From sequence record PQ724393.1: a stretch of 64,000 bases of DNA, one strand, 5' to 3'. The position numbers and the translations under genes were made by a program. Shown here one piece after another: positions 1 to 64,000 of the stretch. The notes below the pieces were generated by a model. The model searched no databases, had not been told where the DNA came from, and worked only from the letters and a program-made list of their open reading frames with translations. Origin of the DNA: a phage. Positions within the stretch are counted from its first letter, which is position 1. Each line of letters begins with the position of its first letter.

Positions 1-72
1 GAAAGTCTTTAAAGAAGAACTTAGATTTAGTCGAGTTTTTAACCAGGGCCATCAAGTTATCATATAATTCAA

Positions 73-486
73 TCATTGCTTTATCCTATGTTGGGTATTC
101 CAAGGTGGATTAAATTTCTTTATGAACATTGGCTCTTCAAGAGACATGGTCTCAACTGACATAGTTCCAAGTTCGTTAGTCATCGACAGATTAAAGCACT
201 GTCTAGCATAGAACTCTACCTTTTTACCAGCCATTAATGCTTCATGAATCAGAATGGACTTGGTCGAATCCGACGTTTGGTCCTTACGATTAATAGCGGT
301 TCGGTAGTAGTTGATGCGCTTACGAAGATTTTTAGTCTTCCCGATGTAGACTAGTATATCATCAACCGCTATAGCATATATGACATTTTGTTTATTTGGT
401 ACTGTGAGTGGAGCTATGGTGGCGTCATCTTGGAGCTCCAGTGTAACGTACTTGATAAAGCTAAATTCATCTGCGATTTCTTTCAT
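73..486 (-). CDS. denA: Endonuclease II (DenA), GIY-YIG nuclease; track ORF extends to 510 but the extension overlaps a hairpin, so start placed at MKEIADEF
   Basis: GIY-YIG motif (VIYAIAVDD...LVYIGKT...RINYY); position directly downstream of nrdB as in T4. Confidence 0.6.
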   Translation of the reverse strand: MKEIADEFSFIKYVTLELQDDATIAPLTVPNKQNVIYAIAVDDILVYIGKTKNLRKRINYYRTAINRKDQTSDSTKSILIHEALMAGKKVEFYARQCFNLSMTNELGTMSVETMSLEEPMFIKKFNPPWNTQHRIKQ

Positions 487-494
487 AGCAATAA

Positions 495-508
495 GGGGCC
501 GAAGCCCC
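495..508 (-). other. Stem-loop GGGGC-UUCG-GCCCC (as read on minus-strand RNA) between nrdB and denA
   Basis: Perfect 5-bp GC stem with tetraloop seen directly; no strong U tract. Confidence 0.35.
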
Positions 509-513
509 ATTCC

Positions 514-1683
514 TTAAAAATATTTCTTGTATGACGCCATTACTTTTTCATCGACATCATTATCAATTTGTGCTACAAGGTAAGAACTGATTTCCACTTC
601 CTGAGGAGCCGCCTGTACAGCATCAGAGTTCAGGTATTCGCGAATCCAAGGATAAGGATGGCGAGTAGGAGCATCAGTAATAGGACACGGTAAGCCACAT
701 TGCTTCATACGAGAAACTGTCAGGTAATCGACAAAAGCACCCATGTTCTGAGTATTTAATCCAGGGCAAGTACCATCTTTGAACAGGTGAGCAGCCCATT
801 CTTTTTCTTGACGGTTAACTTCCATGAAAATATCAACTGCTTCTTGTTCACACTCTTGAGCAATTTTAACCCATTCATCACCATCTGTACCAAGCTGGAG
901 TTGACGGATAATGTACTGGGTGCCTTTAAGGTGAAGCTGTTCATCACGTGCAATGAACTTCATAATCTTAGCATTACCTTCCATGATTTCCATGTTTTTA
1001 TGGAAGTTAAAGGTGCATGCGAAAGATACATAAAAACGAATAGCTTCCAATGCGTTGATTACATGCAGGCAGAGGTAAAGAGAGCGCATTAGTTCGTATT
1101 TAGCGGTTTTAAGACCTTCACTGAACTCATGGTATTCTTCTAAAGCATTTTGGTATTTACGTGTTTTTTCAATAACGTCATCGTAATAACGACCAATAGA
1201 TTCGGCACGTTTCATGATAGCGTCGTCCAACAGAATTTCATCAAATACCTTAGATGGGTCTGTATAGAGGTTACGCATGATATGGGTATATGAACGAGAG
1301 TGAATGGTTTCACTAAATGTCCATGTTGCCACCCAAGTATCAAGGCTAGGGTCGGAAATCAAGGCTTGAAGTGCAGCAGAAGGAGCACGACCTTGAATAC
1401 TATCCAGAAGTGATTGATACTTCAGATTATTGGTAAAAATATTTTGCTGGAATTGTGGAAGCTTATTAAACTGGGCAGCATCCATCATCAAGTTGACTTC
1501 TTCTGGACGCCAGAAAAAACTCAACTGCTTCTCACAAAGCTCTTCGAATACTTTATGGCGTTGGATATCATATCGAGCAATACCCAATCCTGAACCAAAG
1601 AACATCGGTTCGACTAAAACATCAACTGGGGTAGTATTAAAAACTGTAGACATGTTATTCTCATTTGTTAGTGACTCATCCAT
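514..1683 (-). CDS. nrdB: Ribonucleotide reductase beta subunit, uninterrupted (no intron)
   Basis: 389 aa ORF with class I RNR small-subunit features; adjacent to nrdA. Confidence 0.9.
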   Translation of the reverse strand: MDESLTNENNMSTVFNTTPVDVLVEPMFFGSGLGIARYDIQRHKVFEELCEKQLSFFWRPEEVNLMMDAAQFNKLPQFQQNIFTNNLKYQSLLDSIQGRAPSAALQALISDPSLDTWVATWTFSETIHSRSYTHIMRNLYTDPSKVFDEILLDDAIMKRAESIGRYYDDVIEKTRKYQNALEEYHEFSEGLKTAKYELMRSLYLCLHVINALEAIRFYVSFACTFNFHKNMEIMEGNAKIMKFIARDEQLHLKGTQYIIRQLQLGTDGDEWVKIAQECEQEAVDIFMEVNRQEKEWAAHLFKDGTCPGLNTQNMGAFVDYLTVSRMKQCGLPCPITDAPTRHPYPWIREYLNSDAVQAAPQEVEISSYLVAQIDNDVDEKVMASYKKYF

Positions 1684-1705
1684 GAGTCAATTATAATCAG
1701 ATTTA

Positions 1706-3961
1706 TTAAAGCTTACAAGCTGCACAATCGTCGGCTTTAGGAGTTTCGATTTCGTAATCGTCTGTACCAGAGCCATCACGGGTATTGTGGTAGTAAAAAT
1801 TCTTGAGCCCATAATACCATCCGTACAGCAGGTCATCAAGCATTACGGACATCGGAACTTTTCCTTTCTCATAGTTCTGAGGGTCGTAATACGTATTCGC
1901 TGACGCCGATTGGCAAACCCATTTCAACATAATTGCTACTTGGGTAAGATAAGGTTTATTACCTTTCTTAGCGAGGCTCCAAGCGTAATCATAGAGGCCT
2001 TGGTTATGTTCTACATTAGGAACTACCTGACGGAAGTTACCTTCTTTAGATTCTTTAATACTTACCGGCCCACGCGGAGGTTCGATACCGTTGGTAGAGT
2101 TGGAAACTTGGCTGCTTGACTCGCATGGCATAAGTGCTGATAATGTGCTATTACGGATGCCATGTTTAGCCAGGTCTTCCCGCAACGACGACCAGTCACA
2201 AACATAGTTTGGGGCTGCGATTTGGTCAATCTTTTTATTGTACCAGTCGATAGGAAGCTCGCCTCGAGACCACTTAGTGTCTGAATAATACTCGCAAGGT
2301 CCTTTTTCTTCGGCCAACTTGATTGATGCTCGGATAAGTCCATATTGTAATCTCTCAAACAGTTCATGAGTTAAATCGTTTGCGTCTTCATAAGAAGCAA
2401 AGTTGCTTGCCAACCATGCAGCGTAGTTGGTAACACCTACACCCAAGTTACGACGTTTCTTAGCCTTCAAAGCTTCAGGAACAGGATAGCTTTGATAATC
2501 TAATAGGTTATCAAGTGCACGTACCTGTACTTCAGCGAGTTCGTTGATTTTGTCTTGGTCTTGCCAATCAAAGTTATCCAACACGAATGCAGACAGCGTA
2601 CACAATCCGATTTCAGCGTCCGGACTATTCACATCGGTAGTCGGGATAGCAATTTCACAACACAGGTTACTCTGGCGAATAGGAGCCTTTTCACGAATAA
2701 ATGGGGTGAAGTTGTTAGTGTTATCAACAAACTGAGGATAAATTCGTGCAGTGCCTGAACGTTCGGTCATAAACAATTCGAAGAGGTCGCGTGCTTTAAT
2801 ACGTTTCTTACGAATACTAGAGTCTTTTTCAGCCGCTTCATACAATTCACGGAAACGTTCTTGGTCTTCAAAATAAGAATAATAAAGCTCACCACCCATT
2901 TCATGAGGACTGAACAGCGTGATGTAATCATTTTTACCGAAACGTTCCATCATAAGGTCGTTCAACTGGATTCCGTAGTCCATATGGCGAATACGGTTCT
3001 CGTCGACACCTTTGTTGTTTTTCAGAACGAGCAGATTTTCAACTTCCAAATGCCAAATAGGATAATAAGCAGTAGCAGCGCCGCCACGGATTCCACCTTG
3101 TGAACATGATTTAACAGCAGTCTGGAAATGTTTCCAGAATGGAATAACGCCTGTATGTTTGACTTCACCCATGCCAATACGAGAACCTTCAGCACGAATC
3201 ATACCAACGTTGATACCAATACCTGCACGTTTAGAAATGTATTCAATTATTGAGTTAGCAGTTTTGTTAATAGATTTCAGTGAGTCGCCTGCTTCAATAA
3301 CCACACAAGAACTAAATTGACGGGTTGGTGTACGTGCCCCAGCCATAATAGGAGTTGGTAATGAAACCTGACGGGTACTTACAGCATCATAAAAACGAAT
3401 AATATGGGCTAAACGGTTCCCTGGCTCGTCTTGGTGTAAGGCCATGCCAATACACATGATAGCGAACTGAGGGGTTTCATAGATTTTACCGGTTGTTTTA
3501 TCTTTAACCAGATATTTCTCTTTAAGCTGCATTGCGCCAGCGTAAGTCAATTCAAAGTCACGTTCATGCTTGATATGAGATTCTAAGAAAGTAATTTCTT
3601 CTGCAGAATATCGAGACAGCAATTCTGGGTCATATTTACCTTCGTTAACACAATAGGAAATATGGTCAATAAAACTACGCGGTTCAAACTGGCCATAAAC
3701 TTCTTTACGCAGGGCAAACATCAATTGCTTTGCAGCAACATACTGATAATCAGGCTCTTCAACCGAGATAAGGTTGGCCGCGACCTTAACAGTCAAATTC
3801 TGGATATCTTTGGTAGTCATACCATCACGAAGGTGGGATTTGATTTCTTCGTATAATTCGTAGGGATCGATTTGGGTTCCTTCACAACCCCAAGTCAGAA
3901 CTTTAATAATTTTTTGTGCGTCAAAATCTTGGGATACACCACTACTCTTTTGTACTTGCAT
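1706..3961 (-). CDS. nrdA: Ribonucleotide reductase alpha subunit
   Basis: 751 aa ORF, class Ia RNR large subunit with C-terminal CxxC tail; synteny with nrdB/td. Confidence 0.9.
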   Translation of the reverse strand: MQVQKSSGVSQDFDAQKIIKVLTWGCEGTQIDPYELYEEIKSHLRDGMTTKDIQNLTVKVAANLISVEEPDYQYVAAKQLMFALRKEVYGQFEPRSFIDHISYCVNEGKYDPELLSRYSAEEITFLESHIKHERDFELTYAGAMQLKEKYLVKDKTTGKIYETPQFAIMCIGMALHQDEPGNRLAHIIRFYDAVSTRQVSLPTPIMAGARTPTRQFSSCVVIEAGDSLKSINKTANSIIEYISKRAGIGINVGMIRAEGSRIGMGEVKHTGVIPFWKHFQTAVKSCSQGGIRGGAATAYYPIWHLEVENLLVLKNNKGVDENRIRHMDYGIQLNDLMMERFGKNDYITLFSPHEMGGELYYSYFEDQERFRELYEAAEKDSSIRKKRIKARDLFELFMTERSGTARIYPQFVDNTNNFTPFIREKAPIRQSNLCCEIAIPTTDVNSPDAEIGLCTLSAFVLDNFDWQDQDKINELAEVQVRALDNLLDYQSYPVPEALKAKKRRNLGVGVTNYAAWLASNFASYEDANDLTHELFERLQYGLIRASIKLAEEKGPCEYYSDTKWSRGELPIDWYNKKIDQIAAPNYVCDWSSLREDLAKHGIRNSTLSALMPCESSSQVSNSTNGIEPPRGPVSIKESKEGNFRQVVPNVEHNQGLYDYAWSLAKKGNKPYLTQVAIMLKWVCQSASANTYYDPQNYEKGKVPMSVMLDDLLYGWYYGLKNFYYHNTRDGSGTDDYEIETPKADDCAACKL

Positions 3962-4089
3962 AATTTCCTCAATATGTTAGGTTCTACATCTATAATAACA
4001 TAGAACCTGTTAAGCATGGACTGATATTTATAGAATGAAATTCAGTCCGACCATAATAACCAAAAACAGAGTACAGATTATTTGAATTT

Positions 4090-5744
<1,655 letters not shown>

Positions 5745-5767
<23 letters not shown>

Positions 5768-6101
5768 AATTAGACCGTAGCTTTTTAATGGCAGTAAAAT
5801 CTTTGCGAATATCGAGAACCAATTTGTAAAGATGTTTAATTGTATCTGTATCAAAATATGATACCGCGCAACGTGATTGGCGAATATCTTCTAATGAATA
5901 TTTGCTTTCGCAAGACCCGTATCCAATGATACCACTAATGCACTTGTCATTAAGCGTATATTTCTGTGGGCCATCAATATTATTTTTAGGATAGATATAA
6001 AGGCTCCAATCAAATTTTTGTTCAAGCGTATTAACCTTAACTTCAAGAATCAGTTCAGGATGGGCATCATCTTTAGCAAAGCAAGTGTATTCAGTAAGCA
6101 T
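5745..6101 (-). CDS. Hypothetical protein
   Basis: 118 aa ORF, SD-like GAGGTG upstream, stop/start overlap with upstream gene. Confidence 0.45.
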
Positions 6102-6346
6102 TATAGCACCTCAACATGTGTGATATCGTTTGGCCAAATGATGTCATGATGGTTATAATAGGAAATATCGCCCTTAACAAAACGATAATTATTACCACGG
6201 CCTTGCTCCCAGGCCAAAGATACCTTATGGAGGTTTTCATAACGGTCCCTGACCCAAAAGGATTCGTCATATGCTGTATTATTATAAAGTCTATCCAATT
6301 CTGCTTCGGTACCAGTAAACTCTTTTAAATTGATAGTAATTTGCAT
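6101..6346 (-). CDS. Hypothetical protein, 81 aa (track ORF 6101-6583 trimmed to internal Met)
   Basis: Strong SD GAGGAAAA 6 nt before internal ATG; longer reading overlaps neighbouring gene. Confidence 0.4.
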   Translation of the reverse strand: MQITINLKEFTGTEAELDRLYNNTAYDESFWVRDRYENLHKVSLAWEQGRGNNYRFVKGDISYYNHHDIIWPNDITHVEVL

Positions 6347-6356
6347 TATATTTTCC

Positions 6357-6596
6357 TCACGCTTTCTTAGCGATTTTCCAGTCAGCTTTAAATTGGTCGA
6401 CATCAGAGTGGTGAATCCAGAAACCAGACGAGCTACCATCTTCATAAAGAGGACAACCATCACACTCATCTTTCCAACCCATCGCGCATAAAGCTTGTTC
6501 AGCTTTTTCCAGAGCTTCCGGGTTATTACCTTGGATTGTGAAGTACCATTTGCCTTTAACTTCAGAATCGTTGATTGATTCACGTTGTAATTTCAT
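6357..6596 (-). CDS. Hypothetical protein, 79 aa
   Basis: SD AAGGAGAA before ATG at 6596; early promoter just upstream. Confidence 0.45.
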   Translation of the reverse strand: MKLQRESINDSEVKGKWYFTIQGNNPEALEKAEQALCAMGWKDECDGCPLYEDGSSSGFWIHHSDVDQFKADWKIAKKA

Positions 6597-6620
6597 TTTA
6601 TTCTCCTTAGTTGACAAGGC

Positions 6621-6651
6621 TATAGTATCACTACCATAGCCTGATGTAAAC
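6621..6651 (-). promoter_or_regulatory. T4-type early promoter (GTTTAC -35, 18 nt spacer, TG-extended TACTAT -10)
   Basis: Minus-strand GTTTAC at 6646-6651 and the conserved TGATACTATAG block. Confidence 0.5.
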
Positions 6652-6879
6652 TTATTTTTGAATTAAGCCCATATAAAATTTAGTGTCTTCCGGGTGCATA
6701 CCGTCGCAATACTCGTCAGCCATAAAGCGGGTAAGGTCTTCAAGAGGACCTTGGACTTCAATTTGCATACTACAGAATTGAGTATCTTTAATATGGGTCA
6801 CAACTAAAGAAGGATAACGATTACGGATAACTTCGTAAGTGTATTCAAAATCAACGATATCAATATTAACCTTAGCCAT
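6652..6879 (-). CDS. Hypothetical protein, 75 aa (start moved to MAKVNID)
   Basis: SD GAGGAAAA before the internal ATG; upstream ATG lies in the leader. Confidence 0.45.
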
Positions 6880-6910
6880 TTTATTTTCCTCACTCATTAG
6901 TTGATAGGTC

Positions 6911-6940
6911 TATAGTATCATGTTTAAAGGCGTTGTAAAC
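6911..6940 (-). promoter_or_regulatory. T4-type early promoter
   Basis: GTTTAC (6935-6940), 17 nt spacer, TGATACTATAGACCTATCAACT block. Confidence 0.55.
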
Positions 6941-6942
6941 AT

Positions 6943-7215
6943 TTATTTTTGAATTTTATCAAGCCATTTACCAAGTTTAATCATTTCTTTGGTAGCTTTT
7001 TCCATACTTCTGAATTTAACCAGTAAAGGTTGTGAATCAACACCCATAACTAAGGTGGTTACAAGACTATGTTCACCTACAAGCCATAATGAATAAGTTT
7101 GGATATCGAGCCCGTAATTTCGGTCTTTATGAACTCGTACGCCCATAACTTCAAACTGTTCGCTGGCTTTTTCTACGGCATCCAGGAAATCATCTTTAGT
7201 CATGTTAAATTCCAA
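6943..7215 (-). CDS. Hypothetical protein
   Basis: 90 aa ORF, overlaps upstream gene by 11 nt (coupled). Confidence 0.45.
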   Translation of the reverse strand: MEFNMTKDDFLDAVEKASEQFEVMGVRVHKDRNYGLDIQTYSLWLVGEHSLVTTLVMGVDSQPLLVKFRSMEKATKEMIKLGKWLDKIQK

Positions 7216-7567
7216 AGGTAGCTTTAATCAAGGCAACAACTTCTGCCGCATTTTTATGATTGACTTGTACATGAATGGTTTGGGTATCTATTACAGGGGT
7301 ATCATCTACTTCTATGAAGTGTTTGAATTCCCATTCAGCGAGTTCAAAATATTCATCAGCATTATCTAGGCTATCTAAGATAGTACCGTCTTTCATTTCA
7401 ACTTTTTCAACAAAATAATCACCGTCGATATAACACATATCCAGGACTTTAAAGGAACCACCGTGTTGTTCCATCAGTTTGACCATACGTGAGTTATCGT
7501 CAGGACTACCCTCAATGAATTTTCTTTTAGAAGAAGGGTCTAATGCGTAAGTTTTACCAGTTTCCAT
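7205..7567 (-). CDS. Hypothetical protein
   Basis: 120 aa ORF, SD GAGGAAAT upstream, downstream of an early promoter. Confidence 0.45.
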   Translation of the reverse strand: METGKTYALDPSSKRKFIEGSPDDNSRMVKLMEQHGGSFKVLDMCYIDGDYFVEKVEMKDGTILDSLDNADEYFELAEWEFKHFIEVDDTPVIDTQTIHVQVNHKNAAEVVALIKATFGI

Positions 7568-7594
7568 TTTTATTTCCTCATGTAGTTGATAAGT

Positions 7595-7625
7595 CTATAG
7601 TATCATGTTTAAAGGCATTGTAAAC
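7595..7625 (-). promoter_or_regulatory. T4-type early promoter
   Basis: GTTTAC (7620-7625) plus TGATACTATAGACTTATCAACTAC block. Confidence 0.55.
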
Positions 7626-7641
7626 CATTAAATGCCAAAAA

Positions 7642-7661
7642 GGGAAGACCGAAGTCTTCCC
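7642..7661 (-). terminator. Hairpin GGGAAGAC-UUCG-GUCUUCCC downstream of gene 32
   Basis: 8-bp stem with UUCG tetraloop immediately 3-prime of the gp32 stop, followed by a U-rich stretch. Confidence 0.5.
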
Positions 7662-7677
7662 ATTATAAATCAATAAC

Positions 7678-8583
7678 TTATAGACCAGCTAACAAATCGT
7701 CCAGACCGTCGTCATCAGAAGGACTTACTGACGGCTCAGGAGTAGTGGAACGAGCAGGTGTAGACGGTTTGGAATCATATGCATCAAGGTCTGCACTGAA
7801 TGCGTCCAGGTCATCACCAATCTTATCAGCGGCTGCAGAAGCTTTAGCGGCAGCACCACCAAGAGCAGCTGTACCAACAACTTTCTTAAACTTGGCTTCG
7901 TTAGTTTCGAATGATTTGAAATCGAGCAGTTTAGAAAGGTCGTGCATTTCTTCCATCAATTTAGCTTGGTAAGCTTCGTCATTGATGTTAGGAATTTCAG
8001 ACTGACCCATGAATTTGGAATCGTCGTAGTTTTTGAAGTCGCCAACTTTCTTAGATTTCAGTACGAAGTTCGCACCATCAAACGGACATGTTACGTCAAC
8101 CGGCACTTCACCAATATCAGTATCAACTTCAACCATCTGGTTGATTTTATCCATAATTTTCTGACCGAAACGGAATTTAAACACTTTACCTTCGTTAGCA
8201 GGCACTGCACTATCCTTAATAACAAGGATGTTAGCCCAGAAGGAAGTTTTACGTTTCATCAGTTTGTATTCGGCATTATTAGTATTAAAAGTATCGTTCT
8301 GGTTCATGTATTTACATACAGGACAAGAATCGAAATCACCGTGAGTAGACGTACAGTTTTCAATATACCATTGACCATTTTTCTTAAAGCCGTGGTTAAC
8401 GAGCTTAATGAATGGAGATGGATTTTCTTCGTTTTTCGAAGGTAGGAAACGAATTACCGCAGTACCAACACCATTGTCATCTTTCAATTTCCATTCAGCT
8501 TTATCATCGGAAGAGAAAGAAGAACCACCTTTCATTGCAGACAGTTGAGCAGCCAGTTGGGAAGGGTCTTTACGTTTAAACAT
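7678..8583 (-). CDS. 32: Single-stranded DNA-binding protein gp32
   Basis: 301 aa, Zn-binding Cys/His region and acidic Asp/Ser-rich C-terminus typical of gp32; synteny 32-59-33. Confidence 0.9.
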
Positions 8584-8672
8584 ATTATTTACCTTAGCAG
8601 ATTTATCAGTTGTATTTTATTGACAGTTTTTAACAGATTGAGTTAGTATATTAACACAGTTGATTTGAAGCA

Positions 8673-9326
8673 TTAAAACTTGCAAGATTTGATAGTTTCA
8701 ATGAACAATTTACGAGCTTCTAAATTATCGATTATAAGAATTTTCTTATAAGCATTTAATTTAGTCGAATACTTAGACCACACTAAATCGTTGGTCTGTT
8801 CATCATGTTTATTTATTATATCCATAAATGAATCAAGCAAAATAAACGTTTCGAACGAAATAACATTCGATTGAAGGAGCTTAAAAATATAGCTCGAGTT
8901 AACTTTTTTATTATACTCAAAAATTTCAGAAAGCGCTTGAACTTCCACTTTCTTACTAAAATAATAAATGTTTTTGATATCATCCTCAAAAACTTGTTTT
9001 ATTCTTTTAAGTCTACCGATATATTCTCGGTAAAAGACTAAGGCGTCAGCATCACTGATGTCGCCAATCCATGCGTCTTGGTTAGCCACCAAGTTACTCA
9101 TGAAGATAAGAGCAAGCTCTTTCAAAGTGTATTTATCACTCAATTTCTCGAAGAAATATTTGTCACGACGTTTTTGGTAAGCCGTATCAGAGATTCGCAT
9201 GACCCAGTTATATTTTATAACGTCGTATTTGGCATTGAAGTGATGTTTGAGCATTAAGTATAGTGAATATACGCTCTTACCATTCACCATACGGTTATTG
9301 TTTGGTGGCATGCGAATCTTAATCAT
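8673..9326 (-). CDS. 59: Helicase loader gp59
   Basis: 217 aa, same length and position as T4 gp59. Confidence 0.75.
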   Translation of the reverse strand: MIKIRMPPNNNRMVNGKSVYSLYLMLKHHFNAKYDVIKYNWVMRISDTAYQKRRDKYFFEKLSDKYTLKELALIFMSNLVANQDAWIGDISDADALVFYREYIGRLKRIKQVFEDDIKNIYYFSKKVEVQALSEIFEYNKKVNSSYIFKLLQSNVISFETFILLDSFMDIINKHDEQTNDLVWSKYSTKLNAYKKILIIDNLEARKLFIETIKSCKF

Positions 9327-9625
9327 AACAAGAAATCCAAGGTATTAGTTTTTTGCGTTCGTGCCATTGAAGGACGAAGCAAGTTATCATCAATGGCTTC
9401 GTTCATAATTTTATCAATAATTCCTGCAGGCAAATAACGAGCAAAGTTACCTTCAGGGATGCTGTTCTCTTCCAACCATGCGGTAGCCGCTTCGAGGTAA
9501 CTACAACCTTCAGCCTCAACAAAGGCCTCAATATCAAGGCCATTCTGTTGTTTATTTACCAATACATGGACAGGTTCAGAAGCGGTATTAACCGCTCCAT
9601 CAAAATCATTCAAAGATTGTGTCAT
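9323..9625 (-). CDS. 33: Late transcription co-activator gp33
   Basis: 100 aa acidic protein in the T4 gene 33 position. Confidence 0.55.
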   Translation of the reverse strand: MTQSLNDFDGAVNTASEPVHVLVNKQQNGLDIEAFVEAEGCSYLEAATAWLEENSIPEGNFARYLPAGIIDKIMNEAIDDNLLRPSMARTQKTNTLDFLL

Positions 9626-9884
9626 ACAGTTCTACCACTTCAGTTTTTTCGTCTTCGAAACGTTCACGAGTGCCTTTATGATACAGTGAGAACAGCTGGT
9701 TAAACATTTTACCGTCGACACCAAGTTCAGTCTTAGCACGGTCTTTGATATCTTTAATTTCATCGCCATAGGCTTCCATTTTTAATTTAGTATCGGAAGC
9801 AGACTTAATCAGTTGTGCCAATGTGTTACCATGTTCTTCTTGATTGAATTCAACTTTCACTTTTTCTTTAGCCATTATATTCAC
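9606..9884 (-). CDS. dsbA: dsDNA-binding protein DsbA
   Basis: 92 aa, position between 33 and rnh. Confidence 0.5.
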   Translation of the reverse strand: MNIMAKEKVKVEFNQEEHGNTLAQLIKSASDTKLKMEAYGDEIKDIKDRAKTELGVDGKMFNQLFSLYHKGTRERFEDEKTEVVELYDTIFE

Positions 9885-9885
9885 C

Positions 9886-10833
9886 TTAATAAAAATCAGC
9901 TACCGTAGCAGTTAGTTTAGACAAACCAGATTTAACGAAATAAGGATAGACTTTAGATTTCGAAGGTTTGTTATACGTATTATATCTTTCGGTAATTAAA
10001 GCAACAATATCATCTGGAATAAAGTCCATATCAATTAAGATTTGGTTTTCACAGAAACGTTCATATTGTTCCTCAGTAAGAAGTGTTTTAATTATATCAT
10101 GGTCATAATAATTCAGAGCAATTGCTTCAAGTTCCTTGGCACGAGTGCTAGGAGTACGTTCGCCTTCAACCATAGTCAACCAATAATCACCACGAACTTT
10201 AATACTTGCAACGTTATCCTTGCGGTCGCCTTTAACAACCTTAGTTACACAATCAAGCAAGGCATCACCGGATTTTGTTTTGACGAATTTTTTCTGCATT
10301 GGAGACCATTGTTTTACACCAGGGAATTTATGAAGTTGGGTAAAGTCACCATCCGAAGAACCGATCATAACAGGATGACCTAAAGCCGTAAGGATACGAG
10401 TCAATACAGCAATATGGTCATCAGCCTCGATTGTATCGATATTCATAACAATATAAGGCATATTATGTTCAAGCTCATCAACAATAATATGCATTGCCGT
10501 GAATAAACCTTCCCAATCAAATGGTGATTCATCACGTGCCTTAGCACGGTTTTTCTTATAATAAGAGGAATAACGACGGCGCCAATAACCTGATTTAGAG
10601 TTATCAACACAAATGATTAGTTGGTTGTAACCTTGTTTACGGAAGTCTTTAATGTTTTTCTTAATTGAATTCAACACGAGGTGTCGAAGCATTGCTGTGG
10701 TTACTTTAGGAAATCCAGCGTTTTCACCAAATTCTTGGAAGGCCGCCGCCATAATGATTTGGCTGAAATCCAGGAGTAAAAATCCGTCTTTTTGTTGGTC
10801 TTCTTCAGGAAGTAAAAAATCTAAATCGTTCAT
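9886..10833 (-). CDS. rnh: RNase H / 5-prime-3-prime flap exonuclease (start set at MNDLDFLL; track ORF extends to 10866)
   Basis: FEN-like acidic motifs (CVDNSKSGYWRR, IGSSDGDFTQL); SD AGAGG before internal ATG. Confidence 0.8.
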   Translation of the reverse strand: MNDLDFLLPEEDQQKDGFLLLDFSQIIMAAAFQEFGENAGFPKVTTAMLRHLVLNSIKKNIKDFRKQGYNQLIICVDNSKSGYWRRRYSSYYKKNRAKARDESPFDWEGLFTAMHIIVDELEHNMPYIVMNIDTIEADDHIAVLTRILTALGHPVMIGSSDGDFTQLHKFPGVKQWSPMQKKFVKTKSGDALLDCVTKVVKGDRKDNVASIKVRGDYWLTMVEGERTPSTRAKELEAIALNYYDHDIIKTLLTEEQYERFCENQILIDMDFIPDDIVALITERYNTYNKPSKSKVYPYFVKSGLSKLTATVADFY

Positions 10834-10864
10834 ATGAACCTCTGTCCAATTAGTGTAGAGGTTC

Positions 10865-10893
10865 ATTATATCATGACCCTAGAAGAAGTAAAC
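10865..10893 (-). promoter_or_regulatory. Early promoter for rnh (GTTTAC -35, 17 nt, TATAAT -10)
   Basis: Minus-strand GTTTAC and exact TATAAT with canonical spacing. Confidence 0.5.
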
Positions 10894-10900
10894 ACTTTGC

Positions 10901-10908
10901 TATAAATA
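10901..10908 (+). promoter_or_regulatory. T4 late promoter TATAAATA upstream of gene 34
   Basis: Exact octamer about 32 nt before the gp34 ATG. Confidence 0.6.
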
Positions 10909-10940
10909 GTTCTATACCCTGAAAACGAAAAGGAAATAAA

Positions 10941-13900
10941 ATGGCCGATATTTTAAAACCTGCATTCCGTGCTACATCCGGACTCGATGCTGCGGGCGAG
11001 AAAGTTATCAATGTTGCCAAAGCCGATTACAATGTATTAGATGATGGCGTCAACGTTGAATTCTTTATAGATGAGAACACCATCCAGGCGTACGACGAGA
11101 CGCGCGGATATAAGAATGGGTTTGCCGTAATCCATGACCAACGTATCTGGGTTGCTCAACGTGATATCGCTGCACCAGCCGGAACTTTTGTACCTGGTTA
11201 TTGGACCGCTACCCGTACCGACCCTAAATGGATTACCGTAGCGTCTCCTACACGCCAGCTGGCTTCCGGTGAATATATTGCGGTGGATTCTGCTGCTAGC
11301 TTTACTACATTTACCCTGCCTCCGAACCCTACTGACGGTGATACAATCGTAATCAAGGATATTGGTGGTCGTGTAGGTTATAATGAAATTAAGCTCCAGT
11401 CTAGTTCTGCTCCAGGCGGCGGTAATCAGAAAATTGTTCGTTTTGGTAATCAGTTCACTGAGACCTTAATTACGAAGCCTTTTTCTTATAATATGATTAT
11501 CTTTGCCAACCGTTTATGGCATTTCTGGGAAGCAGCTAATGAAGAACGTGGTATTCGTGTAGAACCGAACACCGCTCAGTTCCAATCACAAGCGGGTGAT
11601 AACGTTTTGCGCCGTTATACTTCAGGTGCAGTAATTAAGTTTACTCTTCCTAAGTATGCGAACCAAGGTGATATTATTAAAACCGTTGATATCGATGGTT
11701 TAGGAAGTAAGTTCCACTTAATTGTAGAAACGTTTGATGCTTCGTCTGCATTAGGTAAACCTGGGCAGCATAGTATGGAATTCCGTACCTCCGGCGATGG
11801 ATTCTTTGTTTATAACTCTACCGAAAAATTATGGTATGTTTGGGACGGTGATCGTCAAACTCGTTTACGCGTAATTCGTGACGATGTTGAACTCTTGGCT
11901 AACGAAAGCGTTATTGTTTTTGGTCCTAATAACACGACACCACAGACAATTAATATCACATTACCTACAGGCGTAGCCCAGGGTGATGTAGTCAAGATTG
12001 CTCTGAACTATCTCCGTAAAGCTCAGACGGTAAATATTAAGGCCGCTGTAGGAGATAAAATAGCTTCTTCGGTTCAATTGCTCCAGTTCCCTAAACGTTC
12101 TGAATATCCGCCAGATACTGAATGGGTATTGAATGATGTATTGACCTTCAATGGTAACTTAAGTTATACTCCGGTTATTGAACTGAGTTATATTGAAGAC
12201 TCCACTACAGGTGGCAAATATTGGGTTGTTGCTCAGAACGTTCCTACTGTAGAACGTGTAGATTCTAAAGATGATTTAACCCGTGCTCGTCTTGGTGTTA
12301 TTGCTCTGGCGTCTCAGACCCAAGCAAACGTCGACCATGAAAATAATCCTGAAAAAGAACTGGCTATCACCCCACAGACTTTAGCCAATCGTGTAGCTAC
12401 CGAATCACGTCGTGGTATTGCTCGTATTGCTACTACTGCTCAGGTAAACCAGAACACAACTTTCGCGTTCCAGGACGATTTGATTATTTCTCCTAAGAAA
12501 TTAAACGAACGTACTGCAACCGAAACTCGTCGTGGTGTTGCTGAAATTGCTACGCAAGTTGAAACTGATGCCGGTGTTGATGATACAACCATTATCACTC
12601 CTAAGAAGCTACAGACGCGCCAGGGAACTGAAAGCCTGTCTGGTATAGTAAAATATGTATCTACCACAGGAACCACTCCTGCGACTTCTAGAGCAACTGT
12701 AGGTACTAACGTTTATAATAAGAACACAACTACTTTAGTTATTTCTCCTAAAGCTTTAGACCAATATAAAGCCGATCAAAATAACCAAGGTGCTGTATAT
12801 CTTGCTACGCAAGCCGAAGTTAATGCGGGTGCTACTAACCCAGGTTTTAGTAACTCGGTTGTCACACCTGAAACATTGGGTGCTCGTCGTGCTACTGATA
12901 CTAATCATGGTTTAATTGAAATTGCTACGCAAGCAGAGACTGATACTGGAACTGATTATACTCGTGCGGTAACGCCTAAGACGTTAAATGACAGGAATGC
13001 TACTCAAACACTTACTGGTATTGCTCGTATTGGTACTCAAGTAGAATTTGATGCAGGTGTATTAGATAATGTTATTTCAACTCCGTTGAAAGTTAAAACA
13101 AGATTTAATGATACTGCTAGAACTTCTGTCTCAGCAGCCAGTGGTTTGATTGAATCAGGAACCTTATGGAACCATTATACACTAGATATCCGTGAAGCAA
13201 GTAATACTCAACGTGGTACAGCTCGTTTGGCGACCCAAACTGAAGTTAATACTGGTACCGATGATAAAACAATCATCACTCCGCTTAAGCTTCAAGCTAA
13301 AAAGGCTACCGAAAACGCTGAAGGTATTATCCAACTCGCTACTCAGGCCGAAGTTATTGCGGGTACGATAAGTAATAAAGCGTTTAGTCCCAAGCATTAC
13401 AAATATGTCGTCCAACAGGAAAAATCCTGGGAAGCTACTTCTGCTCGTAGAGGATATGTTAAATTAACCACAGGTACCGCCACTTGGGAAGGCGATGATA
13501 CTAATGGCTCTGTTGCTAACCTGGCTAAATTTGAAGACGATGGTTTTGCTATTTCACCACTTCAGATGAACACCGCATTAACTCACTATCTTCCTATTAA
13601 AGGTAAGGCTTTTGACTCCGATAAATTGGACAACCTGGATAGCTCTCAGTTCGTCAGGAGAGATATCGACCAAATAGTTGAAGGAACATTAACCCTTCGT
13701 AAAAACATCAGAATCGATGGCCAGTTAACTACAGGTGGTACAGGTGAGTTTGGTGGTTCTTTAGCTGCTAATTCTACATTTACTATTCGTAATACAGGTG
13801 CTTCAACTCGTTTGGTATTTGAAAAAGGACCACAAACTGGAAATAACCCGTTTCAAACCATGAATATCCGAGTATGGGGTAACCAGTTTAGCGGTGGAAG

Positions 13901-14840
13901 TAATACAAGTCGTTCTACTATATTTGAAGTTGGTGATGAAACGTCTAATCACTTCTATTCACAGCGTAACGACGCTGGTAATATTACTTTTAGTATCAAC
14001 GGCACAGTTCAACCGATTAACGTTGATGCATCCGGAACATTGAATGCTAATGGTGCGGCGACATTTGGACGTTCAGTGACTGCACAGGGTGAATTCACAT
14101 CTTATAGTTCAAACGCATTTAGAGCAATTAACGGTAATTATGGTTTTATTATTCGTAATGCCGGTAATGACACCTATTTTATGCTCACCGCGGCGGGTGA
14201 ACAGACCGGTGGATTTAATGGATTACGTCCATTAATAATTAATAACCAATCGGGCCAAGTAACTATTGGTGAAAGCTTAATCATTGCCAAAGGTGCTACT
14301 ATAAATTTGGGTGGTTTAACAGTTAACTCGAGAATTCGTTCGCAGGGTACTAAACCTGCTGACCTTTATTCGAGAAAACCTAATGCCGATAATACAGGCT
14401 TCTGGTCCGTTGAAGTTAATGATTCAGCTACATATAATCAGTTCCCTGGTTATTTTGAAATGGTCGAAAAAGTTAACGAAGTAACAGGATTGCCTTACTT
14501 AGAACGTGGTGCAGAGATTAAATCCCCTGGCACATTGACCCAGTTTGGTAATACCCTGAATTCGTTATACCAAGATTGGATTACTTATCCTGCTAATGCC
14601 AACGCACGTACTACTCGTTGGACCCGTACATGGCAGCAAAGTAAAAATGCATGGTCGGGTTTTGTTCAGGTGTTTGATGGCGGTAACCCTCCTCAACCTT
14701 CTGATATCGGCGCCCTTCCGGCGGATAACGCTTCGATGAGTAACTTGACCATTCGTGACTGGTTACGTATTGGTAACGTTCGTATAGTTCCTGACCCGGT
14801 AACTCGTTCTGTTAAATTCGAATGGATTGATACACCATAA
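10941..14840 (+). CDS. 34: Long tail fiber proximal subunit gp34
   Basis: 1299 aa, repeated beta-rich fibre motifs, first gene of the 34-38 late block. Confidence 0.85.
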   Translation: MADILKPAFRATSGLDAAGEKVINVAKADYNVLDDGVNVEFFIDENTIQAYDETRGYKNGFAVIHDQRIWVAQRDIAAPAGTFVPGYWTATRTDPKWITVASPTRQLASGEYIAVDSAASFTTFTLPPNPTDGDTIVIKDIGGRVGYNEIKLQSSSAPGGGNQKIVRFGNQFTETLITKPFSYNMIIFANRLWHFWEAANEERGIRVEPNTAQFQSQAGDNVLRRYTSGAVIKFTLPKYANQGDIIKTVDIDGLGSKFHLIVETFDASSALGKPGQHSMEFRTSGDGFFVYNSTEKLWYVWDGDRQTRLRVIRDDVELLANESVIVFGPNNTTPQTINITLPTGVAQGDVVKIALNYLRKAQTVNIKAAVGDKIASSVQLLQFPKRSEYPPDTEWVLNDVLTFNGNLSYTPVIELSYIEDSTTGGKYWVVAQNVPTVERVDSKDDLTRARLGVIALASQTQANVDHENNPEKELAITPQTLANRVATESRRGIARIATTAQVNQNTTFAFQDDLIISPKKLNERTATETRRGVAEIATQVETDAGVDDTTIITPKKLQTRQGTESLSGIVKYVSTTGTTPATSRATVGTNVYNKNTTTLVISPKALDQYKADQNNQGAVYLATQAEVNAGATNPGFSNSVVTPETLGARRATDTNHGLIEIATQAETDTGTDYTRAVTPKTLNDRNATQTLTGIARIGTQVEFDAGVLDNVISTPLKVKTRFNDTARTSVSAASGLIESGTLWNHYTLDIREASNTQRGTARLATQTEVNTGTDDKTIITPLKLQAKKATENAEGIIQLATQAEVIAGTISNKAFSPKHYKYVVQQEKSWEATSARRGYVKLTTGTATWEGDDTNGSVANLAKFEDDGFAISPLQMNTALTHYLPIKGKAFDSDKLDNLDSSQFVRRDIDQIVEGTLTLRKNIRIDGQLTTGGTGEFGGSLAANSTFTIRNTGASTRLVFEKGPQTGNNPFQTMNIRVWGNQFSGGSNTSRSTIFEVGDETSNHFYSQRNDAGNITFSINGTVQPINVDASGTLNANGAATFGRSVTAQGEFTSYSSNAFRAINGNYGFIIRNAGNDTYFMLTAAGEQTGGFNGLRPLIINNQSGQVTIGESLIIAKGATINLGGLTVNSRIRSQGTKPADLYSRKPNADNTGFWSVEVNDSATYNQFPGYFEMVEKVNEVTGLPYLERGAEIKSPGTLTQFGNTLNSLYQDWITYPANANARTTRWTRTWQQSKNAWSGFVQVFDGGNPPQPSDIGALPADNASMSNLTIRDWLRIGNVRIVPDPVTRSVKFEWIDTP

Positions 14841-14848
14841 GAGGTAAT

Positions 14849-15973
14849 ATGGAAAGATTTATGGCTGAATTTGGACAAGATTACGTTCAAATTCCTGTAC
14901 TATCTGAAAATAATGCCGTTAGTTATAAACTTAGTATAGCAGGGAGCTGTACTAAGTCTACTAAAAAGGCTTATATCAAATTTCAAGATGAGGACTTCGG
15001 TCCTCAGAATTTCCAATCCGGCCTAAATTTGGTTGAAATAGACCCGACAAATAACACAATAGTAACTACAAAATCATACTCATTTACCAAAGACCATGAT
15101 GTTATTTCCCAAGCGTTTATAACTTATATTTCATCTATACCTGCTGGTAGAATTGTTTGCATTATTTCTTCCGGCAAATTAAACGCCTCACAAGTATTAA
15201 TTGATTGGTTTAGGGCTTCCGGTTCTACAGCATTTCCGGATAAATGGCTTATTGATAAAGTGGATACTTCTTATTCAGCTTTTTATGTTTCAGGAAGAAA
15301 TGCTATTGTAATGGAACATGTGCTTTATAACGATGGCGTTTTGGTAGAAGATGTTTCCACTCCATTAGAAGTCGTTTATGATAACTTTAATGATGTAGGT
15401 GGGACCGGGTTCCCTGTTAGAGTCATTGAAGATGAAAATACTTACTATAGCGGAGCTACTCAAGAAATTAAAAGGTTTCCTACCAATTCCGCCATAACTC
15501 CTTGTGCCGGTTATAATATGGTCCCTGGAGATTTCTTTTATCTTAAATTCCAAATGACCTATGACCAGGCTTTAAAAGATTTGGGGACGACTCAGATGTC
15601 CATACGATTTTTTAATGGCCAAGAAATGCTTCAATCCACTGATATCAATATTCCTGTAGGAGCAGGCTCTCCACCGGCAGGCGCATGGATGACTTTTGAG
15701 CGCGTAATAGAAGTTCCGCCAAATGCCAATGGTTTTACATTATATTGTAGAAAAACTGTCTCAGGCGGAGTAGGAGGTGTTAGGAATGTTATGTTTGGTG
15801 AAATAGCTAGACCTGAAGATACCCCTAAATCCGCTGAAATCGGTGTTAATGGTATTCGTATGAGCTATGGTACCGAAACCCGTTCAATGGGTAATGTTAT
15901 TGCACAATTGAATGACAAATCATCTGGTAACGCAGGTAAAGTATTTGTTCAAGAATTTAAAGAAAAATATTAA
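14849..15973 (+). CDS. 35: Long tail fiber hinge protein gp35
   Basis: 374 aa, size and synteny. Confidence 0.7.
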   Translation: MERFMAEFGQDYVQIPVLSENNAVSYKLSIAGSCTKSTKKAYIKFQDEDFGPQNFQSGLNLVEIDPTNNTIVTTKSYSFTKDHDVISQAFITYISSIPAGRIVCIISSGKLNASQVLIDWFRASGSTAFPDKWLIDKVDTSYSAFYVSGRNAIVMEHVLYNDGVLVEDVSTPLEVVYDNFNDVGGTGFPVRVIEDENTYYSGATQEIKRFPTNSAITPCAGYNMVPGDFFYLKFQMTYDQALKDLGTTQMSIRFFNGQEMLQSTDINIPVGAGSPPAGAWMTFERVIEVPPNANGFTLYCRKTVSGGVGGVRNVMFGEIARPEDTPKSAEIGVNGIRMSYGTETRSMGNVIAQLNDKSSGNAGKVFVQEFKEKY

Positions 15974-15994
15974 GGGACCGTAAGGTCCCTTTTT
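15974..15994 (+). terminator. Intrinsic terminator GGGACC-GUAA-GGUCCC + UUUUU after gene 35
   Basis: GC stem, GNRA loop and T-run seen directly right after the gp35 stop. Confidence 0.65.
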
Positions 15995-15996
15995 GC

Positions 15997-16004
15997 TATA
16001 AATA
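15997..16004 (+). promoter_or_regulatory. T4 late promoter TATAAATA upstream of gene 36
   Basis: Exact octamer about 26 nt before the gp36 ATG. Confidence 0.6.
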
Positions 16005-16029
16005 CGTTATCTAATAAAGAGGAATAACT

Positions 16030-16677
16030 ATGGCTGATTTAAAATTAGGCTCAACCGCCGGAGGTTCCGTTATATGGCACCAAGGCAACTTTCCGCTGAC
16101 GCCGGTATCAAATGATATTTTATATAAAACCTACAAAATCTATACCGAATTTAATAAGCCTCAAGCTACAGATAACGACTTTGTTTCTAAGGCAGCCGGA
16201 GGTACATATAAAGGTACTGTTAATTTTGAAAAAGGTATAACTTTTAACGACTCTGCCGGGTATGCTATTAAATTGGGTGCCAGAGAAGGCGGGCAACCTT
16301 TTACCGCTTCATTTAAGATTAAAGGGTCTTTTGGCCTTGAAACTGAAACGGGGACCCCATTTGTAATCTTCAACCCGAGCACTACAGTAGGAGCTAACCG
16401 TCTTACAGTAATGGGTGATATCCTTGGTCGTCAAATTAAAGACGAATCAGGCCGAGTGTTTTCTCCAGGGAATGCTCCGACAAAAGCCCAGGTAGGATTA
16501 AGTGATGTGGATAACGCAAAACAGGTCCAAATAAATAATAGTAACATACAATCCATGGCTGGTGTTCTTTCAGCCCCAAATTTCATATCTAGGAACCCAG
16601 GTACATTGAACGAACACGTTCCTCGTATTGACCAGGTTGTTCTTAGAGGTACATCTGAAGATTTTGGATATTATTAA
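16030..16677 (+). CDS. 36: Long tail fiber distal connector gp36
   Basis: 215 aa, size and synteny. Confidence 0.7.
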   Translation: MADLKLGSTAGGSVIWHQGNFPLTPVSNDILYKTYKIYTEFNKPQATDNDFVSKAAGGTYKGTVNFEKGITFNDSAGYAIKLGAREGGQPFTASFKIKGSFGLETETGTPFVIFNPSTTVGANRLTVMGDILGRQIKDESGRVFSPGNAPTKAQVGLSDVDNAKQVQINNSNIQSMAGVLSAPNFISRNPGTLNEHVPRIDQVVLRGTSEDFGYY

Positions 16678-16685
16678 GAGGCATT

Positions 16686-19600
16686 ATGGCTACTTTAAAA
16701 TCGATACAATTTAAAAGAAGTAAAATAGCAGGAGCCAAGCCTACTGCAGCCCAGTTAGATGAAGGTGAACTGGCTATTAACTTGCGTGACCGTACCATTT
16801 TTACTAAGTCAGACCAGGGACAGATTATTGACCTTGGTTTTGCAAAGGGTGGTACTGTCGATGGCGATGTAACTATTAATGGGACCCTGAATTTAAACGG
16901 TCCTGAAATTGTTGCCTCTGGTGGTTATATAGAATTTAACTATCGTACGACAGGTAGTGGCTCTTGGGCAGGCCAGCACAGGGCCAAAGCTCCTATTTTT
17001 GCTGATTTAAGTGCGGCTGCATCTACTTCAGAATACAACCCACTGATTAAACAACGCTTTAAAGATGGAACATTTTCAGCAGGCACATTAGTTTCGGAAG
17101 GTAGTTTTAAATTCCACTATATTAATGAAGCTGGTGATTCAAAATATTGGACCTTTAATCGTAATGGTAATTTTCAAGTTGATACCGGTAGTTTAATGGT
17201 ATCAGCAGGTAATATTTCTGCATCAGGCAACATAAATTCGGCTAATGGTATTATCACCGGTCCTGAAATTGTTACCAAAAATATTAATTTCAGTACAAAA
17301 TCATTTGTAGCTAATGCAAATATAGGATACGACTGGGTTTCATTACCTACCTGGGTTTATAATCCTCCTGCTGATGGTTCTGATGATACTACTAACGGTT
17401 TAAACTATTTGCGTAAATTGCGTGCATCAAGTGCATCAAGTATTTTCCATGAAATTGCTGATTGTCGCAAAGGTAAACCACAAGAAATTTCTTGGTGGAC
17501 CGGCGTAGGACCATCGTCTTTCCAATGGGCTTTTGATAACTCTGGACGTATTACCGCAGGTAAATCAATTTCTGTAGGTCTTCCTGATAATGGTACAAAT
17601 GGTCGTTACCCACTAGATTCAGCAATTTCTATTGGTATTGCAATTGGTGATAATGACACCGGTATTAAATGGGTTCGTGACGGCGTTATTGATTTCATGG
17701 CTAACAGTATTTCAACCGCTACCATTTTGAATAACGGTATTAACAGTACTAAAAAATTGACGGTCGGTTATAGCCGTGATTCCGGCTCTACTTGGGATTT
17801 CCCAAATAACAACCAGGCAATGTTTACTGCTCGTACCGATATTGATGGTAATAATAATGGTGACGGTCAGACTCATATCGGTTATAGCAGCAATGCCAAG
17901 ATGTATCACTATTTCCGTGGCACAGGTCGTATGTCTGTTAGTATGGGTGATGGACTTCTTGTTGAACCGGGTATTTTAGATATTAAAACCGGTTCAAATT
18001 CATTAAATTTACGTGCTGACGGTACTGTTGCTTCAACGAAAAGAATTAAACTTGATAATGGATTGGTTCTTACCGGTTCTAGACCTGATGGTATTCAACT
18101 TGATGCACCCACATCAGTAGATGGCACTAAATCTATTTTGTGGGCTGGTGGTACTCGCGCAGGTCAGAATAAAAACTATGTAACTATTAAAGCATGGGGT
18201 AATGCATTCAACTCAACTGGTGATAAAACCCGTGAAACCGTATTTGAAGTTGGAGATGGACAAGGATACCATTTTTATTCACAGCGCATATCCCCTACCG
18301 GAGTTGAAACAGTTGGCCCTGTGATTATTCAAATGGCAGGTAGTTTATTGGCTCGTGGTACGTTAAACACTGATGGCAATCTTTATGTGAAAGGATTAAG
18401 TACACATGAAGGTACTGTGACCATGAATAATGGCCTTCGTTTAACTGGCGGCGCTAATATAAGCGGCCAGGTTAAAATTGGTGGTGTTAACGATGCATTG
18501 AGAATTTGGAACGACCGATATGGTGCTATTTTCCGTCGCTCAGAAACATCATTACATATTATCCCGACCAATGAAAATGAAGGTGAAAACGGTCCGATAA
18601 GCAACCTTCGCCCGTTTAGTATTGAATTAGGTACTGGTGCCATTAATATGGGCCATTCTTTAATGATAGGCAACTCGGCCCGCGGTGATGGCCTGCTGAA
18701 TATTGATACCAAAGCATTCTTGATTACAATTAACAGTCATTCGAAAATTAAACCTAATTATCGTATGGACTTAGAAAACGGTGCTTATATAAATGCTTTA
18801 ATGGATGCAAACGGTCGTTCAGCTGGCGCAGGTTCATTCGCGTCCCAGAATAATGAAAACGTCCGCGCTCCATTCTACATGAATATCGACCGTGATGATA
18901 CCAGCACTTATGTTCCAATGATAAAGCAACGTTATGTTCAGGGTAATGGATGTTTTTCAATAGGTACTTTGTTGAATAATGGCAACTTCCGCGTCCATTA
19001 TCACGCTGGTGGTGACGGTGGTTCGACTGGTGCTCAGATTGCAGATTACGGTTGGGAATTCACTAAATCCGGTGATTTTGTATCTCCACGACGTGTCTCG
19101 GCAGGTGGTTCGGTTTATCTAGGTACGGATGGTAATATCACTGGTGGTTCTGGTAATTTCTCTAACCTGAATACTACTTTAGACCGCAAAGTTACCACGG
19201 GGTGGATTAACTATTCTTCTGAAAGTGGCTGGTATAAATTGGCAACAGTAAATATGCCTCAAGGTGCAGCTACGGTCCAATTTAAAATAACAGGCGGTTC
19301 CGGTTTTAACGTTGGTATTTTTAGACAAGCAACAATTAATGAAATTGTATTGCGTTCCGGTAATAATACACCTAAAGGAATTAACGGTGTTTTATGGCAG
19401 CGCGAAACTGATGCTATTAAAGACATTGCATATATTAATACCTCAGACGATGAGTATGATGTTTATATTAATTGTGGTACTTATTTAAATAGACTTACCC
19501 TAGAATATAGCACTTCAGAAAACGCTTCGGTAGTAGTTTATGGATTATATGGGCCTACGCAATCACCGGTAGAAGAGCTTCCTGTAGATATTGTTAAAGG

Positions 19601-20663
19601 TCGTGTTTTTAAACTTCTTAATAATAGCTCAGATGTTTTTGACGCTGGTAGTTCTAATATTTCTACAAATGCCACCTTTGTTGCTAATACAACTGTAGGT
19701 TTCCGCCATAAATCCAATGGTGATGAAAGTGGTTCTGCCGCTACTCTGTTTTATAATGATGGTACTACGTTCCATATATTATTAACAGATAAGAACACCG
19801 ACACAGATAAAACTAAAGCCTCTGGTTCTAACAACAGTTTAAGGCCTTTTTCTATCAATATTGCTTCTGGTAAAGTAACTATTTCAAACTCTATGAGTGT
19901 TTCTGGTGTTGCAGAGTTTTATAACGGTCTTAATATCAAAAACAATGGAAGCATTAATTTTGATAAGTCTGGTGCGAACCCGAGAAACATGCGTATATTC
20001 CATGCCGGTGATGCTTCACGTGGAAACCGTATTGAAGTTGCGGATGAGTCTAATTACTTAGTTTATTGGGAAAAAACTCCGGGCGGCGCAAACCGTTCTT
20101 CATATAACCAATGTGAAGTTAATGGTATAACTACTCTTAACGTTAATACTAAAGTGAACACCCCACAAATTGGAGCATTTGGTGTTAACACAACTAATGG
20201 ATTTGGTGGTAACTCAATTGTAATAGGTGATACCGATACAGGTTTCAGACAAGTTGGCGATGGACTTTTAGAAGTTTGGACCAATGCCGTTCGCCGGATG
20301 CGATTCCAGAGTGGTGACACTTATTCTGATATGAATATAAATGCTCCAAACGTTTATATTCGTTCGGATATCAGATTGAAATCTAACTTCAAACCTATTG
20401 AAAATGCTCTTGAAAAGGTTGAACAGCTCGACGGTTTAATCTATGATAAAGCTGATTATATTGGTGGAGAGGTTGTTCACACTGAAGCAGGTGTTATTGC
20501 ACAGAGCCTGGAAAAAGTATTACCTGAAGCTATTCGTGAAGTTGAAGATATCAAAGGTAATAAAGTTCTGACCGTTTCGACTCAGGCCCAAGTGGCGCTG
20601 TTACTTGAAGCGGTTAAAACCCTGTCGGCTAAAGTTAGAGAACTTGAAGCTAAATTAAATTAA
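16686..20663 (+). CDS. 37: Long tail fiber distal subunit gp37 with C-terminal intramolecular chaperone-like domain
   Basis: 1325 aa; C-terminal ~110 aa carries SDIRLK (S74-type autoproteolysis signature) and a coiled-coil tail. Confidence 0.85.
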   Translation: MATLKSIQFKRSKIAGAKPTAAQLDEGELAINLRDRTIFTKSDQGQIIDLGFAKGGTVDGDVTINGTLNLNGPEIVASGGYIEFNYRTTGSGSWAGQHRAKAPIFADLSAAASTSEYNPLIKQRFKDGTFSAGTLVSEGSFKFHYINEAGDSKYWTFNRNGNFQVDTGSLMVSAGNISASGNINSANGIITGPEIVTKNINFSTKSFVANANIGYDWVSLPTWVYNPPADGSDDTTNGLNYLRKLRASSASSIFHEIADCRKGKPQEISWWTGVGPSSFQWAFDNSGRITAGKSISVGLPDNGTNGRYPLDSAISIGIAIGDNDTGIKWVRDGVIDFMANSISTATILNNGINSTKKLTVGYSRDSGSTWDFPNNNQAMFTARTDIDGNNNGDGQTHIGYSSNAKMYHYFRGTGRMSVSMGDGLLVEPGILDIKTGSNSLNLRADGTVASTKRIKLDNGLVLTGSRPDGIQLDAPTSVDGTKSILWAGGTRAGQNKNYVTIKAWGNAFNSTGDKTRETVFEVGDGQGYHFYSQRISPTGVETVGPVIIQMAGSLLARGTLNTDGNLYVKGLSTHEGTVTMNNGLRLTGGANISGQVKIGGVNDALRIWNDRYGAIFRRSETSLHIIPTNENEGENGPISNLRPFSIELGTGAINMGHSLMIGNSARGDGLLNIDTKAFLITINSHSKIKPNYRMDLENGAYINALMDANGRSAGAGSFASQNNENVRAPFYMNIDRDDTSTYVPMIKQRYVQGNGCFSIGTLLNNGNFRVHYHAGGDGGSTGAQIADYGWEFTKSGDFVSPRRVSAGGSVYLGTDGNITGGSGNFSNLNTTLDRKVTTGWINYSSESGWYKLATVNMPQGAATVQFKITGGSGFNVGIFRQATINEIVLRSGNNTPKGINGVLWQRETDAIKDIAYINTSDDEYDVYINCGTYLNRLTLEYSTSENASVVVYGLYGPTQSPVEELPVDIVKGRVFKLLNNSSDVFDAGSSNISTNATFVANTTVGFRHKSNGDESGSAATLFYNDGTTFHILLTDKNTDTDKTKASGSNNSLRPFSINIASGKVTISNSMSVSGVAEFYNGLNIKNNGSINFDKSGANPRNMRIFHAGDASRGNRIEVADESNYLVYWEKTPGGANRSSYNQCEVNGITTLNVNTKVNTPQIGAFGVNTTNGFGGNSIVIGDTDTGFRQVGDGLLEVWTNAVRRMRFQSGDTYSDMNINAPNVYIRSDIRLKSNFKPIENALEKVEQLDGLIYDKADYIGGEVVHTEAGVIAQSLEKVLPEAIREVEDIKGNKVLTVSTQAQVALLLEAVKTLSAKVRELEAKLN

Positions 20664-20668
20664 GAAAA

Positions 20669-20682
20669 GGGCCTTCGGGCCC
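20669..20682 (+). other. Hairpin GGGCC-UUCG-GGCCC in the 37-38 spacer, abutting the gp38 SD
   Basis: Perfect stem and tetraloop seen; no U tract. Confidence 0.4.
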
Positions 20683-20694
20683 TAAGGATTTATT

Positions 20695-21495
20695 ATGGCA
20701 ATCGTAGGATTACCCGGTTGGGTCGGCCAATCTGCAGTTGACGAAACAGGTCAACGTTGGATGGATGCAGCAATGCGTGATGTTCGTGTAGCTGTTCCGG
20801 GTTGGATGGGTTCGATGGCTAACCAATCAAAAGAAATTTACTTATCTATAGGGGCTAATCATAACTATGATAGGAATACCCTTATAAACTGGATGAGAGC
20901 ACAAGGTGGTGCGCCTGTGGTTATTACAATTACCGGCGACTTGGTATCAAATAGCCGCGGAAACCCTTGCCTGGAATTCCCTAGCAATCTTCCTAACGCA
21001 TATATTCAACTTACCATTAATAGCGGTGTGACTGTTTATGGCCGAGGAGGCCGAGGAGGCTGGACCCATAGCAACGGCAATGGTAATGGTGAGGCCGGCG
21101 GAATAGCCATACAAAACAATGCCGGAACTAAACTTCGTATCCGTAATAATGGCGCTATAGCCGGTGGTGGTGGCGGTGGCGGTGGCATCGCGTATAGGCC
21201 CCATTCAGGTGCTAACTGGCAAGATATAGGCGCTGGCGGCGGTAGACCATTTGGTGCAGCTGGTGGCGGAGGATACTCCGGTGGGGCGGCATCTCTTACC
21301 GGAGCAGGTGGTGGTTATAATTATGGTAACGCGCATTCCGGTGCTGGTGGGAATGTCGGTGCTAAAGGCCAAAACGCTTGGAATGATGGAGGTAAAGTGC
21401 TTAAAGTTGGCGCTGGTGGTAATGCTGGGGCAGCAGTCGCCGGTAATGCTCCTAACTGGCAAAACGTTGGTACGATATACGGAAGCAGAGTATAA
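20695..21495 (+). CDS. 38: T2-type receptor-binding adhesin gp38 with glycine-rich motifs
   Basis: N-terminus MAIVGLPGWVGQSAVDETGQRW, poly-Gly blocks, C-terminal WQNVGTIYGSRV. Confidence 0.8.
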   Translation: MAIVGLPGWVGQSAVDETGQRWMDAAMRDVRVAVPGWMGSMANQSKEIYLSIGANHNYDRNTLINWMRAQGGAPVVITITGDLVSNSRGNPCLEFPSNLPNAYIQLTINSGVTVYGRGGRGGWTHSNGNGNGEAGGIAIQNNAGTKLRIRNNGAIAGGGGGGGGIAYRPHSGANWQDIGAGGGRPFGAAGGGGYSGGAASLTGAGGGYNYGNAHSGAGGNVGAKGQNAWNDGGKVLKVGAGGNAGAAVAGNAPNWQNVGTIYGSRV

Positions 21496-21505
21496 TACCC
21501 CATAT

Positions 21506-21513
21506 TATAAATA
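21506..21513 (+). promoter_or_regulatory. T4 late promoter TATAAATA upstream of holin t
   Basis: Exact octamer followed by AAGGAG SD and ATG. Confidence 0.6.
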
Positions 21514-21531
21514 TCTTTAAAGGAGAAAAGT

Positions 21532-22185
21532 ATGGAACCAAAAGTAGGATTTTCATTATCAGACCTACTTTTTGGACTTCTTGATAGAATTTTTAAAGAT
21601 ACTTCTTCCGGGAAAGTAGTTTTTTCCCGGGTCCTAGTCGTAATATTATTGTTCTTTATGGCACTGGTTTGGTATAAAGGCGAGTATATTCTAAACTTTT
21701 ACAAAGAGACAACTTATGCCTCTTATACTGAAATGATTAGACAAGACCAGGACAATAGATTTAAAATTGCGGCTATCGAGCAGCTCCGAATAGTGCATTC
21801 TTCTTCAGGCGCGGACTTCACAGCAATATATTCTTTTAGACCAACCAACATGAATTATTTTGTGGATATGGTTGCTTACGAGGGTAAATTACCGGAAACG
21901 GTAGACGCAAAAAATACGGGAGGGTTTCCAATTGACAAAACGTCAGTAGAATATATGGCGGGAGTTAACGGGAACTATTTTGAATCAAGTACCGAAACTG
22001 TATTCCTTCCTACAAAGAAGAAAACACAATTCACATATATGTTTTCATGCCCGTTTTTTAATTTGGATAACGTCTACGCCGGCTCGATATCGTTGTACTG
22101 GTACGATATCAAACCGGATTTAGGATTTCCTAGACTTTCGTCTATGTGTGGTCAAGCCGGGAGGACATTAGGTCGAACACGTTAG
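21532..22185 (+). CDS. t: Holin T
   Basis: 217 aa, N-terminal TM segment plus large periplasmic domain, T-holin-like; after gene 38 as in T4. Confidence 0.8.
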   Translation: MEPKVGFSLSDLLFGLLDRIFKDTSSGKVVFSRVLVVILLFFMALVWYKGEYILNFYKETTYASYTEMIRQDQDNRFKIAAIEQLRIVHSSSGADFTAIYSFRPTNMNYFVDMVAYEGKLPETVDAKNTGGFPIDKTSVEYMAGVNGNYFESSTETVFLPTKKKTQFTYMFSCPFFNLDNVYAGSISLYWYDIKPDLGFPRLSSMCGQAGRTLGRTR

Positions 22186-22457
22186 AAATTGGAGGTATAC
22201 ATCATTAAATAACGGTGTATATCTTCATATCCTTCATTAAATTGCTCTATAAGAGTATCACGTTCATCTTCAGTTAAAGACTTAAATAATTTGTTATAAG
22301 ACAAACCATTAAGTTCCTTTCCATGTTCATTACGAATACCTAACTCATTCAAAAAGGCAATAAACTCATCACGACGTTGCATGATGTCTTCACAATCCGT
22401 TTTAATCAAAATGGAAACAATAGTAGCAATTTCGGAAACGATTTCAATTTTAGTCAT
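22182..22457 (-). CDS. asiA: Anti-sigma-70 factor AsiA
   Basis: 91 aa; IASILIK...FIAFLNE...FNEG...YRYL pattern as in T4 AsiA. Confidence 0.75.
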   Translation of the reverse strand: MTKIEIVSEIATIVSILIKTDCEDIMQRRDEFIAFLNELGIRNEHGKELNGLSYNKLFKSLTEDERDTLIEQFNEGYEDIHRYLMMYTSNF

Positions 22458-22498
22458 AATATTCTCTTCAATTCAGTACGACATCATCTGATAGGGCT

Positions 22499-22527
22499 AT
22501 ACTAACATATCCTTAGGGATTGTAAAC
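22499..22527 (-). promoter_or_regulatory. T4-type early promoter upstream of asiA
   Basis: GTTTAC (22522-22527), 17 nt spacer, TAGTAT -10. Confidence 0.5.
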
Positions 22528-22671
22528 ATGTTCTTCGTTCTTTTTAACATATTCCTGATACATCTCTTCTATTGGTTCCTGGAACTTAAAATCAGCTCCC
22601 AGGAATTCCTCAAAGCACTCCTGCTCACGTGTACGCATGCCTGTTACGGTATTCTCTAAGTTATGACTCAT
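22513..22671 (-). CDS. Small hypothetical ORF, 52 aa
   Basis: Hand-translated; ATGA-coupled to upstream small ORF. Confidence 0.25.
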   Translation of the reverse strand: MSHNLENTVTGMRTREQECFEEFLGADFKFQEPIEEMYQEYVKKNEEHVYNP

Positions 22672-22780
22672 AGCCTTTACCCTTATGTTTCTGTTTACGT
22701 TTAGACTCTTTAAGATTTTTCTTCTTGTCCTTATGGACAGAAGCCTTATTGAAATCGTGCTTAGCTACCAGATTGTTCAT
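22661..22780 (-). CDS. Small basic hypothetical ORF, 39 aa
   Basis: Hand-translated lysine-rich ORF. Confidence 0.2.
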   Translation of the reverse strand: MNNLVAKHDFNKASVHKDKKKNLKESKRKQKHKGKGYES

Positions 22781-23045
22781 CACGTAATTTCCTTAATTGA
22801 TATTCAAGAGAGCTAATAATTTCTTTATTAGTCGCAATATACATATCACGTAGGAATGGCTTCAACCCTTCCATATTCCCATGAATTGTCTTGGAACTAA
22901 TATTCTTTATATATTCATGGTCTAATGCATCCCAAGCCGGTTGGTTGACATAAGTTCCCCAGTTGTCTTCCACCATGACATTCAGTCGTTTAATATGATT
23001 AATATGGGCTTCGATTGCATCAATCTGGAGTTGTTTAAGATTCAT
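22761..23045 (-). CDS. Hypothetical protein (asiA-motA interval)
   Basis: 94 aa ORF. Confidence 0.45.
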   Translation of the reverse strand: MNLKQLQIDAIEAHINHIKRLNVMVEDNWGTYVNQPAWDALDHEYIKNISSKTIHGNMEGLKPFLRDMYIATNKEIISSLEYQLRKLRDEQSGS

Positions 23046-23533
23046 TAGTAAAGGTCCTCAGAGTAAAGTTCTTTTTCACTACCACCACGTTCAATACGAA
23101 CTTGATTAGCATATGTTGCAATTACCATTGCTTCTTCGCGAGTCCAATAGTTTGAGTATTGGTCGATAAATCCTTGGTCATCACCACAGACGTGCTCGGA
23201 TACAAGTTTATCACTTACCTGGTCAAGCACTTCTGCCATATCTTTAGAATAATGACGAGCTCCTGGAATAACCAATGTCCCACCGTCTTTTAACTTAAAA
23301 CGGTTGGCCGCGCATACAATTCGACGTTGGTATTTTTCATTGTTGTTCCAATAGGCAATCTGCCAACAGATTTCTGGGACTTCATTCAAAACATCCTCTT
23401 CTGTATATTCGGTGTAATCGCCATAGGCCTGTAATTTAGCTGCTAGACTTTCAGGCGTCTCGCGAGAAAGAGCTTTATCTAACAAGGCCATTCGGTCTTT
23501 GAAGGATAATTCTTTACCTTTTAATGGATTCAT
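23045..23533 (-). CDS. Hypothetical protein
   Basis: 162 aa ORF, coupled to neighbours. Confidence 0.45.
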
Positions 23534-23889
23534 TTAACAATTACCTTATAGCCTTTAACTTTAGAAAATGATTGGATTTTGGAACCGGTTTCTATTAACA
23601 TATCTTCATTAGAAGAAGATAGCATGATATCCACGATTTGACCTTTACCGTATGGGTTGATAGAAACTTCTTCCTTGGCAATCATAGCTAAAAATCTATT
23701 TAACTGCATACCAAATTCAAGACTCACTTCATGAATACGAAGGTTAAGCTGGTATACTTTCTTAACACCGTTAACTAAGGAAGCCATTTCATTCCATGCA
23801 TTACGTTGTTCTTCGCGAGGCTCTTCAATCAATTTAAGGGAGTGGCCTTCGCCGTCCCAGTTAAGTTCCATCGGAATCATTTGAACCAT
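23530..23889 (-). CDS. Hypothetical protein
   Basis: 119 aa ORF. Confidence 0.45.
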
Positions 23890-24206
23890 CCTTTAACACG
23901 TTGCCAGAGGCTTTTCTGTTGGGCTTTATTAACACCAATTGAACGAATAACCGGCTGTGATTCCTGGTATTCTTTGTAGTCGGCTTTATAGACTTCATAA
24001 GCGGCTGGAACAAAGGTGCTGATTGCTGCCATAAAGTTCTTACGAATTCCCATAGAAGCTTCAGAACCGCCACGGATGATTAAGTATTTACCTGCTTTAA
24101 TCTTAACAATAGTGCCGAGATAAGCACCATGGTACCAAATGTCCCAACCTTCTTGAGTAGGTTCTGCACAACGACGAAGTTCATTAACAATATTCAGCTT
24201 GTTCAT
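23877..24206 (-). CDS. Hypothetical protein
   Basis: 109 aa ORF immediately downstream of motA. Confidence 0.45.
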   Translation of the reverse strand: MNKLNIVNELRRCAEPTQEGWDIWYHGAYLGTIVKIKAGKYLIIRGGSEASMGIRKNFMAAISTFVPAAYEVYKADYKEYQESQPVIRSIGVNKAQQKSLWQRVKGWFK

Positions 24207-24224
24207 AATAATTTCCTCAGTCAG

Positions 24225-24857
24225 TTAAATTGCGTTGGTTACGGTTTTGATAACTTCAGATGATACGTTTTGGAAGTCGATATAAGTATTCTTACCACCA
24301 GTCTTAATCTTAACATCAAGGTTCAAGGAAGTAAACACTTGTTTTTCTTTATCAGTCATATTATAACCGAAGATACGCATCATTCCATCACGACGGACTT
24401 CGATTTGACGAATACCATTGGTGCGTTTAGCGAATCGAACTTCAAGGTTGCTACGGTTTTCAGCAATTTCACGAATCTCGATACGGTCTTCCAACAAAGA
24501 TTTAACTTCATCAGCCAATACCACCATTTCAGGAGTAACACCACGTGAGCTACGCGTTTTACGTTTTTCCAACATCTCTGGAGCATTTTCAGAAGCGAAC
24601 AGGTCGGCAGCTTTTTGAACTAGGTCCATTGCTTCACCTGTAGCCACCAGTCCATCACCAGATTTTTCGATGAATCCTTTCTTAATCAATACACCGATGT
24701 TAGAGTTAACTACCGCAGCACTAAATTGCTCACTCAGGGCTTCACGGACTTCGCCTGAAGTGATGAAGTTATTCTTGATGATATGTACTAAGATAGAAGC
24801 GGTTTTTTCATTCAGGACGTCTTCAGAAGCTTTGATGATGTAAGTAATTTTAGACAT
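24225..24857 (-). CDS. motA: Middle transcription activator MotA
   Basis: 210 aa; MSKITYIIKAS...VNSNIGVLIKKGFIEKSGDGL...RTNGIR...MRIFGY resembles T4 MotA. Confidence 0.8.
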   Translation of the reverse strand: MSKITYIIKASEDVLNEKTASILVHIIKNNFITSGEVREALSEQFSAAVVNSNIGVLIKKGFIEKSGDGLVATGEAMDLVQKAADLFASENAPEMLEKRKTRSSRGVTPEMVVLADEVKSLLEDRIEIREIAENRSNLEVRFAKRTNGIRQIEVRRDGMMRIFGYNMTDKEKQVFTSLNLDVKIKTGGKNTYIDFQNVSSEVIKTVTNAI

Positions 24858-24889
24858 TTTGTATCTCCGATAACCATTTATTTGATAGG

Positions 24890-24921
24890 TCTATAGTATC
24901 ACGTTTAAAGCAGAAGTAAAC
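24890..24921 (-). promoter_or_regulatory. T4-type early promoter upstream of motA
   Basis: GTTTAC (24916-24921) plus TGATACTATAGACCTATCAAAT block. Confidence 0.55.
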
Positions 24922-24944
24922 ACCTTTTTGCACTAAACCAAAAA

Positions 24945-24962
24945 AGGAACCCTAAGGTTCCT
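24945..24962 (-). terminator. Intrinsic terminator AGGAACC-UUAG-GGUUCCU + U5
   Basis: Stem-loop followed by U-run on the minus-strand transcript. Confidence 0.55.
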
Positions 24963-25066
24963 TACTTTTTAAAGTGGGCTGCTATTAAACCTATAGCTAA
25001 GCCTGTCGCCAGGCCTAGGATAACAGCAAAGATACAGAGTAACAAGAACTCGACTCCAAGGCTCAT
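24962..25066 (-). CDS. Small hydrophobic membrane peptide, 34 aa
   Basis: Hand-translated ORF with ATGA overlap to gene 52 stop. Confidence 0.3.
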   Translation of the reverse strand: MSLGVEFLLLCIFAVILGLATGLAIGLIAAHFKK

Positions 25067-26442
25067 AGAGCCTCCAAATCTTTAACATACTCGGTTACAA
25101 CATCAGTGGTTTTCCAATATTGATGCTCTTCTTTCTTAGCCTTGGCTTCTAAGGCCAATTTCTTAGCTTCATCTGATGTGATATGGAAAATGTTCATGGC
25201 TACTAGTTTATCAGCATACTCGCCGTAGACTTTATTACTAGCCAATTCTTCGGTTAAAACCTTACGAGTCTTACCTTGGATAACCACTACGCCATCAATA
25301 ACATCTTTGATAAATGTGGCTTTAGCCAATGCCAGTTTGAAAGCTTCTTCAGTTTCGATGATTTTACCATCAATACGTTTCTGTACAAAGGTCTTACGGA
25401 CCTCAACGAAATCACGAATCAGTTCAACTGCATCTTCGTAAACCTTAAGTTTACCTTTCTCATTAATGACAGTCAGGTTTTGTGAACGGCGTTCGATTAA
25501 CCCGAAGTCCTTCATGATTTTTTCATGCTTCTTGTTTTCTTCGGTAGGCAATTCATATTCTTTACGAATCTTAACCTTGAAGCCGAAACCGTTCTCGTCA
25601 CAGTCATCGTCATACGTGATATACCCTTTGTCTTCTAAAGGGTCTAATACCTTGGCCACGTACGTTTCACGATCATATTTGTATGGGATTTCCGTGATAT
25701 GCATTTGGGTTCGAGATGTGAACTTATAGGTCCCACGAATCTCATAACTACCTGGTTCAGTCTCAACAACATCACCACGGAATTCAGGATAAGCCACTTT
25801 AGGCTTGGTTACACGTTTTTCCTGAAGAACTTGTAATACAGCTTTCTTAACAGAATCAAAACTATGAGGAAGAATATTAGTTGCATAACCAGTTGCAATA
25901 CCGGAAACGCCATTAAGAAGAACAGTAGGAATAATAGGCAGATAAAAAGCCGGTGGCTTATGTTCGACATCCGCATGAACCGGAGCATATTCTGTGTCCT
26001 TATAAACTTTTGCAAAGTTACTTCCAATACGAGCAAAAATATAACGAGAGGCCGCCGCCTTTTGAACCAAACGAGAACCAAAGTTACCCTGGCCATCCAA
26101 CAGTGGGAAGTTGTTGTTCCATGTGTTAGCCATCAAAGCCCCTGCTTCCTGAGCAGAACCTTCACCATGATGATATCCAAGGTCGGCTACGCCACCAGCG
26201 ATAGAAGCCAGTTTGTGGAATTTTTCTTTATTACCACGAGCCATATCAAGACAACGAGCAACTACAAAACGTTGTACAGGTTTAAAGCCGTCAATCATAT
26301 TTGGAATGGCACGGTTTTCGACAGTATACATTGCATAAGCCAATGCTTCGTTGTCGATAATACTTTTTAAGTCGCGAGGAGTAAAAGTATCGTCGTAAAC
26401 ATCTAAAGCCTGTTTAAAAAGGGTATCAATTACATCAGCCAT
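25063..26442 (-). CDS. 52: DNA topoisomerase II medium subunit gp52 (GyrA-like)
   Basis: 459 aa; GyrA N-terminal motifs (GFKPVQRFVV, active-site Tyr region). Confidence 0.85.
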   Translation of the reverse strand: MADVIDTLFKQALDVYDDTFTPRDLKSIIDNEALAYAMYTVENRAIPNMIDGFKPVQRFVVARCLDMARGNKEKFHKLASIAGGVADLGYHHGEGSAQEAGALMANTWNNNFPLLDGQGNFGSRLVQKAAASRYIFARIGSNFAKVYKDTEYAPVHADVEHKPPAFYLPIIPTVLLNGVSGIATGYATNILPHSFDSVKKAVLQVLQEKRVTKPKVAYPEFRGDVVETEPGSYEIRGTYKFTSRTQMHITEIPYKYDRETYVAKVLDPLEDKGYITYDDDCDENGFGFKVKIRKEYELPTEENKKHEKIMKDFGLIERRSQNLTVINEKGKLKVYEDAVELIRDFVEVRKTFVQKRIDGKIIETEEAFKLALAKATFIKDVIDGVVVIQGKTRKVLTEELASNKVYGEYADKLVAMNIFHITSDEAKKLALEAKAKKEEHQYWKTTDVVTEYVKDLEAL

Positions 26443-26446
26443 AATT

Positions 26447-26587
26447 TTACCATACTAGTGAATGAATAGCCATAATAACATCGGAAATAAAAAGCACAAC
26501 TTGGATAAGTCCGAACATTACTCCATAATACAGCGCTACTAATAAAGCAGCAAGGACTAACGAGTAGCCCAGGATTTGTTTAATCAT
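26447..26587 (-). CDS. Small hydrophobic membrane peptide, 46 aa (T4 ac position)
   Basis: Hand-translated; 5 nt upstream of gene 52. Confidence 0.3.
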   Translation of the reverse strand: MIKQILGYSLVLAALLVALYYGVMFGLIQVVLFISDVIMAIHSLVW

Positions 26588-26748
26588 TTCTTGACCAAGG
26601 CTTCCAGAAATTTAACGATTGCATCAATTACGAACCAAGTGCAAATAAATCCAACAGCGAAAGGACCTGGAACCCACACACCAGCAGCAAAAAGGGTTAC
26701 CCACACAATAACAATCACGAGCCAGATAAAAGTATAAATCGGTAGCAT
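26584..26748 (-). CDS. Small hydrophobic membrane peptide, 54 aa
   Basis: Hand-translated; ATGA overlap with next ORF. Confidence 0.3.
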   Translation of the reverse strand: MLPIYTFIWLVIVIVWVTLFAAGVWVPGPFAVGFICTWFVIDAIVKFLEALVKK

Positions 26749-26835
26749 ATTTTCCTCATTAGCGTCCGAAGACGCCTTTAGTTTTAAGATTGTTACGATA
26801 GAACTGCATCACATGTTCGTTATGGAAATTACTCA

Positions 26836-27285
26836 TTAGTAAGCCTGCAGAACGAATTTGAAGTTATCAGCCAACATACGGTTCATTTCTTCCAGGGTCT
26901 GGAGATCTGAACTATGGTTGCGAGTGAAAGCCATTGCAATTTGTCCTTTACCAAAACCTGTAGTCAGAGGTTTCATTTTAGAAGCCGGTACATAAAGAAC
27001 TTCATACAGGATACTGTTAGTTTTCATGGTACGGTTGGCTTGAGAACGAGCTGAACGAATATTCTTAAGAACACCATCCAGACCTTGTCCTGAACGCTGA
27101 TTACCTACATAGAAGCGAGCAGCTACGATGCGGTTTTCGCCAACACCTTTAACAAAGAAATAGAAGCCTGGCTGGGCAGAGATTTCTTTAGAAGGCTTAC
27201 CGTTTTGGTATTCACCATTCTTAACATAAGCAACAGTAGTAGCACCTGCAGACAGAACGTTACGGCGAGTCATATAAGTATTCAT
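26836..27285 (-). CDS. ndd: Nucleoid disruption protein Ndd
   Basis: 149 aa, T4 Ndd-like size and position; C-terminus [16 protein letters not shown] recalled as Ndd-like. Confidence 0.5.
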
Positions 27286-27362
27286 ATCAATTTCCTCAGT
27301 AGATTAATGTTTTGTTATCCAGTCAACGAGAACCATTATAACATGATTCTCGAGGTTGTAAA

Positions 27363-27731
27363 CTATTTTTGTAGCTGTTCTAAAATAAATCCGCTCGTAT
27401 AAAAGGAAGCATTATAAACCTTATTCAGTGGGTGCAAAGCACGTCCGTATGTATCACGTAGTTCTTTGATAACATTTTCATAGCTCACATAGTAAGCACT
27501 ACGATAGTCCGGGTCCATGCTCATACGGAATTTGATGAACCGATAAAAGCCTGTTTCCGGATCTTGAACGAAAACGAAATCCGCGCTTGCCATAGTTTTT
27601 GGATTTACGCCTGGAATCATACTTTGATTGAATGATACCGTTGCCTCCTGAAGGCTGAGTTGTTTAAAGAACATAACTTTAGAGTTACCAAAAAATACTT
27701 TAGACATGATATTTTCCTTATTCAGCGTCAA
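27363..27731 (-). CDS. Hypothetical protein
   Basis: 122 aa ORF. Confidence 0.45.
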   Translation of the reverse strand: MTLNKENIMSKVFFGNSKVMFFKQLSLQEATVSFNQSMIPGVNPKTMASADFVFVQDPETGFYRFIKFRMSMDPDYRSAYYVSYENVIKELRDTYGRALHPLNKVYNASFYTSGFILEQLQK

Positions 27732-27930
27732 CAGAAATAGCCATCAGTTCATCAACGGTAAGACATTGTACACTTGGCCCTACACAAAAGCGCTTAGTTG
27801 AATCATAGAGGTCTGTAGCATTTACAGGCTGCAATTCAGTACCAACTTGCAAAGGAGAAATGCGAATCAGTTGTTGGCCGTTATGTAATACAAAGCTCTC
27901 ACCAACTGCGACATCTTTAAAAAGTTTCAT
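27718..27930 (-). CDS. Hypothetical protein, 70 aa (start at MKLFKD; track ORF to 27972)
   Basis: SD GAGGAAAA before internal ATG. Confidence 0.4.
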   Translation of the reverse strand: MKLFKDVAVGESFVLHNGQQLIRISPLQVGTELQPVNATDLYDSTKRFCVGPSVQCLTVDELMAISVDAE

Positions 27931-28074
27931 AATATTTTCCTCAGAAGTTAAAGAATACACGTACATGGTCAATCATAAAAACGATTGGGAAAATGCTCAA
28001 TACTACTAACAACACAAACATGTTCCAAATTGCTTTAAGTAAGTTTTTCATAATCATCTCCATTAGTTGATAGG

Positions 28075-28106
28075 TCTATAATATCATGTCTAATGGAGAT
28101 GTAAAC
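28075..28106 (-). promoter_or_regulatory. T4-type early promoter
   Basis: GTTTAC (28101-28106) plus TGATATTATAGACCTATCAACT block. Confidence 0.5.
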
Positions 28107-28196
28107 TGATTTATGCCAATTTCCACAACAATAAACTAAAACATACACAAATCACCGGGATACAGGTCAACCAAATAAGGCACCACATTTTGCTGC

Positions 28197-28454
28197 TCAT
28201 AATTCCACCTCAATGATTTCAATCTTCTTGGCTTTGATAGCTTTCTTCAAATCCGGGTAAACTTGAGTACAGTAAGAATTATTCAACTCGCCATTCACCA
28301 AACGTTGAATCTCTTCATGGGTGGTCAGATAAGGTTGGTCCGTCTCATATTTAGATAAATCCAGTCCGGTAATGCAAAAATCTTCTCCATCCGAAAAGGT
28401 TGAAAACGATACAAACTCACGGGTAATTTTATGTTTAGCGTAATAGAATTTCAT
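28197..28454 (-). CDS. Hypothetical protein
   Basis: 85 aa, SD GAGGAGAAA upstream. Confidence 0.45.
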   Translation of the reverse strand: MKFYYAKHKITREFVSFSTFSDGEDFCITGLDLSKYETDQPYLTTHEEIQRLVNGELNNSYCTQVYPDLKKAIKAKKIEIIEVEL

Positions 28455-28484
28455 TTTTGTTTCTCCTCATAAGTTGATAGGAAG

Positions 28485-28514
28485 ATAGTAACACCGTCCT
28501 TGGTGTATGTAAAC
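28485..28514 (-). promoter_or_regulatory. T4-type early promoter (variant with CAAGGA...GTGGTA spacer)
   Basis: GTTTAC (28509-28514), TACTAT -10. Confidence 0.45.
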
Positions 28515-28530
28515 TGTTTTGTGGAAAAAA

Positions 28531-29115
28531 TTATAAGGCGAGATACCAGCCGCTAAAATTACTCTTACGGACTAGCTTTTTGATGGCTTCTCTATCACCA
28601 GAGAATTTAGGAGTGAACAGGACGTCGCCTGCCTCATTTACTGAAGTGTTGAATATAATTATACAGTCTGCAACTTTATGATTCAGGAGTGGGCCTAGGT
28701 TAATCCCTGTTCCATAAGGGAAGTCACCGGAGTATCCTGTAGTACAGGAAATCCACTTAGAATCCGACTGATGGGTCTTGACCTCTACACGAAGTCCACA
28801 ATACATAGGATGGGCTAAAACATCCCATGCATAGGTATAAGGGTCGTCATGGTCTTCCAGACCGCTGTTAACATATCCTTTCAACCAATCCGCCACCATA
28901 TACTCGGCATACGTTGCAATGACACACCGAGTCAATACTTCTTTCTTATCTTGGGACGGGTCTTGACTTAAGGAATACAGTACAGTATCCTTAATCTTAA
29001 CCTTCATTTCGCCTGTTAAACCAGATGTCTTCAGGGTAAATGTCGGCATCGCTGCCAATCGGAGTAGTCCCGGGTTCGTCTTCACCATAAATGCCTCGAA
29101 TATGAAGTTCACCAT
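28531..29115 (-). CDS. Hypothetical protein in the T4 denB position; start uncertain (alternatives near 29049 or 29007)
   Basis: 194 aa ORF; its 5-prime part overlaps the upstream ORF. Confidence 0.35.
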   Translation of the reverse strand: MVNFIFEAFMVKTNPGLLRLAAMPTFTLKTSGLTGEMKVKIKDTVLYSLSQDPSQDKKEVLTRCVIATYAEYMVADWLKGYVNSGLEDHDDPYTYAWDVLAHPMYCGLRVEVKTHQSDSKWISCTTGYSGDFPYGTGINLGPLLNHKVADCIIIFNTSVNEAGDVLFTPKFSGDREAIKKLVRKSNFSGWYLAL

Positions 29116-29329
29116 AATAAATTCGGTCGTTAGGCTCTAAAGTATCGGAATCTACTAAAGGAAACTCGCCTTCAACCACCTCATCACATTCTAGAAAAGC
29201 GTAATGAACATCACCAGGGTGTTTAACGAGCTTAGCACAATAAACAGTGCCTGCTTTATGGAACCCACGCAAATTAGAAATCTTGATATCGCGTTCACCT
29301 ACATTCAGGTAATTAATCATTTTACTCAC
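28997..29329 (-). CDS. Hypothetical protein
   Basis: 110 aa ORF downstream of rIIB. Confidence 0.4.
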   Translation of the reverse strand: MSKMINYLNVGERDIKISNLRGFHKAGTVYCAKLVKHPGDVHYAFLECDEVVEGEFPLVDSDTLEPNDRIYYGELHIRGIYGEDEPGTTPIGSDADIYPEDIWFNRRNEG

Positions 29330-29519
29330 CGAAATAAGAAATACGAACCTCTAAACAATGAGCATAAGCACCCATCGCATCCAGTTGTGAAATAAGTAAC
29401 CCTTGTTGACGGATATCGAGAGTTTCAAAAACACCGCCTTTAATAAAGGTTTCTAGTGTATTAATTTTAAGAACCAACTGGTCGTATTCTTCAACTACAC
29501 GTGCTTGGTAACCTAACAT
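29322..29519 (-). CDS. Hypothetical protein
   Basis: 65 aa ORF, SD AAGAGGAAA upstream. Confidence 0.35.
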   Translation of the reverse strand: MLGYQARVVEEYDQLVLKINTLETFIKGGVFETLDIRQQGLLISQLDAMGAYAHCLEVRISYFGE

Positions 29520-29531
29520 AATTTCCTCTTA

Positions 29532-29547
29532 GGAGGCCGAAGCCTCC
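29532..29547 (-). other. Hairpin GGAGGC-UUCG-GCCUCC between rIIB and the next gene
   Basis: Perfect 6-bp stem and tetraloop; no U tract. Confidence 0.4.
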
Positions 29548-29554
29548 AATTAGT

Positions 29555-30586
29555 TTATTTGTATTCGTTTGCAAACTGTTCAGTGACGTCTTCCAGAACT
29601 TCATAATAACATACACGCATTTTAGCATCACCGTAATCGACTGGGATACTAACAACATCACGCGGGTTAACTTTACATGAAACTACTTTACAGTTTGAGC
29701 TACCAAAATGTCTGATATAGCTACGAGAGCAAACATGCAGACCTGTTGAACAAGTTACTTCGTCGTCATCATTTACACGCGAACGAGGCATTTTAACTGG
29801 TTTGCCTGGCGAGTTATCAAACGTACCGGTACGACAGTCGGTGTAATCGGAGTTAACTACCTTCCATGTAATAAAGTGGCCATCTTCAGTGATTTTGATA
29901 TCGTTTGCAACCAGGAAGTCGAACAGACGCTGTACAGCTTTTTCGCTTGGGTTTTCTAACAGATTCTCAAGGAACGGCAGGTAGAATTCGAAGTCTTCAC
30001 CATTTTCCATTGAGGTGATAATACGGTCAATCAACCCTGAACGCAATTCGATACCTTGATAAACCAGACGTCCACCTTCAATACGAACGTTACCTTTAAC
30101 GAAAGCCTTAACAGCTTCTTTAATGGAAATCAGTTTAATCGCATCATCGAAACGAGATTCTTTAAGAGCCTGTACGATGGCATCGAAATGTTTGTTCTTA
30201 TTAGTGGTGTTCCATACTGTACGGCCTTCAGTGATGGATACGAATTTAGAACTCGCGTTCCAAATAATTTCAGGACGAGAACCACCAATAGTAGCTTCAA
30301 CAGGAACTACACGAGGCTCGTTAGGAACTGTTACTTTGATATTTCCGGTAATAACCACTTCTGCCGGGGCATTAAGAGGTACAGTAGGTGCTTTTTTAAG
30401 AGATTCGGCTAATTCTTTAGCTACTTGCGAACGTTTAGCTTCTTCAGCATTTTTCAGGACTTTACGAATGGTATCAACCGAAACACCATACCAGTCAGCT
30501 AGTTCTTGCTGAGTATAATTACCAGATTTATAGAGGGAAACTACTTTCTCTTGTTCAGATTTAGCCAGGCACTTAATATTGTACAT
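29555..30586 (-). CDS. rIIB: rIIB membrane-associated protein
   Basis: 343 aa, T4 rIIB-like; directly downstream of rIIA. Confidence 0.8.
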   Translation of the reverse strand: MYNIKCLAKSEQEKVVSLYKSGNYTQQELADWYGVSVDTIRKVLKNAEEAKRSQVAKELAESLKKAPTVPLNAPAEVVITGNIKVTVPNEPRVVPVEATIGGSRPEIIWNASSKFVSITEGRTVWNTTNKNKHFDAIVQALKESRFDDAIKLISIKEAVKAFVKGNVRIEGGRLVYQGIELRSGLIDRIITSMENGEDFEFYLPFLENLLENPSEKAVQRLFDFLVANDIKITEDGHFITWKVVNSDYTDCRTGTFDNSPGKPVKMPRSRVNDDDEVTCSTGLHVCSRSYIRHFGSSNCKVVSCKVNPRDVVSIPVDYGDAKMRVCYYEVLEDVTEQFANEYK

Positions 30587-30600
30587 AATATTTCCTTAGA

Positions 30601-32811
30601 TTAAGCCGCTTCCACGGCTTTCATGAATTTAACGATTTGAGCTACAGAAGCCTCGGTAATGGATGTTCCACGACGATACATGTAGTCCGAAACTAAATGG
30701 TAATCAGATTCAAACTGTACAGTCATTTTATCATTGTTACTTGAAGCATTATTGGTTAGCGTATTGAACGTCGTGTTACAGATTTTCTTGATAACGGAAA
30801 GCTTATCATCAGTGATATAACCATGGAAATTCATATAACGGAATATATCATAGAAATTACTCAGACGAGTATATGCTTCAGACACCGGCTTGTCACTGAA
30901 ATACTTAGTCATGAAACCAAGCTCAGGGAACTTAGCAATGATTTCAAGGTAATACCTTGCACGGGTATTACTACCAATGTAGTCATCAATATCTACCGCA
31001 TCCAATGCTTCGGCATAAGCTTCTAATGTAGCTTCCATCAGGCATTCACATTGGCCTAACTTTTTAATCTTTTTGGCAATCTGAGGGCGAATGATATGGA
31101 ATTCGGTAGCACCAATCAAATTAGCCATACGACACATGGTAGTGGTGTTGATGTCAAAGATACCATAAGCTTCATCCATTCCCATGATATCAGAACGACT
31201 ACCAAACAGAACATAACCGGTAATTTCTTCTGCTTCAGCTGCGGTCAAATACATGGTCTCTTGTTGCCAGCGCCCGTCTTTAATGAACCAACGATAAGCA
31301 CTTGGTGTTTTAGGACGCGGTTCTGATGAACGGACAGTAACCGGAATCCATGGCTTAACAATTTTATTCAGTTCAGAGACTTTATAAAAATGAATTGTGT
31401 CACCTTTAAAAAGTTCTTTAACCTTTTCAAGTTGTTGCATTTGCAACATTGAATTCGGGTCGACGAAAATAAGGTCGGTCCCGGATTTAGGAATATTGTT
31501 CTCTTTAACAATTTTCTTGGCCGAAGCACTGTTGTCCATTGCTAAGGCCCAAAGTCCTCGAACTAATGGCACACGGCCCTTTTCATCGTCATAAACAATA
31601 TGGATTTCTTTATTATTAATGCCTAATAGGCCACTAAGTCCTGCTACCGAAGAAGTATTACTACTCGGCTTAATTCGTCTCAAACGTGGGTCCATACAAA
31701 CTTCGTAAACAACACCCAAATTAATAAGGTCGTTTTGAAGTGTATAACGTTGGTATAATTTCTCATATGTCAATTTTTCTGTAGTAAACAGGCTAGTCCC
31801 ACCTTTTTTGGTAAGATAGTCACGAGCACTGTAACCAAGGTTAGAAAGGTCACGATAAACATGGCGTGGATTATCAGATTCAACCCATTCCTGTGTATCG
31901 TTTTTAAAGACCAATGCATCCAAGGCTTCGATACGAGTTGCAATATTTTCCATTGTGCGTTTATCAAGAGACAACACTTCACGAGATGGAGCAATATCCA
32001 GCGAGCCCATAGGGAACTTAATATAAACTACATCATGGCGAGTACGCATCCATGTGCCTTTAATATAAGCCGAATCCAATGGATAAACAATACCACCATA
32101 AACGGCATAAAGTCCTGAACGTTCAAAATCTCTGTAACCGGTATCAGTTACAGCATAGTAGTCTTCGAATTCAGGGAAATAATCAACTTCGGCCCCATCA
32201 ACATCACCGAGTCCAATGAACGGTCGCATGATATAACGAACTTCAGTTTCAAACTTACGGAAATCTTCTTCATCAACAGGAACCGTGATTTCTATACCGG
32301 TTTTGTCACCTGGATTCATAGGTTCAACGAAAGTAGGTTTAATCTGAGGTCCATCACCATCCATATAAGCTACATAACCGCGAACTTCACCATTATGCCA
32401 CGAGGTAATATTAAACGTTTCGGTATAACTGAACGGAGATTTTGAACCAAGGCCAAAGCCACCGATGAAATCGTTAGAAGCTGTTTTGGATGATGCGAAA
32501 TAAGAGTTATACAAACCTGTTTCGTTTTCATCACCACGAATTTGGAAATCACTCATGCCTGGCCCGAAGTCACGGCATACAAAACGAGGGTCCAGTTTAC
32601 CAGGAACCTGTACTTTCCAACGTTCTTTATTACCATTCAGAATATGAGCATCAATCATATTGGTAATTAGTTCACGAACTACAGCACGCACCTTATTACT
32701 ATAAAGGTCTGATGAAAGAATTTTAAAGACCTTAGGCGAGGCCTGGATAGTAAAGCCTGTGGACTTAGCGCCATTACCAATGATTTGTTCTTTTTCGGTT
32801 TCAATAATCAT
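30601..32811 (-). CDS. rIIA: rIIA protein (GHKL ATPase-like N-terminal domain)
   Basis: 736 aa, T4 rIIA-like size and N-terminal ATPase-like motifs (GFGLGSKS). Confidence 0.85.
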   Translation of the reverse strand: MIIETEKEQIIGNGAKSTGFTIQASPKVFKILSSDLYSNKVRAVVRELITNMIDAHILNGNKERWKVQVPGKLDPRFVCRDFGPGMSDFQIRGDENETGLYNSYFASSKTASNDFIGGFGLGSKSPFSYTETFNITSWHNGEVRGYVAYMDGDGPQIKPTFVEPMNPGDKTGIEITVPVDEEDFRKFETEVRYIMRPFIGLGDVDGAEVDYFPEFEDYYAVTDTGYRDFERSGLYAVYGGIVYPLDSAYIKGTWMRTRHDVVYIKFPMGSLDIAPSREVLSLDKRTMENIATRIEALDALVFKNDTQEWVESDNPRHVYRDLSNLGYSARDYLTKKGGTSLFTTEKLTYEKLYQRYTLQNDLINLGVVYEVCMDPRLRRIKPSSNTSSVAGLSGLLGINNKEIHIVYDDEKGRVPLVRGLWALAMDNSASAKKIVKENNIPKSGTDLIFVDPNSMLQMQQLEKVKELFKGDTIHFYKVSELNKIVKPWIPVTVRSSEPRPKTPSAYRWFIKDGRWQQETMYLTAAEAEEITGYVLFGSRSDIMGMDEAYGIFDINTTTMCRMANLIGATEFHIIRPQIAKKIKKLGQCECLMEATLEAYAEALDAVDIDDYIGSNTRARYYLEIIAKFPELGFMTKYFSDKPVSEAYTRLSNFYDIFRYMNFHGYITDDKLSVIKKICNTTFNTLTNNASSNNDKMTVQFESDYHLVSDYMYRRGTSITEASVAQIVKFMKAVEAA

Positions 32812-32818
32812 ATTTTTC

Positions 32819-33022
32819 TCAATTCAGGTTACGTTTAAAAAGGTCTGCTACTTCAAGGAGCTCGTCCTTAGTAGCGATGTCGTTGAGTATTTTATATCTG
32901 ATTTCTTTAAAGCGTTCTTTAAAATCCTCAGCTGCATTGATATCAAAAAATCGTTGGATTAACCGGAATTCTTTATGGACGGCTTTATCGAACAAATCAA
33001 TATTCACTTTAAAGTTTGTCAT
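32819..33022 (-). CDS. Hypothetical protein
   Basis: 67 aa ORF. Confidence 0.4.
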   Translation of the reverse strand: MTNFKVNIDLFDKAVHKEFRLIQRFFDINAAEDFKERFKEIRYKILNDIATKDELLEVADLFKRNLN

Positions 33023-33359
33023 TTTTAACTACCTCATGTTGAACATATTCTCTGGTAGAACCGAGTTCAGCCAGAATTCTTCTCATAGAACCCATTGTAC
33101 TTTTGTGCTCTCTGTGGCGATACAATATCTCCAGAACCTTTTCCTGGACAACAGGAGAGAGCGCCTGGTTATCTTTAATCTTTAAGGCAATAGATTTTAC
33201 AGCCTTAAGATATTCTAGCCCCTTACCGCTTGTAATCACTACTCCTTCATCTTTACAGTTACGAATAGCGGTTTCCATAAAGGATAAAGCCAGGTTGTCA
33301 GTGTTCACTATACTGTTATCTTGCATAATCATATTCTCACCTCTAGATAATCCTATCAC
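33009..33359 (-). CDS. Hypothetical protein
   Basis: 116 aa ORF. Confidence 0.4.
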   Translation of the reverse strand: MIGLSRGENMIMQDNSIVNTDNLALSFMETAIRNCKDEGVVITSGKGLEYLKAVKSIALKIKDNQALSPVVQEKVLEILYRHREHKSTMGSMRRILAELGSTREYVQHEVVKNDKL

Positions 33360-33383
33360 AGTTTTGTTATGTTGTAAACCCCG

Positions 33384-33401
33384 AAAAGGGCCTTGCGGCC
33401 C
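33384..33401 (-). terminator. Intrinsic terminator GGGCC-GCAA-GGCCC + U4
   Basis: GC stem, tetraloop and U run on the minus-strand transcript. Confidence 0.5.
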
Positions 33402-33405
33402 TTAA

Positions 33406-33558
33406 TTATTCAATTTTGTAGACTTGTCCTCGAACTTGATAAAATTCGCCTTCCCAGGTTTCTACCATAATGGTCACATACTCTGCGAACAAAGGTCTCT
33501 TCTCGGCCCAGAGATATCCAAATTCACCGGTGGCTAGCGTTATCCAGTACTTTCTCAT
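33406..33558 (-). CDS. Hypothetical small protein, 50 aa (track ORF trimmed)
   Basis: SD AGGAG before internal ATG just downstream of gene 39 stop. Confidence 0.35.
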   Translation of the reverse strand: MRKYWITLATGEFGYLWAEKRPLFAEYVTIMVETWEGEFYQVRGQVYKIE

Positions 33559-33601
33559 AAAGTCTCCTAATTGTATGGCACTCATGTACCATACATATTT
33601 A

Positions 33602-35419
33602 TTACGACATCCAGGCCTTACGGAGTTGAGGGTCGTTCCCGAGGAGCATTTCGAACTGTTCTTTCCAATCTTCAGGCAATTGAACCACATCAAATTTAGG
33701 GTCTTGAATCATTCGACGGTATTCAGCCTTCTCAAGAGAACCTAAACCTTTAATATATCGAATAGAATGTTTTGGTAGAGAGTCCTTGGCTTTGGTATAA
33801 CTAGGAACATCATAAAACCATTCCTGTTCTTTACCAATCTGAGCAATAATCACCGGAGTTTTACAGAATCGTACTCGGCCTTGTTCGAATAATTCAGGCC
33901 ATTGGCTAAAGAAGGCTAGCAATGACGGATAAATCGAGCCTGTACCATCCACATCGGCATCAGTCATAATAGCGATATTACGATAGTTAGTTTTATCTGC
34001 AGGTTCGCCAATAACCAGTCCAGTGATTGCACAGATATCAAACAATTCTTTGTTCTTCATGATATCAACTGCAGGCATACCCCAGGTATTCATAACCTTA
34101 CCACGCAATGGATAACCGCCTTGAAGGTCTTTATTACGTACTTCAATGAAAGGACCCATTGCTGAATCACCTTCAGTCAAGAACAGAGTTGTATCGGCAT
34201 CTTTACCATACATATTGGCTTTAATATGCTTATGGACCTTAGCTTTCAAAGCTTTCTTAGCGGCTTTTGTTTCTGCTGCTTTTTCGGCTGCTAATTTACG
34301 TGCTAAAGCAGCTTCGACGATAGGCATAATCAACCCATCGACCTTAAGAATCATCGATGCAATTTTCTTAGCATCAATTTGGATATGGCTACGAATCTCG
34401 CCAAACGGGGAGGTCAAACGCTCTTTAGTCTGGGAATCAAAACGCATATTACTCATATCACGAATGAACATTACCATCGTAAGGCATTCTTTAACACGAG
34501 CCTTAGTTACTTCAATTCCACGATATTTCTTTTTAATACCAGGCAGAAGGTGCTCACAAATGTCATCGAATACACATTCAACGTGGTGGCCACCATTCTT
34601 GGTATGGATATTATTTACATACGTCAGTTGACGGAACCCATCCGGAGAAGGAGTAAATGCCATCGAAACATTATCAGTTTCTTGGATTACAAAGTCATCA
34701 CCAAATTGCTTAGCATACTTTTTAAAGTTGCCATCTACTTTTTTACCATTAAAAGTAAATTGAATATCAGGATAAATTACGGCCAGTGTTTGAAGACGGT
34801 CTAATGTAATATCCAGATAAATTTGGGTCAGGCTATTTTCTTCGAAATGGTTAAAGTCTGGGGTGAATATAACCGAAGTACCCTTACCTTTAGATTTCTT
34901 AGTAGTCCAACCTTTGTTTTCCATTCCGTTAGAACAGTTAACAGTAATCTCATTCTCGCCATCAGAGGTGATGCCTGTGAACAAAACAGAGAAGATATTA
35001 GTTAAACTACTACCGACACCATTCATGCCACCTGTCTTACGCTCTGAGTCATCTCCAAAGTTACCACCGGCCTTTGGAATAGTCCATGCAGCTACAGGAC
35101 CCGGAATTTGTTCGCCATTTTGGTCAGTAACCATTGCTTGTGGAATACCACGGCCATTATCGGAAACTGAAACCTGATTATTCTTAATTCGGACATCAAT
35201 TTTGTTTGCGAATTTAAAATTAGTACGAATAGCTTCATCGACAGAGTTATCAATGATTTCGTCAATTAATTTAACCAGTCCAGGAACATAGTTCACCTGG
35301 GTAAAATTACCAAACAGGAATCGACCGTGAGCTTCATTAGCACTTGAGCCAATATACATCCCACTACGTTTTTTGATATGTTCAATGTCGGACAGTACTT
35401 TAATTTCATTCTTAATCAT
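33602..35419 (-). CDS. 39: DNA topoisomerase II large subunit gp39, full-length GyrB-like
   Basis: 605 aa single ORF with ATPase and TOPRIM motifs; not split as T4 39 + 60. Confidence 0.85.
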   Translation of the reverse strand: MIKNEIKVLSDIEHIKKRSGMYIGSSANEAHGRFLFGNFTQVNYVPGLVKLIDEIIDNSVDEAIRTNFKFANKIDVRIKNNQVSVSDNGRGIPQAMVTDQNGEQIPGPVAAWTIPKAGGNFGDDSERKTGGMNGVGSSLTNIFSVLFTGITSDGENEITVNCSNGMENKGWTTKKSKGKGTSVIFTPDFNHFEENSLTQIYLDITLDRLQTLAVIYPDIQFTFNGKKVDGNFKKYAKQFGDDFVIQETDNVSMAFTPSPDGFRQLTYVNNIHTKNGGHHVECVFDDICEHLLPGIKKKYRGIEVTKARVKECLTMVMFIRDMSNMRFDSQTKERLTSPFGEIRSHIQIDAKKIASMILKVDGLIMPIVEAALARKLAAEKAAETKAAKKALKAKVHKHIKANMYGKDADTTLFLTEGDSAMGPFIEVRNKDLQGGYPLRGKVMNTWGMPAVDIMKNKELFDICAITGLVIGEPADKTNYRNIAIMTDADVDGTGSIYPSLLAFFSQWPELFEQGRVRFCKTPVIIAQIGKEQEWFYDVPSYTKAKDSLPKHSIRYIKGLGSLEKAEYRRMIQDPKFDVVQLPEDWKEQFEMLLGNDPQLRKAWMS

Positions 35420-35470
35420 GTTATTTCCTCATGTAGTAGGAGAATATTATCCCATTTCACTTAAAGCATA

Positions 35471-35485
35471 AAAGGGCCGAAGCCC
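35471..35485 (-). terminator. Hairpin GGGC-UUCG-GCCC + U-rich tail
   Basis: Short GC stem with tetraloop followed by UUUAUGCUUU. Confidence 0.4.
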
Positions 35486-35746
35486 TTAATCAAATCGAAT
35501 GGTCGACTTTTTAAAGAATAACCCAGAACAAACTGTTCCTTCAACCCTTTTACCTGTCGGCCCTACAGCAATAAAGCCTGTACGCTGGAAATCATCTTCA
35601 GAACAGCCGAATAAGTTGTATCCTGTGATTTGGATTTGTTCGTAGCCATTTGCATCCAATACACGGGTAGCATTATCGGCATCAGTACAACCAACCAACG
35701 AAACTGCTAGTACAAGAGCCGCAATAGAACGATTAACATATTTCAT
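35486..35746 (-). CDS. Putative lipoprotein, 86 aa
   Basis: Signal peptide with lipobox LVGC at residues 17-20. Confidence 0.5.
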   Translation of the reverse strand: MKYVNRSIAALVLAVSLVGCTDADNATRVLDANGYEQIQITGYNLFGCSEDDFQRTGFIAVGPTGKRVEGTVCSGLFFKKSTIRFD

Positions 35747-35752
35747 AATTTC

Positions 35753-35929
35753 TCACTTAGTTAGCAGGTCATAGAACCCGCCGTTAACATGTTTAGGAGC
35801 TGAAACTAACCGAACAGCCAGCCGATGGCAATCAGGGCAAACATCATTATCTCTTTCAGAGATTTTCTTGATTTTTTCGTATTCTTTTGCACAGTCTTCG
35901 GATTGGCATTTGTAATCATAAAGTGGCAT
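35753..35929 (-). CDS. Small zinc-ribbon protein, 58 aa
   Basis: Hand-translated; two CxxC pairs (CQSEDC ... CPDC). Confidence 0.35.
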   Translation of the reverse strand: MPLYDYKCQSEDCAKEYEKIKKISERDNDVCPDCHRLAVRLVSAPKHVNGGFYDLLTK

Positions 35930-35930
35930 A

Positions 35931-36317
35931 TTATTCCTTAAAGTGGGCTTTCAACATCTGGTAAACGGTCCAGGCTTCAGAATTATTGGAGATAGTGATT
36001 TTGGTCAAAGGGAAATCACTTGGTTCATATGGGGCTACATCTTCAGACTGGTCTTCGTCTTCACTGTCAACTTCAACCATTTCTGTAAAGAATTTACGCT
36101 CACTCGCGTATATAACCATATCTTTATTATCACCGTAAACCAGGTCGAAGTTGATTATGCATCCATTTGAAATTTTAACCGGAGAAAAACCTTCACCTTC
36201 AATAATAACATCGGCTACAATATTATTGATATCTCTACGACGGAATTCAGCTTCTGCCGCGTCATCTTTAAAATAGTACCATTTACCTTTTTCAAATTCG
36301 AGTTCTTGATTAAGCAT
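35931..36317 (-). CDS. Hypothetical acidic protein, 128 aa (track ORF trimmed)
   Basis: SD GGAAGGAAA before internal ATG. Confidence 0.4.
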   Translation of the reverse strand: MLNQELEFEKGKWYYFKDDAAEAEFRRRDINNIVADVIIEGEGFSPVKISNGCIINFDLVYGDNKDMVIYASERKFFTEMVEVDSEDEDQSEDVAPYEPSDFPLTKITISNNSEAWTVYQMLKAHFKE

Positions 36318-36549
36318 TGTAAGTTTCCTTCCAGAAGTCGGTGCCTTCAGCAGTGATTTCACGGAACACTGCGTAGATAGGATTTTTATCACCTTGATTT
36401 TCATATACATAAACCGACGATAAATGAGAAAACGTATCAGAATGTTCCTTTTGAACCACGATTAAATCAGGGTTGAACAAAACATCTTCAAATTCTTCAC
36501 GAGTCGAGTTTGCAGTGATTTTAGTAGTCATTTTAAATCTCCTTAACAA
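36310..36549 (-). CDS. Hypothetical protein
   Basis: 79 aa ORF, SD AAGGAG upstream. Confidence 0.4.
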   Translation of the reverse strand: MLRRFKMTTKITANSTREEFEDVLFNPDLIVVQKEHSDTFSHLSSVYVYENQGDKNPIYAVFREITAEGTDFWKETYNA

Positions 36550-36692
36550 GCTTTAATTAAAAGATACAGACAGATAACGATAACTGCAATCATAATATAA
36601 GGTGCAAACATTTTTATTCTCCATTTCACTCATTTGTTTTGATAGGGTAATCTTATCACTACCCTACCGTATTGTATACTGTTTTTTAAACT

Positions 36693-37259
36693 TTATGCAC
36701 GGTGAATGTTAGCATATTCAACAATAAAGCTTTCAGGAACAACCTTAAAGGTTCCAAGGAACACGATGTTATAGAGCTTAACGCCACCTTCAACCCACTG
36801 GTCTGTGATGTAACCAGACATGCTACTGGTTTCGTAAGTACCAAAAGGTTCGTCAACATATTTGAACGGTTTAGGAGTATTAAAACACACTCCTCGACCT
36901 AATTTCCATTTGAAATCAACGCCTACATGAGATTGGTCAATAGTTTCAACGTCTTGAGCTACTACGCCACGGATATCATTGCTTTCACATACATACCCAT
37001 CATGAGATTCAACTTCTTCAACTACAGGAGCGATGTATCCGGTAAATTCAGTCGATTCCAGGAATTTAGCGCGCACATAGCCGAATTGGGTTTCAGTCTG
37101 GCGATTTTTAGGAATGATACGAACTTTTACTTCATAATTTTCTTCACTGACACCTTCTTTAAGTTGGATGCTAACAACTTCAACTAAACTGCCCGCAGCT
37201 TTTGAACGAGACTTTTTGGATACACGAACGATACTGCCGATATCGGAAATAGTAATCAT
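36693..37259 (-). CDS. Hypothetical protein, paralog A of tandem pair
   Basis: 188 aa; C-terminal GYITDQWVEGGVKLYNIVFLGTFKVVP shared with the adjacent gene. Confidence 0.5.
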   Translation of the reverse strand: MITISDIGSIVRVSKKSRSKAAGSLVEVVSIQLKEGVSEENYEVKVRIIPKNRQTETQFGYVRAKFLESTEFTGYIAPVVEEVESHDGYVCESNDIRGVVAQDVETIDQSHVGVDFKWKLGRGVCFNTPKPFKYVDEPFGTYETSSMSGYITDQWVEGGVKLYNIVFLGTFKVVPESFIVEYANIHRA

Positions 37260-37332
37260 AATTTTTCTCTCTTGGTTAAAGGTTTATTCTCCATGAGAGC
37301 CATTATAACATGGCCCTCGATAAAGTAAACTA

Positions 37333-37884
37333 TTAATTCAATACGTTAACCACTGCACTACGAGGTACTACACTAAAATCACCAGCATGGACAACGTTCA
37401 GGAGTTCAACACCATCTTCAATCCACTGGTCTGTTACCCAACCGCAGATAGGGTTATCAAAAGGACGACGGATAGCCACAGCAGCACACAGAAGGTCGGT
37501 AGGGTCTTGTTCGACTTCGACTTCACGGAAAAGCCCAAATTCAGCTTCATAGACTAGGATTTTCTCTACTTTGTTATTATCTAACCGGCGGCCATGTATT
37601 ACGTAAGATTTAGTAAACCAGTCACTTTTGGCGAATTCTTCAACAATAAATTCGCCTTCGCCAAAAACATCAGTCAGAGTTTTATAACCGGAAATCAAGG
37701 CCTTAGTTTTAATTTCAGGTTCAACCAGTTTGTAGGTTTTGCCGATTTCGATAGTCTGAGTAGTCATAGCGGTTTCCTTAATTTCCAGTGGTTTAACAGG
37801 GCATACATAAGTGCTTAAAACATCAAAATCAATCAGTTTAGCTGCCGGATTCGGGGTGTATTTAGGGTTGTAATTAAATTTCAT
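37333..37884 (-). CDS. Hypothetical protein, paralog B of tandem pair
   Basis: 183 aa; C-terminal GWVTDQWIEDGVELLNVVHAGDFSVVP. Confidence 0.5.
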   Translation of the reverse strand: MKFNYNPKYTPNPAAKLIDFDVLSTYVCPVKPLEIKETAMTTQTIEIGKTYKLVEPEIKTKALISGYKTLTDVFGEGEFIVEEFAKSDWFTKSYVIHGRRLDNNKVEKILVYEAEFGLFREVEVEQDPTDLLCAAVAIRRPFDNPICGWVTDQWIEDGVELLNVVHAGDFSVVPRSAVVNVLN

Positions 37885-38390
37885 AATTTTCTCATTTCAA
37901 TAAAATCTACGAGTTCGGCATAGGATTTGCGGAACATTACTTGGCGGCCACCAATGACAACCTCATCTTCAGGTATTTCGTAAACAGCAAGGTAGAATCC
38001 TTTAGAAGATAATTCTTCGCGCTCTTCACGAGTGAACCAGCGCATCATATCATACTCACTGGCAAAAGCAAAATGGTAGAGGTTAACAAACCAGCCTGGA
38101 ATATAATCGTCGCAGCCTTCATAATCAGGCCGTTTCCACTTAGTTCTAATGGTTTTATTAGAATTTTCTACCAGCAACGTATCTTGACTTGGTAGTGGGA
38201 TATTTTTATTAATGCTATGATGATGTCTAAAAATAGGTCTGTCTAAACCTACTTCTAATAACCAGCCTTCACTCCACGAGTCTGTTGTACTTCTATACGG
38301 GGTCATTTGAGTACAGAGGTCTCGTCGTATTGTGATAGCGTTTCCATCATCTAAGATACTGAACGATGACTCAACTCGATAAATTTTCAT
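37881..38390 (-). CDS. Hypothetical protein (T4 motB position)
   Basis: 169 aa ORF downstream of an early promoter. Confidence 0.4.
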   Translation of the reverse strand: MKIYRVESSFSILDDGNAITIRRDLCTQMTPYRSTTDSWSEGWLLEVGLDRPIFRHHHSINKNIPLPSQDTLLVENSNKTIRTKWKRPDYEGCDDYIPGWFVNLYHFAFASEYDMMRWFTREEREELSSKGFYLAVYEIPEDEVVIGGRQVMFRKSYAELVDFIEMRKL

Positions 38391-38414
38391 TTTGTTCTCC
38401 TCATGTTGATAGGG

Positions 38415-38445
38415 TTATAGTATCATGCCATGAGGAGAAGTAAAC
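38415..38445 (-). promoter_or_regulatory. T4-type early promoter
   Basis: GTTTAC (38440-38445) plus TGATACTATAACCCTATCAAC block. Confidence 0.5.
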
Positions 38446-38449
38446 ACTT

Positions 38450-39124
38450 TTATCGATTTTTTACACTTAATGGGTCTGGATTCTCAGGAACATCTTCCAG
38501 GTTTAAAGCATATCGTTGGGCATATTTAAGCATCAAGATATCCTTAGCACAGTCATGGATAGAGTCATGAGCAACAAAGCCATTCAAGGTTCCGTTAGGC
38601 AGAGGGCACATGCTCAATCCGCGCGTTAGTGAGTACGCTTCAACGGCCGTACGGATATCGCGTTGGTTCCAGAATTTAACCGGTTCTAATTTACTGGTAT
38701 CAATTTCATTCTCAGGAACACCTTCAGAACGATAAGCATCGCGAATAAGGTCGACTAAGATAGGAAAGTCAAATGACATTCCACGACACCACATCTGTGA
38801 TTTCCACTGGTCTACATCATTTTTACGGCAATATTCTAAGAAGTTGCCGATGCCGATAGAAGTGCTCACATCCATTTCGGACGGCGCCAGGTTTTTACGT
38901 GCTTCGGGCCCTTGTTCTTTCCACCACTGTAAAGTGCTTTTAGAAAACAGTCGTTTATCACGTTGAGAAGCTAGGTCAAATTTAATACGAAGGCCTCGTT
39001 GAGTAAGCTCTTCAAACGTTTCTACTACCTCTGGATTTGGGTCGTAAGCAATTACGGCTAGGTCAATAACCGCCGCATTTTGGGTAGTGGCAAAGGTTTC
39101 GAAGTCAATAATTACATCTTTCAT
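38450..39124 (-). CDS. dexA: Exonuclease A (DnaQ-like 3-prime-5-prime exonuclease)
   Basis: 224 aa; Exo I motif IIDFETF; position next to dda. Confidence 0.75.
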   Translation of the reverse strand: MKDVIIDFETFATTQNAAVIDLAVIAYDPNPEVVETFEELTQRGLRIKFDLASQRDKRLFSKSTLQWWKEQGPEARKNLAPSEMDVSTSIGIGNFLEYCRKNDVDQWKSQMWCRGMSFDFPILVDLIRDAYRSEGVPENEIDTSKLEPVKFWNQRDIRTAVEAYSLTRGLSMCPLPNGTLNGFVAHDSIHDCAKDILMLKYAQRYALNLEDVPENPDPLSVKNR

Positions 39125-39411
39125 TTAACGTACCTCATAAGGTCACGGATTTGACCAACGGTGTAGTCTTCAATATAAACTGAAGAGATATTGTCGTCCA
39201 TTAGACGCTGTATTGCGATAAAATCACTTTCAATCTCTTTAAGAGAATGCAAGACCTTATGAGCCTTGCCACGGATATTTGTATCGTCTTGGTTGACCTT
39301 AATAATATATTCTGTTTCAAATTTCAACTTATAAAATTGGTCTTTAGTTACTTTAATCATATTTTCCTCAAACATAGTAGGCATCAGTACGAGCACGAGT
39401 AATACTAACAT
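39121..39411 (-). CDS. Hypothetical protein
   Basis: 96 aa ORF between dda and dexA. Confidence 0.4.
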   Translation of the reverse strand: MLVLLVLVLMPTMFEENMIKVTKDQFYKLKFETEYIIKVNQDDTNIRGKAHKVLHSLKEIESDFIAIQRLMDDNISSVYIEDYTVGQIRDLMRYVK

Positions 39412-40699
39412 AAGCTAGCTGTGAAGCTAAATTCGCATCAGCCATGTGCATACATGGGGTATAGATGAAACTGTTCCGGACAGTAAGACCCTGTGATTTA
39501 TGGACGGTACTCACCGGAAGAGCCCGAACCTTAGTGAACATTCGCTTGGCTTTCCAGAAATCAGCCCACTTAGGTTTCTTACCTGTTCCACGCATAGCTT
39601 TGTACTCTGTAGCAACCTTAGCCAAGAAATAATGGAACTTCTCAACTGAAGCCTCATCGATAACCTTTAAATGCTCTACATAGTACTCGTCGTCTTCATC
39701 AACAGATTCTACTTGTAGGTCCCAGTAATTAATCATTTGACGAGTGCCTACGTCCTTAGCAGACAAGAACAATGAGGTATGATTCACATCCAGAATACGA
39801 ACCATTTGCCCGTTATTAAAAATGGTTTCAGAGAATTTCTTACCGTCGTATTCGAGCTCCTTCATAAAAGGCTCTTGCATCACGAGGATTTCACCCTTGA
39901 TATAAGGTGCATCAGTTTCATAAAGCTTTTTACGAATAATGCTATTCAGCTTTTCAACCGATTTATTTGTATAAGCAAACATCCTATTTTCAAATAAGGC
40001 ATCCGCGTCTTTTACGATGGAAAAATAATTCATCATAAAATCTTTTAAAGCCGTTTGAGATTTAAAACCATGGACCCCGTGACCTTCGAATATACAATCT
40101 CGGAACCATCCACCATTACGGATTTCAGTAGCAACCTCAATGATAGGGGCATTACTACGCATTACTTCAGTAAGGTGCAGCTGTTTAATTTTAGGATGAG
40201 TAAAGAACGGAGATAACTGCGGACTACCATCACTTCCAGGTTCTACCGGTTGTAGCTGAGCTCTGTCGCCAATCCCTAATACAGTGCACCATGGTGGCAC
40301 GGAGGATTCAATAATCTTAAACAGCTTACCGTCAATCATCGAGCCTTCATCAACAACTAACACATTGCATTTGCTCAAGTCAGGAGCTTCGCGTTGTTCA
40401 AAGATATCCTGGTCCTCGTATGTAGTAGGGTTAATCTTTAAGATTCGGTGGATTGTTGATGCTTCTTGGCCTGCGAGTTTCGACAATACCTTCTTGGCCG
40501 CATGTGTAGGGGCGGTCAAAATAACTCCGAGTTCACCGTTCTTGACTAAGTGGTCAAGGATAAATTTAGTAAGGGTCGTTTTACCTGTACCCGCAGGACC
40601 ATTCAATGTAATCCATTCGCCCTTACGTCGTTTAATAGCTTCAATGATTTCTTTAAAGGCCGTCCGTTGCCCAATATTCAAGTCTTCAAATGTAATCAT
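39368..40699 (-). CDS. dda: DNA helicase Dda (SF1B)
   Basis: 443 aa; Walker A GPAGTGKTT, motif II VDEGSM, strong resemblance to T4 Dda. Confidence 0.85.
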   Translation of the reverse strand: MITFEDLNIGQRTAFKEIIEAIKRRKGEWITLNGPAGTGKTTLTKFILDHLVKNGELGVILTAPTHAAKKVLSKLAGQEASTIHRILKINPTTYEDQDIFEQREAPDLSKCNVLVVDEGSMIDGKLFKIIESSVPPWCTVLGIGDRAQLQPVEPGSDGSPQLSPFFTHPKIKQLHLTEVMRSNAPIIEVATEIRNGGWFRDCIFEGHGVHGFKSQTALKDFMMNYFSIVKDADALFENRMFAYTNKSVEKLNSIIRKKLYETDAPYIKGEILVMQEPFMKELEYDGKKFSETIFNNGQMVRILDVNHTSLFLSAKDVGTRQMINYWDLQVESVDEDDEYYVEHLKVIDEASVEKFHYFLAKVATEYKAMRGTGKKPKWADFWKAKRMFTKVRALPVSTVHKSQGLTVRNSFIYTPCMHMADANLASQLAYVSITRARTDAYYV

Positions 40700-40995
40700 G
40701 CCAATTTTACTCGCTTAACATATAAAGTGTCTAAAATCAATTTTAATTCTCGGGCCCGTTCTTTGGTAGGAAAAACTGTTTTAGTTTCCCACTTATCAAA
40801 CCACCATTTTCTTGGCGTGCACACTGTTTCAAGGCGTCCAAGCCGAAGATATCTTTTTGTTGAGATTTCATAAGCCTCTAAAGCAGTGTCGGCTCCAATC
40901 TTTGACGAATACAAAGTCACTTCACCGGCATCTTCTAATGGAATTTCATACCCGTCTTTGTCCTTGTGAACTAATACATATGCATAGTACATCAC
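40696..40995 (-). CDS. Hypothetical protein
   Basis: 99 aa ORF, ATGA-coupled. Confidence 0.45.
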   Translation of the reverse strand: MMYYAYVLVHKDKDGYEIPLEDAGEVTLYSSKIGADTALEAYEISTKRYLRLGRLETVCTPRKWWFDKWETKTVFPTKERARELKLILDTLYVKRVKLA

Positions 40996-40996
40996 G

Positions 40997-41746
40997 TTAA
41001 CCTCTAATCAGTGAAAAAATTGAAGCATTCAGCGGAAGACCTTTTTTCAACTTCAATTTGTCAATAAAAGAAAGGTGTTCTAAACGCTCCAGACCTTGGA
41101 TAATTTTATCATACATATCGTAACGCGTTTCTGCTTCAGACAATTTAAACTTGACGCGCCAATCGGGTCCACCAATTAAAGATTTAAGGCCTTTTTCCAT
41201 AGTACCGATTGAAGCGTTAGAACCATGGATACGAGCCTTAACCGCGATGACAGAAGGGGTCTTATCAGTAGCTCCTGATTTAATAAGGTCCTTAAGACGT
41301 TTTTCACGCTTTTTAAGGCCTCTTTGAGTATCTTTAATATTTTTAACTATTTTACGAATTTTATAATAGTTATCGGGGGTTACTTTAAAACTATTAGGCA
41401 TTTTAGAACTACCTGAAATACGGACCGCTAAACGGGTTTGTGCGCGTTTCAATTCGTCTAGAGACAAATCGGCACGTAAGCTGTTGTACTTAACTTTAAC
41501 CGGGATTACATTACCTTCAATATAACCGATATCATTATTAAAACGTTCAAATGAAATCTTATCACTAACTGAATTCTCATCAAAGCGCTCGCCTGAATAA
41601 GCACACACCTTTTGTTCGAGAAGTCTACGAACATACTTACTAGACAGGTTGAAGTCCTTACCACGTTTTTTGGCGGAAGCTTTAGTGTGTTCGCGACGTT
41701 TATAAACCTTTAATTCAAATTCATCGTTAGTTTTAATAGCAGGCAT
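40997..41746 (-). CDS. Hypothetical basic protein (T4 srd position)
   Basis: 249 aa Lys/Arg-rich ORF. Confidence 0.4.
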   Translation of the reverse strand: MPAIKTNDEFELKVYKRREHTKASAKKRGKDFNLSSKYVRRLLEQKVCAYSGERFDENSVSDKISFERFNNDIGYIEGNVIPVKVKYNSLRADLSLDELKRAQTRLAVRISGSSKMPNSFKVTPDNYYKIRKIVKNIKDTQRGLKKREKRLKDLIKSGATDKTPSVIAVKARIHGSNASIGTMEKGLKSLIGGPDWRVKFKLSEAETRYDMYDKIIQGLERLEHLSFIDKLKLKKGLPLNASIFSLIRG

Positions 41747-41784
41747 AATATTTTTCTCATCTTACGGACGATTAGTTGATATGT

Positions 41785-41815
41785 CTATAGTATCATGTTG
41801 TTTGGTAAAGTAAAC
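41785..41815 (-). promoter_or_regulatory. T4-type early promoter
   Basis: GTTTAC (41810-41815) plus TGATACTATAGACATATCAACT block. Confidence 0.5.
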
Positions 41816-41884
41816 ACTTTTTTGCTTTAAATTTTCGACGGTATAATGAATCAAGGACTTTGCCTTTCAATTAAACCGGGTGGT

Positions 41885-42499
41885 TCAGTAAGAAAGAACG
41901 GAAAGATTCCAAATGGTGTAATTATTCCATTTAGGATTTCTCTCAATAGAGTCTACGCGCAGCGTAGTTCCCGCAGGGAACATCATCTCATCTTCATCAT
42001 TGATTAATTGTAAGTTTGCTACACGGGTAGATTCAGGAAATGCACCTGGGAACTCTTCAGGGGGTGCAGCACATAACATTTTAAAGATTTCTTCCTGATA
42101 ATTGTATACAAATGGGGCATCATTAATACAAAAGATATTAAATGTTCCATAGAAGTTATAAGATGCAAAATTCCTTGCCACGTTGAAGTCTTTAGAGAAG
42201 CTCATTACTCGGTCGAATTCAATTACGGCACCTACACACATTGTGGACTCTAGGTACTTCATAGTCTTTTTAGATATACCGCGATAGAGCTTATCAGGCA
42301 CTACAGAAGTCAGGTTCTTACGGATGATTTTGTTCAGAGTTTCCTGGATACAGTCCGGTTTATTTTCCATACACTGCCAGAGGGTACTCTGTTCTAAATC
42401 AGAATACACCTCATCAATTTCTATCTGAGTATTCTCACGGAAATCATCGCATTTAGCGTTGTTGATAAATTCTGCTAATTTATGGCTTGGATATAACAT
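41885..42499 (-). CDS. modA: ADP-ribosyltransferase, ModA-like
   Basis: R-S-E ART triad: YRG, SFS, acidic DEDE motif; 204 aa. Confidence 0.55.
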   Translation of the reverse strand: MLYPSHKLAEFINNAKCDDFRENTQIEIDEVYSDLEQSTLWQCMENKPDCIQETLNKIIRKNLTSVVPDKLYRGISKKTMKYLESTMCVGAVIEFDRVMSFSKDFNVARNFASYNFYGTFNIFCINDAPFVYNYQEEIFKMLCAAPPEEFPGAFPESTRVANLQLINDEDEMMFPAGTTLRVDSIERNPKWNNYTIWNLSVLSY

Positions 42500-42524
42500 A
42501 TTATTCTCCTCAGTCGATAGAAAG

Positions 42525-42554
42525 ATAGTACCACAAGATTCCTTGCCTGTAAAC
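42525..42554 (-). promoter_or_regulatory. T4-type early promoter (variant family)
   Basis: GTTTAC (42549-42554), TACTAT -10. Confidence 0.45.
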
Positions 42555-43126
42555 TAAAAATCCAACATTTTTAAATGAATTGTTTTGTACTCGATTTCAT
42601 ACGGGTCTCTTTTGATAGTTTCGATTGCAACAATCTCAAATCGTGATAGGCTAGAGACCATGAACTCACATTCGGTTTCGACCATGTCATAGAGGTCGAT
42701 ACGTGTCTCGTTGATTCCATTGTCTTCTACATTACCTGCAAGAACAAGGTCGATAGCATGGTTGTAGTAATCGAAAATGAATGGCGCATTTCTGAGGCTT
42801 AAAATGGTTTTGGTTCCGTATTCCCATGCACCGGCGAATTGACGGGCTTGTGAGTACTGCGTGCTAAAAGAAGTAACACGCCCAGGAGACCATTGACAAC
42901 CTACCGTAAGAAATCTTAACTGTCTTAGTTCTTCTTGGGTAATCCCACGATACAACTCTACAGGAACAGCAGAAGTCATATGCTTACGAACCAGCTTGTC
43001 GAGGTCGTAATGGAAATTAGGGTCTTCTTTAGAATTCAGACATTTCTCTAACAACGCTTGTTCAGATTTTGAGAATTTGGAATTGATTCGGTCTTGATAA
43101 AGACACATTTCTTGTTCGATGTTCAT
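42554..43126 (-). CDS. modB: ADP-ribosyltransferase, ModB-like
   Basis: R-S-E ART triad: YRG, SFS, ECE; 190 aa; paralog of adjacent modA. Confidence 0.55.
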   Translation of the reverse strand: MNIEQEMCLYQDRINSKFSKSEQALLEKCLNSKEDPNFHYDLDKLVRKHMTSAVPVELYRGITQEELRQLRFLTVGCQWSPGRVTSFSTQYSQARQFAGAWEYGTKTILSLRNAPFIFDYYNHAIDLVLAGNVEDNGINETRIDLYDMVETECEFMVSSLSRFEIVAIETIKRDPYEIEYKTIHLKMLDF

Positions 43127-43150
43127 ATGACCTCCAGTGATTTAGAGGTC

Positions 43151-43179
43151 ATTATAACATGAAGGGAGGAGGTGTAAAC
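43151..43179 (-). promoter_or_regulatory. T4-type early promoter (GTTTAC, 17 nt, TATAAT)
   Basis: Exact GTTTAC and TATAAT hexamers on the minus strand. Confidence 0.5.
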
Positions 43180-43433
43180 TACTTAAACACACCAAGTGGG
43201 ACGCCAAACACTGCAATGTCAGCAGCTTGGCCTGTTAAGGATTGGGTATATGAAGTATAAGAGCTTTTTGGTTGATAAGAGCTTTTTATTTCCTGCGCCT
43301 TGGCTGTAATCTTAGGAGCTTTTGCCTGAATATTTTTTTGCTCGATTTCCTTATGAGCTTGTTTACGGTCGATATCTAATGCCGATGTAGGTATATTTGT
43401 TAGCCAATTCATTATTTTACCCAAGGTGCCCAT
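43179..43433 (-). CDS. Hypothetical protein
   Basis: 84 aa ORF. Confidence 0.4.
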   Translation of the reverse strand: MGTLGKIMNWLTNIPTSALDIDRKQAHKEIEQKNIQAKAPKITAKAQEIKSSYQPKSSYTSYTQSLTGQAADIAVFGVPLGVFK

Positions 43434-43600
43434 GGTGGAGGGTCTTGATAGTAAGAAGCAAGGTCAGCCAGGGCATCTTTAGGCAACTTAAAACCGTGCT
43501 TCTGTATAATCATATCAAGTTCATTGACAAGGTCAATAGGCGGCTCCTGAGTTGTTTCAGGCTCAGGATCCGGAATGACGAACATATCAAATAAGTCCAT
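43412..43600 (-). CDS. Hypothetical protein
   Basis: 62 aa ORF. Confidence 0.35.
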   Translation of the reverse strand: MDLFDMFVIPDPEPETTQEPPIDLVNELDMIIQKHGFKLPKDALADLASYYQDPPPWAPWVK

Positions 43601-44091
43601 TAGTAACCACCGATAGGACCATAACCATACATACGAGCTCGTAACTTAGCATCACGAATAGCTTCTTCGGTCGGGGTAAAACGCAAACCAATATCAAAGT
43701 GTTTCCAAATCTGACATTCTACCTCCGTCAGGTCTTCGACGGTAGAAATCAAATACGTACGGCCTTTAAGACGTTCATTGGACATTCTATCAGTATCTTT
43801 ATAGAAAATATCCATGGTTCCTTCGGCATACGGGTCTGCCGGGTAACGATAGCCTTTGATATGCAAGGCTTGAGCCACGCTAAAAGGGCATCCCTCAGCG
43901 ACATCAACATTTTTGTTATGGTAAGCCTTCATCAGAATATTTTCTGGCAGCTTAATATCTTTTAATCGTGTTTCTAACTGGGTTATAGAATTCATACCAT
44001 TGTCGACAAAGATAAGACACGCCGTAGCATCATAAGGACGCGTTTGGCCTGATGAATCACGTACACGGAATTCGAGTTCATAGACTTTCAT
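43600..44091 (-). CDS. Hypothetical protein
   Basis: 163 aa ORF. Confidence 0.45.
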
Positions 44092-44241
44092 TATGTTTTC
44101 CTCTTTTTAGTTTACCTACTAAAGGACCATCCGGAATATTATTTTCTCGGATGTATTTCTCGTTTTCTTCCATCATTTTACTACCAATTTTAAGAAGCAA
44201 ATCCAATGCCTCTTTAGCTTGTTTTTCGGCCTCTTCAGTAG

Positions 44242-44442
44242 TCATGATTTATCCCCATAGATGTCACGCATAATTCTAAGAGCTTCGCGTTCTAATTTCT
44301 TTTCGCGTTCTTCACGGATACCTTTAAGAATCCATTCTTCGGAGTCGCGTTTCATTTCTGCATTGGCTTGGTCTAACCACCCGTCATCAAGATAATCGCC
44401 AGGACGGTCTAGCCAATCTTTAAGCCATGATAAAGGTTTCAT
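44242..44442 (-). CDS. Hypothetical protein
   Basis: 66 aa ORF. Confidence 0.4.
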
Positions 44443-44777
44443 TAATCACACGAGCCGGACGATGAGTCACAGCTTCCTGAGTCATAAGACGAATAAGAAG
44501 AATCACCAGTCCAAGAACTGACAGCCGCCGCAACCATAATAGGAGTGGTATCAATATGGCTTGTGCGACGAGCTTCTAGATGTTCTTTTAACTTTTTAGA
44601 ATTCAATGGAAGAGCGCCAGGCCCCACATTACCTGCTTTTTCAGGTTGACGGATAACTTCTTCCATCATACCATCGCCTACATAAACATATTCCCTTAAC
44701 TTAACGTCTGATGGACTAATAGGAACCGGACCTTCGCCTGGGGTAATTTTGAATAAATTCTTAAGCCACTGAATCAT
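44442..44777 (-). CDS. Hypothetical protein with Ser/Asp/Cys-rich tail
   Basis: 111 aa ORF. Confidence 0.4.
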   Translation of the reverse strand: MIQWLKNLFKITPGEGPVPISPSDVKLREYVYVGDGMMEEVIRQPEKAGNVGPGALPLNSKKLKEHLEARRTSHIDTTPIMVAAAVSSWTGDSSYSSYDSGSCDSSSGSCD

Positions 44778-45007
44778 AGGAAACCTCTCACAAATTTTAC
44801 ATCGCCATTGTCTAAGCGGATTTCTGCATTAAATTCTACAGAATTATCTTCATACATCATAAAAGAATGCGTAATAACATCGTCATGATACCCTAACCCG
44901 TATTTAAGCGAAACTTCTTGAGCAATCAAAGCACCTACTGCATTATTAGGTTTAATCCAACGATTTAACATAGTGTTCTCCTCTATAAGATAAAACCATC
45001 TTATCAC
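44774..45007 (-). CDS. Hypothetical protein
   Basis: 77 aa ORF, SD GAGGAG upstream. Confidence 0.4.
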   Translation of the reverse strand: MIRWFYLIEENTMLNRWIKPNNAVGALIAQEVSLKYGLGYHDDVITHSFMMYEDNSVEFNAEIRLDNGDVKFVRGFL

Positions 45008-45027
45008 AGTCTGCTCGTAAAGTAAAC
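44998..45027 (-). promoter_or_regulatory. Early promoter (GTTTAC -35, TAAGAT -10)
   Basis: GTTTAC (45022-45027) with 18 nt spacer. Confidence 0.4.
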
Positions 45028-45036
45028 TGCTAAAAC

Positions 45037-45060
45037 GAAAAAAGGAACCCGAAGGTTCCT
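45037..45060 (-). terminator. Intrinsic terminator AGGAACC-UUCG-GGUUCCU + U6 downstream of soc
   Basis: 7-bp stem, UUCG loop, U-run on the minus-strand transcript. Confidence 0.6.
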
Positions 45061-45065
45061 TATAA

Positions 45066-45299
45066 TTAAACTACTGGGGTCGGTGTGAACATTGCTGCGT
45101 TCTTGGTCTTCCAGTCAGCAGCATCAGTCACTACAGTAGTATAGGCTGCAACGGCCGAAGGGAAAGTCTGATAATGAGAATCTGCAATACGGTGCTCGTT
45201 TGAATAAATCTCAAACGGGACAGACACTTCAACACCTTTAACTTCTTTACCTTCACCAGCTGGATGCGTAAAGGTTTTGATATTAACGAAACCACCCAT
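45066..45299 (-). CDS. soc: Small outer capsid protein Soc
   Basis: 77 aa; VNIKTF and HYQTFPS motifs as in T4 Soc. Confidence 0.75.
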   Translation of the reverse strand: MGGFVNIKTFTHPAGEGKEVKGVEVSVPFEIYSNEHRIADSHYQTFPSAVAAYTTVVTDAADWKTKNAAMFTPTPVV

Positions 45300-45330
45300 A
45301 ATAAACTCCTTTGTTGTTTAATTACAGGTG

Positions 45331-45338
45331 TATTTATA
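45331..45338 (-). promoter_or_regulatory. T4 late promoter TATAAATA upstream of soc
   Basis: Exact octamer on minus strand about 32 nt before the soc ATG. Confidence 0.55.
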
Positions 45339-45340
45339 AC

Positions 45341-45880
45341 TTAATAACCTCGGTCTTGACGAGCAAAGTTCTCGGCATTTTTCAGATAATACAGTTTAAA
45401 GATTTCTTCAGCAGTCAGACCAAGACCTTGGAACATATTCAGAACAAAGTGCAGAATATCAATCATTTCGAATTTAATTTCGAGCTGGTCTTCAGGAGAG
45501 AGTTCGTCAATACGACGATTACGGAATTCGGCATGTTGTGCCTTCCACGGCTTCCACACACTGGATGCGGCTTTCTCACCATTACTCATACCGCCAAGAG
45601 AAGTCAGAAGTTCACGGAATTCATCATCAATATAATCTTTCTGGTTGCGAAGCCAATCAACAACTTGACCTGCTGTAGCTAGTTCATCAGGATTGGTGTT
45701 GAATTCTGATTTTTCAGTAGCCAAACGAACCTGTAATGATTTCTGCATATCAAGCATAACCTGCAGAGGGTCTTTATCTTCGTGAATCAGAGCATTAAAA
45801 TAAGCTTCTTCAGCTTTATCAACACCTGCAATAAGTTGTGAGCATTCGTTAAAGTGTGCCATTATATTTTTCCTTTTCAA
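45341..45880 (-). CDS. 56: dCTP pyrophosphatase gp56 (MazG-like)
   Basis: 179 aa, T4 gene 56 position next to soc. Confidence 0.6.
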   Translation of the reverse strand: MKRKNIMAHFNECSQLIAGVDKAEEAYFNALIHEDKDPLQVMLDMQKSLQVRLATEKSEFNTNPDELATAGQVVDWLRNQKDYIDDEFRELLTSLGGMSNGEKAASSVWKPWKAQHAEFRNRRIDELSPEDQLEIKFEMIDILHFVLNMFQGLGLTAEEIFKLYYLKNAENFARQDRGY

Positions 45881-45952
45881 TTCATTAGTAAGTTAGATAA
45901 TTATAAACTGTTAGATTAAAGCGAATAAATATTAATTTAACAGGAGGATAAC

Positions 45953-46153
45953 ATGGGTAGTATTTTTTACCAAATCTGGAAATTGGCCGAAAAGAAAGAC
46001 AAGAAAATGATGTTAGGTTTTCTTGCGCTAGACGTATTCCTTTGGAATCTTTTAGTAGTCCCTGTAGCCGCTAGCCAAGGGATAATTTTACCAGCGGTTA
46101 CAATGGAACACGTATTAAGCATAATTGGATTCTTTAGCGGAGTTCCTGCCTAA
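45953..46153 (+). CDS. Small membrane protein, 66 aa, opposite strand to its neighbours
   Basis: Strong SD AGGAGG 7 nt before ATG; two hydrophobic segments. Confidence 0.45.
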   Translation: MGSIFYQIWKLAEKKDKKMMLGFLALDVFLWNLLVVPVAASQGIILPAVTMEHVLSIIGFFSGVPA

Positions 46154-47178
46154 ATTTTGGAATATTTAGAAAGTCTCATTTTGGCCATTAGACCTTGGGC
46201 TATATTAGCTTTCATATATGTCAGTACATCATTTATATCAGCTTTATCTTTCATAATCATATCATTTATATCTTTAGAAGGCCATGGAGCCTTGTCCCAG
46301 AATAGAACCCTTTCGCCAGCATCAACTAATCGTTGCATACGCTTAATTGTGTCAGGATGGCGGGGTTCATTGTCCATTACCCAGGCACGAGTTTCTTTAC
46401 ATGGAACTATAGCCAAATCTAACGACCCGCCAGTAATTGCTATTGCATTCGGTACGAATAATGAATCGATAGGACCTTCCATTACCCAGACCAATTGACG
46501 TTCGTCGACTGTATCCATTCCATATATTTTTGTAGCTTGGTCATGAGCTTTTATTGTAATATATTTTTGTGGAGCATCTTTACGCAAGGCTCGACCCTGA
46601 AAACTTTCTATTTGTTTATCCTTATTGAAAATAGGAATAACCAAACGAGGCTCAGGCATTTCTTTAGAATAGGTCCCTGGATTCACAGAGTTCACCAATG
46701 CCGGCCATTCTTTAGTAAACCACAGCCGGTTCCATTTGTTTTCAGGAATGCAACGTAGTGTTACATATTTGATAATAGGATGGTCCTTCGGCATTCTATC
46801 TAATCGTTCACAGAAATTAAGCTTTTCGATGACAGGCATCTTAGCTTTAATTTTTTCAGATATCTCCACCTTAGGTGCAGCTTGTCTCCCGAACGATTGC
46901 TCTTTATGTTTCTCAAGAATATATTCTCGATATAAATCCGGCTCATATTCGTATAGATACTTCTTAATTCCTGCTGAATAGTCGCAGTTAAAACAGTGCA
47001 GCATTACGGAGCCATCATTAGCCGGATAGGCCCAAAAACGAGCTTTGTTCTCATCTTTTTGGGAGTCGCCACATACACGACAACGACAGTTTAATTTAAA
47101 ATCACTACCGGTTACTTGTCTGAATTTAGGTTGGTAATTCAAGGCACGTACAGCAAATTCTCTATCGACATATGACAT
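46150..47178 (-). CDS. 61: DNA primase gp61
   Basis: 342 aa; N-terminal zinc ribbon (CRCRVCGD...CFNC) and TOPRIM-like region. Confidence 0.85.
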   Translation of the reverse strand: MSYVDREFAVRALNYQPKFRQVTGSDFKLNCRCRVCGDSQKDENKARFWAYPANDGSVMLHCFNCDYSAGIKKYLYEYEPDLYREYILEKHKEQSFGRQAAPKVEISEKIKAKMPVIEKLNFCERLDRMPKDHPIIKYVTLRCIPENKWNRLWFTKEWPALVNSVNPGTYSKEMPEPRLVIPIFNKDKQIESFQGRALRKDAPQKYITIKAHDQATKIYGMDTVDERQLVWVMEGPIDSLFVPNAIAITGGSLDLAIVPCKETRAWVMDNEPRHPDTIKRMQRLVDAGERVLFWDKAPWPSKDINDMIMKDKADINDVLTYMKANIAQGLMAKMRLSKYSKI

Positions 47179-47216
47179 TATTTTTCCTTGGGCTCTAAAT
47201 TAATAGAGCCATTATA

Positions 47217-47378
47217 TCATTCGTTTTCGGATTTTTCTTTACGCTTTTTAGATGGGATTTGTTCAGGCCCTTTGTTGACGACTGCGCCTGAGGTAGTTCC
47301 GGAGGCAATATTAGATGGATTTCCACCAGCATCGCCTGCGACCATATCTTCGTTCATAACTTCTTTAAAAGATTTCAT
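47217..47378 (-). CDS. Small Gly/Lys-rich hypothetical ORF, 53 aa
   Basis: Hand-translated; SD AGGAG upstream; TATAAATA octamer at 47392-47399 (minus). Confidence 0.25.
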   Translation of the reverse strand: MKSFKEVMNEDMVAGDAGGNPSNIASGTTSGAVVNKGPEQIPSKKRKEKSENE

Positions 47379-47394
47379 AGGCTCCTGGCCTTAT

Positions 47395-47586
47395 TTATAT
47401 TACGAAAATAGCTTTATCACCATTTGCATCAGTGACTTCATAGGTATCTTCGTGGTAAAGTGGGATAATCCAAGTCACACCATCACCAGCAATAATATGG
47501 ATAGCTTCTTGGTCTTTTGATACGATTTCATATTCTTCGAACAATTCGAATACAGAAATCTTAGAGCCCGTACACATTGCACTCAT
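47395..47586 (-). CDS. Hypothetical protein
   Basis: 63 aa ORF. Confidence 0.35.
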   Translation of the reverse strand: MSAMCTGSKISVFELFEEYEIVSKDQEAIHIIAGDGVTWIIPLYHEDTYEVTDANGDKAIFVI

Positions 47587-47782
47587 ATTGTTCCCTTCTT
47601 TTAATCAGTTGACGATGAGCCTTTTTAAGTTTACGAAGCTGGCGCTTAGTCGGCCGTGCAACATAAGCTTGAGTAGTTACTCGTCCAAAAACACCATACT
47701 TAGGTGAAGGAGAATCAATAAAGACTTCCCACTGGCAGGAGTATCCGTATACCGCTTTAGAGAATTGAGTTAAGACAAACAT
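47561..47782 (-). CDS. Hypothetical small basic protein, PTKRQ-motif family member 1
   Basis: 73 aa; ARPTKRQLRKLKK motif shared with ORF 48573-48812. Confidence 0.4.
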   Translation of the reverse strand: MFVLTQFSKAVYGYSCQWEVFIDSPSPKYGVFGRVTTQAYVARPTKRQLRKLKKAHRQLIKRREQYECNVYGL

Positions 47783-47783
47783 A

Positions 47784-48218
47784 TTAACCTCGATTCATAA
47801 AGGCATTAAAAATCTGGTCGTCAATTGAATAAACTGGAGCTTCCAGAATTTTCAACAGACTGTTTTTGATATACTTGCTAGGGATATCCATATTAACGCG
47901 GTCGTTCAATTCGTTGTCCGGGTGGATATCTTTAAATTCGAATCCTTCAAATTCAACCTTGTCCGGAAACCCGTCAGCGAAAAAATAAACCAATTGGTGC
48001 ATTGCATTGAGCGAAAATAATTTAGACTTAACAGCAATAAGTTCTTGCCAATGGTTTAATTCTCTGTTAAGAAGTTTATGAGCGAATACAATTCTATCGT
48101 CGCTATCAACAATAAAATAACCTAGGTACTGATGGTCGTCGCTCCAAAACATCCTGTATGCTTGTGCATTCGGATTTTTACAACGAAGCTTTTTAATAAC
48201 CAAAGTTCTGTTAATCAT
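47784..48218 (-). CDS. Hypothetical protein, 144 aa (track ORF trimmed to MINRTL)
   Basis: Longer reading would overlap sp. Confidence 0.4.
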   Translation of the reverse strand: MINRTLVIKKLRCKNPNAQAYRMFWSDDHQYLGYFIVDSDDRIVFAHKLLNRELNHWQELIAVKSKLFSLNAMHQLVYFFADGFPDKVEFEGFEFKDIHPDNELNDRVNMDIPSKYIKNSLLKILEAPVYSIDDQIFNAFMNRG

Positions 48219-48219
48219 T

Positions 48220-48513
48220 TTACTCACCTGTAACCTCTTTAACGATGTTTTTGTTATCGAAATTAGCGTCACAATACAAAACATAGTTGTACTGCATAAC
48301 ACCGGTTGAAGCTAATTGGTCGGACACTTCTTTAACCATGTCAGGACGGTCACGTTTAGTGATGTTCATGATATCGGCATAAATCTGATGTTCAACATCA
48401 GTTTGGTCGGCAGTCATAGACCACTCACAAAGGTCTTTATCCAATCCGGCCGTTACTGGAGCTGTACCACATGATGCTACGGTAATAATTGCTGCGATTA
48501 ATAACTTTTTCAT
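48220..48513 (-). CDS. sp: Periplasmic superinfection-exclusion protein Spackle
   Basis: 97 aa; signal peptide then DKDLCEWSMTADQT...VMQYNYVLYCD as in T4 Sp. Confidence 0.7.
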   Translation of the reverse strand: MKKLLIAAIITVASCGTAPVTAGLDKDLCEWSMTADQTDVEHQIYADIMNITKRDRPDMVKEVSDQLASTGVMQYNYVLYCDANFDNKNIVKEVTGE

Positions 48514-48540
48514 TTCAATCTCCTCGTTAGTTGATAGGTC

Positions 48541-48571
48541 TATAGTATCACCACCATAGACCGTTGTAAAC
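48541..48571 (-). promoter_or_regulatory. T4-type early promoter upstream of sp
   Basis: GTTTAC (48566-48571) plus TGATACTATAGACCTATCAACTAAC block. Confidence 0.55.
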
Positions 48572-48572
48572 T

Positions 48573-48812
48573 TTATTTTAACGAATCTTCCAAATAAATT
48601 TTACGGAATTTACGTTTTGTCTGACGAATCTGACGTTTAGTAGGCTTCACAGGAAATTCGAAGAACTCCACGTATTCCTGTTCATAATCATTATGACCTA
48701 CTGAAAGAACTAGTTCCCAGCTGCTTACGGTGCGTTGGATAAACATATTATGCTTACCAAAAGATTTATTCCAAAAAGAACTAGGAGTTGGCTTCATTAG
48801 TACAATATTCAT
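48573..48812 (-). CDS. Hypothetical small basic protein, PTKRQ-motif family member 2
   Basis: 79 aa; VKPTKRQIRQTKRKFRK motif. Confidence 0.4.
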   Translation of the reverse strand: MNIVLMKPTPSSFWNKSFGKHNMFIQRTVSSWELVLSVGHNDYEQEYVEFFEFPVKPTKRQIRQTKRKFRKIYLEDSLK

Positions 48813-48953
48813 TTATTCCTCGCCTTCATGTTTATGAGCAAATTCTTCTAATTCACGGTCACAATCTAAACAGGTTGCATTATCCCAAGCATCAAATACT
48901 GCTCGGTCTTCACTTACTGAACAACCACACACTTCACATTCAACTTCTTCCAT
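48813..48953 (-). CDS. Small zinc-ribbon protein, 46 aa
   Basis: Hand-translated; CxxC ... CxxC (CEVCGC ... CLDC). Confidence 0.3.
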   Translation of the reverse strand: MEEVECEVCGCSVSEDRAVFDAWDNATCLDCDRELEEFAHKHEGEE

Positions 48954-49157
48954 TTAGATTTCCTCAATGCGGGCATCATATTCAAAAACTTTATTGTCAT
49001 TAACAAAGGCTTTCACCAGTGCATTATTCACTTCTGCATACTGCACTGTAACCCATTCAATCATTTTTTGGTCACTAACATCCAGCGCAGTTTCTTTGGT
49101 AAACATATTACCGTTTTCAAACCAACCAATAAATACTACGATCTCTAATTTAAACAT
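48954..49157 (-). CDS. Hypothetical protein
   Basis: 67 aa ORF. Confidence 0.4.
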   Translation of the reverse strand: MFKLEIVVFIGWFENGNMFTKETALDVSDQKMIEWVTVQYAEVNNALVKAFVNDNKVFEYDARIEEI

Positions 49158-49487
49158 TTAGATTTCCTCGCAGAAGGCCCATTCAGCATGATAAACCGTA
49201 GCGCCTTTAGTATCATTTAAACAAACCACATCTACCGGAGCAATTACACGATAAAGACGGGGTTCTCCTCCCACTGAACGAGCTGCACGTCCAGCATAAA
49301 TCTTAGCCAAACCGATATCTTCAGTAAAGAACACTCGATTCAGGTTTTTCTTACGACCGGTTTCAGACAAAACTCCTGTTTCCTCAGGAGGACAAAGCAT
49401 ATTACCGATATTAGCAACACTACAACTTCCATGGTAATACACTTTATATTCTGCTTTACAGTCGATGGTTTTCATTTTGTTCTCCAA
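49158..49487 (-). CDS. Hypothetical protein with HGS ... Y ... E pattern
   Basis: 109 aa ORF downstream of an early promoter. Confidence 0.45.
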   Translation of the reverse strand: MENKMKTIDCKAEYKVYYHGSCSVANIGNMLCPPEETGVLSETGRKKNLNRVFFTEDIGLAKIYAGRAARSVGGEPRLYRVIAPVDVVCLNDTKGATVYHAEWAFCEEI

Positions 49488-49496
49488 GTTGATAGG

Positions 49497-49528
49497 CCTA
49501 TAGTATCATGCCTATAGGAGATGTAAAC
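49497..49528 (-). promoter_or_regulatory. T4-type early promoter
   Basis: GTTTAC (49523-49528) plus TGATACTATAGGCCTATCAACT block. Confidence 0.55.
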
Positions 49529-49536
49529 CCTTAAAA

Positions 49537-49557
49537 CAAAAAAGGAGCCGAAGCTCC
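49537..49557 (-). terminator. Intrinsic terminator GGAGC-UUCG-GCUCC + U6 downstream of gene 41
   Basis: Stem-loop immediately after gp41 stop, followed by U-run. Confidence 0.6.
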
Positions 49558-50997
49558 TTAAAATTTGATAGATGCTGCTAAATCGTCTAAATCGCTTCTA
49601 TTAACACGCGACTGGCGATTGACCTCGGCTTGACGATTCATCTCACCTGTAGCCTCACGAACGGTGTTCACTGGGCCTGGGTTAGAATCATCTTCAACTT
49701 CGTACCAACGTTGATTTCCTTTCTTAACACCAATCTTAAATTTGTTGTAGTAGCTCTTATCGCCATAACGAGATTTAAGCTGCTTAACCATCTGCATACC
49801 CATCTGAGCAAACTCTTCTGTCTCGACCACGCCTAACATGAAGTCTGCAGTATGTGCAATACCAAAGGATTCAGCGATATCAGCCATATCGATTTCGGCT
49901 GCAACGTTCGCGCCACGAGTAGTCTGGGCCGCGGTCCACAGCAATAATTTCTTCTCTACTGCAAGGCCACGTAGTTCTTCGGCAACCATCTTAATCAATC
50001 CGTAACTGTTTTCAGAGAAAACTTTCGTACGAGACGATGCACAGATAGCCAAGTAGTCAACGATAACAACCTGAGGGACAAAGTTTTGTTTGAGCTTGTA
50101 TTCGTTTAATAATGCACGGAAGGTATCAGCATTAGCACCACCAGTAGGATACTGTTTAATCTTTAAACGACCTAAAGTAGCAGTTGAACGCCATTTATCC
50201 ATCTTAGCTTTATATTCGGGCCACGAGACATGACCATCATCGATATCATCCAGTGATACGTCCAGAAGGTTGGCATCAATACGCTTAGCACATACTTCCT
50301 CTGCCATCTCCATGGAGATATAAAGAACATCGTAACCGGATTGAAGGTAATCAGCAGCCAATGAACAAAGACCAAGAGACTTACCTACGTTTGTTCCTGC
50401 CAACAATACGTTTTCAGTACCAAACTCGGCACCGCCCTTGGTAATCTTATTCAGAATATTAAGTCGGAATGGAACTTTACGTGCTTTATCGGAATAACTT
50501 TTGAATCGTTCTTCATAGTCATCCATCCAGTCATGACCTAATTCAGAATCGAAACAAATCGATAATGCATCACGCATGATATCTGGAATAGCACCGATAC
50601 CTGGAAGTTTTCTATTTTGTTGCTCAACCGGAAGGTCGGCATTAGTTTGGATTTCAATGATTTTTGAAGTTGCATTATACATCGCTGCTTTCTGAACGTA
50701 TTTCTCCGTCTCTTTAACCAACCATTCTTGGTCTTCAGGTCCGGCATTCAGCGAACTTAAAAGCTCTTTAGCGCCTTGGTGTTCAACTTCCGAAAGCGTA
50801 CTGTTATCTAATGCAATGCTCAGCGCGTTCTTAGAAGGCACTGCATTATATTCATTGACATGTTTTTTAATTTCTTTGAAAAGGGTCTTTGCAGGACCCT
50901 GGTCAAAATAAGAATCATTCATATAAGGCCAGACCTTAGTGAAATAATCACTATTGCCTAGCAGTTGAGCCAAAATAGTTTCTACCACTTCCACCAC
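49558..50997 (-). CDS. 41: Replicative DNA helicase gp41 (DnaB-like)
   Basis: 479 aa; Walker A GTNVGKS and DnaB-family motifs. Confidence 0.9.
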   Translation of the reverse strand: MVEVVETILAQLLGNSDYFTKVWPYMNDSYFDQGPAKTLFKEIKKHVNEYNAVPSKNALSIALDNSTLSEVEHQGAKELLSSLNAGPEDQEWLVKETEKYVQKAAMYNATSKIIEIQTNADLPVEQQNRKLPGIGAIPDIMRDALSICFDSELGHDWMDDYEERFKSYSDKARKVPFRLNILNKITKGGAEFGTENVLLAGTNVGKSLGLCSLAADYLQSGYDVLYISMEMAEEVCAKRIDANLLDVSLDDIDDGHVSWPEYKAKMDKWRSTATLGRLKIKQYPTGGANADTFRALLNEYKLKQNFVPQVVIVDYLAICASSRTKVFSENSYGLIKMVAEELRGLAVEKKLLLWTAAQTTRGANVAAEIDMADIAESFGIAHTADFMLGVVETEEFAQMGMQMVKQLKSRYGDKSYYNKFKIGVKKGNQRWYEVEDDSNPGPVNTVREATGEMNRQAEVNRQSRVNRSDLDDLAASIKF

Positions 50998-51311
50998 CTC
51001 TTAGATTTAATTTTATCCAGTTCTTCTTGTATTTGCATTGTAACACATTTTTCTACATGAAGCGCTAGCTCTTCTTTTCGGTCTTCGGAAGGTGTTCCGA
51101 AATCAACCGACACTTTTCCATCTTTCTCAATAACAATATTCATCACATAAACGATGTGAGCAGTGCCATCGGGTAAAGTAAGCATAATTTCCTGCTTAAC
51201 CGAACCCATTGACTTACGGATTATATCTAATGATTTCTCATAATAACGAGGGTCACTAGGACCCTCTTCGGTATCTTTAACAAAATTATCTAAATCAGAT
51301 AAATCAGTCAT
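50982..51311 (-). CDS. 40: Hypothetical protein in the T4 gene 40 position
   Basis: 109 aa ORF between uvsX and 41. Confidence 0.4.
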   Translation of the reverse strand: MTDLSDLDNFVKDTEEGPSDPRYYEKSLDIIRKSMGSVKQEIMLTLPDGTAHIVYVMNIVIEKDGKVSVDFGTPSEDRKEELALHVEKCVTMQIQEELDKIKSKRWWKW

Positions 51312-52485
51312 GGTCGCTCACAAAATTCATATTTTCTAAATCGTTTTCTATATCAGCGGCGCTTTGGGTATTTCCACCTAATTTAACAGCAACGTTCTTA
51401 GAGACACGAGAGTTAATAAGGTCGTTCACCGCATCGTCAACTTCTTTAATAGAATTAATTGCACCGAGCTTATACTTATTCTCGATTGCTTCACGGAACG
51501 GAGCATGTTTAAACAGCGGTCCCCAGAACTCGACACAATCGGTAGCTTTAGCACGCCATGATTTTTCTTCTTGAACCATTTCACCTGTGGTTTCGTCAAG
51601 GAATGCACGATTATACCAACCAGCTTTAGGTTTCACAACAAAGCCAATATCAGTAGCCATTTCAAGCAATCCACTGAATGGGTCGATACCACCTTCAAAG
51701 TTCACAGTAATTGGGAACGTTGATTTCTCTTTAACAGTACGAGATTTTTCGGCCTTCAGGGTGAAGTCATAACCAGTGAGCTCGGTGCCATCTTTAACCT
51801 GACGTTTAGAGATAAAGAATACGGTAGAAGCAGAGTACAGAATACCGGTACCGCCACCCATAATCTCTTTAGGATACATTCCACCAATTTCCATAGCCGT
51901 ATGGTTAATTGCTACACAAGGGATATCCTTGATGGTCAGATAAGGTGTTACGATACGGAACAGAGATTTCAGTGACTTAGCACGGGTCATATCACCTACA
52001 ACTTTCTCGTTCAAAGCATCTTCGGTTTCTTTCTTAGAAGCGGTGTTACCGATGGAGTCGATAAAGATAATAACCTTTTCACCACGAGTAATTTCTTCTA
52101 ATTGGTTGGTCATGTCAACCTTCAGTTGTTCAACTGACTGGATTGGCGTATGAACCACACGTTCCAGGTCAACACCCATTGAACGGAAATAAGATTCTGA
52201 AGCACCGAACTCAGAGTCATAGAACAAGCAAATTGCGTCTGGATATTTCTTCATATATGCCGCAACCATAGTTAATCCAAACAACGTTTTAAAGTGTTTA
52301 GACGGCGCAGCAAAGATTGTCAAACCTGATTGTAAGCCTGCATTCAACGCACCACCCAATGCAATATTAAGCATAGGAATACGAGTAGGAACTTCGTCAC
52401 GACCATTAAACAATTTAGATTTGGTCAGGTCGGCAGTCATTTTAGAAGTAGAAGCTTTAATCAAACGGGATTTTAAATCAGACAT
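51304..52485 (-). CDS. uvsX: Recombinase UvsX (RecA-like)
   Basis: 393 aa; RecA core motifs, strong resemblance to T4 UvsX. Confidence 0.9.
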   Translation of the reverse strand: MSDLKSRLIKASTSKMTADLTKSKLFNGRDEVPTRIPMLNIALGGALNAGLQSGLTIFAAPSKHFKTLFGLTMVAAYMKKYPDAICLFYDSEFGASESYFRSMGVDLERVVHTPIQSVEQLKVDMTNQLEEITRGEKVIIFIDSIGNTASKKETEDALNEKVVGDMTRAKSLKSLFRIVTPYLTIKDIPCVAINHTAMEIGGMYPKEIMGGGTGILYSASTVFFISKRQVKDGTELTGYDFTLKAEKSRTVKEKSTFPITVNFEGGIDPFSGLLEMATDIGFVVKPKAGWYNRAFLDETTGEMVQEEKSWRAKATDCVEFWGPLFKHAPFREAIENKYKLGAINSIKEVDDAVNDLINSRVSKNVAVKLGGNTQSAADIENDLENMNFVSDHD

Positions 52486-52562
52486 TATATTTTTCCATAG
52501 GCATCATTATATTTTACTCACGTTTTAAGATAGGGTAATTATATCACTTCACATTTACAGCG

Positions 52563-53456
52563 TTAAAGGACCACGTCCTCATAACTTGGCATTTCGTGCC
52601 CAGAATGGATATGGGCACCGAAATAAATGAATTCAGCCAGACCAGGATGGAATACTAAACCTGGGTTCTCATGATAAATGATATGCGGTCTTGATTTCAG
52701 AATCTGATAATACTCAACCTTACTCGGTTTGAATTTAACAATCTCTACATCAGGACGATAGTCTTCACGCTTAAATGAATCATTAGGGTTGGTGATATAA
52801 AGACGAGCACCTTCAGCCGCAGCTTGGTCTACAACTCTTTCGAATTGATAGCACTTATCCGAAATACGGAATGGATGGAAAATACCATCAATTTTAATAG
52901 GCGCTAGACCTTCAGAGTAACGCTCAATTACTGCAGGATTAATTACCTTTTGGTCTACAAAAATCTTATCAGAGGATGCACCTCGTGACACCAGGACGTC
53001 TTTCTGGCATTGATTCAGGACTGTAGTATAAAGTGAACGTTCAACTGAAGCCACATCAATATCAATGAACTCGTCGATATAATAACGAGGAACTTCAGGG
53101 TCCATTGTGATATTAAAGTTGAATTGTACAGTATGAGCACCATCATAACCTGTGATATCGGTTACCAGTCCTGAGCAATCATAGTATTCGATTAGTGAAT
53201 CGACTACAAACTCATTTTCAGACCAGAAATGTTTACGGGTTTCATAAGCATTTTCTTTATACCAAAGTGGTACGAAATTCAGTTCTGGGAATAATTCAAT
53301 GCATTCTTTGATATCGCTCGAATTTCTAGGATAAGCCAGATAATCACCTGGACGAGCACGATTTAAATGGAGTTGAAAATTGCCGTCCTTAAGGACGGCA
53401 TATTCACCTGTTTCGTAACTACGCATACTGAAAATAGGAACGATAAACAAACTCAT
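52563..53456 (-). CDS. Unrecognised protein in the T4 beta-glucosyltransferase position; candidate DNA glycosyltransferase
   Basis: 297 aa, ATGA-coupled to gene 42; no resemblance to T4 Bgt that I can recognise; possible DxD-like FIDIDV. Confidence 0.35.
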   Translation of the reverse strand: MSLFIVPIFSMRSYETGEYAVLKDGNFQLHLNRARPGDYLAYPRNSSDIKECIELFPELNFVPLWYKENAYETRKHFWSENEFVVDSLIEYYDCSGLVTDITGYDGAHTVQFNFNITMDPEVPRYYIDEFIDIDVASVERSLYTTVLNQCQKDVLVSRGASSDKIFVDQKVINPAVIERYSEGLAPIKIDGIFHPFRISDKCYQFERVVDQAAAEGARLYITNPNDSFKREDYRPDVEIVKFKPSKVEYYQILKSRPHIIYHENPGLVFHPGLAEFIYFGAHIHSGHEMPSYEDVVL

Positions 53457-54151
53457 TTCAGGAAACCTCGGACGTAGTCAAAATCACGTTCAAACACGTG
53501 TGCACTTACCATGGTGTGGGAATACGTACCTAAACCAACACCACACTGTTCAGCAATAAATGCCATCAGTTTACCCTGCAGATAGAAATCCAGCTGCATA
53601 ACAACAGCGCAGTTTTGTGAACGCATATGGGTGTGTGCATACAAACGCCCGTCACGAATATAATACGTTACCGAATCGGTGCAAGGGTATTCTAAGGATT
53701 CGTCAGAATCAAGGAGGGCTTGGTCTTGTTCTTGGAGAATCTGGAACACAACTCTTCGCGAGTTGGCCTTTTCTTTAAGCTCTTTAAGTAGGGCTGGGAG
53801 TTGGGCCGCAATTCGAGGTCCATAGAAAGTGTTGAAGTTTGCAGGCAATACGTCACTTTTCGGCTTATCAATGAACTTAGCAACATTAGGGTATTCCTTA
53901 AATGCTTCGGCAGCGTCAGTACCACCAGAAATCATAAATTTCCAAAAGGATTCGGCATATTCATAACTGATACGATTGATACGTGGGTCGGTGAATTTAT
54001 AGGTGCTGACATCCAGTACTTCTATAGAAGCAGAACCAATTTCATAACAACGTCCGATACGAGAATCAACTGCAAACTGTGGAGCTTCCAGGATTTCTTC
54101 GTTCATTTGTTTAAATGCATTTTCAAAACTAACAGCGGTAATGTGTTTCAT
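53453..54151 (-). CDS. 42: dCMP hydroxymethylase gp42 (thymidylate-synthase fold)
   Basis: 232 aa; SRRVVFQI and CTDSVTYYIRDGRLYAHTHMRSQN regions align with T4 gp42 motifs. Confidence 0.7.
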   Translation of the reverse strand: MKHITAVSFENAFKQMNEEILEAPQFAVDSRIGRCYEIGSASIEVLDVSTYKFTDPRINRISYEYAESFWKFMISGGTDAAEAFKEYPNVAKFIDKPKSDVLPANFNTFYGPRIAAQLPALLKELKEKANSRRVVFQILQEQDQALLDSDESLEYPCTDSVTYYIRDGRLYAHTHMRSQNCAVVMQLDFYLQGKLMAFIAEQCGVGLGTYSHTMVSAHVFERDFDYVRGFLK

Positions 54152-54684
54152 TTATTCACCTTATTTTCAATATATTCGTTCAGACGTTTTAATTCTACCA
54201 TATCAACATTAAGCAAATTATTATGGCCGTCATGATTTAAGATTTTAAACACGTTTTCAAAACATGTTTCGTATTGCTGGATAGTTAGGTTGAACTCATC
54301 TTTGGTTAATTTAATAAGGTCATCTTCGAAGTCTTCGTCTAATGGGTTGCGAGTTAAAATAACTTCGATAACGTTAAATTCAGATTTAAACCCTTTCCAA
54401 TCTTCCAGTTCTACATAAGGGTCCATTTCACCACGAAGGAATCCCGAGTAAACAATATTACTAGGATACCCACGGTCTAAGATGTAGACAAAATTAGGGT
54501 CTAAAAACTTATACAGAGTTTCAACTAAAGCCTTGTCATTATCAGTCCCTAATGAAATGCATTTGCCATTAATCTTTTTAGGGAAATCAATAAGACGATA
54601 TTTCTTATCAGATAAAAGTGATTCAATTAAAGTAGACTTCCCGGAATTATCCGGGCCGTCGATAACAATGATTTTTGGTTTCAC
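54148..54684 (-). CDS. Thymidylate-kinase-like P-loop kinase
   Basis: Walker A IIVIDGPDNSGKST; TMPK-like DRG...SNIVYSG region; ATGA-coupled both sides. Confidence 0.6.
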   Translation of the reverse strand: MKPKIIVIDGPDNSGKSTLIESLLSDKKYRLIDFPKKINGKCISLGTDNDKALVETLYKFLDPNFVYILDRGYPSNIVYSGFLRGEMDPYVELEDWKGFKSEFNVIEVILTRNPLDEDFEDDLIKLTKDEFNLTIQQYETCFENVFKILNHDGHNNLLNVDMVELKRLNEYIENKVNK

Positions 54685-55079
54685 GGATGATATGCCTTAT
54701 AACTATCAAGAGTTCCTTCACGAACCAATTCTTTAAAGTGGTCTGGACGGATTGCTCGGTCATCGATGATAAAAGTATAACTCGGCTTGTGTGTAAGCAA
54801 ATTGTGATATTTCAATCCAATTTTTTCAAGGTTCTTAACCAATGCAGGAACTACTTCAACCAAGATTCGACCTGGGCCACATGAAGTCATGCCACGGGCA
54901 GTGAATAATGTAATCTCGTACCCTTCATCATAAAGCTTATTAATCATGGACACCATTTCGGTGTCCGGTTTAAAGTTCTCATAATCACGGTCATGGTTCC
55001 AAATCGTGATTGTGTTATCGATATCAAAACATAAATGTGGCTTATTTTCTACTCGATGCGACATTAAATTTTCTTCCAT
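54681..55079 (-). CDS. Small HAD-superfamily phosphatase
   Basis: HAD motif I FDIDNTIT, motif II LFTAR, Lys in THKP, motif IV FIIDD. Confidence 0.6.
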   Translation of the reverse strand: MEENLMSHRVENKPHLCFDIDNTITIWNHDRDYENFKPDTEMVSMINKLYDEGYEITLFTARGMTSCGPGRILVEVVPALVKNLEKIGLKYHNLLTHKPSYTFIIDDRAIRPDHFKELVREGTLDSYKAYHP

Positions 55080-56767
55080 TGTTTGTGGAGTTCAGTAGAA
55101 CCTGTAGGTTTATATTTTACACCAGTTTCCTGGTCAAGCAAAACCCACTTATCAGGACAACGAGTAATAATTTGAGCCGTGATAGGGTCACGAACTTCAT
55201 CGACAAATTCACCAGTAATAAGCTTACGCTTACGAGGATGCCGCTTCAGCAGCACACTCAGTTGGTACAAACCGTTATAATAAGCACCCAGAGCTTTCAG
55301 AGGGTTATTCTTAAAGTAACCTGCCAGAGCCATCCAAATAACAGCAATCCAGAGCTTGTGCTTAAATGTGCACATAGGAATATCGTCTAAAGGCATAACC
55401 TTTTCAATATCAACGAATACACGAGTTCCATTACGAGTTAATCCACCCCATAGAGGGTCTGAGTTAAATTTGTCATAGCCATCGATAGAATAAAGCACCT
55501 TAGCTTCATCATAAATCGCAGGGCCTTTAGAACTATTACCGAAATAACCACGTGGGTCGATGATTTTAATATCACCTTCGTCCGACAGCATAATATTACT
55601 GTAGTGCGGGTCGCCATGAATAAGTTGGTACGGCTCTTTATGTTCAGACAGAATTTCTAGTGCGTGGCGGAGAAGTTTTTCAGGGTCGCCTACTTTGAAA
55701 TCGTTAACATGGGTAATGCCTTGTGGAGCAAAGCCTTCAATCAATCCAGCAATAGAAGCATTACGAATAAGGACCTTGTCCAATACTTCTTTCTTAACAT
55801 CAGAATACCATTGCTCATCGGACGGATTATCGATAGTTCCACCAAATGAACGTAATGCACTAATGACCTTATAAACCATGAGGACTTTAGTTTCTTTAGA
55901 CATAAACCGGTAGGCATCTGCCATGGTGCGACCAAAGATACGTTCCATTTTAATGAATTCGCCTGGAGCAAAGTCTACAATGCTCGGAACAAATTCAGAA
56001 TCAATAGAATTATACCAATTGATTTCTTTAGATTGGATTTCTTTACCTAATTCGTTGGTAGGTACTTTAATAGCCAGATTCTCAGTGAACTCTAATTTAT
56101 TAAATTCACGGTTAATTTCAGAATCTTCATGGGCCCTAGCCAGTTTCAATTTGTCACCGACATCAACCACAAAGTCCAGCTTACGTTCAGTCAAATGGAC
56201 CATCGAATCCAGGTTGTCTGCAAGGTCTTCGCCATAATTAGAACGGTCGAAACCTGTCCAATTAGCCACCTGATACAAACCAACCACACCACCGCCAGTA
56301 CCAATTTCACGCAAGTACGGTTCTTCAAATGTAAAACGACAGTCGGTCCCATAGGTATAACAGTAGTCGTTATCCCACTCAACTTTATGACCTTCAGGAA
56401 TAATATCACACCAGTTAAACAAGACATTATGCCCGATGATATCTTCGGCAATGCAATCGATAGCATGAGCTGAACCGTTGGCCACATCTACGTTACGAAT
56501 AGTGAATTTAGGCTTATCACTGGTAATCATGTTAATGGATTTAATGTAACCCTTAACGAGGTCATTAAATTTGCTGTGAATAACCAGAATAATTTCATCT
56601 GATTGGTTACTATACAAATCATACAAATGTTTTAGTACTGTATGCTGTTTGTAGTTAACCAATACCTTCGGGATTTCGTTAGTAATTGGATACAACCGTG
56701 AGCCAAGACCCGCGCCTAAAATAACAACCTTTTTCATTATCTGTTCCTCAAGTGAATGTAGGTACAT
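55064..56767 (-). CDS. Bifunctional sugar-1-phosphate nucleotidyltransferase / APH-like sugar kinase (start may be at the internal MKKVV)
   Basis: N-terminal RmlA-like ILGAGLGSRLYPITNEIPK; C-terminal kinase Brenner-type motif LIHGDPHYSNIM and IIDPRG. Confidence 0.65.
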   Translation of the reverse strand: MYLHSLEEQIMKKVVILGAGLGSRLYPITNEIPKVLVNYKQHTVLKHLYDLYSNQSDEIILVIHSKFNDLVKGYIKSINMITSDKPKFTIRNVDVANGSAHAIDCIAEDIIGHNVLFNWCDIIPEGHKVEWDNDYCYTYGTDCRFTFEEPYLREIGTGGGVVGLYQVANWTGFDRSNYGEDLADNLDSMVHLTERKLDFVVDVGDKLKLARAHEDSEINREFNKLEFTENLAIKVPTNELGKEIQSKEINWYNSIDSEFVPSIVDFAPGEFIKMERIFGRTMADAYRFMSKETKVLMVYKVISALRSFGGTIDNPSDEQWYSDVKKEVLDKVLIRNASIAGLIEGFAPQGITHVNDFKVGDPEKLLRHALEILSEHKEPYQLIHGDPHYSNIMLSDEGDIKIIDPRGYFGNSSKGPAIYDEAKVLYSIDGYDKFNSDPLWGGLTRNGTRVFVDIEKVMPLDDIPMCTFKHKLWIAVIWMALAGYFKNNPLKALGAYYNGLYQLSVLLKRHPRKRKLITGEFVDEVRDPITAQIITRCPDKWVLLDQETGVKYKPTGSTELHKQWKKI

Positions 56768-56797
56768 TATACACTATTTTTAATAAATTGGTATTGC

Positions 56798-57298
56798 TTA
56801 AATCTTATCTTTACCGATTTCAATACACCGTTCTATTGCCGCCGGTACTTTGGTCTTGAGCTTATTGATTTGTTTCTTATAATCACGGGCTTTATCGAAG
56901 CTCTCGGTTTCGAGCATTTCGTAATAACGAGCCTCGTGGATGGAAATCTGTAGATTGATATGGTTTACGCACATCGCATACAGTTTCTGCTTTTTGTACA
57001 AATCATCTTGACGCTTCATTTCTGCCTGGTGTTTGGCTAGTACCGCTTCACGCTTAGACTCTTGTTCACGTTGGAATTCGATTTCCCTTTGAGCATATTT
57101 TGCACAGTTATTACCGCATTGATTATTAGCTCGGGTATACACAAGCCCAGAACCAGCACGGAATTTCATTTCACCGTCATATTGTTTCTGTTCAGCTGCG
57201 ATACGAGCTTTACCAACTTCATCAGCCGAAACTGCATCGCCATATTGGACCGCGCAACCTGATAGGAGCATACTCATTGCGATAATTAACTTTTTCAT
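56798..57298 (-). CDS. Putative lipoprotein with coiled-coil region
   Basis: Signal peptide with lipobox LLSGC; charged helical region. Confidence 0.5.
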   Translation of the reverse strand: MKKLIIAMSMLLSGCAVQYGDAVSADEVGKARIAAEQKQYDGEMKFRAGSGLVYTRANNQCGNNCAKYAQREIEFQREQESKREAVLAKHQAEMKRQDDLYKKQKLYAMCVNHINLQISIHEARYYEMLETESFDKARDYKKQINKLKTKVPAAIERCIEIGKDKI

Positions 57299-57307
57299 GG
57301 AATTCCC

Positions 57308-57544
57308 TTACTGTTTAACAATAATGATTTGTGCATTTGATTTACGTTCAGCGACGATGGCCCAGATTAAAGCCACTACCCAACCAATCATCGTCCAACC
57401 CAACAGGAGGTTTAGGAAGAAAATTCCGACATTACTACGAGTGCCTCGCAGAAGAGCCAGAATCCATGGTAAAAAGTAACCGATGAACATAATAACCAGA
57501 GAACCGAATCCTAAAACACCAGCACTAACGATTAAAGCTTCCAT
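57308..57544 (-). CDS. imm: Superinfection immunity membrane protein Imm
   Basis: 78 aa, two TM segments, NLLLGWTMIGWVVALIWA motif; position next to gene 43. Confidence 0.55.
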   Translation of the reverse strand: MEALIVSAGVLGFGSLVIMFIGYFLPWILALLRGTRSNVGIFFLNLLLGWTMIGWVVALIWAIVAERKSNAQIIIVKQ

Positions 57545-57574
57545 TGTAATTTCCTCATGTAGTTGATAGGAAGG

Positions 57575-57604
57575 ATACTACCACGTTCCTTGTGGTATGT
57601 AAAC
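57575..57604 (-). promoter_or_regulatory. T4-type early promoter upstream of imm (variant family)
   Basis: GTTTAC (57599-57604), 18 nt spacer, TAGTAT -10. Confidence 0.5.
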
Positions 57605-57606
57605 AC

Positions 57607-60318
57607 TTAAAAGTCGAACATATCAAATAATGTTGCTTTTTTCTCGTAGTCGATTTTAGCAGACTCAGTAAAACCAGTCAGAGGCTTGATAAAGGTCTTT
57701 TGGAACAGTACGTTGTAGTCCATCCAACGGAGGACTTGGTCACGAATCTGAATCGGAAGTTCAATACCTGACGGCCATGCCATACAAGCTTCACCGAACG
57801 GGTTGCCTTCTTTAAGCGGCAGTACATATACCTTTTCACCATCAACGATACGAGGCATAGTCAAATCACCTGCAGAAGCACGCATGTAAGCTAAGCAACC
57901 TTTGATGTGGTACGGGCATTTAGAACCAGGGAATCCGCCTTCATTATATTTCTCGATGTTGTTAGCACTGGATACTGCTGCAATGCTTACATAGTTGAGT
58001 TCGTTAAATTCCTTATTAAACTGTTTGAAATATTCTTGCAAAGATGCCTCACCTTCCTGAAGCATACGACGGATACATTCCTTCAGAGCTTTCTGAACTG
58101 CTTTAGGTGTACTTGATTTCTGAGTTTCGAGGCCCATGATTTTCAAGTGTGGTTCGGCATAACGAGTACCTTCCATGTCCCAAACGTTCAGTGCATAACG
58201 TTTCTTACCTGTCCAGAATCCACCAAGACCTTTAGAACCAAGTGGAGGACCTGCGATAGCTTCTCGGTCCATGAACATCAAGTGCTGTTTGTTGTTCATG
58301 TACTCGCACATCTCACGGAAGCCTGCATCAATAGCCGGTTCCATACGTTCACGTGCAAATTTATCTAAGAAGTCAACCCAGTGGTTAGTATCACGGAATT
58401 TGTCTTCGCCTACTTTATTGATGATTGCATCAGCCTTAACATAAATGGAGTCAGTATCACCATAGAGCACGAACTTCTGGTTTTCAGTCTTGCACACACC
58501 ATTCAGGTATTCGTTAACCTTACGTTCAATCCATTGGAGGGCCATTTGACCAAACAGTGTGATTGCAGTTGCGTTCCTGAGGTCGTAATAACGGAACCAT
58601 ACGTTACCAAGTGCACCATAAAGGGAGTTGATAAGCAACTTACGGTTAATCTGAGCAGTCATACCTGCAACTTCGGTACGTTCAGCTCTGAACAACATTT
58701 CTCTTAAAGAAGGTGCTGACAGCGTTTTAATCTTGGCTTTGATTTCGTCAGAGAAGTCAAAACGATAATCGATATCCAGTGGACTATCAGCCGAGAGATT
58801 AGGATTTTCTAATGCTTCTTTAATTAACTCACCATTACGTTGAGCTGCAAGCATATAACCTTTATGTTCTTTACGTTGTAAGAACACCTTAGTGATTTCT
58901 GTAGGAATAACACCATCGCGGTCTTTATAGTACATCATGCCGTTAGGAGAGCAACTGTAGACGTCGCTAGGACGCGGAGCTGTTCCGGCAATATATTCAT
59001 GTATCGGTGCGTTAGCGAATGTCCCTGCGATGGTCTCTGGGCTTATATTCACTTGTCGAATGATACTCGGGTACAGAGATGTAAGGTCGAAACTCATTAC
59101 ATATTTGTAAGCGTTAGGAATCGGTTCCTTAACGAAAGCACCAGGATAAGGTTGAACCACGTGTGAACGAGCTTGTGGAATTACCTTGCCTTGTTCTTTA
59201 AGGCTATTAAAGATAATAGCGTCCCAAGTCTTAATTGGACTAAACACCGACTGAATCTGCATCTTGGCATAATAACCCATGTCCAAACTCAGAAGAATGA
59301 ACTGACGCTTCATATCAATCTGCACTACACGATATACGTCGATAATGTTATAGGAAATATATCGTTGGTGGTTCGTCTCACGTAACTTAGAGATTGGACC
59401 ATCATATTTCAACTTACCCACTTTCAATTCATATTCAGAAACATAATCCAGAGAATAAGAAGGCTGGTTGGTGAAGCTGAATTTTTTATAGAGGTCGATA
59501 TAATCCAGAACAGAGATACCGAACAATGTAATGATTTCACGAGCACCGTACATGTTCTCAATAACTTTAACACGAGTTTTACGATGTGGGCTTAATCGCT
59601 TAGCAGTGTTCTCACCGAACAGATTTTTCAGACGGTTATAAACGTACGGTACGTCAAACGACTCAACGTTCCATCCAGTCAAAATCACAGGAGTTTTCTG
59701 TTGCCAGAAATTCAAGTACTCAAGCATCATTTCTTCTTCAGAATTAAACGGAAGATAAACGATTTTGTCAATGATTTCCTGTGGAACTTCGTCACCACCT
59801 TCGTCTTGGAGTTTCTCAGCGATTTTAATCGACCACTCTTCAACAGTACCATAAGGCGAAACTAAAAGGTCGAATACATAGAATTTATCGTCAATCGAGT
59901 CGTAGTGGGTAATGGCATCGATAGGATGTTTAGCCTGAGCTGGTTCAGGGAATCCATCAGGAGATGTTACCTCGATGTCGAAGTTAGCAATACGAATCTT
60001 AGAAGAATCATATTTGATTTCTTTACGATAGGTATCAGACAAATAGGCTAATTTATAGTCGTCCATACCCAGGGCTTCGAGACCCATATCATCCATACGT
60101 TTCATCCATTGGGATGCATCACGCATAGAATCGAATTCTTTCTTAACACAACCCTTACCATAGATATCAATGTATTTTACGGCTTGCTCTGGGTTAGCAT
60201 GCATAAACATTGTGGGCTTGTATGGAACTTCACGACTACGTTCGTTACCATTTTTATCGATGTAACGTTCGAGAATATTATCACCGATTTGTTCGACTGT
60301 CAAATAGAATTCTTGCAT
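57607..60318 (-). CDS. 43: DNA polymerase gp43 (family B), start at MQEFYLTVEQIG; track ORF extends to 60378
   Basis: Exo and Pol motifs (FDIEV, YGDTDS); close resemblance to RB69 gp43 along the whole length; SD AAGGAAA before ATG. Confidence 0.9.
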   Translation of the reverse strand: MQEFYLTVEQIGDNILERYIDKNGNERSREVPYKPTMFMHANPEQAVKYIDIYGKGCVKKEFDSMRDASQWMKRMDDMGLEALGMDDYKLAYLSDTYRKEIKYDSSKIRIANFDIEVTSPDGFPEPAQAKHPIDAITHYDSIDDKFYVFDLLVSPYGTVEEWSIKIAEKLQDEGGDEVPQEIIDKIVYLPFNSEEEMMLEYLNFWQQKTPVILTGWNVESFDVPYVYNRLKNLFGENTAKRLSPHRKTRVKVIENMYGAREIITLFGISVLDYIDLYKKFSFTNQPSYSLDYVSEYELKVGKLKYDGPISKLRETNHQRYISYNIIDVYRVVQIDMKRQFILLSLDMGYYAKMQIQSVFSPIKTWDAIIFNSLKEQGKVIPQARSHVVQPYPGAFVKEPIPNAYKYVMSFDLTSLYPSIIRQVNISPETIAGTFANAPIHEYIAGTAPRPSDVYSCSPNGMMYYKDRDGVIPTEITKVFLQRKEHKGYMLAAQRNGELIKEALENPNLSADSPLDIDYRFDFSDEIKAKIKTLSAPSLREMLFRAERTEVAGMTAQINRKLLINSLYGALGNVWFRYYDLRNATAITLFGQMALQWIERKVNEYLNGVCKTENQKFVLYGDTDSIYVKADAIINKVGEDKFRDTNHWVDFLDKFARERMEPAIDAGFREMCEYMNNKQHLMFMDREAIAGPPLGSKGLGGFWTGKKRYALNVWDMEGTRYAEPHLKIMGLETQKSSTPKAVQKALKECIRRMLQEGEASLQEYFKQFNKEFNELNYVSIAAVSSANNIEKYNEGGFPGSKCPYHIKGCLAYMRASAGDLTMPRIVDGEKVYVLPLKEGNPFGEACMAWPSGIELPIQIRDQVLRWMDYNVLFQKTFIKPLTGFTESAKIDYEKKATLFDMFDF

Positions 60319-60375
60319 TTCATTTCCTTTATAGACGAGTGATTGTCTTTTGTTTGTTGATGAATCATTATACTC

Positions 60376-60395
60376 CAAAAAGGGACCGAAGTCCC
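60376..60395 (-). terminator. Hairpin GGGAC-UUCG-GUCCC + U5, followed by TGGAGTATAAT
   Basis: Stem-loop and U-run seen; TATAAT hexamer immediately 3-prime. Confidence 0.5.
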
Positions 60396-60400
60396 TTTGC

Positions 60401-60616
60401 TTAAATTTCTATTGTTTGACGTTTAATGGTTGAATTACCATCTTCGTCTTTAGTTTTAATCATAGCCTGGAAGACTTTCTGACCTGGATGTAGCAACTTA
60501 TGGAGTTCTTTTTGAAATTCTAGTTGGAGCTCTTCGGAAAGGTCAAAAACAGTTTGAGTTGGTGAAAGTCCGTATACCTCTTTAAGACGTTCACACGTTT
60601 CAATTTCAAGAATCAT
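60401..60616 (-). CDS. Hypothetical protein, 71 aa (track ORF trimmed)
   Basis: ORF between regA and 43; longer reading overlaps regA. Confidence 0.35.
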   Translation of the reverse strand: MILEIETCERLKEVYGLSPTQTVFDLSEELQLEFQKELHKLLHPGQKVFQAMIKTKDEDGNSTIKRQTIEI

Positions 60617-60617
60617 A

Positions 60618-60980
60618 TTAATTACCAATGCTATACTTAGACAGTAGTTCCCAGTCATTTTTCTGTTTAAAGGAAATGACACGGAAATTATTAGTGATTT
60701 CGAACAGCTCAGAGTCGTCTACGATATCAATAAGTCCCCAATCCTTAAGAAGCTGGGCGATAGAATCGCGGCGTTGGTAGTCTTCACCATCGATATCTAC
60801 CTGGCGACCGTCCATACGCAACATCTCTTTAAAGTGGACAATATAATACCGTCCTTGCTTTTGCAAAATGTGGCAGGATTGATATAGTTTCTTTTCTTTA
60901 TTATTGGCGATACCCATACGAGTCAGGGTCTCTTTCACTTTTAGGAAGTCTTCAGGTTGCTTCAGAGTAATTTCAATCAT
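60618..60980 (-). CDS. regA: Translational repressor RegA
   Basis: 120 aa; MIEITLKQPEDFLKVKETLTRMGIANN...NNFRVISFKQK nearly as in T4 RegA. Confidence 0.85.
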   Translation of the reverse strand: MIEITLKQPEDFLKVKETLTRMGIANNKEKKLYQSCHILQKQGRYYIVHFKEMLRMDGRQVDIDGEDYQRRDSIAQLLKDWGLIDIVDDSELFEITNNFRVISFKQKNDWELLSKYSIGN

Positions 60981-60986
60981 TTTAAT

Positions 60987-61559
60987 TTACCATTCCAATG
61001 CTTTCTTTTTCAAGTCTTTTTGTTCTTTCACATTTTTGGTCACGGATTTCAAGAACTCGTCCGTAACCAACCCTTTCATCTTCTTAAGCATTGCCGGAAG
61101 ATGGCCTTTAATTTTATAAGTCTCGAGATAACGATAAGCGTCATCATTATTAATTGAATGGTATTTCATCAATAAACGAGTAATAAAAACTACACTAACT
61201 TCATCATCATGGGCCTTAGCCCATTTACCAAATCTCTTACCCTTAGGAACAGCATGTAAAAGATAGTTGAAGTGACTTTGGTCGTCAAGTTTAAGACAGT
61301 TAACCATCGCGGCTTGCATAATGCAATCTACGTGTTGGCTCAAACTATTATCTAGCCAAAATTGATTATAGTTTTCTGATTGGGCCAAGTTACGTTGTTT
61401 TTTACCGTATGTGATATCGTTCATAATGGCAAACAATTCGTTTTCAGCCTTTTCTTTAAATGAATCGGCTAAGGCTTGAATAGCAGCGTCGTTACGTTGT
61501 TTCCAAGCAACTTCATGTTCATTCAGTTCAACGTCATCATCAAAAAGACTTATAGCCAT
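60987..61559 (-). CDS. 62: Clamp loader small subunit gp62
   Basis: 190 aa; overlaps gene 44 stop; synteny 45-44-62-regA. Confidence 0.75.
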   Translation of the reverse strand: MAISLFDDDVELNEHEVAWKQRNDAAIQALADSFKEKAENELFAIMNDITYGKKQRNLAQSENYNQFWLDNSLSQHVDCIMQAAMVNCLKLDDQSHFNYLLHAVPKGKRFGKWAKAHDDEVSVVFITRLLMKYHSINNDDAYRYLETYKIKGHLPAMLKKMKGLVTDEFLKSVTKNVKEQKDLKKKALEW

Positions 61560-62509
61560 TGGAGCTCCAGAGCAAGTTGGATAAACAGATAAGTCAGGTG
61601 AATTTCTGGGTTAGCCGCAATACCATGGTATTGGTTATTTTCACCGACGATTTCATACATTCTAACAATGCTTGGCCCGGGCAATTTACCATAGAGTTCG
61701 TTAGCCAATGTCATAATAAAGTTGGCATAATCATTGACATGACGTGGAGCTAATGCACGGAGTTCTTTAAAGTTTTTATCTTTCAGTGCGGCCACTACTT
61801 CATCAATAGGCGAATTGGTATTCATTACAATACTCAAAATGCCTGTATCGATTTTACCACTTGAGGAATAACGGTCTAGTTGGTTAATTGTTTTACGGAA
61901 GTCAGGGAAGTTTTGTTTAACTAAAGCAGCAATAACTTTAAGGTCTTCGACTTCGATATTTTCGTTTTTACAAATTGCTACTGCACGATGAATCATTTCT
62001 TTCATCATGGCAGTTTGGTCAGCTGGAGTGGCTTCACCAAATTTAATTACACGGCAACGAGATTGAAGTGGACCGATAATACCATCAATATTGTTTGCTG
62101 TAATAATTACAGAACAGTTTGAGGAATAGGCCTCTAAGAATGAACGAAGGTGGCGTTGAGCTTCAGCAACACCAGCACGGTCGAATTCGTCAATAACAAT
62201 TACCTTACGTTTACCTTCGATAGATTTAGAAGATGCAAAACGAGTAAGTTCGTTACGAACGAAATCAATACGGCAGTCAGAACCGTTAACAAACAACATG
62301 TCTGAATTTGTATCAGCACACAATGCTTTAGCTACGGTAGTTTTACCTGTGCCTGGTGAAGCAGAGACTAGGATAATGTTAGGGATTAGGCCCTTATTAA
62401 CAATTGCTTGGAGAGTTTCTTTATCATGAGCAGGCAGAATACACTCAGATAAAGTACCTGGACGATATTTCTGTTCGAACATGAATTCATTATTGTTTAC
62501 TGTAAGCAT
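61550..62509 (-). CDS. 44: Clamp loader ATPase gp44 (AAA+)
   Basis: 319 aa; Walker A SPGTGKTT, DEFD Walker B, SRC motif. Confidence 0.9.
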   Translation of the reverse strand: MLTVNNNEFMFEQKYRPGTLSECILPAHDKETLQAIVNKGLIPNIILVSASPGTGKTTVAKALCADTNSDMLFVNGSDCRIDFVRNELTRFASSKSIEGKRKVIVIDEFDRAGVAEAQRHLRSFLEAYSSNCSVIITANNIDGIIGPLQSRCRVIKFGEATPADQTAMMKEMIHRAVAICKNENIEVEDLKVIAALVKQNFPDFRKTINQLDRYSSSGKIDTGILSIVMNTNSPIDEVVAALKDKNFKELRALAPRHVNDYANFIMTLANELYGKLPGPSIVRMYEIVGENNQYHGIAANPEIHLTYLFIQLALELQWL

Positions 62510-62547
62510 ATTAATTTCCTCAGGTTTGTTTTTACATTATACTCCAA

Positions 62548-62564
62548 GGGAGGAATATCCTCCC
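62548..62564 (-). other. Hairpin GGGAGGA-loop-UCCUCCC followed by TGGAGTATAAT upstream of gene 44
   Basis: 7-bp stem; same hairpin-then-TATAAT arrangement as upstream of gene 43. Confidence 0.4.
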
Positions 62565-62570
62565 TATGCT

Positions 62571-63269
62571 TTAGAACGAGTGGCTTGAGCCTGCTTCCAT
62601 GGCCAATACATAAGAAGCTTGTGAACCTTCAAACTTAGCTGCAAAACGAGCATCCTGACCTTCACCGCGGGCCCATAACAACACATGATAATCGGCTGGC
62701 ATCATTTTCATATTGGTTTTGTTAATGATGAACTTAAAGTCAGGACCATCATGGTCAGCTACTACCAAAGAATACAGTGGACGAGTTAATTCTTTATCGT
62801 CGACTTGTTTATAACCGTTGATAACAATTTTACCATCGTCTACAGTGATTGCAAATGTATCAATACTCAGACCAGAGGACACTCGCATCAGCTGCTGGTA
62901 ATCTTCGGCTTTAAGGTCGAAAATAACTTCAGCCACAGGGAACGGGATAGCTTTGCTTGGGAATGCGATTGTGCTTGGGTCAGCAATAGGCCACTTAATT
63001 GTTGAACGTTGGTCTTTAATAATTAATGTGGTTTGGTCTTCACTTACCGAAACTTCAGCACTTTCCGATACCAAAGACAGAATACTTAAGAAGCCATTCA
63101 AATCATAGATTGCTGCTTCGATATCGAAGGTGTCGCTTACAGTGGCTTCACCATAACTTGCACCGGTAACAGATCGGGTCAGAATGGTGTTACCCGGTTT
63201 AAGCATAATGCCTGGGTTAATACCGGAGAAGTTTTTAAGAATGTTCAGGGTTTCTTTAGAGAATTTCAT
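62571..63269 (-). CDS. 45: Sliding clamp gp45
   Basis: 232 aa; close to T4 gp45 (LNGFL, FNFIINKTNMKM regions). Confidence 0.85.
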   Translation of the reverse strand: MKFSKETLNILKNFSGINPGIMLKPGNTILTRSVTGASYGEATVSDTFDIEAAIYDLNGFLSILSLVSESAEVSVSEDQTTLIIKDQRSTIKWPIADPSTIAFPSKAIPFPVAEVIFDLKAEDYQQLMRVSSGLSIDTFAITVDDGKIVINGYKQVDDKELTRPLYSLVVADHDGPDFKFIINKTNMKMMPADYHVLLWARGEGQDARFAAKFEGSQASYVLAMEAGSSHSF

Positions 63270-63293
63270 AATGTTTCCTTATCAAGTCAAAAA

Positions 63294-63749
63294 TTAAGCA
63301 ATAACGATCATTTGTTTACGGATTGATTCAGGCAGAGATTCAATATACTCTGGAATCTGGGAAGCAACAATAGCGCCGGCTTCAAGCAACTGCTCATCAG
63401 GGTCGACGCAATAATCATCTTCTAAACGTTCAGAACCGTCGCGGTCGATAACAAGTTTAGCACCTGCAGCCAGTGAATCATTATAATGGCGACGCATAAT
63501 TTCTACCCACTTATCAGATACGTCGTTATCAATAATACCGTAGAGCATGAACTTAGTTTCTTGTGGAAGAGACTGCAATCGACGTGCGGAGTTGGTATCA
63601 ATATTCAGTACCCATGATTTACGGATACGGTTCTGATTATGTGGGTTGGAGTCAGTACGAATGGTTTTAACTTGGATATCTTTAACAGTAATAGCGTTAG
63701 CAAACATAATATTTTCTCTCATTTGGTTGGTAGATGTATTATAAATCAA
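63294..63749 (-). CDS. rpbA: Hypothetical protein in the T4 rpbA position (start may be internal)
   Basis: 151 aa ORF between 46 and 45. Confidence 0.4.
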   Translation of the reverse strand: MIYNTSTNQMRENIMFANAITVKDIQVKTIRTDSNPHNQNRIRKSWVLNIDTNSARRLQSLPQETKFMLYGIIDNDVSDKWVEIMRRHYNDSLAAGAKLVIDRDGSERLEDDYCVDPDEQLLEAGAIVASQIPEYIESLPESIRKQMIVIA

Positions 63750-63769
63750 TATTTTAAAGCACTTAACGT

Positions 63770-64000
63770 TTAATCAAAGTATTCATAAACGAACCAGGCA
63801 GGGTTCCTGTTCGACATGATTCTATCATACTCTGACTTAAAAGCATTTCGGAGATAATCTTCAGTAACAAGATGTTCGTCTCCAGAGAAGTTGTTAACTA
63901 AAACATACCGCTTTAGTTCAGGAACGGCCAACAAATGCTGGCCTGTTATAAAATCACTCATTCTATCACCGTGAATCGTCCAACTTTCTTCATTTGAAGA
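63770..64000 (-). CDS. 46: Partial CDS, probable 3-prime end of gene 46 (recombination nuclease subunit); continues beyond the window
   Basis: Reading frame stays open from 63961 to the window edge; position matches T4 46. Confidence 0.35.
   Translation of the reverse strand, partial: SSNEESWTIHGDRMSDFITGQHLLAVPELKRYVLVNNFSGDEHLVTEDYLRNAFKSEYDRIMSNRNPAWFVYEYFD

Follow-up and report, generated by a model that had tools for sequence, protein, structure and literature searches.

The three tiny hydrophobic ORFs that surround gene 52 in the phage sequence record PQ724393.1 are, on the evidence of their sequences, genuine conserved protein-coding genes under purifying selection, and the peptides that they encode probably modulate the host from its inner membrane as accessory factors, a role proposed from models. 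The stretch analyzed, referred to here as the window, comprises 64,000 nucleotides of a Dhakavirus, a JS98-like T4-type coliphage. The block that contains the three ORFs is quite likely the Dhakavirus counterpart of the T4 early arrangement ndd-stp-(ac slot)-52.1-52-(motA.1 slot). The feature itself is ordinary, having been annotated for years in T4 and JS98-type genomes, and all of it falls within existing Pfam or PHROG families.

Layout and identity of the gene block

The 34-, 46-, and 54-aa ORFs proposed in an earlier, sequence-only reading of the window were recovered at exactly the same coordinates on the minus strand, and each begins with ATG in the ORF listing with translations (Table 1). 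From ndd to the 34-aa ORF (p34), the block forms one co-directional, tightly packed, translationally coupled early operon, in which genes are joined by 1-4-nt overlaps and have Shine-Dalgarno sites of their own. The operon likely starts at the promoter-like site in the spacer upstream of ndd, which gave 11/12 consensus matches and was the best site in the scanned region. The order of genes is syntenic with T4 motA–motA.1–52–52.1–ac–stp–ndd, and identities to T4 were 93% for gp52.1, 81% for gp52, 62% for Ndd, and 52% for MotA; Ndd was 87-93% identical to Dhakavirus Ndd. Locus comparisons were performed with 54 loci, consisting of 53 fetched loci and the window. No homologue of ac, D57, or motA.1 was found anywhere in the 64-kb window, and searches against Rfam, NCBIfam, and the PADLOC defence models returned zero matches.

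Table 1. Features of the block and of its surroundings, in window coordinates
Feature	Position	Strand	Basis
motA, downstream neighbour	24225..24857	-	homology, synteny
Early-promoter-like site ahead of motA, TTTACT-16-TACTAT with TG	24893..24920	-	hand reading
Intrinsic-terminator-like hairpin, 8-bp stem AAGGAACC/GGTTCCTT, then T run	24944..24963	-	scan
p34, 34-aa single-pass peptide with G18xxxG22xxxG26 (phrog_16377), T4 motA.1 slot	24962..25066	-	PHROG profile
Gene 52, topoisomerase II medium subunit	25063..26442	-	homology, synteny
52.1, 46 aa (DUF7396/PF24129, phrog_3595)	26447..26587	-	Pfam and PHROG profiles, T4 identity
famB, 54-aa two-helix hairpin peptide (phrog_9347), T4 ac slot, VR5-type allele	26584..26748	-	PHROG profile
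stp, 25 aa	26759-26836	-	PF08133, phrog_6763, T4 identity
Nucleoid disruption protein gene ndd, which opens the block	26836..27285	-	homology
Sigma-70/early-type promoter-like site, TTTACA-16-TATAAT with TG	27335..27362	-	consensus scan
Ndd.4 homologue, 40 aa	27941..28063	-	phrog_3098 (E=4e-21); named ndd.4 in JS10 and KIT01
Ndd.6 homologue, 29-aa hydrophobic peptide	28111..28200	-	phrog_8851 (E=4e-16)
Candidate 22-codon hydrophobic ORF (MFAPYIMIAVIVICLYLLIKAC), unannotated	36543..36611	-	GGAG Shine-Dalgarno

The sequence-only reading had placed its ORFs in the region where T4 carries ac and stp. The region is indeed homologous by synteny, but ac and stp are not among the three ORFs. The real stp, which was missing from the ORFs of that reading, lies between ndd and the famB gene and has one base in common with the ndd stop codon (TAATG), a junction also present in T4. 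Its product matched PF08133, the anticodon nuclease activator family, with 72.1 bits (cut-off 25) and phrog_6763 with E=1.6e-20; it is hydrophilic and identical to T4 Stp in 25/25 residues, differing in that the C-terminal Gln26 of T4 Stp is missing. Nucleotide identity to T4 stp was 93-97%, and the gene is annotated under that name in JS10 and KIT01. T4 Stp is annotated as a restriction/anticodon-nuclease effector, and the window protein is assumed from its identity to T4 Stp to activate PrrC and to counteract EcoprrI restriction. Tight coupling of the ORFs to both gene 52 and ndd had also been claimed; the ATGA overlap and the 4-nt gap at gene 52 bear out the first part, whereas stp intervenes between the 54-aa ORF and ndd. 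Further peptides of this type had been pointed out at about 27940-28050, where the Ndd.4 homologue is located, and at about 36540-36612, which corresponds to the candidate 22-codon ORF. The latter lies inside an insert of ~87 nt in the cef-motB spacer; it matched no family and offered no informative variation.

The three hydrophobic peptide genes

Each of the three ORFs had a GRAVY of 1.7-1.8, and hydropathy revealed hydrophobic stretches sufficient for 1-2 membrane spans, which together with the helices in the AF2 models agrees with their earlier description as single- or double-TM peptides. PHROG profile matches with E values of 2e-21 (p34), 2e-24 (gp52.1), and 2e-24 (famB) were beyond chance. 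Substitutions in the ORFs' own frames were mostly synonymous, unlike in the other five frames, and dN/dS was ~0-0.3 for p34, gp52.1, and famB type 2. These values bear on the possibility that translation of the ORFs serves only to regulate, by coupling or spacing, the flow of ribosomes into gene 52 and its neighbours, or that the DNA is kept for a regulatory RNA or promoter, the peptides being functionless. Overlaps of 1-4 nt are typical of translational coupling, and the T4 counterparts were undetected in shotgun proteomics (Class_P = NA; PMC9697503, Table S2), so that translation is deduced from evolution; non-detection is, however, expected because the peptides are tiny and hydrophobic. Against such a device, third-position changes dominate (dN/dS 0-0.3 for p34, gp52.1, and famB type 2), Rfam was without a match, and p34, which comes after gene 52 and stops at the terminator, is unable to couple into anything. 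The explanation is considered highly improbable, and it is largely refuted because the substitution pattern shows selection at the amino-acid level.

The 46-aa ORF was identical to T4 gp52.1 in 43/46 residues, with only three conservative substitutions, and shares with it the equal length, the slot directly upstream of gene 52, and an overlapping ATGA junction with the small gene ahead of it. It matched Pfam DUF7396 over its full length (1-46; 80.3 bits, cut-off 27) and phrog_3595 with E=1.9e-24. Relative to T4, 14 codon differences were synonymous and 3 were non-synonymous, and dN/dS was 0.06-0.35. The stop codon of 52.1 lies 4 nt ahead of the gene 52 ATG on the same strand; the gene immediately precedes gene 52 in 41 of the 54 loci, as it does in T4. 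Matches to gp52.1 were obtained by tblastn in 730 phage records, and its C-terminal half was invariant across genera. The AF2 model consisted of a single 44-residue helix (pLDDT 96), which exceeds a simple single span, and a PDB sequence search with gp52.1 gave no relative.

The 34-aa ORF matched phrog_16377 (E=2.3e-21) and displays the length of 34 aa and the invariant residues of that family (M1, S2, E6, C11, A14, G18, I25, and G26). Its start codon and the stop codon of gene 52 form the overlap ATGA (25063-25066), with GGAGG 4 nt upstream. Among 11 Dhakaviruses, 12 variable codons were synonymous-only versus 3 that were amino-acid-changing, second-position changes numbered 0, and dN/dS was 0-0.2. 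The protein was conserved at >=97% identity in 53 phage records and was found solely in Dhakavirus and Gaprivervirus, the glycine zipper being kept in the Gaprivervirus homologues; an exhaustive HMMER search returned one representative cluster only. In T4 this slot is occupied by MotA.1, which is likewise small, hydrophobic, and glycine-rich, starts with MS, and overlaps the gene 52 stop by ATGA (motA.1 2731-2880 and gene 52 2877-4205 in locus L004), but which has 49 aa in place of the 34 aa and one span of p34. The candidate identity of p34 as a diverged MotA.1 was rejected, with an hhalign probability of 0.5% and membership in different families (phrog_16377 versus phrog_3487).

The positions of gp52.1 and p34 on either side of gene 52 could also be explained if gp52.1 and p34/MotA.1 were topoisomerase partners that tether gp52 to the inner membrane and, by way of gp52, the gp39/52/60 enzyme or the replication complex; the flanking peptides would then be coupled to gene 52 because they partner the topoisomerase. 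The immediate upstream position of 52.1 in most loci, its invariant C-terminal half, a conservation relative to T4 that is higher than that of gp52, Ndd, or MotA, and the ATGA overlap by which both p34 and T4 MotA.1 begin in the gene 52 stop all count in favor of such a tether. In addition, T4 gp39 and gp52 are membrane-associated according to older biochemical reports. A tether is nevertheless unlikely: the slot downstream of gene 52 was occupied by at least 5 unrelated peptide families and was empty in many phages, and 52.1 was absent where gp52 is more diverged; in one such locus (L043), ndd and gene 52 are just 70 nt apart and no ORF separates them. Moreover, T4 stays viable, with ~50% burst, when deletions through denB/rIIB eliminate or shorten 52.1 (PMC6071114; PMC9712115), and deletion viability was the only information on the function of 52.1, motA.1, or DUF7396 found in the literature.

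The 54-aa ORF was designated famB and matched a single PHROG, phrog_9347 (E=1.5e-24). Its stop codon overlaps the 52.1 ATG as ATGA (26584-26587), and GAGGA is located 4 nt ahead of its own ATG. Alignments defined a family of ~52-55 aa with a conserved G23 and P27 turn, both of which are present in the window peptide, and the AF2 model was a helical hairpin (H3-21 and H29-53; pLDDT 85). Against Gaprivervirus alleles, dN/dS was ~0.25; among type-1 alleles within Dhakavirus it was 0.3-1.2 with few substitutions, which points to weaker constraint on famB. A profile search recovered 28 protein clusters versus two in a single-sequence search with the 54-aa peptide; all of the source-named clusters came from phages of Escherichia or Klebsiella, and several were located on contigs of ~170 kb. 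A PDB sequence search with famB gave noise only (E >= 0.09), and Foldseek comparison of the model with the PDB gave 0 hits.

T4 Ac (51 aa, phrog_2501) resembles famB in its small size and its two hydrophobic segments. Its slot in T4, between stp and 52.1, is the one that famB fills in the window, and the start and stop junction sequences are shared. Position in this slot is not decisive for Ac identity because famB and Ac co-occur elsewhere, the two genes being found side by side in JS98, IME281, NC-G, and the phage of locus L016. There is no detectable sequence relationship between them, and where famB has a conserved G-x-W-x-P turn Ac has a (T)GE(T/A)(S/T)V.SQ motif. famB and Ac had been merged when blastp was used for permissive single-linkage clustering with composition correction off, but the candidate identity of famB as a diverged Ac was rejected because the hhalign probability was 0.15%, the PHROGs differ, and some genomes carry both genes. 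A tblastn search of the whole window with three Ac variants gave E >= 0.2 and no ac homologue.

Exchange of alleles and cassettes around gene 52

The window famB gene had 98% nucleotide identity to that of VR5 and only ~45% to that of fDHCT2, and the flanking 52.1 and gene 52 were ~100% identical to fDHCT2. Judged from these nucleotide comparisons, the gene is a VR5-type allele swapped ORF-precisely between fDHCT2-like flanks, and the junctions of the ac-slot swap were conserved even with T4. Two deeply diverged famB alleles, with ~30% protein identity, occur within one genus. The ndd-52 interval as a whole has a mosaic make-up, in which five small genes (D57, Stp, Ac, famB, and 52.1) are interchangeable. 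The ac slot may be viewed as an exchangeable cassette; in the window it contains a famB allele of the rare VR5 type, and ac is absent.

Such exchange could reflect conflict, with the peptides serving as weapons for counter-defence against membrane-based abortive infection or for superinfection exclusion and with famB evolving fast and being often exchanged. The divergent alleles, the precise swap between near-identical flanks, the mosaic interval, the documented effector role of the neighbour Stp, and the PeSL-mediated shuffling of the nearby ndd.4/.5 described previously (PMC4122927) agree with this possibility. It is regarded as quite improbable, since the PADLOC defence models were unmatched, a known target exists for 0 family members, and shuffling of alleles is also compatible with neutral exchange of modules in a hyperplastic region. 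Conflict overlaps the preferred explanation, accessory modulation of the host, and mainly narrows the target. Little probability was also given to a composite scheme in which the stp–52.1 slot is hot-swappable, phrog_9347 peptides are alternatives to Ac on a host inner-membrane machine, and gp52.1 is a membrane partner of topoisomerase or replication. In that scheme, famB would act on an efflux pump or on some other complex, and ORF-precise exchange between genera would be under host-driven selection.

PeSLs, which combine an early promoter with a stem-loop, are associated with cassette shuffling in the hyperplastic regions of T4-like phages (Arbiol 2010; Comeau 2014, PMC4122927). The terminator-like hairpin, which begins within the p34 stop codon, and the TTTACT-16-TACTAT site after p34 together resemble a PeSL in sequence. 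The site gave 8/12 matches, was read by hand, and was under the scan threshold; it fits the PeSL consensus TTTACW...TAYWAT (PMC4122927). Relatives carried insertions of 71-75-aa ORFs exactly at the hairpin/promoter-like site, but the famB/ac swap differs in being bounded by short conserved coding junctions and not by PeSLs.

Proposed role in infection

The proposals made here on insertion into the membrane, on topology, and on host targets derive from hydropathy and AF2 monomer models. The three peptides would be made in the first minutes of infection and inserted into the host inner membrane; in T4, motA.1, 52.1, ac, stp, and ndd.2-ndd.6 all belong to the early transcript class (PMC9697503, Table S2). 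p34 would probably adopt an N-out/C-in topology, with HFKK at its C-terminus and a helix-packing face formed by GxxxGxxxG; gp52.1 would probably have its basic N-terminus inside the cell, followed by the invariant YYG...QVVLFISD core; and famB would probably be N-in/C-in, with its conserved turn and a charged C-terminal tail. Once inserted, they may bind host inner-membrane proteins through helix-helix contacts or perturb the bilayer, the mode of action currently proposed for T4 Ac on AcrAB-TolC (bioRxiv 10.1101/2025.06.30.662393; PMC13250531). By this account, the peptides would be accessory tuners of the host envelope that are dispensable on laboratory hosts; the equivalent T4 genes can be dispensed with in laboratory culture. 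Small membrane proteins of the AcrZ type in E. coli have <=50 aa, are essentially one transmembrane helix, and bind large transporters. As an analogy only, a tiny transmembrane-helix peptide that binds a large membrane protein resembles the mode proposed for T4 Ac; for the window peptides, a sequence or structural match was neither found nor claimed. An effect on the host envelope or restriction is documented for T4 Ac and Stp only and would be an inference for the three peptides.

Beyond correct annotation, the value of these results is modest. They show that gene callers often skip such ORFs: p34 is unannotated in JS10, IME08, NC-G, and others, and famB and 52.1 are unannotated in fDHCT2. 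They also separate the ac-slot peptide from Ac, and since the window phage is without ac, it is predicted to lack the Ac-dependent acriflavine sensitivity of T4. The clean ORF-precise allele swap could guide experiments on uncharacterised early membrane peptides.

Gene content of the gene 52 region

Positions 24800-28200 of the window were compared with phage records by megablast, which gave 729 matches, the best to Escherichia phage fDHCT2 (96%), followed by IME08, JS10, JS98, VR5, KIT01 and other Dhakavirus members of the Tevenvirinae. Based on the annotated genomes of JS10, fDHCT2, KIT01 and NC-G and on T4 itself, the minus-strand region was assigned to the T4 block motA – motA.1 – 52 – 52.1 – ac – stp – ndd – ndd.1…ndd.6 – denB, and the gene order in the same five phages bears out the homology to the T4 ac/stp region claimed in the sequence-only reading. 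The ORF listing returned the three small ORFs of that reading with identical ends, and their strong hydrophobicity was confirmed (GRAVY 1.7-1.8). They are real genes, already catalogued among the small membrane-protein genes of T4-type phages; p34, gp52.1, famB and stp are all protein-coding. No Rfam family was matched in the region.

Small ORFs of the gene 52 region and similar peptides in the window
Feature	Position	Strand	Description	Basis
p34	24962..25066	-	34 aa, MSLGVEFLLLCIFAVILGLATGLAIGLIAAHFKK	ORF listing
gp52.1	26447..26587	-	46 aa, MIKQILGYSLVLAALLVALYYGVMFGLIQVVLFISDVIMAIHSLVW	ORF listing
famB	26584..26748	-	54 aa, MLPIYTFIWLVIVIVWVTLFAAGVWVPGPFAVGFICTWFVIDAIVKFLEALVKK	ORF listing
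stp	26759..26836	-	25 codons, between famB and ndd	
Ndd.4 homologue	27941..28063	-		Homology
Ndd.6 homologue	28111..28200	-		Homology
22-aa hydrophobic ORF	36543..36611	-	GGAG 7 nt upstream; just past stem-loop	

The small ORFs had also been described as tightly coupled to gene 52 and ndd. Coupling to gene 52 is real: the p34 ATG, with GGAGG ahead of it, shares ATGA with the gene 52 stop, the famB stop and 52.1 ATG overlap as ATGA, and the 52.1 stop lies 4 nt from the gene 52 ATG. The 54-aa ORF does not directly abut ndd, however, since stp intervenes; famB has GAGGA ahead of its ATG, and the stp ORF has one base in common with the ndd stop. Similar peptides had been noted at two further places, of which that at about 27940-28050 is the Ndd.4 homologue and that at 36.5 kb is a candidate gene only, without a PHROG match. 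The latter sits in an insert of about 87 nt in the cef-motB spacer, which UP19 and MN04 share in nearly identical form and IME281 lacks, and it is annotated nowhere; the sole substitution observed is non-synonymous. Calling of such micro-ORFs is uneven, p34 being unannotated in JS10, IME08, NC-G and IME341, and famB, 52.1 and stp in fDHCT2. In the T4 record, Ndd.2, Ndd.5 and Ndd.6 are labelled 'outer membrane' and appear to be simple inner-membrane helices.

Identity and constraint of the four micro-proteins

By homology, the 46-aa ORF is gp52.1, with 43 of 46 residues identical to the T4 protein and matches to Pfam DUF7396 (80 bits, cut-off 27) and phrog_3595; tblastn located it in 730 phage records. 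Its codon differences from T4 are 14 synonymous and 3 non-synonymous, dN/dS across genera is 0.06-0.35, and Y20-D36 is essentially invariant in the alignment. The sequence has a basic N-terminus, one buried D36 in the core and W at the terminus. The AF2 model is a single 44-residue helix (pLDDT 96), and the peptide may be either one span plus an interfacial helix or a hairpin broken at YYG.

The 25-aa ORF overlooked by the sequence-only reading is Stp, as all 25 of its residues are those of T4 Stp and it matches PF08133 and phrog_6763; the same gene is labelled stp in the JS10 and KIT01 annotations. Its four variable codons are all synonymous. Together with the following Shine-Dalgarno sequence, stp is 93-97% identical to T4 at the nucleotide level, far above the adjacent upstream ndd (40-87%), which suggests a recent lateral exchange of this 25-codon gene; the gene after it is unrelated. 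Another Stp allele (…QWHRHNLKLTGVFGRP) is found in JS98, IME281 and NC-G.

In the ac slot, between stp and 52.1, famB matches phrog_9347, and T4 Ac matches phrog_2501. A diverged Ac was ruled out because several genomes carry famB and Ac next to each other and the profile-profile probability is 0.15%; their merger in a first blastp clustering without composition correction was taken as an artefact of hydrophobic composition. Searches of the whole 64-kb window by tblastn with three Ac variants, two D57 variants and MotA.1 did not find ac, D57 or motA.1 (E >= 0.2), and the window is thus considered to be without ac. The famB family (52-55 aa) is marked in alignments by a conserved G-x-W-x-P turn. 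At the protein level its two allele classes are no more than about 30% identical, and the nearest relatives of the window's class outside VR5 are ESCO47 (74%) and the Gaprivervirus alleles. Comparison of the window allele with those of Gaprivervirus gives a dN/dS of about 0.25; within the common Dhakavirus allele the value is 0.3-1.2, from a small number of changes, so that constraint there is weaker. The AF2 model (27 homologues, pLDDT 85.5) is a helical hairpin (H3-21, turn AGVWVPG, H29-53), and the position of the charges in the C-terminal tail (D42, K46, E49, K53 and K54) suggests a predicted N-in/C-in topology.

In the motA.1 slot, after gene 52, p34 matches phrog_16377 and MotA.1 matches phrog_3487; a relationship was ruled out by the separate PHROGs and an hhalign probability of 0.5%. 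With p34 as query, HMMER searched 1.84 billion representatives exhaustively and returned a single cluster. The slot holds p34 in Dhakavirus and Gaprivervirus, MotA.1 in T4 and a 175-kb group, and at least three more unrelated hydrophobic peptides in other groups, and is empty in many. Across 53 records, p34 keeps a protein identity of at least 97%. Among 11 Dhakavirus sequences, 17 nucleotide sites vary (13 at third and 0 at second codon positions), giving 12 codons with synonymous changes only and 3 with residue changes (dN/dS 0-0.2); four of the five other frames would have nearly all amino-acid changes, and the wobble-sharing antisense frame 9 synonymous versus 5. A single membrane span is predicted, with E6 close to the N-terminus, a C-terminal HFKK and the motif G18xxxG22xxxG26. 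Its outer glycines, G18 and G26, do not vary, and G22 is kept by 6 of 7 homologues, those of Gaprivervirus included; these glycines may form a classic helix-packing or oligomerisation face. The selection seen on the amino-acid sequences contradicts the alternative that the peptides are purely a 'coupling spacer'.

Mosaic architecture of the locus

For the window, five GenBank loci and 48 IMG/VR loci around gp52 homologues, the small ORFs on either side of gene 52 were listed, as far as ndd and motA. In the ndd-52 interval, five small genes recur in mosaic combinations, namely D57 (a 57-61-aa family), Stp, Ac (including a more distant Ac-like group), famB and gp52.1, the last always standing directly before 52.

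Order of small genes in the ndd-52 interval
Phage	Order
T4	Stp – Ac – 52.1
Window, fDHCT2, JS10, KIT01	Stp – famB – 52.1
JS98	D57 – Stp – Ac – famB – 52.1
IME281	Stp – Ac – famB – 52.1
NC-G	D57 – Stp – Ac – second, fused Stp ORF – famB – 52.1
VR5	D57 – famB – 52.1 (Stp absent)

From ndd to motA, identity of the window to fDHCT2 is 93-100%, save for two segments that match VR5. One is the famB gene (about 45% to fDHCT2, 98% to VR5), and from the alignments its swap is ORF-precise; the upstream junction (…GGACGCTAATGAGGAAAATATG) and that at the 52.1 start (AATGATTAA) are conserved even in T4, which has ac as its cassette. The other, mid-ndd at about 27145-26966, is 63-82% identical to fDHCT2, JS10 and QL01 and 93-100% to VR5, whereas the ndd ends are 93-100% identical to the former three; by this pattern it is a second recombination patch beside the famB swap.

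The second stp copy of NC-G is of T4 type and N-terminally fused (positions 3283-3390 and 3329-3562 of its locus), lies beside the JS98-type stp and ac, and looks like a scar of cassette insertion. In vB_EcoM_005 (locus positions 3301-3513), famB extends into a 70-aa ORF, 52.1 is absent and the gp52 match stops at residue 392, which points either to a deletion variant or to a faulty assembly of the record. The 5' end of gene 52 (26386-26442, minus strand) gives gp52 about 19 more N-terminal residues than in T4 (MADVIDTLFKQALDVYDDT…), in common with fDHCT2, JS10 and VR5. The gp52 match of JS98, QL01 and IME341 begins only at residue 20 of the window protein, nucleotide identity of QL01 in this stretch is 40-65%, and the annotated KIT01 gene is shorter (1329 versus 1380 nt).

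Likely expression unit and proposed function

The best minus-strand promoter-like site of the scanned region (27362..27335; TTTACA-16-TATAAT with TG) lies in the spacer upstream of ndd, and the best terminator-like hairpin (24963..24944; 8-bp stem, then a T run) begins within the p34 stop codon, so that a transcription unit P-ndd-stp-famB-52.1-52-p34-terminator is likely. Directly past the hairpin, TTTACT-16-TACTAT with TG (24920-24893; read by eye, scoring under the scan threshold) is followed by GGAG and the motA ATG. This putative promoter and the hairpin resemble in layout the PeSL, a composite of hairpin and early promoter (consensus TTTACW…TAYWAT) of T4-like hyperplastic regions (PMC4122927). 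The stretch from the p34 terminator to motA (24858-24961) is an insertion hotspot, in which different Dhakaviruses have unrelated 71-75-aa ORFs, as in locus L001 (5029-5256), VR5 (5089-5304) and IME341 (5032-5253); one of these ORFs is also present after motA.1 in T4-like contigs, and the window and fDHCT2 have no insert. In T4, transcripts of motA.1, 52.1, ac, stp and ndd.2-ndd.6 belong to the early class by RNA-seq, and their peptides all went undetected by mass spectrometry (PMC9697503, Table S2).

The peptides had no sequence or fold match in PDB and none in NCBIfam or PADLOC. Of the suggested role in host envelope and restriction, direct evidence concerns the T4 neighbours Stp and Ac and not the three ORFs. 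T4 Stp acts on EcoprrI and PrrC (T4 record annotation), and T4 Ac makes infection acriflavine-sensitive, a block of AcrAB-TolC having been proposed (bioRxiv 10.1101/2025.06.30.662393; PMC13250531). The T4 deletion saΔ9, which lacks 52.1, ac, stp, ndd, ndd.1-6 and denB, still yields about 50% of wild type but no longer shows the stimulation of phospholipid synthesis that infection induces (PMC6071114), and a re-created 3.25-kb GT7-type deletion, with 52.1 truncated and 12 genes removed, is viable (PMC9712115). It is possible that gp52.1 and p34 serve as a topoisomerase tether, but the viability of these deletions of the 52.1 region (PMC6071114; PMC9712115) and a downstream slot that is non-homologous or empty among phages argue against it. 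From the T4 neighbour functions and deletion viability, the peptides are most likely accessory early inner-membrane micro-proteins, dispensable in the laboratory, which would bind host membrane proteins or perturb the bilayer. For this block of T4-type phages, the useful corrections are that the window has no ac, that the 46-aa ORF is gp52.1, that stp is present, and that the ac and motA.1 slots are filled by other families.

Follow-up and report, generated by a model that had tools for sequence, protein, structure and literature searches.

The segment from position 33602 to 35419 on the minus strand of the 64,000-nucleotide phage sequence analysed here (record PQ724393.1; hereafter, the window) is, with near certainty, an unsplit gene 39 from a T4-related coliphage of the JS98-like genus Dhakavirus, specifying as a single polypeptide the topoisomerase large subunit which phage T4 divides between genes 39 and 60; none of the observations speaks against this identification. 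The unsplit condition is the published ancestral state of this gene and, as such, is already known. An earlier sequence-only reading of the same DNA had implicitly treated T4 as the reference state; that framing is reversed, as the intact gene is both ancestral and overwhelmingly common, and T4 is the exception. The features referred to below are as follows.

33602..35419, minus strand: gene 39, intact GyrB/ParE-like large subunit of a phage type IIA topoisomerase (605 aa plus stop)
34277..35419, minus strand: predicted ATPase region at the N terminus, comprising GHKL fold and transducer, approximately residues 1-381, from Pfam boundaries, motifs and the match to 9imj_A
33602..34174, minus strand: predicted Toprim domain and C-terminal region, from motifs, T4 gp39/gp60 alignments and a weak TOPRIM_C match
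33986..34000, minus strand: equivalent of the T4 split point, codons ~474-478 (A-D-K-T-N), from BLASTP ends, a four-way protein alignment and codon coordinates
33941..33946, minus strand: equivalent of the T4 gene 60 bypass, where G492 (GGT) adjoins T493 (ACA), from the codon listing set against the T4 exon ends
35420..35487, minus strand: putative upstream control region (hairpin, MotA-box-like element, -10-like element, Shine-Dalgarno sequence), from a terminator scan and sequence comparison
33406..33558, minus strand: 50-aa ORF, phrog_4369, with GGAG 5 nt before its ATG
33009..33332 or 33359, minus strand: 107- or 116-aa ORF, Pfam DUF7367, phrog_5382
25063..26442, minus strand: gene 52, GyrA/ParC-like DNA breakage-reunion subunit and gp39 partner, from Pfam and solved-chain matches

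The ORF listing places gene 39 in a single open frame of 605 codons, running from an ATG at 35419 to a TAA at 33604..33602, such that the continuous 605-aa ORF of the sequence-only reading is borne out at its exact coordinates. An open stretch of this length would be expected by chance approximately 2e-13 times across both strands of the whole window, given a window GC content of 39.7% and a stop probability of 0.065 per random codon. The GC content by codon position (50/35/34%) follows a protein-coding pattern, and a Shine-Dalgarno sequence, GAGGA, is positioned 6 nt 5' of the ATG. Two antisense ORFs are contained within gene 39, at 34146..34631 (plus strand; 161 aa) and 34379..34804 (plus strand; 141 aa), neither of which has family support; both most likely mirror the coding strand as shadow ORFs.

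The GyrB-like nature proposed for the product is upheld by family assignments which together span its full length. PHROG 543, "DNA topoisomerase II large subunit," covers residues 1-605 (E 9e-280), while Pfam reports HATPase_c (E 6e-11; 43.1 bits against a cut-off of 26.4) and DNA_gyraseB (PF00204; E 1e-13; 51.2 bits against a cut-off of 27). The N-terminal region harbors the N-box of a GHKL ATPase (EIIDNSVDE, residues 54-62, with E54 and N58), a D-x-G-x-G motif starting at D87 (DNGRGIP, residues 87-93) and an ATP lid (GGMNGVG, residues 130-136), followed by the QTK loop of the transducer at residues 330-332. The catalytic glutamate of a Toprim domain (EGDSA, residues 416-420) and its DxDxD metal-binding motif (DADVDG, residues 487-492) are present on the same polypeptide, with PLRGK at residues 437-441. 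The functional roles of these GHKL, QTK and Toprim motifs are as established for GyrB and topoisomerase II. The Pfam scan returned no match to the Toprim model itself and placed TOPRIM_C (residues 521-583) at 21.1 bits, below its gathering threshold of 29 bits; the predicted Toprim domain is therefore assigned from its motifs and from alignments with solved homologs.

Such alignments are extensive. In a PDB search, the solved ATPase-domain chain 9imj_A matches residues 1-381, the T6 gp39 chain 8ylu_C (611 residues deposited) aligns over its residues 1-604 with residues 1-605 of the query, and 8yo3_C, an engineered fusion of T4 gp39 and gp60, is likewise a full-length match. The 8ylu and 8yo3 entries are T-even topoisomerase structures from a study which used T6 gp39 (PMC11461880). 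The same architecture of GHKL ATPase, transducer and Toprim domain recurs in the GyrB/ParE proteins of bacteria and in eukaryotic topoisomerase II (N-terminal half), with PDB matches that include human TOP2A (E 2e-57), the ParE of Streptococcus pneumoniae (E 1e-42) and the GyrB of E. coli (E 5e-40); in sequence, these proteins are distant.

The relationship of the ORF to the divided T4 protein was assessed using T4 genes 39 and 60 from NC_000866, with gene 60 joined over its annotated 50-nt bypass before alignment. Both T4 proteins match, colinearly and in frame: by BLASTP, residues 1-474 correspond to T4 gp39 residues 1-473 (363/474 identical; 77%), and residues 474-605 correspond to T4 gp60 residues 28-159 (98/132 identical; 74%; E 2e-73). 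The C-terminal part of the ORF, which had to be related to gp60 for the sequence-only reading to hold, is therefore so related, given this level of identity. In tblastn, the gp39 and gp60 matches abut at 33998/34000, in one frame and without a gap, and represent the sole such matches in the window. It is at 33986..34000 that T4 gp39 leaves the alignment and enters a 43-aa tail derived from inserted DNA, and that gp60 homology starts; neither residues 474-516 of T4 gp39 nor residues 1-27 of gp60 have a counterpart in the gene 39 product according to BLASTP and the four-way alignment. In T4, the Toprim domain is shared between gp39 and gp60, whereas here its motifs reside on one polypeptide. These positions are taken from where the local BLASTP and tblastn matches end; a global DNA alignment by MAFFT with the T4 39-mobA-60 region was set aside, because it put a 1-kb T4-only block in the wrong place, near the 3' end of the gene.

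The flanking genes of T4 are the same as those of the present phage, while the DNA which separates gene 39 from gene 60 in T4 is not recognizable here. The T4 insert of approximately 1 kb (2910..3909) carries the 43-aa gp39 tail, a mobA pseudogene, 60.1 and the N-terminal extension of gp60. When compared with the window, this insert yielded chance-level matches only (best E 0.05 by blastn and 0.22 by tblastx), none of which was located within gene 39 in a matching context, and neither program found a mobA HNH homing endonuclease gene, or a remnant of one, between the gp39- and gp60-like halves. T4 additionally has a 50-nt coding gap at 2803..2852, for which there is no equivalent in the window. 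At this site, T4 reads GAT CAC GAT GGA, then the 50-nt gap, which begins with TAG, and then TTA GGT TCT; in the present gene, codons 487-495 continue unbroken as GAT GCC GAT GTG GAT GGT ACA GGC TCG, with G492 at 33946..33944, thus specifying D V D G T G S (including D491, G492, T493, G494 and S495) across the bypass site. The take-off codon GGA, which in the T4-type bypass is accompanied by an adjacent stop codon, a hairpin and a landing GGA, is that of T4, while gene 39 here has the glycine codon GGT with no stop codon after it. A search of the 64-kb window for the T4 bypass sequence, allowing up to three mismatches, gave no match. The statement that this phage has no gene 60 bypass consequently stands for the 64 kb, and we infer that the bypass is probably absent genome-wide from the complete and nearly identical genome of Escherichia phage fDHCT2, in which there is a single gp39/gp60-like place.

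Assignment to the genus Dhakavirus (JS98-like Straboviridae) is based on a megablast search with 3 kb around gene 39, in which fDHCT2 was the nearest record (98.6% nucleotide and 99.3% amino acid identity), and phages dhaeg, CLB_P2, IME08, JS98 and JS10 displayed 92 to 95% identity. In JS98, dhaeg, IME08 and other records, this ORF carries the annotation gene 39, DNA topoisomerase II large subunit. JS98 gp39 (YP_001595132.1) is also of 605 aa, of which 590 are identical (98%), and the gene is at the same locus in JS98 (39.2, 39.1, 39, ..., rIIA.1, rIIA); its gene 39 differs from that of the window by approximately 7% at the nucleotide level, mostly through synonymous changes. The unsplit gp39 of T2, again 605 aa in length, shares 77% identity with one single-residue gap. 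T2 and T6 gp39 have the same domain order, a gp52 partner and a full-length alignment with the present protein, although these phages belong to the genus Tequatrovirus rather than Dhakavirus.

The unsplit gene is the rule. A tblastn search of 50,697 phage records with the gene 39 protein identified 1,912 with a homolog, in 1,830 of which a single place accounts for at least 80% of the query; among 60 records sampled at even spacing, only one, that of Acinetobacter phage AB-Navy-v2, was split around a homing endonuclease. This holds even within the genus of T4 itself: when the T4 bypass region was applied as a megablast query, only 42 of the 282 records contained the bypass, while the others matched just its 34-nt flank. 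These outputs are in line with previous reports: the enzymes of T2 and T6 are composed of two subunits, that of T4 being the only known three-subunit enzyme (PMC11461880), while intact Topo2L is regarded as the parental form, with the division of the gene, its terminal extensions and the bypass being attributed to a mobile MobA element of approximately 1.1 kb which had, at that time, been found in only 28 genomic sequences (10.1101/2022.08.31.505936). One candidate for an interrupted gene was rejected: a two-piece match and approximately 189 additional bp had raised this suspicion for Escherichia phage 04086, the gene 39 of which is, nevertheless, intact at 1,818 nt, the extra DNA being located upstream. 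In that phage (OR842557.1), the locus at ~501..1069, corresponding to the 39.2/39.1 region, is approximately 189 bp longer than its equivalent in the window.

The MobA homing-endonuclease cassette, which in T4 divided the gene into 39 and 60 and brought in the 50-nt bypass, almost certainly never inserted into this gene, the continuity of which thus represents the ancestral condition. It is conceivable that a MobA-type element once interrupted the gene, the parts of which became re-fused following loss of the endonuclease and the bypass, in which case its continuity would be derived, and secondary fusion after MobA loss has indeed been reported in some clades of Aeromonas and Campylobacter phages (10.1101/2022.08.31.505936). 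We consider this highly improbable in the present case, since re-fused genes are reported to retain C- and N-terminal extensions derived from the insert (10.1101/2022.08.31.505936), none of which is found here, since neither blastn nor tblastx yields a significant match to the T4 insert in the window, and since the protein is equal in length to T2 gp39, with no extra residues across the junction.

A GyrA-like partner is encoded in the same window, 7 kb from gene 39. The gene 52 ORF matches DNA_topoisoIV (PF00521; E 9e-75; 252.6 bits), and its product matches the gp52 chains of T4 and T6, 8yo3_A and 8ylu_A, with E values of approximately 1e-239. By the first-start rule this ORF specifies 459 aa; because homology to the solved T4/T6 gp52 proteins (442 to 452 residues deposited) begins at residue 22, the true gp52 start may be an internal codon some 17 to 20 residues downstream.

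The gene 39 product is predicted to act as the ATPase and Toprim subunit in a type IIA topoisomerase which the phage encodes for itself. By analogy with its homologs, two copies would assemble with two of gp52 into a heterotetramer resembling the T2 and T6 enzymes, in which ATP binding would close the N-terminal GHKL gate, E416 and D487/D489/D491 of the Toprim domain would hold the metal ions, the gp52 tyrosine would cleave the DNA, and a second duplex would pass through the resulting break. T-even topoisomerase is known to relax DNA and not to supercoil it, and the presumed role here would be the relaxation of supercoils and the support of phage DNA replication. Gene 39 would be translated conventionally from its one reading frame, with a timing of expression presumed to follow that of its homologs.

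Gene 39 is clearly under purifying selection. The ratio of synonymous to non-synonymous changes among differing codons is 100:15 in comparison with JS98, 79:14 with dhaeg and 132:26 with phage 04086, and 107 of the 127 nucleotide differences (84%) between JS98 and the window are located at third codon positions. The notion that gene 39 is an intact but decaying or non-functional copy, with the phage relying on host gyrase or topoisomerase IV, can draw on the fact that the gene is not strictly essential, T4 topoisomerase mutants being viable with delayed DNA synthesis, but is the least credible reading of all, as every catalytic motif is present, synonymous changes are in marked excess against each of the three relatives, the layout of the upstream signals is conserved, the partner gene 52 is retained and a full-length gene occurs in 1,830 of the 1,912 homolog-bearing phage records. 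For the T4 and T6 homologs, ATP-dependent strand-passage activity has been shown (PMC11461880).

With respect to MobA homing, a stretch of approximately 63 nt at the MobA nick and insertion site (codons ~478-498) shares, by hand count, approximately 76% DNA identity with T2, while the surrounding protein is conserved. Such divergence of the target DNA could conceivably render Dhakavirus phages poor substrates for MobA homing, a suggestion which we regard as rather unlikely but which, if true, would help to explain the uninterrupted gene 39 in the Dhakavirus genomes inspected (those of JS98, dhaeg and 04086, in which the gene was read directly, and of fDHCT2, represented by a full-length protein match in one piece). 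Alternatively, gene 39 of Dhakavirus may be a naive homing site which can still be invaded. As a parental, uninvaded form of the MobA/bypass target, the present gene is one more of those which serve as comparators for dating and mapping MobA insertions, with the qualification that hundreds of such comparator genes are already in databases. Homing endonuclease genes (HNH or GIY-YIG) are also annotated under or beside the large-subunit match in Klebsiella phages Biddle_MM4 and KMI12 and in the aforementioned Acinetobacter phage AB-Navy-v2, which fits the topoisomerase large-subunit gene being a recurrent homing target.

With regard to annotation, the proper label for the present gene is "DNA topoisomerase II large subunit (gp39, unsplit)," and no recoding model is needed in order to translate this genome. 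In older GenBank records, EF469154 (JS98) and EU863409 (JS10), the full-length 605-aa gene is labelled "gp39 topoisomerase II large subunit N-terminal region"; the wording is inherited from T4 and is inaccurate, because the JS98/JS10 protein includes the gp60-equivalent C terminus.

Upstream of gene 39, the terminator scan identified a terminator-like hairpin, AAGGGCTTCGGCCCTT, at 35487..35472, which is followed by the MotA-box-like sequence TTATGCTTTA, 12 nt, the -10-like sequence GATAAT and the GAGGA ribosome-binding signal described above. The succession of hairpin, promoter-like element and Shine-Dalgarno sequence is common to T4, T2 and JS98 upstream of gene 39. On inspection against the published MotA-box consensus, TTATGCTTTA and GATAAT together represent a candidate T4-type middle promoter. 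A sigma-70 promoter scan returned sites at a level not above that of shuffled sequence, and none in the gap between 39.1 and 39.

Downstream, the region at 33009..33558 (minus strand), between gene 39 and rIIA.1, accommodates two small conserved genes over approximately 580 bp, as opposed to a gap of approximately 55 bp in T4 and T2; T2 is without these two genes. Both are annotated in phage dhaeg, whereas the RefSeq record of JS98 leaves the stretch unannotated. The ORF list contains, at 33406..33693 (minus strand), a TTG-started ORF of 95 aa which extends over the final 92 nt of gene 39. This overlap probably reflects no more than the assignment of the earliest possible start to the ORF; the conserved 50-aa product starts at the ATG at 33558, as in the dhaeg annotation and in full-length phrog_4369.

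On the other side of gene 39, two adjacent ORFs, 36693..37259 and 37333..37884 (both minus strand), match Pfam motB, one strongly (E 1e-60) and the other weakly and at the C terminus only (E 2e-8; named motB.1 in JS98), which suggests an old tandem duplication of a MotB-like gene.

What the first reader, a model, noticed from the sequence alone, without database searches (positions are those of the whole stretch)
36693..37884. Tandem paralogous genes with a conserved C-terminal DQW...VVP module
Two adjacent ORFs (188 and 183 aa) share a C-terminal block (G-[WY]-[IV]-TDQW-[IV]-E-x-GV-x-L-x-N-[IV]-V-x-x-G-x-F-x-VVP) but diverge at the N-terminus. This looks like a local duplication followed by diversification, a pattern often seen for host-interaction or anti-defence genes.
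Basis: seen in the sequence. Interest (0 to 1): 0.45.

Follow-up and report, generated by a model that had tools for sequence, protein, structure and literature searches.

The report
Known phage paralogues motB and motB.1
The two adjacent genes are the already described T4-type phage early genes motB and motB.1, which really do share a short, highly conserved C-terminal module but carry unrelated N-terminal domains, so the finding is correct but ordinary.

Summary
The 188-aa ORF (36693-37259, minus strand) and the 183-aa ORF (37333-37884, minus strand) share a C-terminal block: BLASTP 19/40 identical, E 2e-11, and profile-profile E 5.6e-14 over 37 columns. There are only two copies in the window.

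The window is a Dhakavirus, a JS98-like T4-type phage. ORF1 is MotB (Pfam PF17613, E 1.3e-60). ORF2 is MotB.1 (phrog_2333, E 4.5e-87, and annotated motB.1 in JS98).

This relationship is already published. Patterson-West et al. 2021 described the same shared C-terminal domain, the different N-terminal domains and a suggested duplication. Kim et al. 2025 described the N-terminal domain of MotB.1 as an LSm-like fold related to GoF and Frd.2.

The N-termini are not diverged copies of one another. They are different domains: a basic KOW/SH3-like one in MotB and an LSm-like one in MotB.1. The pattern is therefore an old duplication plus domain replacement.

Klebsiella and Enterobacter T4-type phages carry a single gene at this position. 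It has the MotB-type N-terminus and a MotB.1-type C-terminus.

In T4, MotB binds DNA nonspecifically, changes how the host protein H-NS sits on DNA, and doubles burst size. MotB.1 has no known function. I found no evidence for an anti-defence role.

Novelty: already known. Interest: low.

The parts
36693..37259 (-). motB coding sequence (188 aa plus stop).
   Evidence: Pfam PF17613 motB, E 1.3e-60. phrog_1671, E 4.5e-70. 55% identical to T4 MotB, E 3e-66. 100% identical to the MotB of phage EcWhh-1.
37333..37884 (-). motB.1 coding sequence (183 aa plus stop).
   Evidence: phrog_2333, full length, E 4.5e-87. The syntenic gene in JS98 is annotated motB.1. Matches T4 MotB.1 with E 3e-23. 232 homologues were found, most about 180 aa long.
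36714..36824 (-). Shared C-terminal module in MotB (aa 146-182, SMSGYITDQWVEGGVKLYNIVFLGTFKVVPESFIVEY).
   Evidence: Supported by BLASTP, hhalign and the six-frame HMM search. It is the most conserved part of the family: mean pairwise identity 0.73, against about 0.5 elsewhere. AF2 places it in strands 140-157, 160-167, 170-175 and 179-182 at pLDDT 87-92. Net charge is -2.5.
37342..37452 (-). Shared C-terminal module in MotB.1 (aa 145-181, PICGWVTDQWIEDGVELLNVVHAGDFSVVPRSAVVNV).
   Evidence: Supported. Mean pairwise identity within the family is 0.92, against about 0.75 elsewhere. AF2 places it in strands 146-156, 159-166, 169-174 and 178-182 at pLDDT 75-83. Net charge is -4.
37056..37259 (-). 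MotB N-terminal domain (aa 1-68): basic, four beta strands, KOW/SH3-like.
36933..37055 (-). MotB acidic disordered linker (aa 69-109). It includes an insert of about 24-27 aa that T4 MotB lacks.
   Evidence: pLDDT below 50 for residues 71-109. Charge is -9.4. There is a 24-residue gap against T4 MotB. The insert is present or absent among homologues.
37510..37758 (-). MotB.1 LSm-like / SH3-like beta domain (aa 43-125).
37759..37884 (-). MotB.1 N-terminal extension (aa 1-42). It is predicted disordered and carries the conserved motif LIDFDVLSTYVCPVKPLEIKE.
   Evidence: pLDDT below 50. The sequence is nevertheless conserved, and it is read in frame in the 245-250-aa variants that have an extra N-terminal domain. 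T4 MotB.1 lacks it. An internal ATG at aa 40 has an AAGGA Shine-Dalgarno sequence, so a shorter product is also possible.
37302..37329 (-). T4 early-promoter-like site (TTTACT, 16-nt spacer, TG-extended TATAAT) in the 73-nt gap between motB.1 and motB.
   Evidence: Best promoter match in the region, 10 of 12 positions with a TG extension. Read from the sequence. T4 has GTTTAC...TATAAT at the same place. This is a consensus match only.
37881..38390 (-). motB.2 (169 aa), the gene immediately upstream. Its stop overlaps the motB.1 start (ATGA).
   Evidence: phrog_1106, E 9.6e-51. Annotated motB.2 in JS98. The overlap is visible.
35931..36410 (-). GoF-like gene (context). It belongs to the same phrog family that the MotB.1 N-terminal domain hits.
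   Evidence: phrog_622, E 3.1e-26, and phrog_13003 (goF), E 3.8e-5. The JS98 annotation reads 'putative RNA metabolism modulator'.

Best explanation
The two ORFs are motB and motB.1, early genes in the dispensable gene 39-dda region of a JS98-like (Dhakavirus) T4-type phage.

Each protein has two domains joined by a disordered segment. What they share is the C-terminal domain, a small all-beta domain. Its last 37 residues (strands 2-5) are strongly conserved and acidic.

MotB carries a basic KOW/SH3-like N-terminal domain in front of this module. MotB.1 carries an LSm-like N-terminal domain of the GoF/Frd.2 type.

The most likely history (inferred) is as follows. The ancestor was a single gene with a KOW-type N-terminus and the C-terminal domain; Klebsiella and Enterobacter T4-type phages still have one such gene at this position. 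That gene duplicated in tandem. One copy kept the KOW domain and remodelled the first part of its C-terminal domain, giving MotB. The other copy kept the original C-terminal domain and had its N-terminus replaced by an LSm-like domain, giving MotB.1.

Function:
- Shown in T4, not here: MotB binds duplex DNA tightly and without sequence preference. It co-purifies with H-NS and StpA, changes the H-NS footprint, de-represses part of the H-NS regulon when over-produced, is toxic to the host, and doubles burst size.
- Inferred here: in MotB the basic N-terminal domain is the more likely DNA-contacting part. The shared acidic module is more likely a common self-association or partner-binding platform than a DNA-binding surface. 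MotB.1 would then bring a different nucleic-acid-binding head to the same partner or assembly.

MotB.1 has no demonstrated function.
For: Identity of the genes:
- Pfam and PHROG hits.
- 90-95% DNA identity to Dhakavirus genomes with identical gene order 39, 39.1, 39.2, goF-like, cef, motB, motB.1, motB.2, dexA, dda.
- Homology to T4 MotB and MotB.1.

Extent of the shared part: 37 columns by hhalign.

Structure:
- The AF2 models show the same four terminal strands in both proteins, preceded by one more strand.

Conservation: the module is the best-conserved segment of each family.

Distribution:
- It is always C-terminal and occurs in only 30 of 1.84 billion cluster representatives.
- It sits behind at least five N-terminal arrangements: KOW; LSm-like; two LSm-like domains; an extra domain plus LSm-like; and a 43-aa deletion remnant.

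Single-gene state: Klebsiella phage PWKp16 and Enterobacter phage CIP9 have one gene between dexA and cef. It has a MotB-type N-terminus and a MotB.1-type module, 30/37 and 25/37 identical to the window's MotB.1 module against 17-18/37 to its MotB module.

Charge: MotB N-terminal domain pI 9.7; modules -2.5 and -4.

Published biology: PMC6070864, PMC7827196, PMC12152347.
Against: - No experiment exists for this phage, and the functional statements are transferred from T4, whose MotB is 55% identical.
- Patterson-West et al. assigned the C-terminal domain to a cold-shock-like OB fold and considered it a possible DNA-binding domain. My preference for a partner-binding or assembly role rests only on charge and conservation.
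- The AF2 models are of moderate confidence (mean pLDDT 68 and 71, pTM about 0.43). The fold searches used whole chains, so the matches cannot be assigned to one domain.
- The order of evolutionary events is inferred from a few genomes, not from a rooted phylogeny.
- The similarity of the MotB.1 N-terminal domain to GoF is weak in my own tests: phrog E 1.9e-5, but hhalign against the single GoF-like sequence is not significant.
Confidence: 0.85

Rival explanations
1. The C-terminal resemblance is a chance or compositional match, and the genes are unrelated.
For: The shared block is short (37-40 aa), and nothing else in the two proteins aligns.
Against: - BLASTP gives E 2e-11.
- hhalign gives E 5.6e-14.
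- ORF2 passes the Pfam motB gathering threshold.
- The module HMM finds only these two places in 64 kb, at E about 1e-25.
- The same block is conserved in hundreds of phage genomes.
Confidence: 0.01
2. A recent whole-gene tandem duplication was followed by fast sequence divergence of the N-terminal half.
For: - The genes are adjacent, on the same strand and of similar length.
- The published papers also speak of duplication.
Against: - The N-terminal halves match different families (phrog_1671 N-terminal part against phrog_622) and have different predicted architectures.
- The two module types are only 18/37 identical to each other, yet each is 28-32/37 identical between this phage and T4. The split therefore predates the divergence of the genera.
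- The DNA repeat is only 74% identical over 53 nt.
- Proteins with a KOW N-terminus and a MotB.1-type C-terminus exist.
Confidence: 0.08
3. The shared C-terminal domain is the nucleic-acid-binding element, an OB-fold as proposed from HHpred. Both MotB and MotB.1 would then be DNA-binding nucleoid proteins that differ in an N-terminal effector domain.
For: - HHpred assigned the T4 MotB C-terminal domain to the cold-shock-like OB fold (PMC7827196).
- The module has conserved aromatic residues ([WYF]-x-x-D-Q-W) of the kind that stack on bases.
- It is the most conserved part of both families.
Against: - The module is acidic in both proteins (-2.5 and -4), and the whole MotB.1 C-terminal domain has pI 4.2, whereas the MotB N-terminal domain has pI 9.7.
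- The AF2 strands are joined by two-residue turns, a simple meander more like SH3/Tudor than OB.
- No DNA- or RNA-related effect of MotB.1 was seen in the reporter assays of PMC12152347. However, that work used the 119-aa form, which lacks most of the module.
Confidence: 0.3
4. The pair is an anti-defence locus: one or both proteins inhibit a bacterial immune system, and the variable N-termini reflect an arms race.
For: - The genes lie in a dispensable early region rich in host-takeover genes.
- The N-terminal architecture varies between phages.
- Deleting motB.1 has no phenotype on laboratory strains, as is often the case for anti-defence genes.
Against: - No literature links MotB or MotB.1 to a defence system.
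- Nothing matches in the PADLOC or NCBIfam libraries. These libraries do not hold anti-defence families, so this is weak evidence.
- The conserved part is under strong purifying selection rather than diversifying selection.
- MotB already has a demonstrated DNA/H-NS-related activity.
Confidence: 0.08

Closest known systems
T4 MotB (Pfam PF17613, 'modifier of transcription'; Patterson-West et al. 2018 and 2021)
   Same: - ORF1 aligns with it end to end (55% identity, E 3e-66).
- It has the same KOW-like N-terminal motif and the same C-terminal module (28/37 identical).
- It sits at the same position between cef and motB.1.
- The same early-promoter-like site lies upstream.
   Different: - The window's MotB has an acidic, disordered insert of about 24-27 residues (ESHDGYVCESNDIRG...) in the linker, which T4 lacks.
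- No biochemical data exist for the Dhakavirus protein.
T4 MotB.1 (UniProt P39415; Category 2 and 4 proteins of Patterson-West 2021; LSm-like family of Kim et al. 2025)
   Same: - ORF2 shares the end of the N-terminal domain and the C-terminal domain (32/52 identical, E 3e-23).
- It sits at the same position between motB.2 and motB.
- It has the same beta-rich N-terminal domain followed by the module.
   Different: - ORF2 is 183 aa. It has a 42-residue conserved but disordered N-terminal extension that T4 lacks.
- Its N-terminal domain is so diverged from T4's that BLASTP aligns only its last strand.
- The 119-aa T4 reference protein ends inside the module because of an extra G that only the reference record has. 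Other T4 records encode 143 aa with the full module.
T4 GoF and Frd.2 (LSm-like fold family)
   Same: The MotB.1 N-terminal domain hits the PHROG family of the window's GoF-like gene (E 1.9e-5). It is published as structurally equivalent to the GoF and Frd.2 N-terminal domains.
   Different: - GoF and Frd.2 lack the MotB-type C-terminal module; no third copy was found in the window.
- Direct sequence comparison with the window's GoF-like protein is not significant.
Single-gene MotB homologues of Klebsiella and Enterobacter T4-type phages (PWKp16 UJD05361, CIP9 QHS01652)
   Same: They have the same KOW-type N-terminus as MotB and the same DPTDLL...GWVTDQWIEDGVELLNVVH...VVPRS C-terminal domain as MotB.1. 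They lie at the same place between dexA and cef.
   Different: There is one gene instead of two, and it combines what the window splits between motB and motB.1.
Other phage proteins that counteract H-NS (T7 gp5.5, T4 Arn, and the phage protein studied in PMC8501957)
   Same: They have the same proposed target as MotB: relief or alteration of H-NS-mediated silencing during infection.
   Different: - There is no sequence or fold relationship.
- According to the literature excerpts read, gp5.5 interferes with H-NS oligomerisation and Arn is a DNA mimic aimed at the H-NS DNA-binding domain, whereas MotB itself binds DNA.

Membership tests
MotB (Pfam PF17613 / phrog_1671) | Whole-protein score above the Pfam gathering cut-off (25 bits). 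| tested here: met
   ORF1 scores 204.4 bits over the C-terminal 95 residues plus a second stretch. ORF2 scores 34.7 bits, through residues 144-178 only.
MotB (Pfam PF17613 / phrog_1671) | N-terminal KOW-like domain with the conserved V-S-x-x-S-[RK]-S-[KR]-x-x-G motif. | tested here: met
   Met for ORF1: IVRVSKKSRSKAAG, with G8, V13, S14, S17, S19 and G23 invariant in 28 homologues, and a four-strand N-terminal domain in AF2. Not met for ORF2, which lacks the motif. ORF2 is therefore a relative through the module only, not a MotB orthologue.
MotB (Pfam PF17613 / phrog_1671) | Position between cef and dexA in the gene 39-dda early region of a T4-type phage. | tested here: met
   The gene order is identical to JS98, UP19 and T4.
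MotB (Pfam PF17613 / phrog_1671) | Tight, sequence-nonspecific DNA binding and co-purification with H-NS and StpA. | not testable with these tools
   Shown only for T4 MotB (PMC6070864 and PMC7827196).
MotB.1 (phrog_2333; Categories 2 and 4 of Patterson-West 2021) | Full-length match to the family profile. | tested here: met
   ORF2 residues 1-183 match phrog_2333 positions 1-210, E 4.5e-87. The search returned 232 homologues; in the listed rows the full-length ones are 70-98% identical.
MotB.1 (phrog_2333; Categories 2 and 4 of Patterson-West 2021) | C-terminal domain of the MotB.1 type (DPTDLLC...GWVTDQWIEDGVELLNVVHAG...VVPRS). | tested here: met
   32/37 module residues are identical to intact T4 MotB.1, against 18/37 to T4 MotB.
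MotB.1 (phrog_2333; Categories 2 and 4 of Patterson-West 2021) | LSm-like five-stranded N-terminal domain related to GoF and Frd.2. | tested here: inconclusive
- Against: hhalign with the window's GoF-like sequence is not significant.
- Limit: the domain could not be searched separately.
Cold-shock-like OB fold (proposed in the literature for the shared C-terminal domain) | Five-stranded Greek-key barrel, usually with a helix between strands 3 and 4. | tested here: inconclusive
   - The AF2 C-terminal domains are five antiparallel strands joined by tight turns, with no helix.
- The whole-chain searches cannot assign hits to a domain.
- No relative in the PDB is detectable by sequence.
Anti-defence proteins | Demonstrated or predicted inhibition of a bacterial defence system. 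| not testable with these tools
   No library of anti-defence families was available. PADLOC, which holds defence systems, gave nothing. The literature search gave no link.

The most novel reading that the evidence does not exclude
The 37-residue acidic module may be a portable C-terminal adaptor. It would dock interchangeable nucleic-acid-binding heads (KOW, one or two LSm-like domains) onto one common target, for example H-NS/StpA filaments, or onto each other. MotB and MotB.1 would then form mixed assemblies, and MotB.1 would be an unrecognised second component of the MotB nucleoid-remodelling activity. Its reported lack of phenotype and activity in T4 would partly be an artefact of working with a 119-aa form truncated inside the module.
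Probability: 0.2. Interest if true: 0.45.

Novelty: already known. Interest (0 to 1): 0.12.

Why it matters
As a discovery it matters little, because the MotB/MotB.1 relationship and the duplication idea were published in 2021 and the nature of the MotB.1 N-terminal domain in 2025.

Three by-products may be useful to people working on T4 early genes:
1. The homology is confined to a 37-residue acidic beta module. It is the best-conserved part of both families, which points to it as the piece to mutate.
2. Klebsiella and Enterobacter T4-type phages have a single gene that combines the MotB head with the MotB.1 tail. This gives a simple evolutionary model.
3. The T4 reference sequence carries an extra G that truncates MotB.1 inside the module, while twelve other records (ten of T4 and its derivatives, plus RB55 and RB59) encode an intact 143-aa protein. 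Experiments based on the 119-aa form may therefore have tested an incomplete protein.

Tried and rejected
- Sequence searches of both proteins, the MotB family profile and the module profile against all PDB chains found only noise: designed Pizza propellers, a kinase, ILK.
- NCBIfam and PADLOC scans found no hits.
- An Rfam scan of the whole window at gathering thresholds found no RNA family, so no known RNA family explains the region.
- hhalign of the MotB.1 family against the window's GoF-like protein was not significant, and neither was BLASTP. I therefore rely on the PHROG hit and the literature for that link.
- I looked for a third copy of the module elsewhere in the 64 kb and found none.
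- I considered recent gene conversion between the two modules. I rejected it because the DNA identity is only 74% over 53 nt and the two module types are distinct in all genera examined.
- I considered that ORF2 might start at the internal ATG (aa 40), which has a good Shine-Dalgarno sequence. This cannot be excluded as an additional start. However, the upstream 39 codons are conserved and are read through in the longer variants, so the long ORF is kept.
- A Foldseek search of viral models returned only family members.
- I did not use the third homologue search, because nothing decisive depended on it.
Full report
**What is in the sequence**

The interval 36693-37884 holds two minus-strand ORFs exactly as described: 36693-37259 (188 aa) and 37333-37884 (183 aa).
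- They are separated by 73 nt, and this gap contains the best promoter-like match of the region: TTTACT, a 16-nt spacer, then a TG-extended TATAAT.
- BLASTP of the two proteins gives one alignment at the extreme C-termini, with 19/40 identical and E 2e-11.
- At the DNA level the modules form a 53-nt direct repeat of 74% identity.
- An HMM of the module, searched against the six-frame translation of the whole window, finds these two copies (E about 1e-25) and nothing else.

**Identity of the genes**

The window is a T4-type phage of the genus Dhakavirus. The 3.8 kb around the finding is 90-95% identical to UP19, JS98, MN04 and other members of the genus.
- The gene order is 39, 39.1, 39.2, goF-like, cef, motB, motB.1, motB.2, dexA, dexA.1, dda. 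This matches JS98 and UP19 and is very close to T4.
- ORF1 is MotB: Pfam PF17613 E 1.3e-60, phrog_1671 E 4.5e-70, 55% identity to T4 MotB, and 100% identity to the MotB of phage EcWhh-1.
- ORF2 is MotB.1: phrog_2333 E 4.5e-87 over its full length, annotated motB.1 in JS98, and E 3e-23 against T4 MotB.1.

**This is already known**

Patterson-West et al. 2021 (PMC7827196) made several of the same points:
[quoted passage not shown] - 40 other phage genomes have both genes.
- Further categories of relatives carry other N-terminal domains.

Only these two papers in the searchable library mention motB.1.

**How far the homology goes**

A profile-profile comparison of 28 MotB and 22 MotB.1 sequences aligns 37 columns (E 5.6e-14) and nothing else.

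The AF2 model of MotB (mean pLDDT 71) has three parts:
- a four-strand N-terminal domain (aa 1-68);
- a disordered acidic linker (71-109);
- a five-strand C-terminal domain (123-182, pLDDT 80-92).

The AF2 model of MotB.1 (mean pLDDT 68) also has three parts:
- a disordered N-terminus (1-42);
- a beta-rich domain (50-122);
- a C-terminal domain with strands at 135-138, 146-156, 159-166, 169-174 and 178-182.

The conserved module therefore corresponds to strands 2 to 5 of a small beta domain that both proteins have. The first strand has diverged, although a weak L-x-x-x-V-x-[FI]-x-x-P pattern remains, and the PHROG MotB profile aligns ORF2 from residue 121.

No relative with a solved structure is detectable by sequence.

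**The N-termini are different domains, not diverged copies**

- The MotB N-terminal domain is basic (pI 9.7) and carries the invariant VS..S.SK..G motif. HHpred related it to KOW domains.
- The MotB.1 N-terminal domain hits phrog_622, the family of the GoF-like gene two genes downstream (E 1.9e-5). My direct comparisons with that gene are not significant, in line with the statement of Kim et al. that BLASTP sees nothing.

**Distribution and architectures**

A profile of the module, searched against 1.84 billion cluster representatives, finds only 30 proteins. About 25 of them are clearly genuine, and in these the module is C-terminal. Their sequences show several arrangements:
- a KOW-type N-terminus with a MotB-type C-terminal domain;
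- a KOW-type N-terminus with a MotB.1-type C-terminal domain (for example P0216, P0219, P0225-P0227);
- an LSm-like N-terminal domain with a MotB.1-type C-terminal domain (the window; T4);
- two LSm-like domains in tandem (P0218);
- an extra N-terminal domain in front of the LSm-like one (P0221, and P0064);
- a 43-aa remnant that fuses the start of MotB.2 to the end of the module (P0234).

In the phage collection, 771 records match ORF2, mostly phages of Escherichia, Shigella, Klebsiella, Yersinia, Salmonella and Enterobacter. Of these, 368 hold the long form.

Klebsiella phage PWKp16 and Enterobacter phage CIP9 have a single gene between dexA and cef. It combines the MotB head with a MotB.1-type C-terminal domain. 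Their modules are 30/37 and 25/37 identical to the window's MotB.1 module, but only 17-18/37 identical to its MotB module.

The two module types are each conserved from this phage to T4 (28/37 for MotB, 32/37 for MotB.1), while they share only 18/37 with each other.

Together this supports an old tandem duplication of a KOW-plus-C-terminal-domain gene. One copy, MotB.1, then had its head replaced by an LSm-like domain, and the other, MotB, remodelled the first half of its C-terminal domain. This order of events is an inference.

**How it most likely works**

The following has been shown for T4 MotB:
- tight, sequence-nonspecific binding to unmodified and glucosyl-hydroxymethylated DNA;
- co-purification with H-NS and StpA in the presence of DNA;
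- an altered H-NS DNase I footprint;
- up-regulation of 75 host genes on over-production, about a third of them in the H-NS regulon;
- strong toxicity to the host;
- a two-fold gain in burst size.

I transfer this activity to ORF1 by homology.

For the shared module the evidence is indirect. It is the most conserved segment of each family (0.73 against about 0.5, and 0.92 against about 0.75 mean pairwise identity). It is acidic (-2.5 and -4). It keeps invariant polar residues (D, Q, W, E, N) across both paralogues.

I therefore favour a role as a common self-association or partner-binding platform, at roughly even odds. DNA contact would be made by the basic KOW-like head in MotB, and some other nucleic-acid or protein contact by the LSm-like head in MotB.1. 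The main rival is the published suggestion that the C-terminal domain is itself a DNA-binding OB fold.

MotB.1 has no demonstrated function. An anti-defence role is not supported by anything I found.

**Side observations**

1. The T4 reference record (NC_000866.4, identical to AF158101.6) has one extra G in motB.1 (ATTGGAAG instead of ATTGAAG).
   - The annotated 119-aa product therefore ends right after GWVTDQWI.
   - The rest of the module is readable in the +1 frame.
   - Twelve other records (ten of T4 and its derivatives, plus RB55 and RB59) are 100% identical to the intact 432-nt gene, which encodes 143 aa.
   - The 13.8-kDa protein of UniProt P39415, which is the size given in the 2025 study, thus lacks most of the module.
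2. The window has a 22-codon hydrophobic ORF with a GGAG ribosome-binding site between motB and cef. It lies in a stretch that is absent from JS98 but present, unannotated, in UP19.
3. The window's MotB has an acidic disordered insert that T4 MotB lacks.
4. A short motif, D-x-D-[VI]-x-S-x-Y-x-x-P, recurs in the disordered N-terminus of MotB.1 and in the linkers of several relatives.

**Verdict**

MotB has a host-nucleoid role, and there is no evidence for anti-defence. The feature is already described in the literature, so novelty is 'already known' and interest is low.

Noticed in passing
L002 (T4 NC_000866.4) 2643-3151 minus strand; L003 (T4 MT984581.1) 512-943: The T4 reference record has one extra G inside motB.1 (ATTGGAAG instead of ATTGAAG). 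This truncates the annotated protein to 119 aa in the middle of the conserved module. Twelve other records (ten of T4 and its derivatives, plus RB55 and RB59) encode an intact 143-aa MotB.1. It is probably an error, or a private mutation, of the reference, and it is relevant to published work on the '13.8 kDa' protein.
   Followed up: yes
window 36543-36611 (minus strand): There is an unannotated 22-codon hydrophobic ORF (MFAPYIMIAVIVICLYLLIKAC) with a GGAG ribosome-binding site between motB and cef. Its stop overlaps the Shine-Dalgarno sequence of cef. The stretch is absent from JS98 and present identically in UP19. It may encode a small membrane peptide.
   Followed up: partly
window 36531-36549 (minus strand): The mechanical cef ORF starts at TTG 36549. 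An ATG at 36531, preceded by AAGGAG, fits the Pfam T4_Cef profile (which begins at residue 7) and the length of the JS98 gene. That ATG is the likely true start.
   Followed up: partly
window 36940-37020 (MotB aa about 80-106): The window's MotB has an acidic, predicted-disordered insert (VVEEVESHDGYVCESNDIRGVVAQDVE) that is absent from T4 MotB. It is present or absent, as a block, among otherwise close homologues. JS10 MotB has the same C-terminal half as the window but a different N-terminal half, a sign of mosaic recombination within motB.
   Followed up: partly
window 37786-37830 (MotB.1 aa 19-33); also P0219, P0223, P0224, P0225, P0229, P0232, P0233: A short conserved motif, D-x-D-[VI]-x-[SC]-x-Y-x-x-P (here IDFDVLSTYVCPVKP), sits in predicted disordered segments. 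It lies at the N-terminus of MotB.1 here and in the inter-domain linker of KOW-plus-C-terminal-domain relatives. It could be a linear interaction motif.
   Followed up: no
L004 2731-3174 (Klebsiella phage PWKp16); L005 2740-3234 (Enterobacter phage CIP9): These T4-type phages have a single gene between dexA and cef. It combines a MotB-type KOW N-terminus with a MotB.1-type C-terminal domain, which is a candidate for the ancestral, unduplicated state.
   Followed up: partly
window 37767 (internal ATG of motB.1, aa 40): An internal ATG preceded by AAGGA lies at the position where T4 MotB.1 starts. A shorter MotB.1 isoform lacking the disordered N-terminus is possible.
   Followed up: no
window 36639-36658 and 38406-38425: A 20-nt repeat (TTGATAGGGTAATCTTATCA and TTGATAGGGTTATAGTATCA) occurs in two intergenic regions, downstream of motB and downstream of dexA. 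At 36639-36658 it is part of a hairpin-forming sequence. It could be a transcript-end or processing signal.
   Followed up: no
P0234 (43 aa, from the metagenome protein library): This protein fuses the first 14 residues of MotB.2 to the last 28 residues of the MotB.1 module. It is evidently a deletion that removed most of motB.2 and motB.1 in some phage. It recalls the 29-aa RB69 peptide reported in 2021.
   Followed up: no

Follow-up and report, generated by a model that had tools for sequence, protein, structure and literature searches.

Does a single small open reading frame (ORF) on the plus strand, set into a long block of minus-strand phage genes, encode a protein, and if so, when would it be made and what could it do? 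The question is raised by a locus in a stretch of phage DNA of 64,000 nucleotides (record PQ724393.1; the entire stretch is referred to here as the window), in which all gene-like ORFs of at least 110 aa from ∼22.2 kb to 64 kb lie on the minus strand. Between gene 56 (dCTPase; 45341..45862, −) and the primase gene 61 (46150..47178, −), both the ORF list and the sequence itself contain a 66-aa ORF on the plus strand that starts with ATG (45953..46153). A first-pass annotation of the sequence had described it as a gene for a small membrane protein, which could be independently timed and act in exclusion or lysis modulation. The coordinates and the length it gave are exact, and the ORF is, as claimed, the sole plus-strand gene across ∼42 kb of minus-strand genes. 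The only plus-strand block of the window (10941..22185) comprises the tail-fibre genes and the holin gene t; the latter (21532..22185) is far from the 66-aa ORF.

Local layout between genes 56 and 61

The region from 45300 to 47200 is 99.7% identical to the corresponding DNA of Escherichia phage fDHCT2 and 93–95% identical to that of JS98-like Dhakavirus phages, which identifies the window as DNA of a T4-like phage. Within it, the ORF converges on gene 61 (as had been noticed before), and the two genes share 3–4 nt at their stop codons: the TAG of gene 61 (46150–46152, −) and the TAA of the ORF (46151–46153, +) overlap within 46150..46153. A Shine-Dalgarno (SD) sequence, AGGAGG (45942..45947, +), precedes the ATG with a spacer of 5 nt (ataac); the motif had been recognized correctly, but its spacing had been given as 7 nt. 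SD sequences of the GGAG/GAGG type were found in front of all orthologues. On the opposite side, the start of gene 56 is placed at a TTG (45880, −; 179 aa) in the mechanically generated ORF list, whereas annotated orthologues of gene 56 begin at the equivalent of an ATG (45862, −; 173 aa), which has the better SD.

No terminator-like site was found on the minus strand between genes 61 and 56, so early/middle read-through from 61 to 56 would be antisense to the ORF. The antisense geometry proposed in the first-pass annotation is, thus, correct.

The ORF is almost certainly a protein-coding gene

The ORF product matched the PHROG 2024 profile with an E-value of 5.8e-28 (residues 1–64 versus positions 1–64 of 65), and the same family was matched by all 34 aligned relatives (34/34). 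When the reading frames of the locus were compared among 13 orthologues sharing between 18% and 100% identity, +1 was the sole frame open in 13/13. W31, N32, P37, and P47 are invariant in the 34 diverse members of the alignment, down to identities of 15–20%, and G43, V49, and G63 vary little or not at all. The family core can be written as W-N-x4-P-x5-G-x3-P-x-V in a protein of ∼57–74 aa, and the window ORF conforms to both. Synonymous sites were saturated in most comparisons between genera, which makes the respective dN/dS values unusable; in the most informative of the pairs unsaturated at these sites, dN/dS was ∼0.16–0.2. A within-genus test of codon positions was, therefore, added. The 15 sites that vary between six Dhakavirus genomes split 4/1/10 over the first, second, and third codon position, and all amino acid replacements in the 66-aa protein were swaps among I, V, and A.

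The opposing explanation is that the ORF arose by chance in an AT-rich spacer, the conservation of which reflects regulatory DNA of genes 61 and 56. Two observations speak for it: several orthologues have an antisense −2 frame that is largely open as well and, within Dhakavirus, the ORF region is less variable (7.5% variable sites) than the flanking genes (10–20%). However, Moon, Q7622, and CGG4-1 have an interrupted −2 frame, which leaves only +1 open throughout, and the length (57–74 aa), the SD, the position of the start codon, and the invariant residues are all kept across genera despite the saturation of synonymous sites. A search of the ORF region against Rfam gave no family match, and the fold of the transcript was not unusual (z = −1.04). 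The chance origin of the ORF is, thus, close to refuted and essentially excluded. A 51-aa antisense ORF at the same locus (45967..46122, −) was rejected as a gene, as several orthologues do not keep its frame intact. Judged by profile match, alignment, and frame conservation, the CDS at 45953..46153 (+) is almost certainly a genuine protein-coding gene, namely, the Dhakavirus orthologue of the gene named dam.1 in phage T4T.

Distribution, synteny, and two subtypes of the dam.1 family

The gene is not new: it is already catalogued as encoding a hypothetical protein, and its T4 orthologue is named dam.1 in the T4T genome (HM137666, ADJ39749). Proteins 100% identical to that of the window have been deposited as “hypothetical protein” for QL01, WG01, E33, and other phages. 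The T4 orthologue is intact (66 aa; NC_000866.4 17738..17938, +, corresponding to 4239..4439 of the fetched locus L003) and is located within the 309 nt that separate dam from 61. With the window protein, it shares membership in PHROG 2024, the length of 66 aa, position and orientation, the overlap with the stop codon of gene 61, a late-promoter-like element plus SD upstream, and the W-N...P...G...P-x-V core. The two proteins are, however, only ∼20% identical and represent two divergent subtypes: the window protein is of the JS98 type, with the N-terminus MGSIFYQIWKL and an Asp in the transmembrane helix, whereas the T4 protein is of the T4 type. They also differ in their upstream neighbour, which is gene 56 in the window and dam in T4.

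Using tblastn, the JS98-type protein matched 139 phage records spanning at least eight genera (Dhakavirus, Marfavirus, Gaprivervirus, Kanagawavirus, Mosugukvirus, Gelderlandvirus, Moonvirus, and Mosigvirus); the T4-type protein, typified by that of T4, matched 698 records, a set that partly overlaps with the former. The family is nonetheless narrow. It comprises 120 clusters at 90% identity, and a deep profile search among 1.84 billion representative proteins retrieved 20 clusters at 50% identity, the members of which are all 45–82 aa long and share a common motif. For one distant metagenomic member, tblastn gave weak, partial matches to the PHROG 2024 family in known T4-like phages; another one could not be placed anywhere by tblastn. 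Overall, the family is restricted to phages of enterobacteria.

Synteny was inspected in T4, Marfa, Moon, VR26, Q7622, PM2, CGG4-1, EK29, WFL6982, Entb45, and two metagenomic loci (L019 and L021). In every locus opened, the orthologue converges on the 3′ end of gene 61 and lies on the strand opposite to its neighbours. A 4-nt overlap of the stop codons is also present in T4, Marfa, Moon, EK29, WFL6982, Entb45, L019, and L021. The upstream neighbour, in turn, varies: besides gene 56 (window) and dam (T4), unrelated hypothetical genes occupy this position in Marfa and Moon. In RB49 (Krischvirus), the genes 56 and 61 are just 14 nt apart and the ORF is absent, which marks it as an accessory gene rather than a part of the T4 core.

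Two phages hold both subtypes in tandem, the T4-type copy first and the JS98-type copy second: VR26, where the paralogues are 8 nt apart (L005 2495..2692 and 2701..2901), and ESCO47 (proteins P0128 and P0099). This arrangement indicates an old duplication followed by reciprocal loss. In VR26, only the first copy is preceded by a late-promoter element; the second has none of its own. In SP18, TH54, TH57, and RZ, only the C-terminal part of a JS98-type copy was matched, and the second copy appears to be truncated in these phages.

A conserved element suggests late transcription

T4 late promoters do not need a −35 element. Upstream of the SD, 21 nt before the ATG, lies a T4-type late promoter element, AATAAATA (45924..45931, +), which matches the consensus TATAAATA at −13 to −6 except for an A at −13. 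Of 50 T4 late-promoter sites listed by Geiduschek and Kassavetis (PMC2988020), 32 are perfect, nine carry A(−13), which makes it the commonest variant, and one has a TA-to-AT exchange; the one-mismatch element of the window, hence, represents an accepted single-deviation variant. Transcription is predicted to start at ∼45937, which would result in a leader of ∼16 nt. The corresponding start in T4 would be at ∼17,722 of NC_000866.4, 6 nt past the end of GATAAATA (∼17,716).

All first-in-operon orthologues (15/15) possess NATAAATA or ATTAAATA 13–21 nt before their ATG. The individual element is TATAAATA in Marfa, EK29, Q7622, and Entb45; AATAAATA in WFL6982, as in the window; GATAAATA in T4 and PM2; CATAAATA in the first copy of VR26 (VR26_a), ECML359, PEi20, L019, and L021; and ATTAAATA in Moon and CGG4-1. 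Across six Dhakavirus genomes, it is invariant. The motif ATAAATA is rare: counted over both strands, the 64-kb window contains just 12 copies, and its background frequency in all fetched loci is 0.3 per kb per strand. As both the bases around the element and the gene before it vary from genus to genus, selection appears to act on the late motif itself. No convincing early promoter was found for the ORF, sigma-70-like matches being at chance level. The sequence, thus, suggests that the ORF is probably expressed late, from a gp55-type promoter of its own, inside a block of early/middle replication genes. The independent timing considered in the first-pass annotation gains support from this conserved element, which had gone unnoticed there.

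Late transcripts of T4 can have either polarity (PMC2988020), and a T4 dRNA-seq study reports 150 phage transcription start sites, of which 22 are antisense (bioRxiv 10.1101/2024.04.04.588121). As no plus-strand terminator-like site was found 3′ of the ORF before ∼47379, a late transcript starting at AATAAATA should extend antisense through gene 61. With a lone gene of late type on the opposite strand of an early replication block, the locus would be well suited to studying how late transcription switches strands and whether convergent antisense transcription affects the primase mRNA.

Further promoter-like signals are present in the immediate surroundings. The late gene soc of the window has the same layout, TATAAATA followed by SD and ATG: the soc homologue (45066..45299, −) is preceded by a perfect late promoter (45331..45338, −), and a terminator-like hairpin with an 8-bp stem (45061..45042, −) follows directly at its 3′ end. 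On the other side of gene 61, a 61.1-like ORF of 53 aa (47217..47378, −) has a perfect TATAAATA (47392..47399, −) and AGGAG upstream, a second late-promoter-like signal inside the “early” block, here on the minus strand; a small hairpin plus T-run (47379..47391, +) is situated beside this element. Gene 56 is preceded on the minus strand by a middle-promoter-like element, composed of the MotA-box-like TTCGCTTTA (45925..45917), a spacer of 11 nt, and TATAAT (45905..45900), which ends up ∼38 nt before the gene 56 ATG (45862); this middle-promoter-like element stands back-to-back with AATAAATA (45924..45931, +), and the two overlap by 2 nt. According to the record annotation, the gene 56 transcript primes the origin oriA in T4.

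A predicted membrane protein with a proposed conserved outer surface

Two hydrophobic segments had been assigned to the ORF product in the first-pass annotation. One of them holds: residues ∼19–41 (codons 19–41, 46007..46075, +), which contain D27, W31, N32, and P37, reach the highest 19-residue Kyte–Doolittle mean (KD19; 2.05), and the AlphaFold model (mean pLDDT 72) has a helix at 14–41 (pLDDT 80–85). The other one, residues 44–66, is marginal. It is moderately hydrophobic (KD19 1.1–1.7) with E52 and H53 inside, its summed Hessa energy is 5–11 kcal/mol compared with 3.6 for the best 19-residue transmembrane window, and AlphaFold places a loop (42–50) and a short helix (51–62) there, but no second transmembrane helix. 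With one solid transmembrane segment predicted by hydropathy and structural model, the product is very likely a membrane protein, as had been proposed.

The segment preceding the predicted transmembrane helix (codons 1–18, 45953..46006, +) is amphipathic and basic, with a predicted helix at 3–11. Its net charge is +3 in the window protein and between +2 and +7 across 34 members; the sequence of this part, predicted to be cytoplasmic, is the least conserved of the protein, with only the charge being kept. The C-terminal tail carries a conserved acidic residue at position 52 and has a net charge of −1 in the window protein (−2 to +1 across 34 members). Applying the positive-inside rule, the basic N-terminus and the slightly acidic tail predict an N-in/C-out topology. 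The conserved loop and the short amphipathic helix at the C-terminus (codons 42–66, 46076..46150, +) would, thus, be located in the periplasm or at its interface with the membrane. The column entropy of the protein is lowest in the loop at 42–50, which contains G43, P47, and V49. All of the invariant residues map to the outer half of the helix or directly follow it, which suggests that the protein may have a surface for binding where membrane and periplasm meet. The helix itself differs between the subtypes: D27 is conserved within the JS98-type subgroup, to which the window protein belongs, and the T4-type and Moon-type helices are rich in Gly, Ala, Ser, and Thr (30–39%).

What the protein may do

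When its three parts are taken together—a real gene, late timing, and a membrane protein—the overall picture is, on balance, the somewhat more probable case. It can be described as follows. Late in infection, transcription would initiate at AATAAATA and proceed on the plus strand, opposite to the surrounding early/middle genes. The ∼16-nt leader with its strong SD would drive translation of the 66-aa protein, which would insert into the inner membrane with its N-terminus in the cytoplasm, one transmembrane helix, and a tail of ∼25 residues at the periplasmic face. The surface formed by W31, N32, P37, G43, P47, and V49 might bind a conserved partner in the envelope, of phage or host origin. The protein could then act as an accessory modulator of late envelope events, and timing or inhibition of lysis around holin T would be the foremost candidate among these.

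A role related to lysis is possible, but can be proposed only tentatively. Small, late phage membrane proteins usually are lysis-related, and this prior, together with the conserved surface facing the periplasm, is the reason for the proposal. As RB49 lacks the gene, its product would be dispensable for the core cycle. Searches of families, PHROGs, and folds revealed no similarity to holins, antiholins, or spanins, and the gene is not adjacent to t, rI, or e. To our knowledge, T4 genetics never mapped an r-type or lysis mutant to the dam.1 spot. Pfam, NCBIfam, and PADLOC gave no meaningful match, and the weaker PHROG matches beyond PHROG 2024 were all of unknown function. A sequence-profile search against the PDB returned only noise (YejA, E ∼0.5). 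Foldseek retrieved family members from BFVD, plus weak matches to helices labelled “holin” with E >0.3, and nothing below E 3.9 from the PDB. Should a role in lysis timing hold true, a new component would be added to a well-studied system; if no phenotype were found, dam.1 would simply join the numerous small membrane proteins with which T4 is equipped as accessories.

Known small proteins of phage lysis resemble the predicted dam.1-family protein in some respects. The T4 antiholin RI influences the timing of lysis from within the periplasm and is made early as well as late. Its likeness to the 66-aa protein is functional only (small size, anchoring in the membrane through the N-terminus, and a C-terminus exposed to the periplasm), to which the fairly Gly/Ala/Ser/Thr-rich anchor of T4-type and Moon-type members can be added; the predicted periplasmic part is ∼25 residues here versus a globular domain of ∼70 residues in RI. 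The missing globular domain and the lack of similarity in sequence or fold speak against an antiholin of the RI type. Judged by sequence features, the protein would share with class II/III holins, such as the pinholin S68 of phage 21 and gp17.5 of T7, the length (60–75 aa), the one or two hydrophobic segments, and presumed late expression. Unlike them, however, it has no charged hydrophilic C-terminal tail, its basic cluster being N-terminal, no endolysin gene is adjacent, and the phage already has holin T. The hydrophobic to slightly acidic C-terminus, the absence of any match to a holin family, and the neighbours 56 and 61 in place of a lysis cassette speak against a holin.

The main rival to a function in lysis is that the membrane protein is directed against other phages or against host defence, be it through late superinfection exclusion or through inhibition of a membrane-based system of abortive infection. 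The neighbourhood is rich in genes of host interaction and anti-defence (sp, dmd, 61.2, modA/B, srh, and mrh), the family is confined to enterobacterial phages, and the occurrence of two divergent subtypes, both of them in tandem in VR26 and ESCO47, is a pattern common in arms races. On the other hand, the gene has a late-promoter element and no convincing early promoter, no match to PADLOC or any other family was obtained, and the very strong conservation of the invariant core is unlike the fast-evolving surface of an arms race; this alternative is, thus, considered unlikely. Imm and Sp of T4 are encoded by early genes on the minus strand and must act before superinfection. They are small proteins located in the envelope, as is predicted for the 66-aa protein, and sp is only a few genes away, but the ORF, a plus-strand gene preceded by a late-type promoter, shares no homology with them. 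The late-type promoter and PHROG 2024 as the sole family match speak against an Imm- or Sp-like protein. Neither the exclusion nor the lysis function suggested in the first-pass annotation is supported by the analysis, and exclusion is made less likely by the gene looking late, whereas the known exclusion proteins of T4 are early.

Two further explanations relate to the transcript and to virion assembly. The late transcript itself could be what is mainly selected, extending antisense into gene 61, pairing with the read-through RNA of 61-to-56, and contributing to the late shut-off of primase and early mRNA, with the peptide being secondary. In almost all genera examined, the ORF and gene 61 overlap at their convergent stop codons, and no plus-strand terminator-like site was found before ∼47379, both of which are in line with such a role; moreover, T4 has several sites at which the two strands are transcribed at different times (PMC2988020), and antisense transcription of gene 32 is referenced in PMC3014915. 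What argues against it is the constraint on the amino acids (invariant W, N, P, and P, the excess of variable sites at third positions, and a reading frame kept open down to 18% identity) and the strong, conserved SD, which points to translation; besides, the structure of the transcript is unremarkable, and the overlap may be mere synteny in a tightly packed genome. The late antisense transcription known from T4, for instance opposite gene 32, resembles the situation in the window in that a late transcript would oppose early genes (PMC2988020 and a reference in PMC3014915), but the transcript here would contain an ORF that is conserved and under constraint, preceded by a strong SD. The clear coding constraint speaks against a non-coding cis-antisense RNA, and Rfam contained no match. 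Although the RNA and the protein may both have a role, as the two are not mutually exclusive, an RNA role alone cannot explain the coding constraint, and selection acting primarily on the transcript is very unlikely.

Alternatively, the protein might assist late morphogenesis from the membrane side, for example, in prohead initiation with gp20 and gp40. Assembly of the T4 head begins on the inner membrane. The promoter pointing to late timing and the predicted inner-membrane location would fit, as would the presence of a gp40 homologue only a few kb away (PF11113 in L019, and by annotation in RB49). However, RB49 keeps gp40 without a gene of the dam.1 family, the conserved face is expected on the periplasmic side of the membrane and proheads form on the opposite, cytoplasmic one, and the cytoplasmic N-terminus is the part least conserved in sequence, which makes assistance in morphogenesis highly improbable. 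The lysis-related reading can also be extended from the single gene to the family: dam.1 proteins might constitute a so far unrecognized means of late envelope control across the Tevenvirinae, perhaps as small partners of holin T and, thereby, new factors of lysis or its inhibition, and the transcript might, in addition, silence the primase mRNA. So broad a proposal is quite unlikely to hold in full; if it did, T4 would still be hiding a component of its lysis clock that is missing from the reference annotation.

Annotation of the family and insertions beside gene 56

Although T4 serves as the reference phage, no CDS is annotated for the orthologue in NC_000866.4, the RefSeq record, which thereby omits an ORF conserved in more than 800 T4-like genomes. 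Consequently, omics studies that use NC_000866.4 would not count dam.1. The orthologue has also been left unannotated in JS98, IME08, JS10, and PEi20. In the literature search, no paper was found that mentions “dam.1” or “phrog_2024,” and a search on Ribo-seq and small ORFs found nothing on T4. The candidate late promoter and the missing T4 reference annotation are among the most useful outcomes of the analysis.

Wrong product names have been propagated within the family, including “dCTP pyrophosphatase,” “DNA packaging ATPase,” “thymidylate synthase,” and “Holin,” for example, in the records of dhabil_90, CGG4-1 gp026, SAKp28, phage 04086, and OE5505. None of these names is supported by any similarity found; the UniProt label “Holin” on one family member, too, is an unsupported automatic name. 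Correction of these entries in the public databases is due.

The interval between gene 56 and the ORF is itself variable in some relatives. IME08, vB_SalD_ABTNLS3, E33, and LQ5 carry an insertion of ∼630–770 bp there, which in two of these phages is annotated as a homing endonuclease (mobE in IME08). In T4 and VR26, segF adjoins gene 56. The spot beside gene 56 is a hot spot for homing endonuclease genes.
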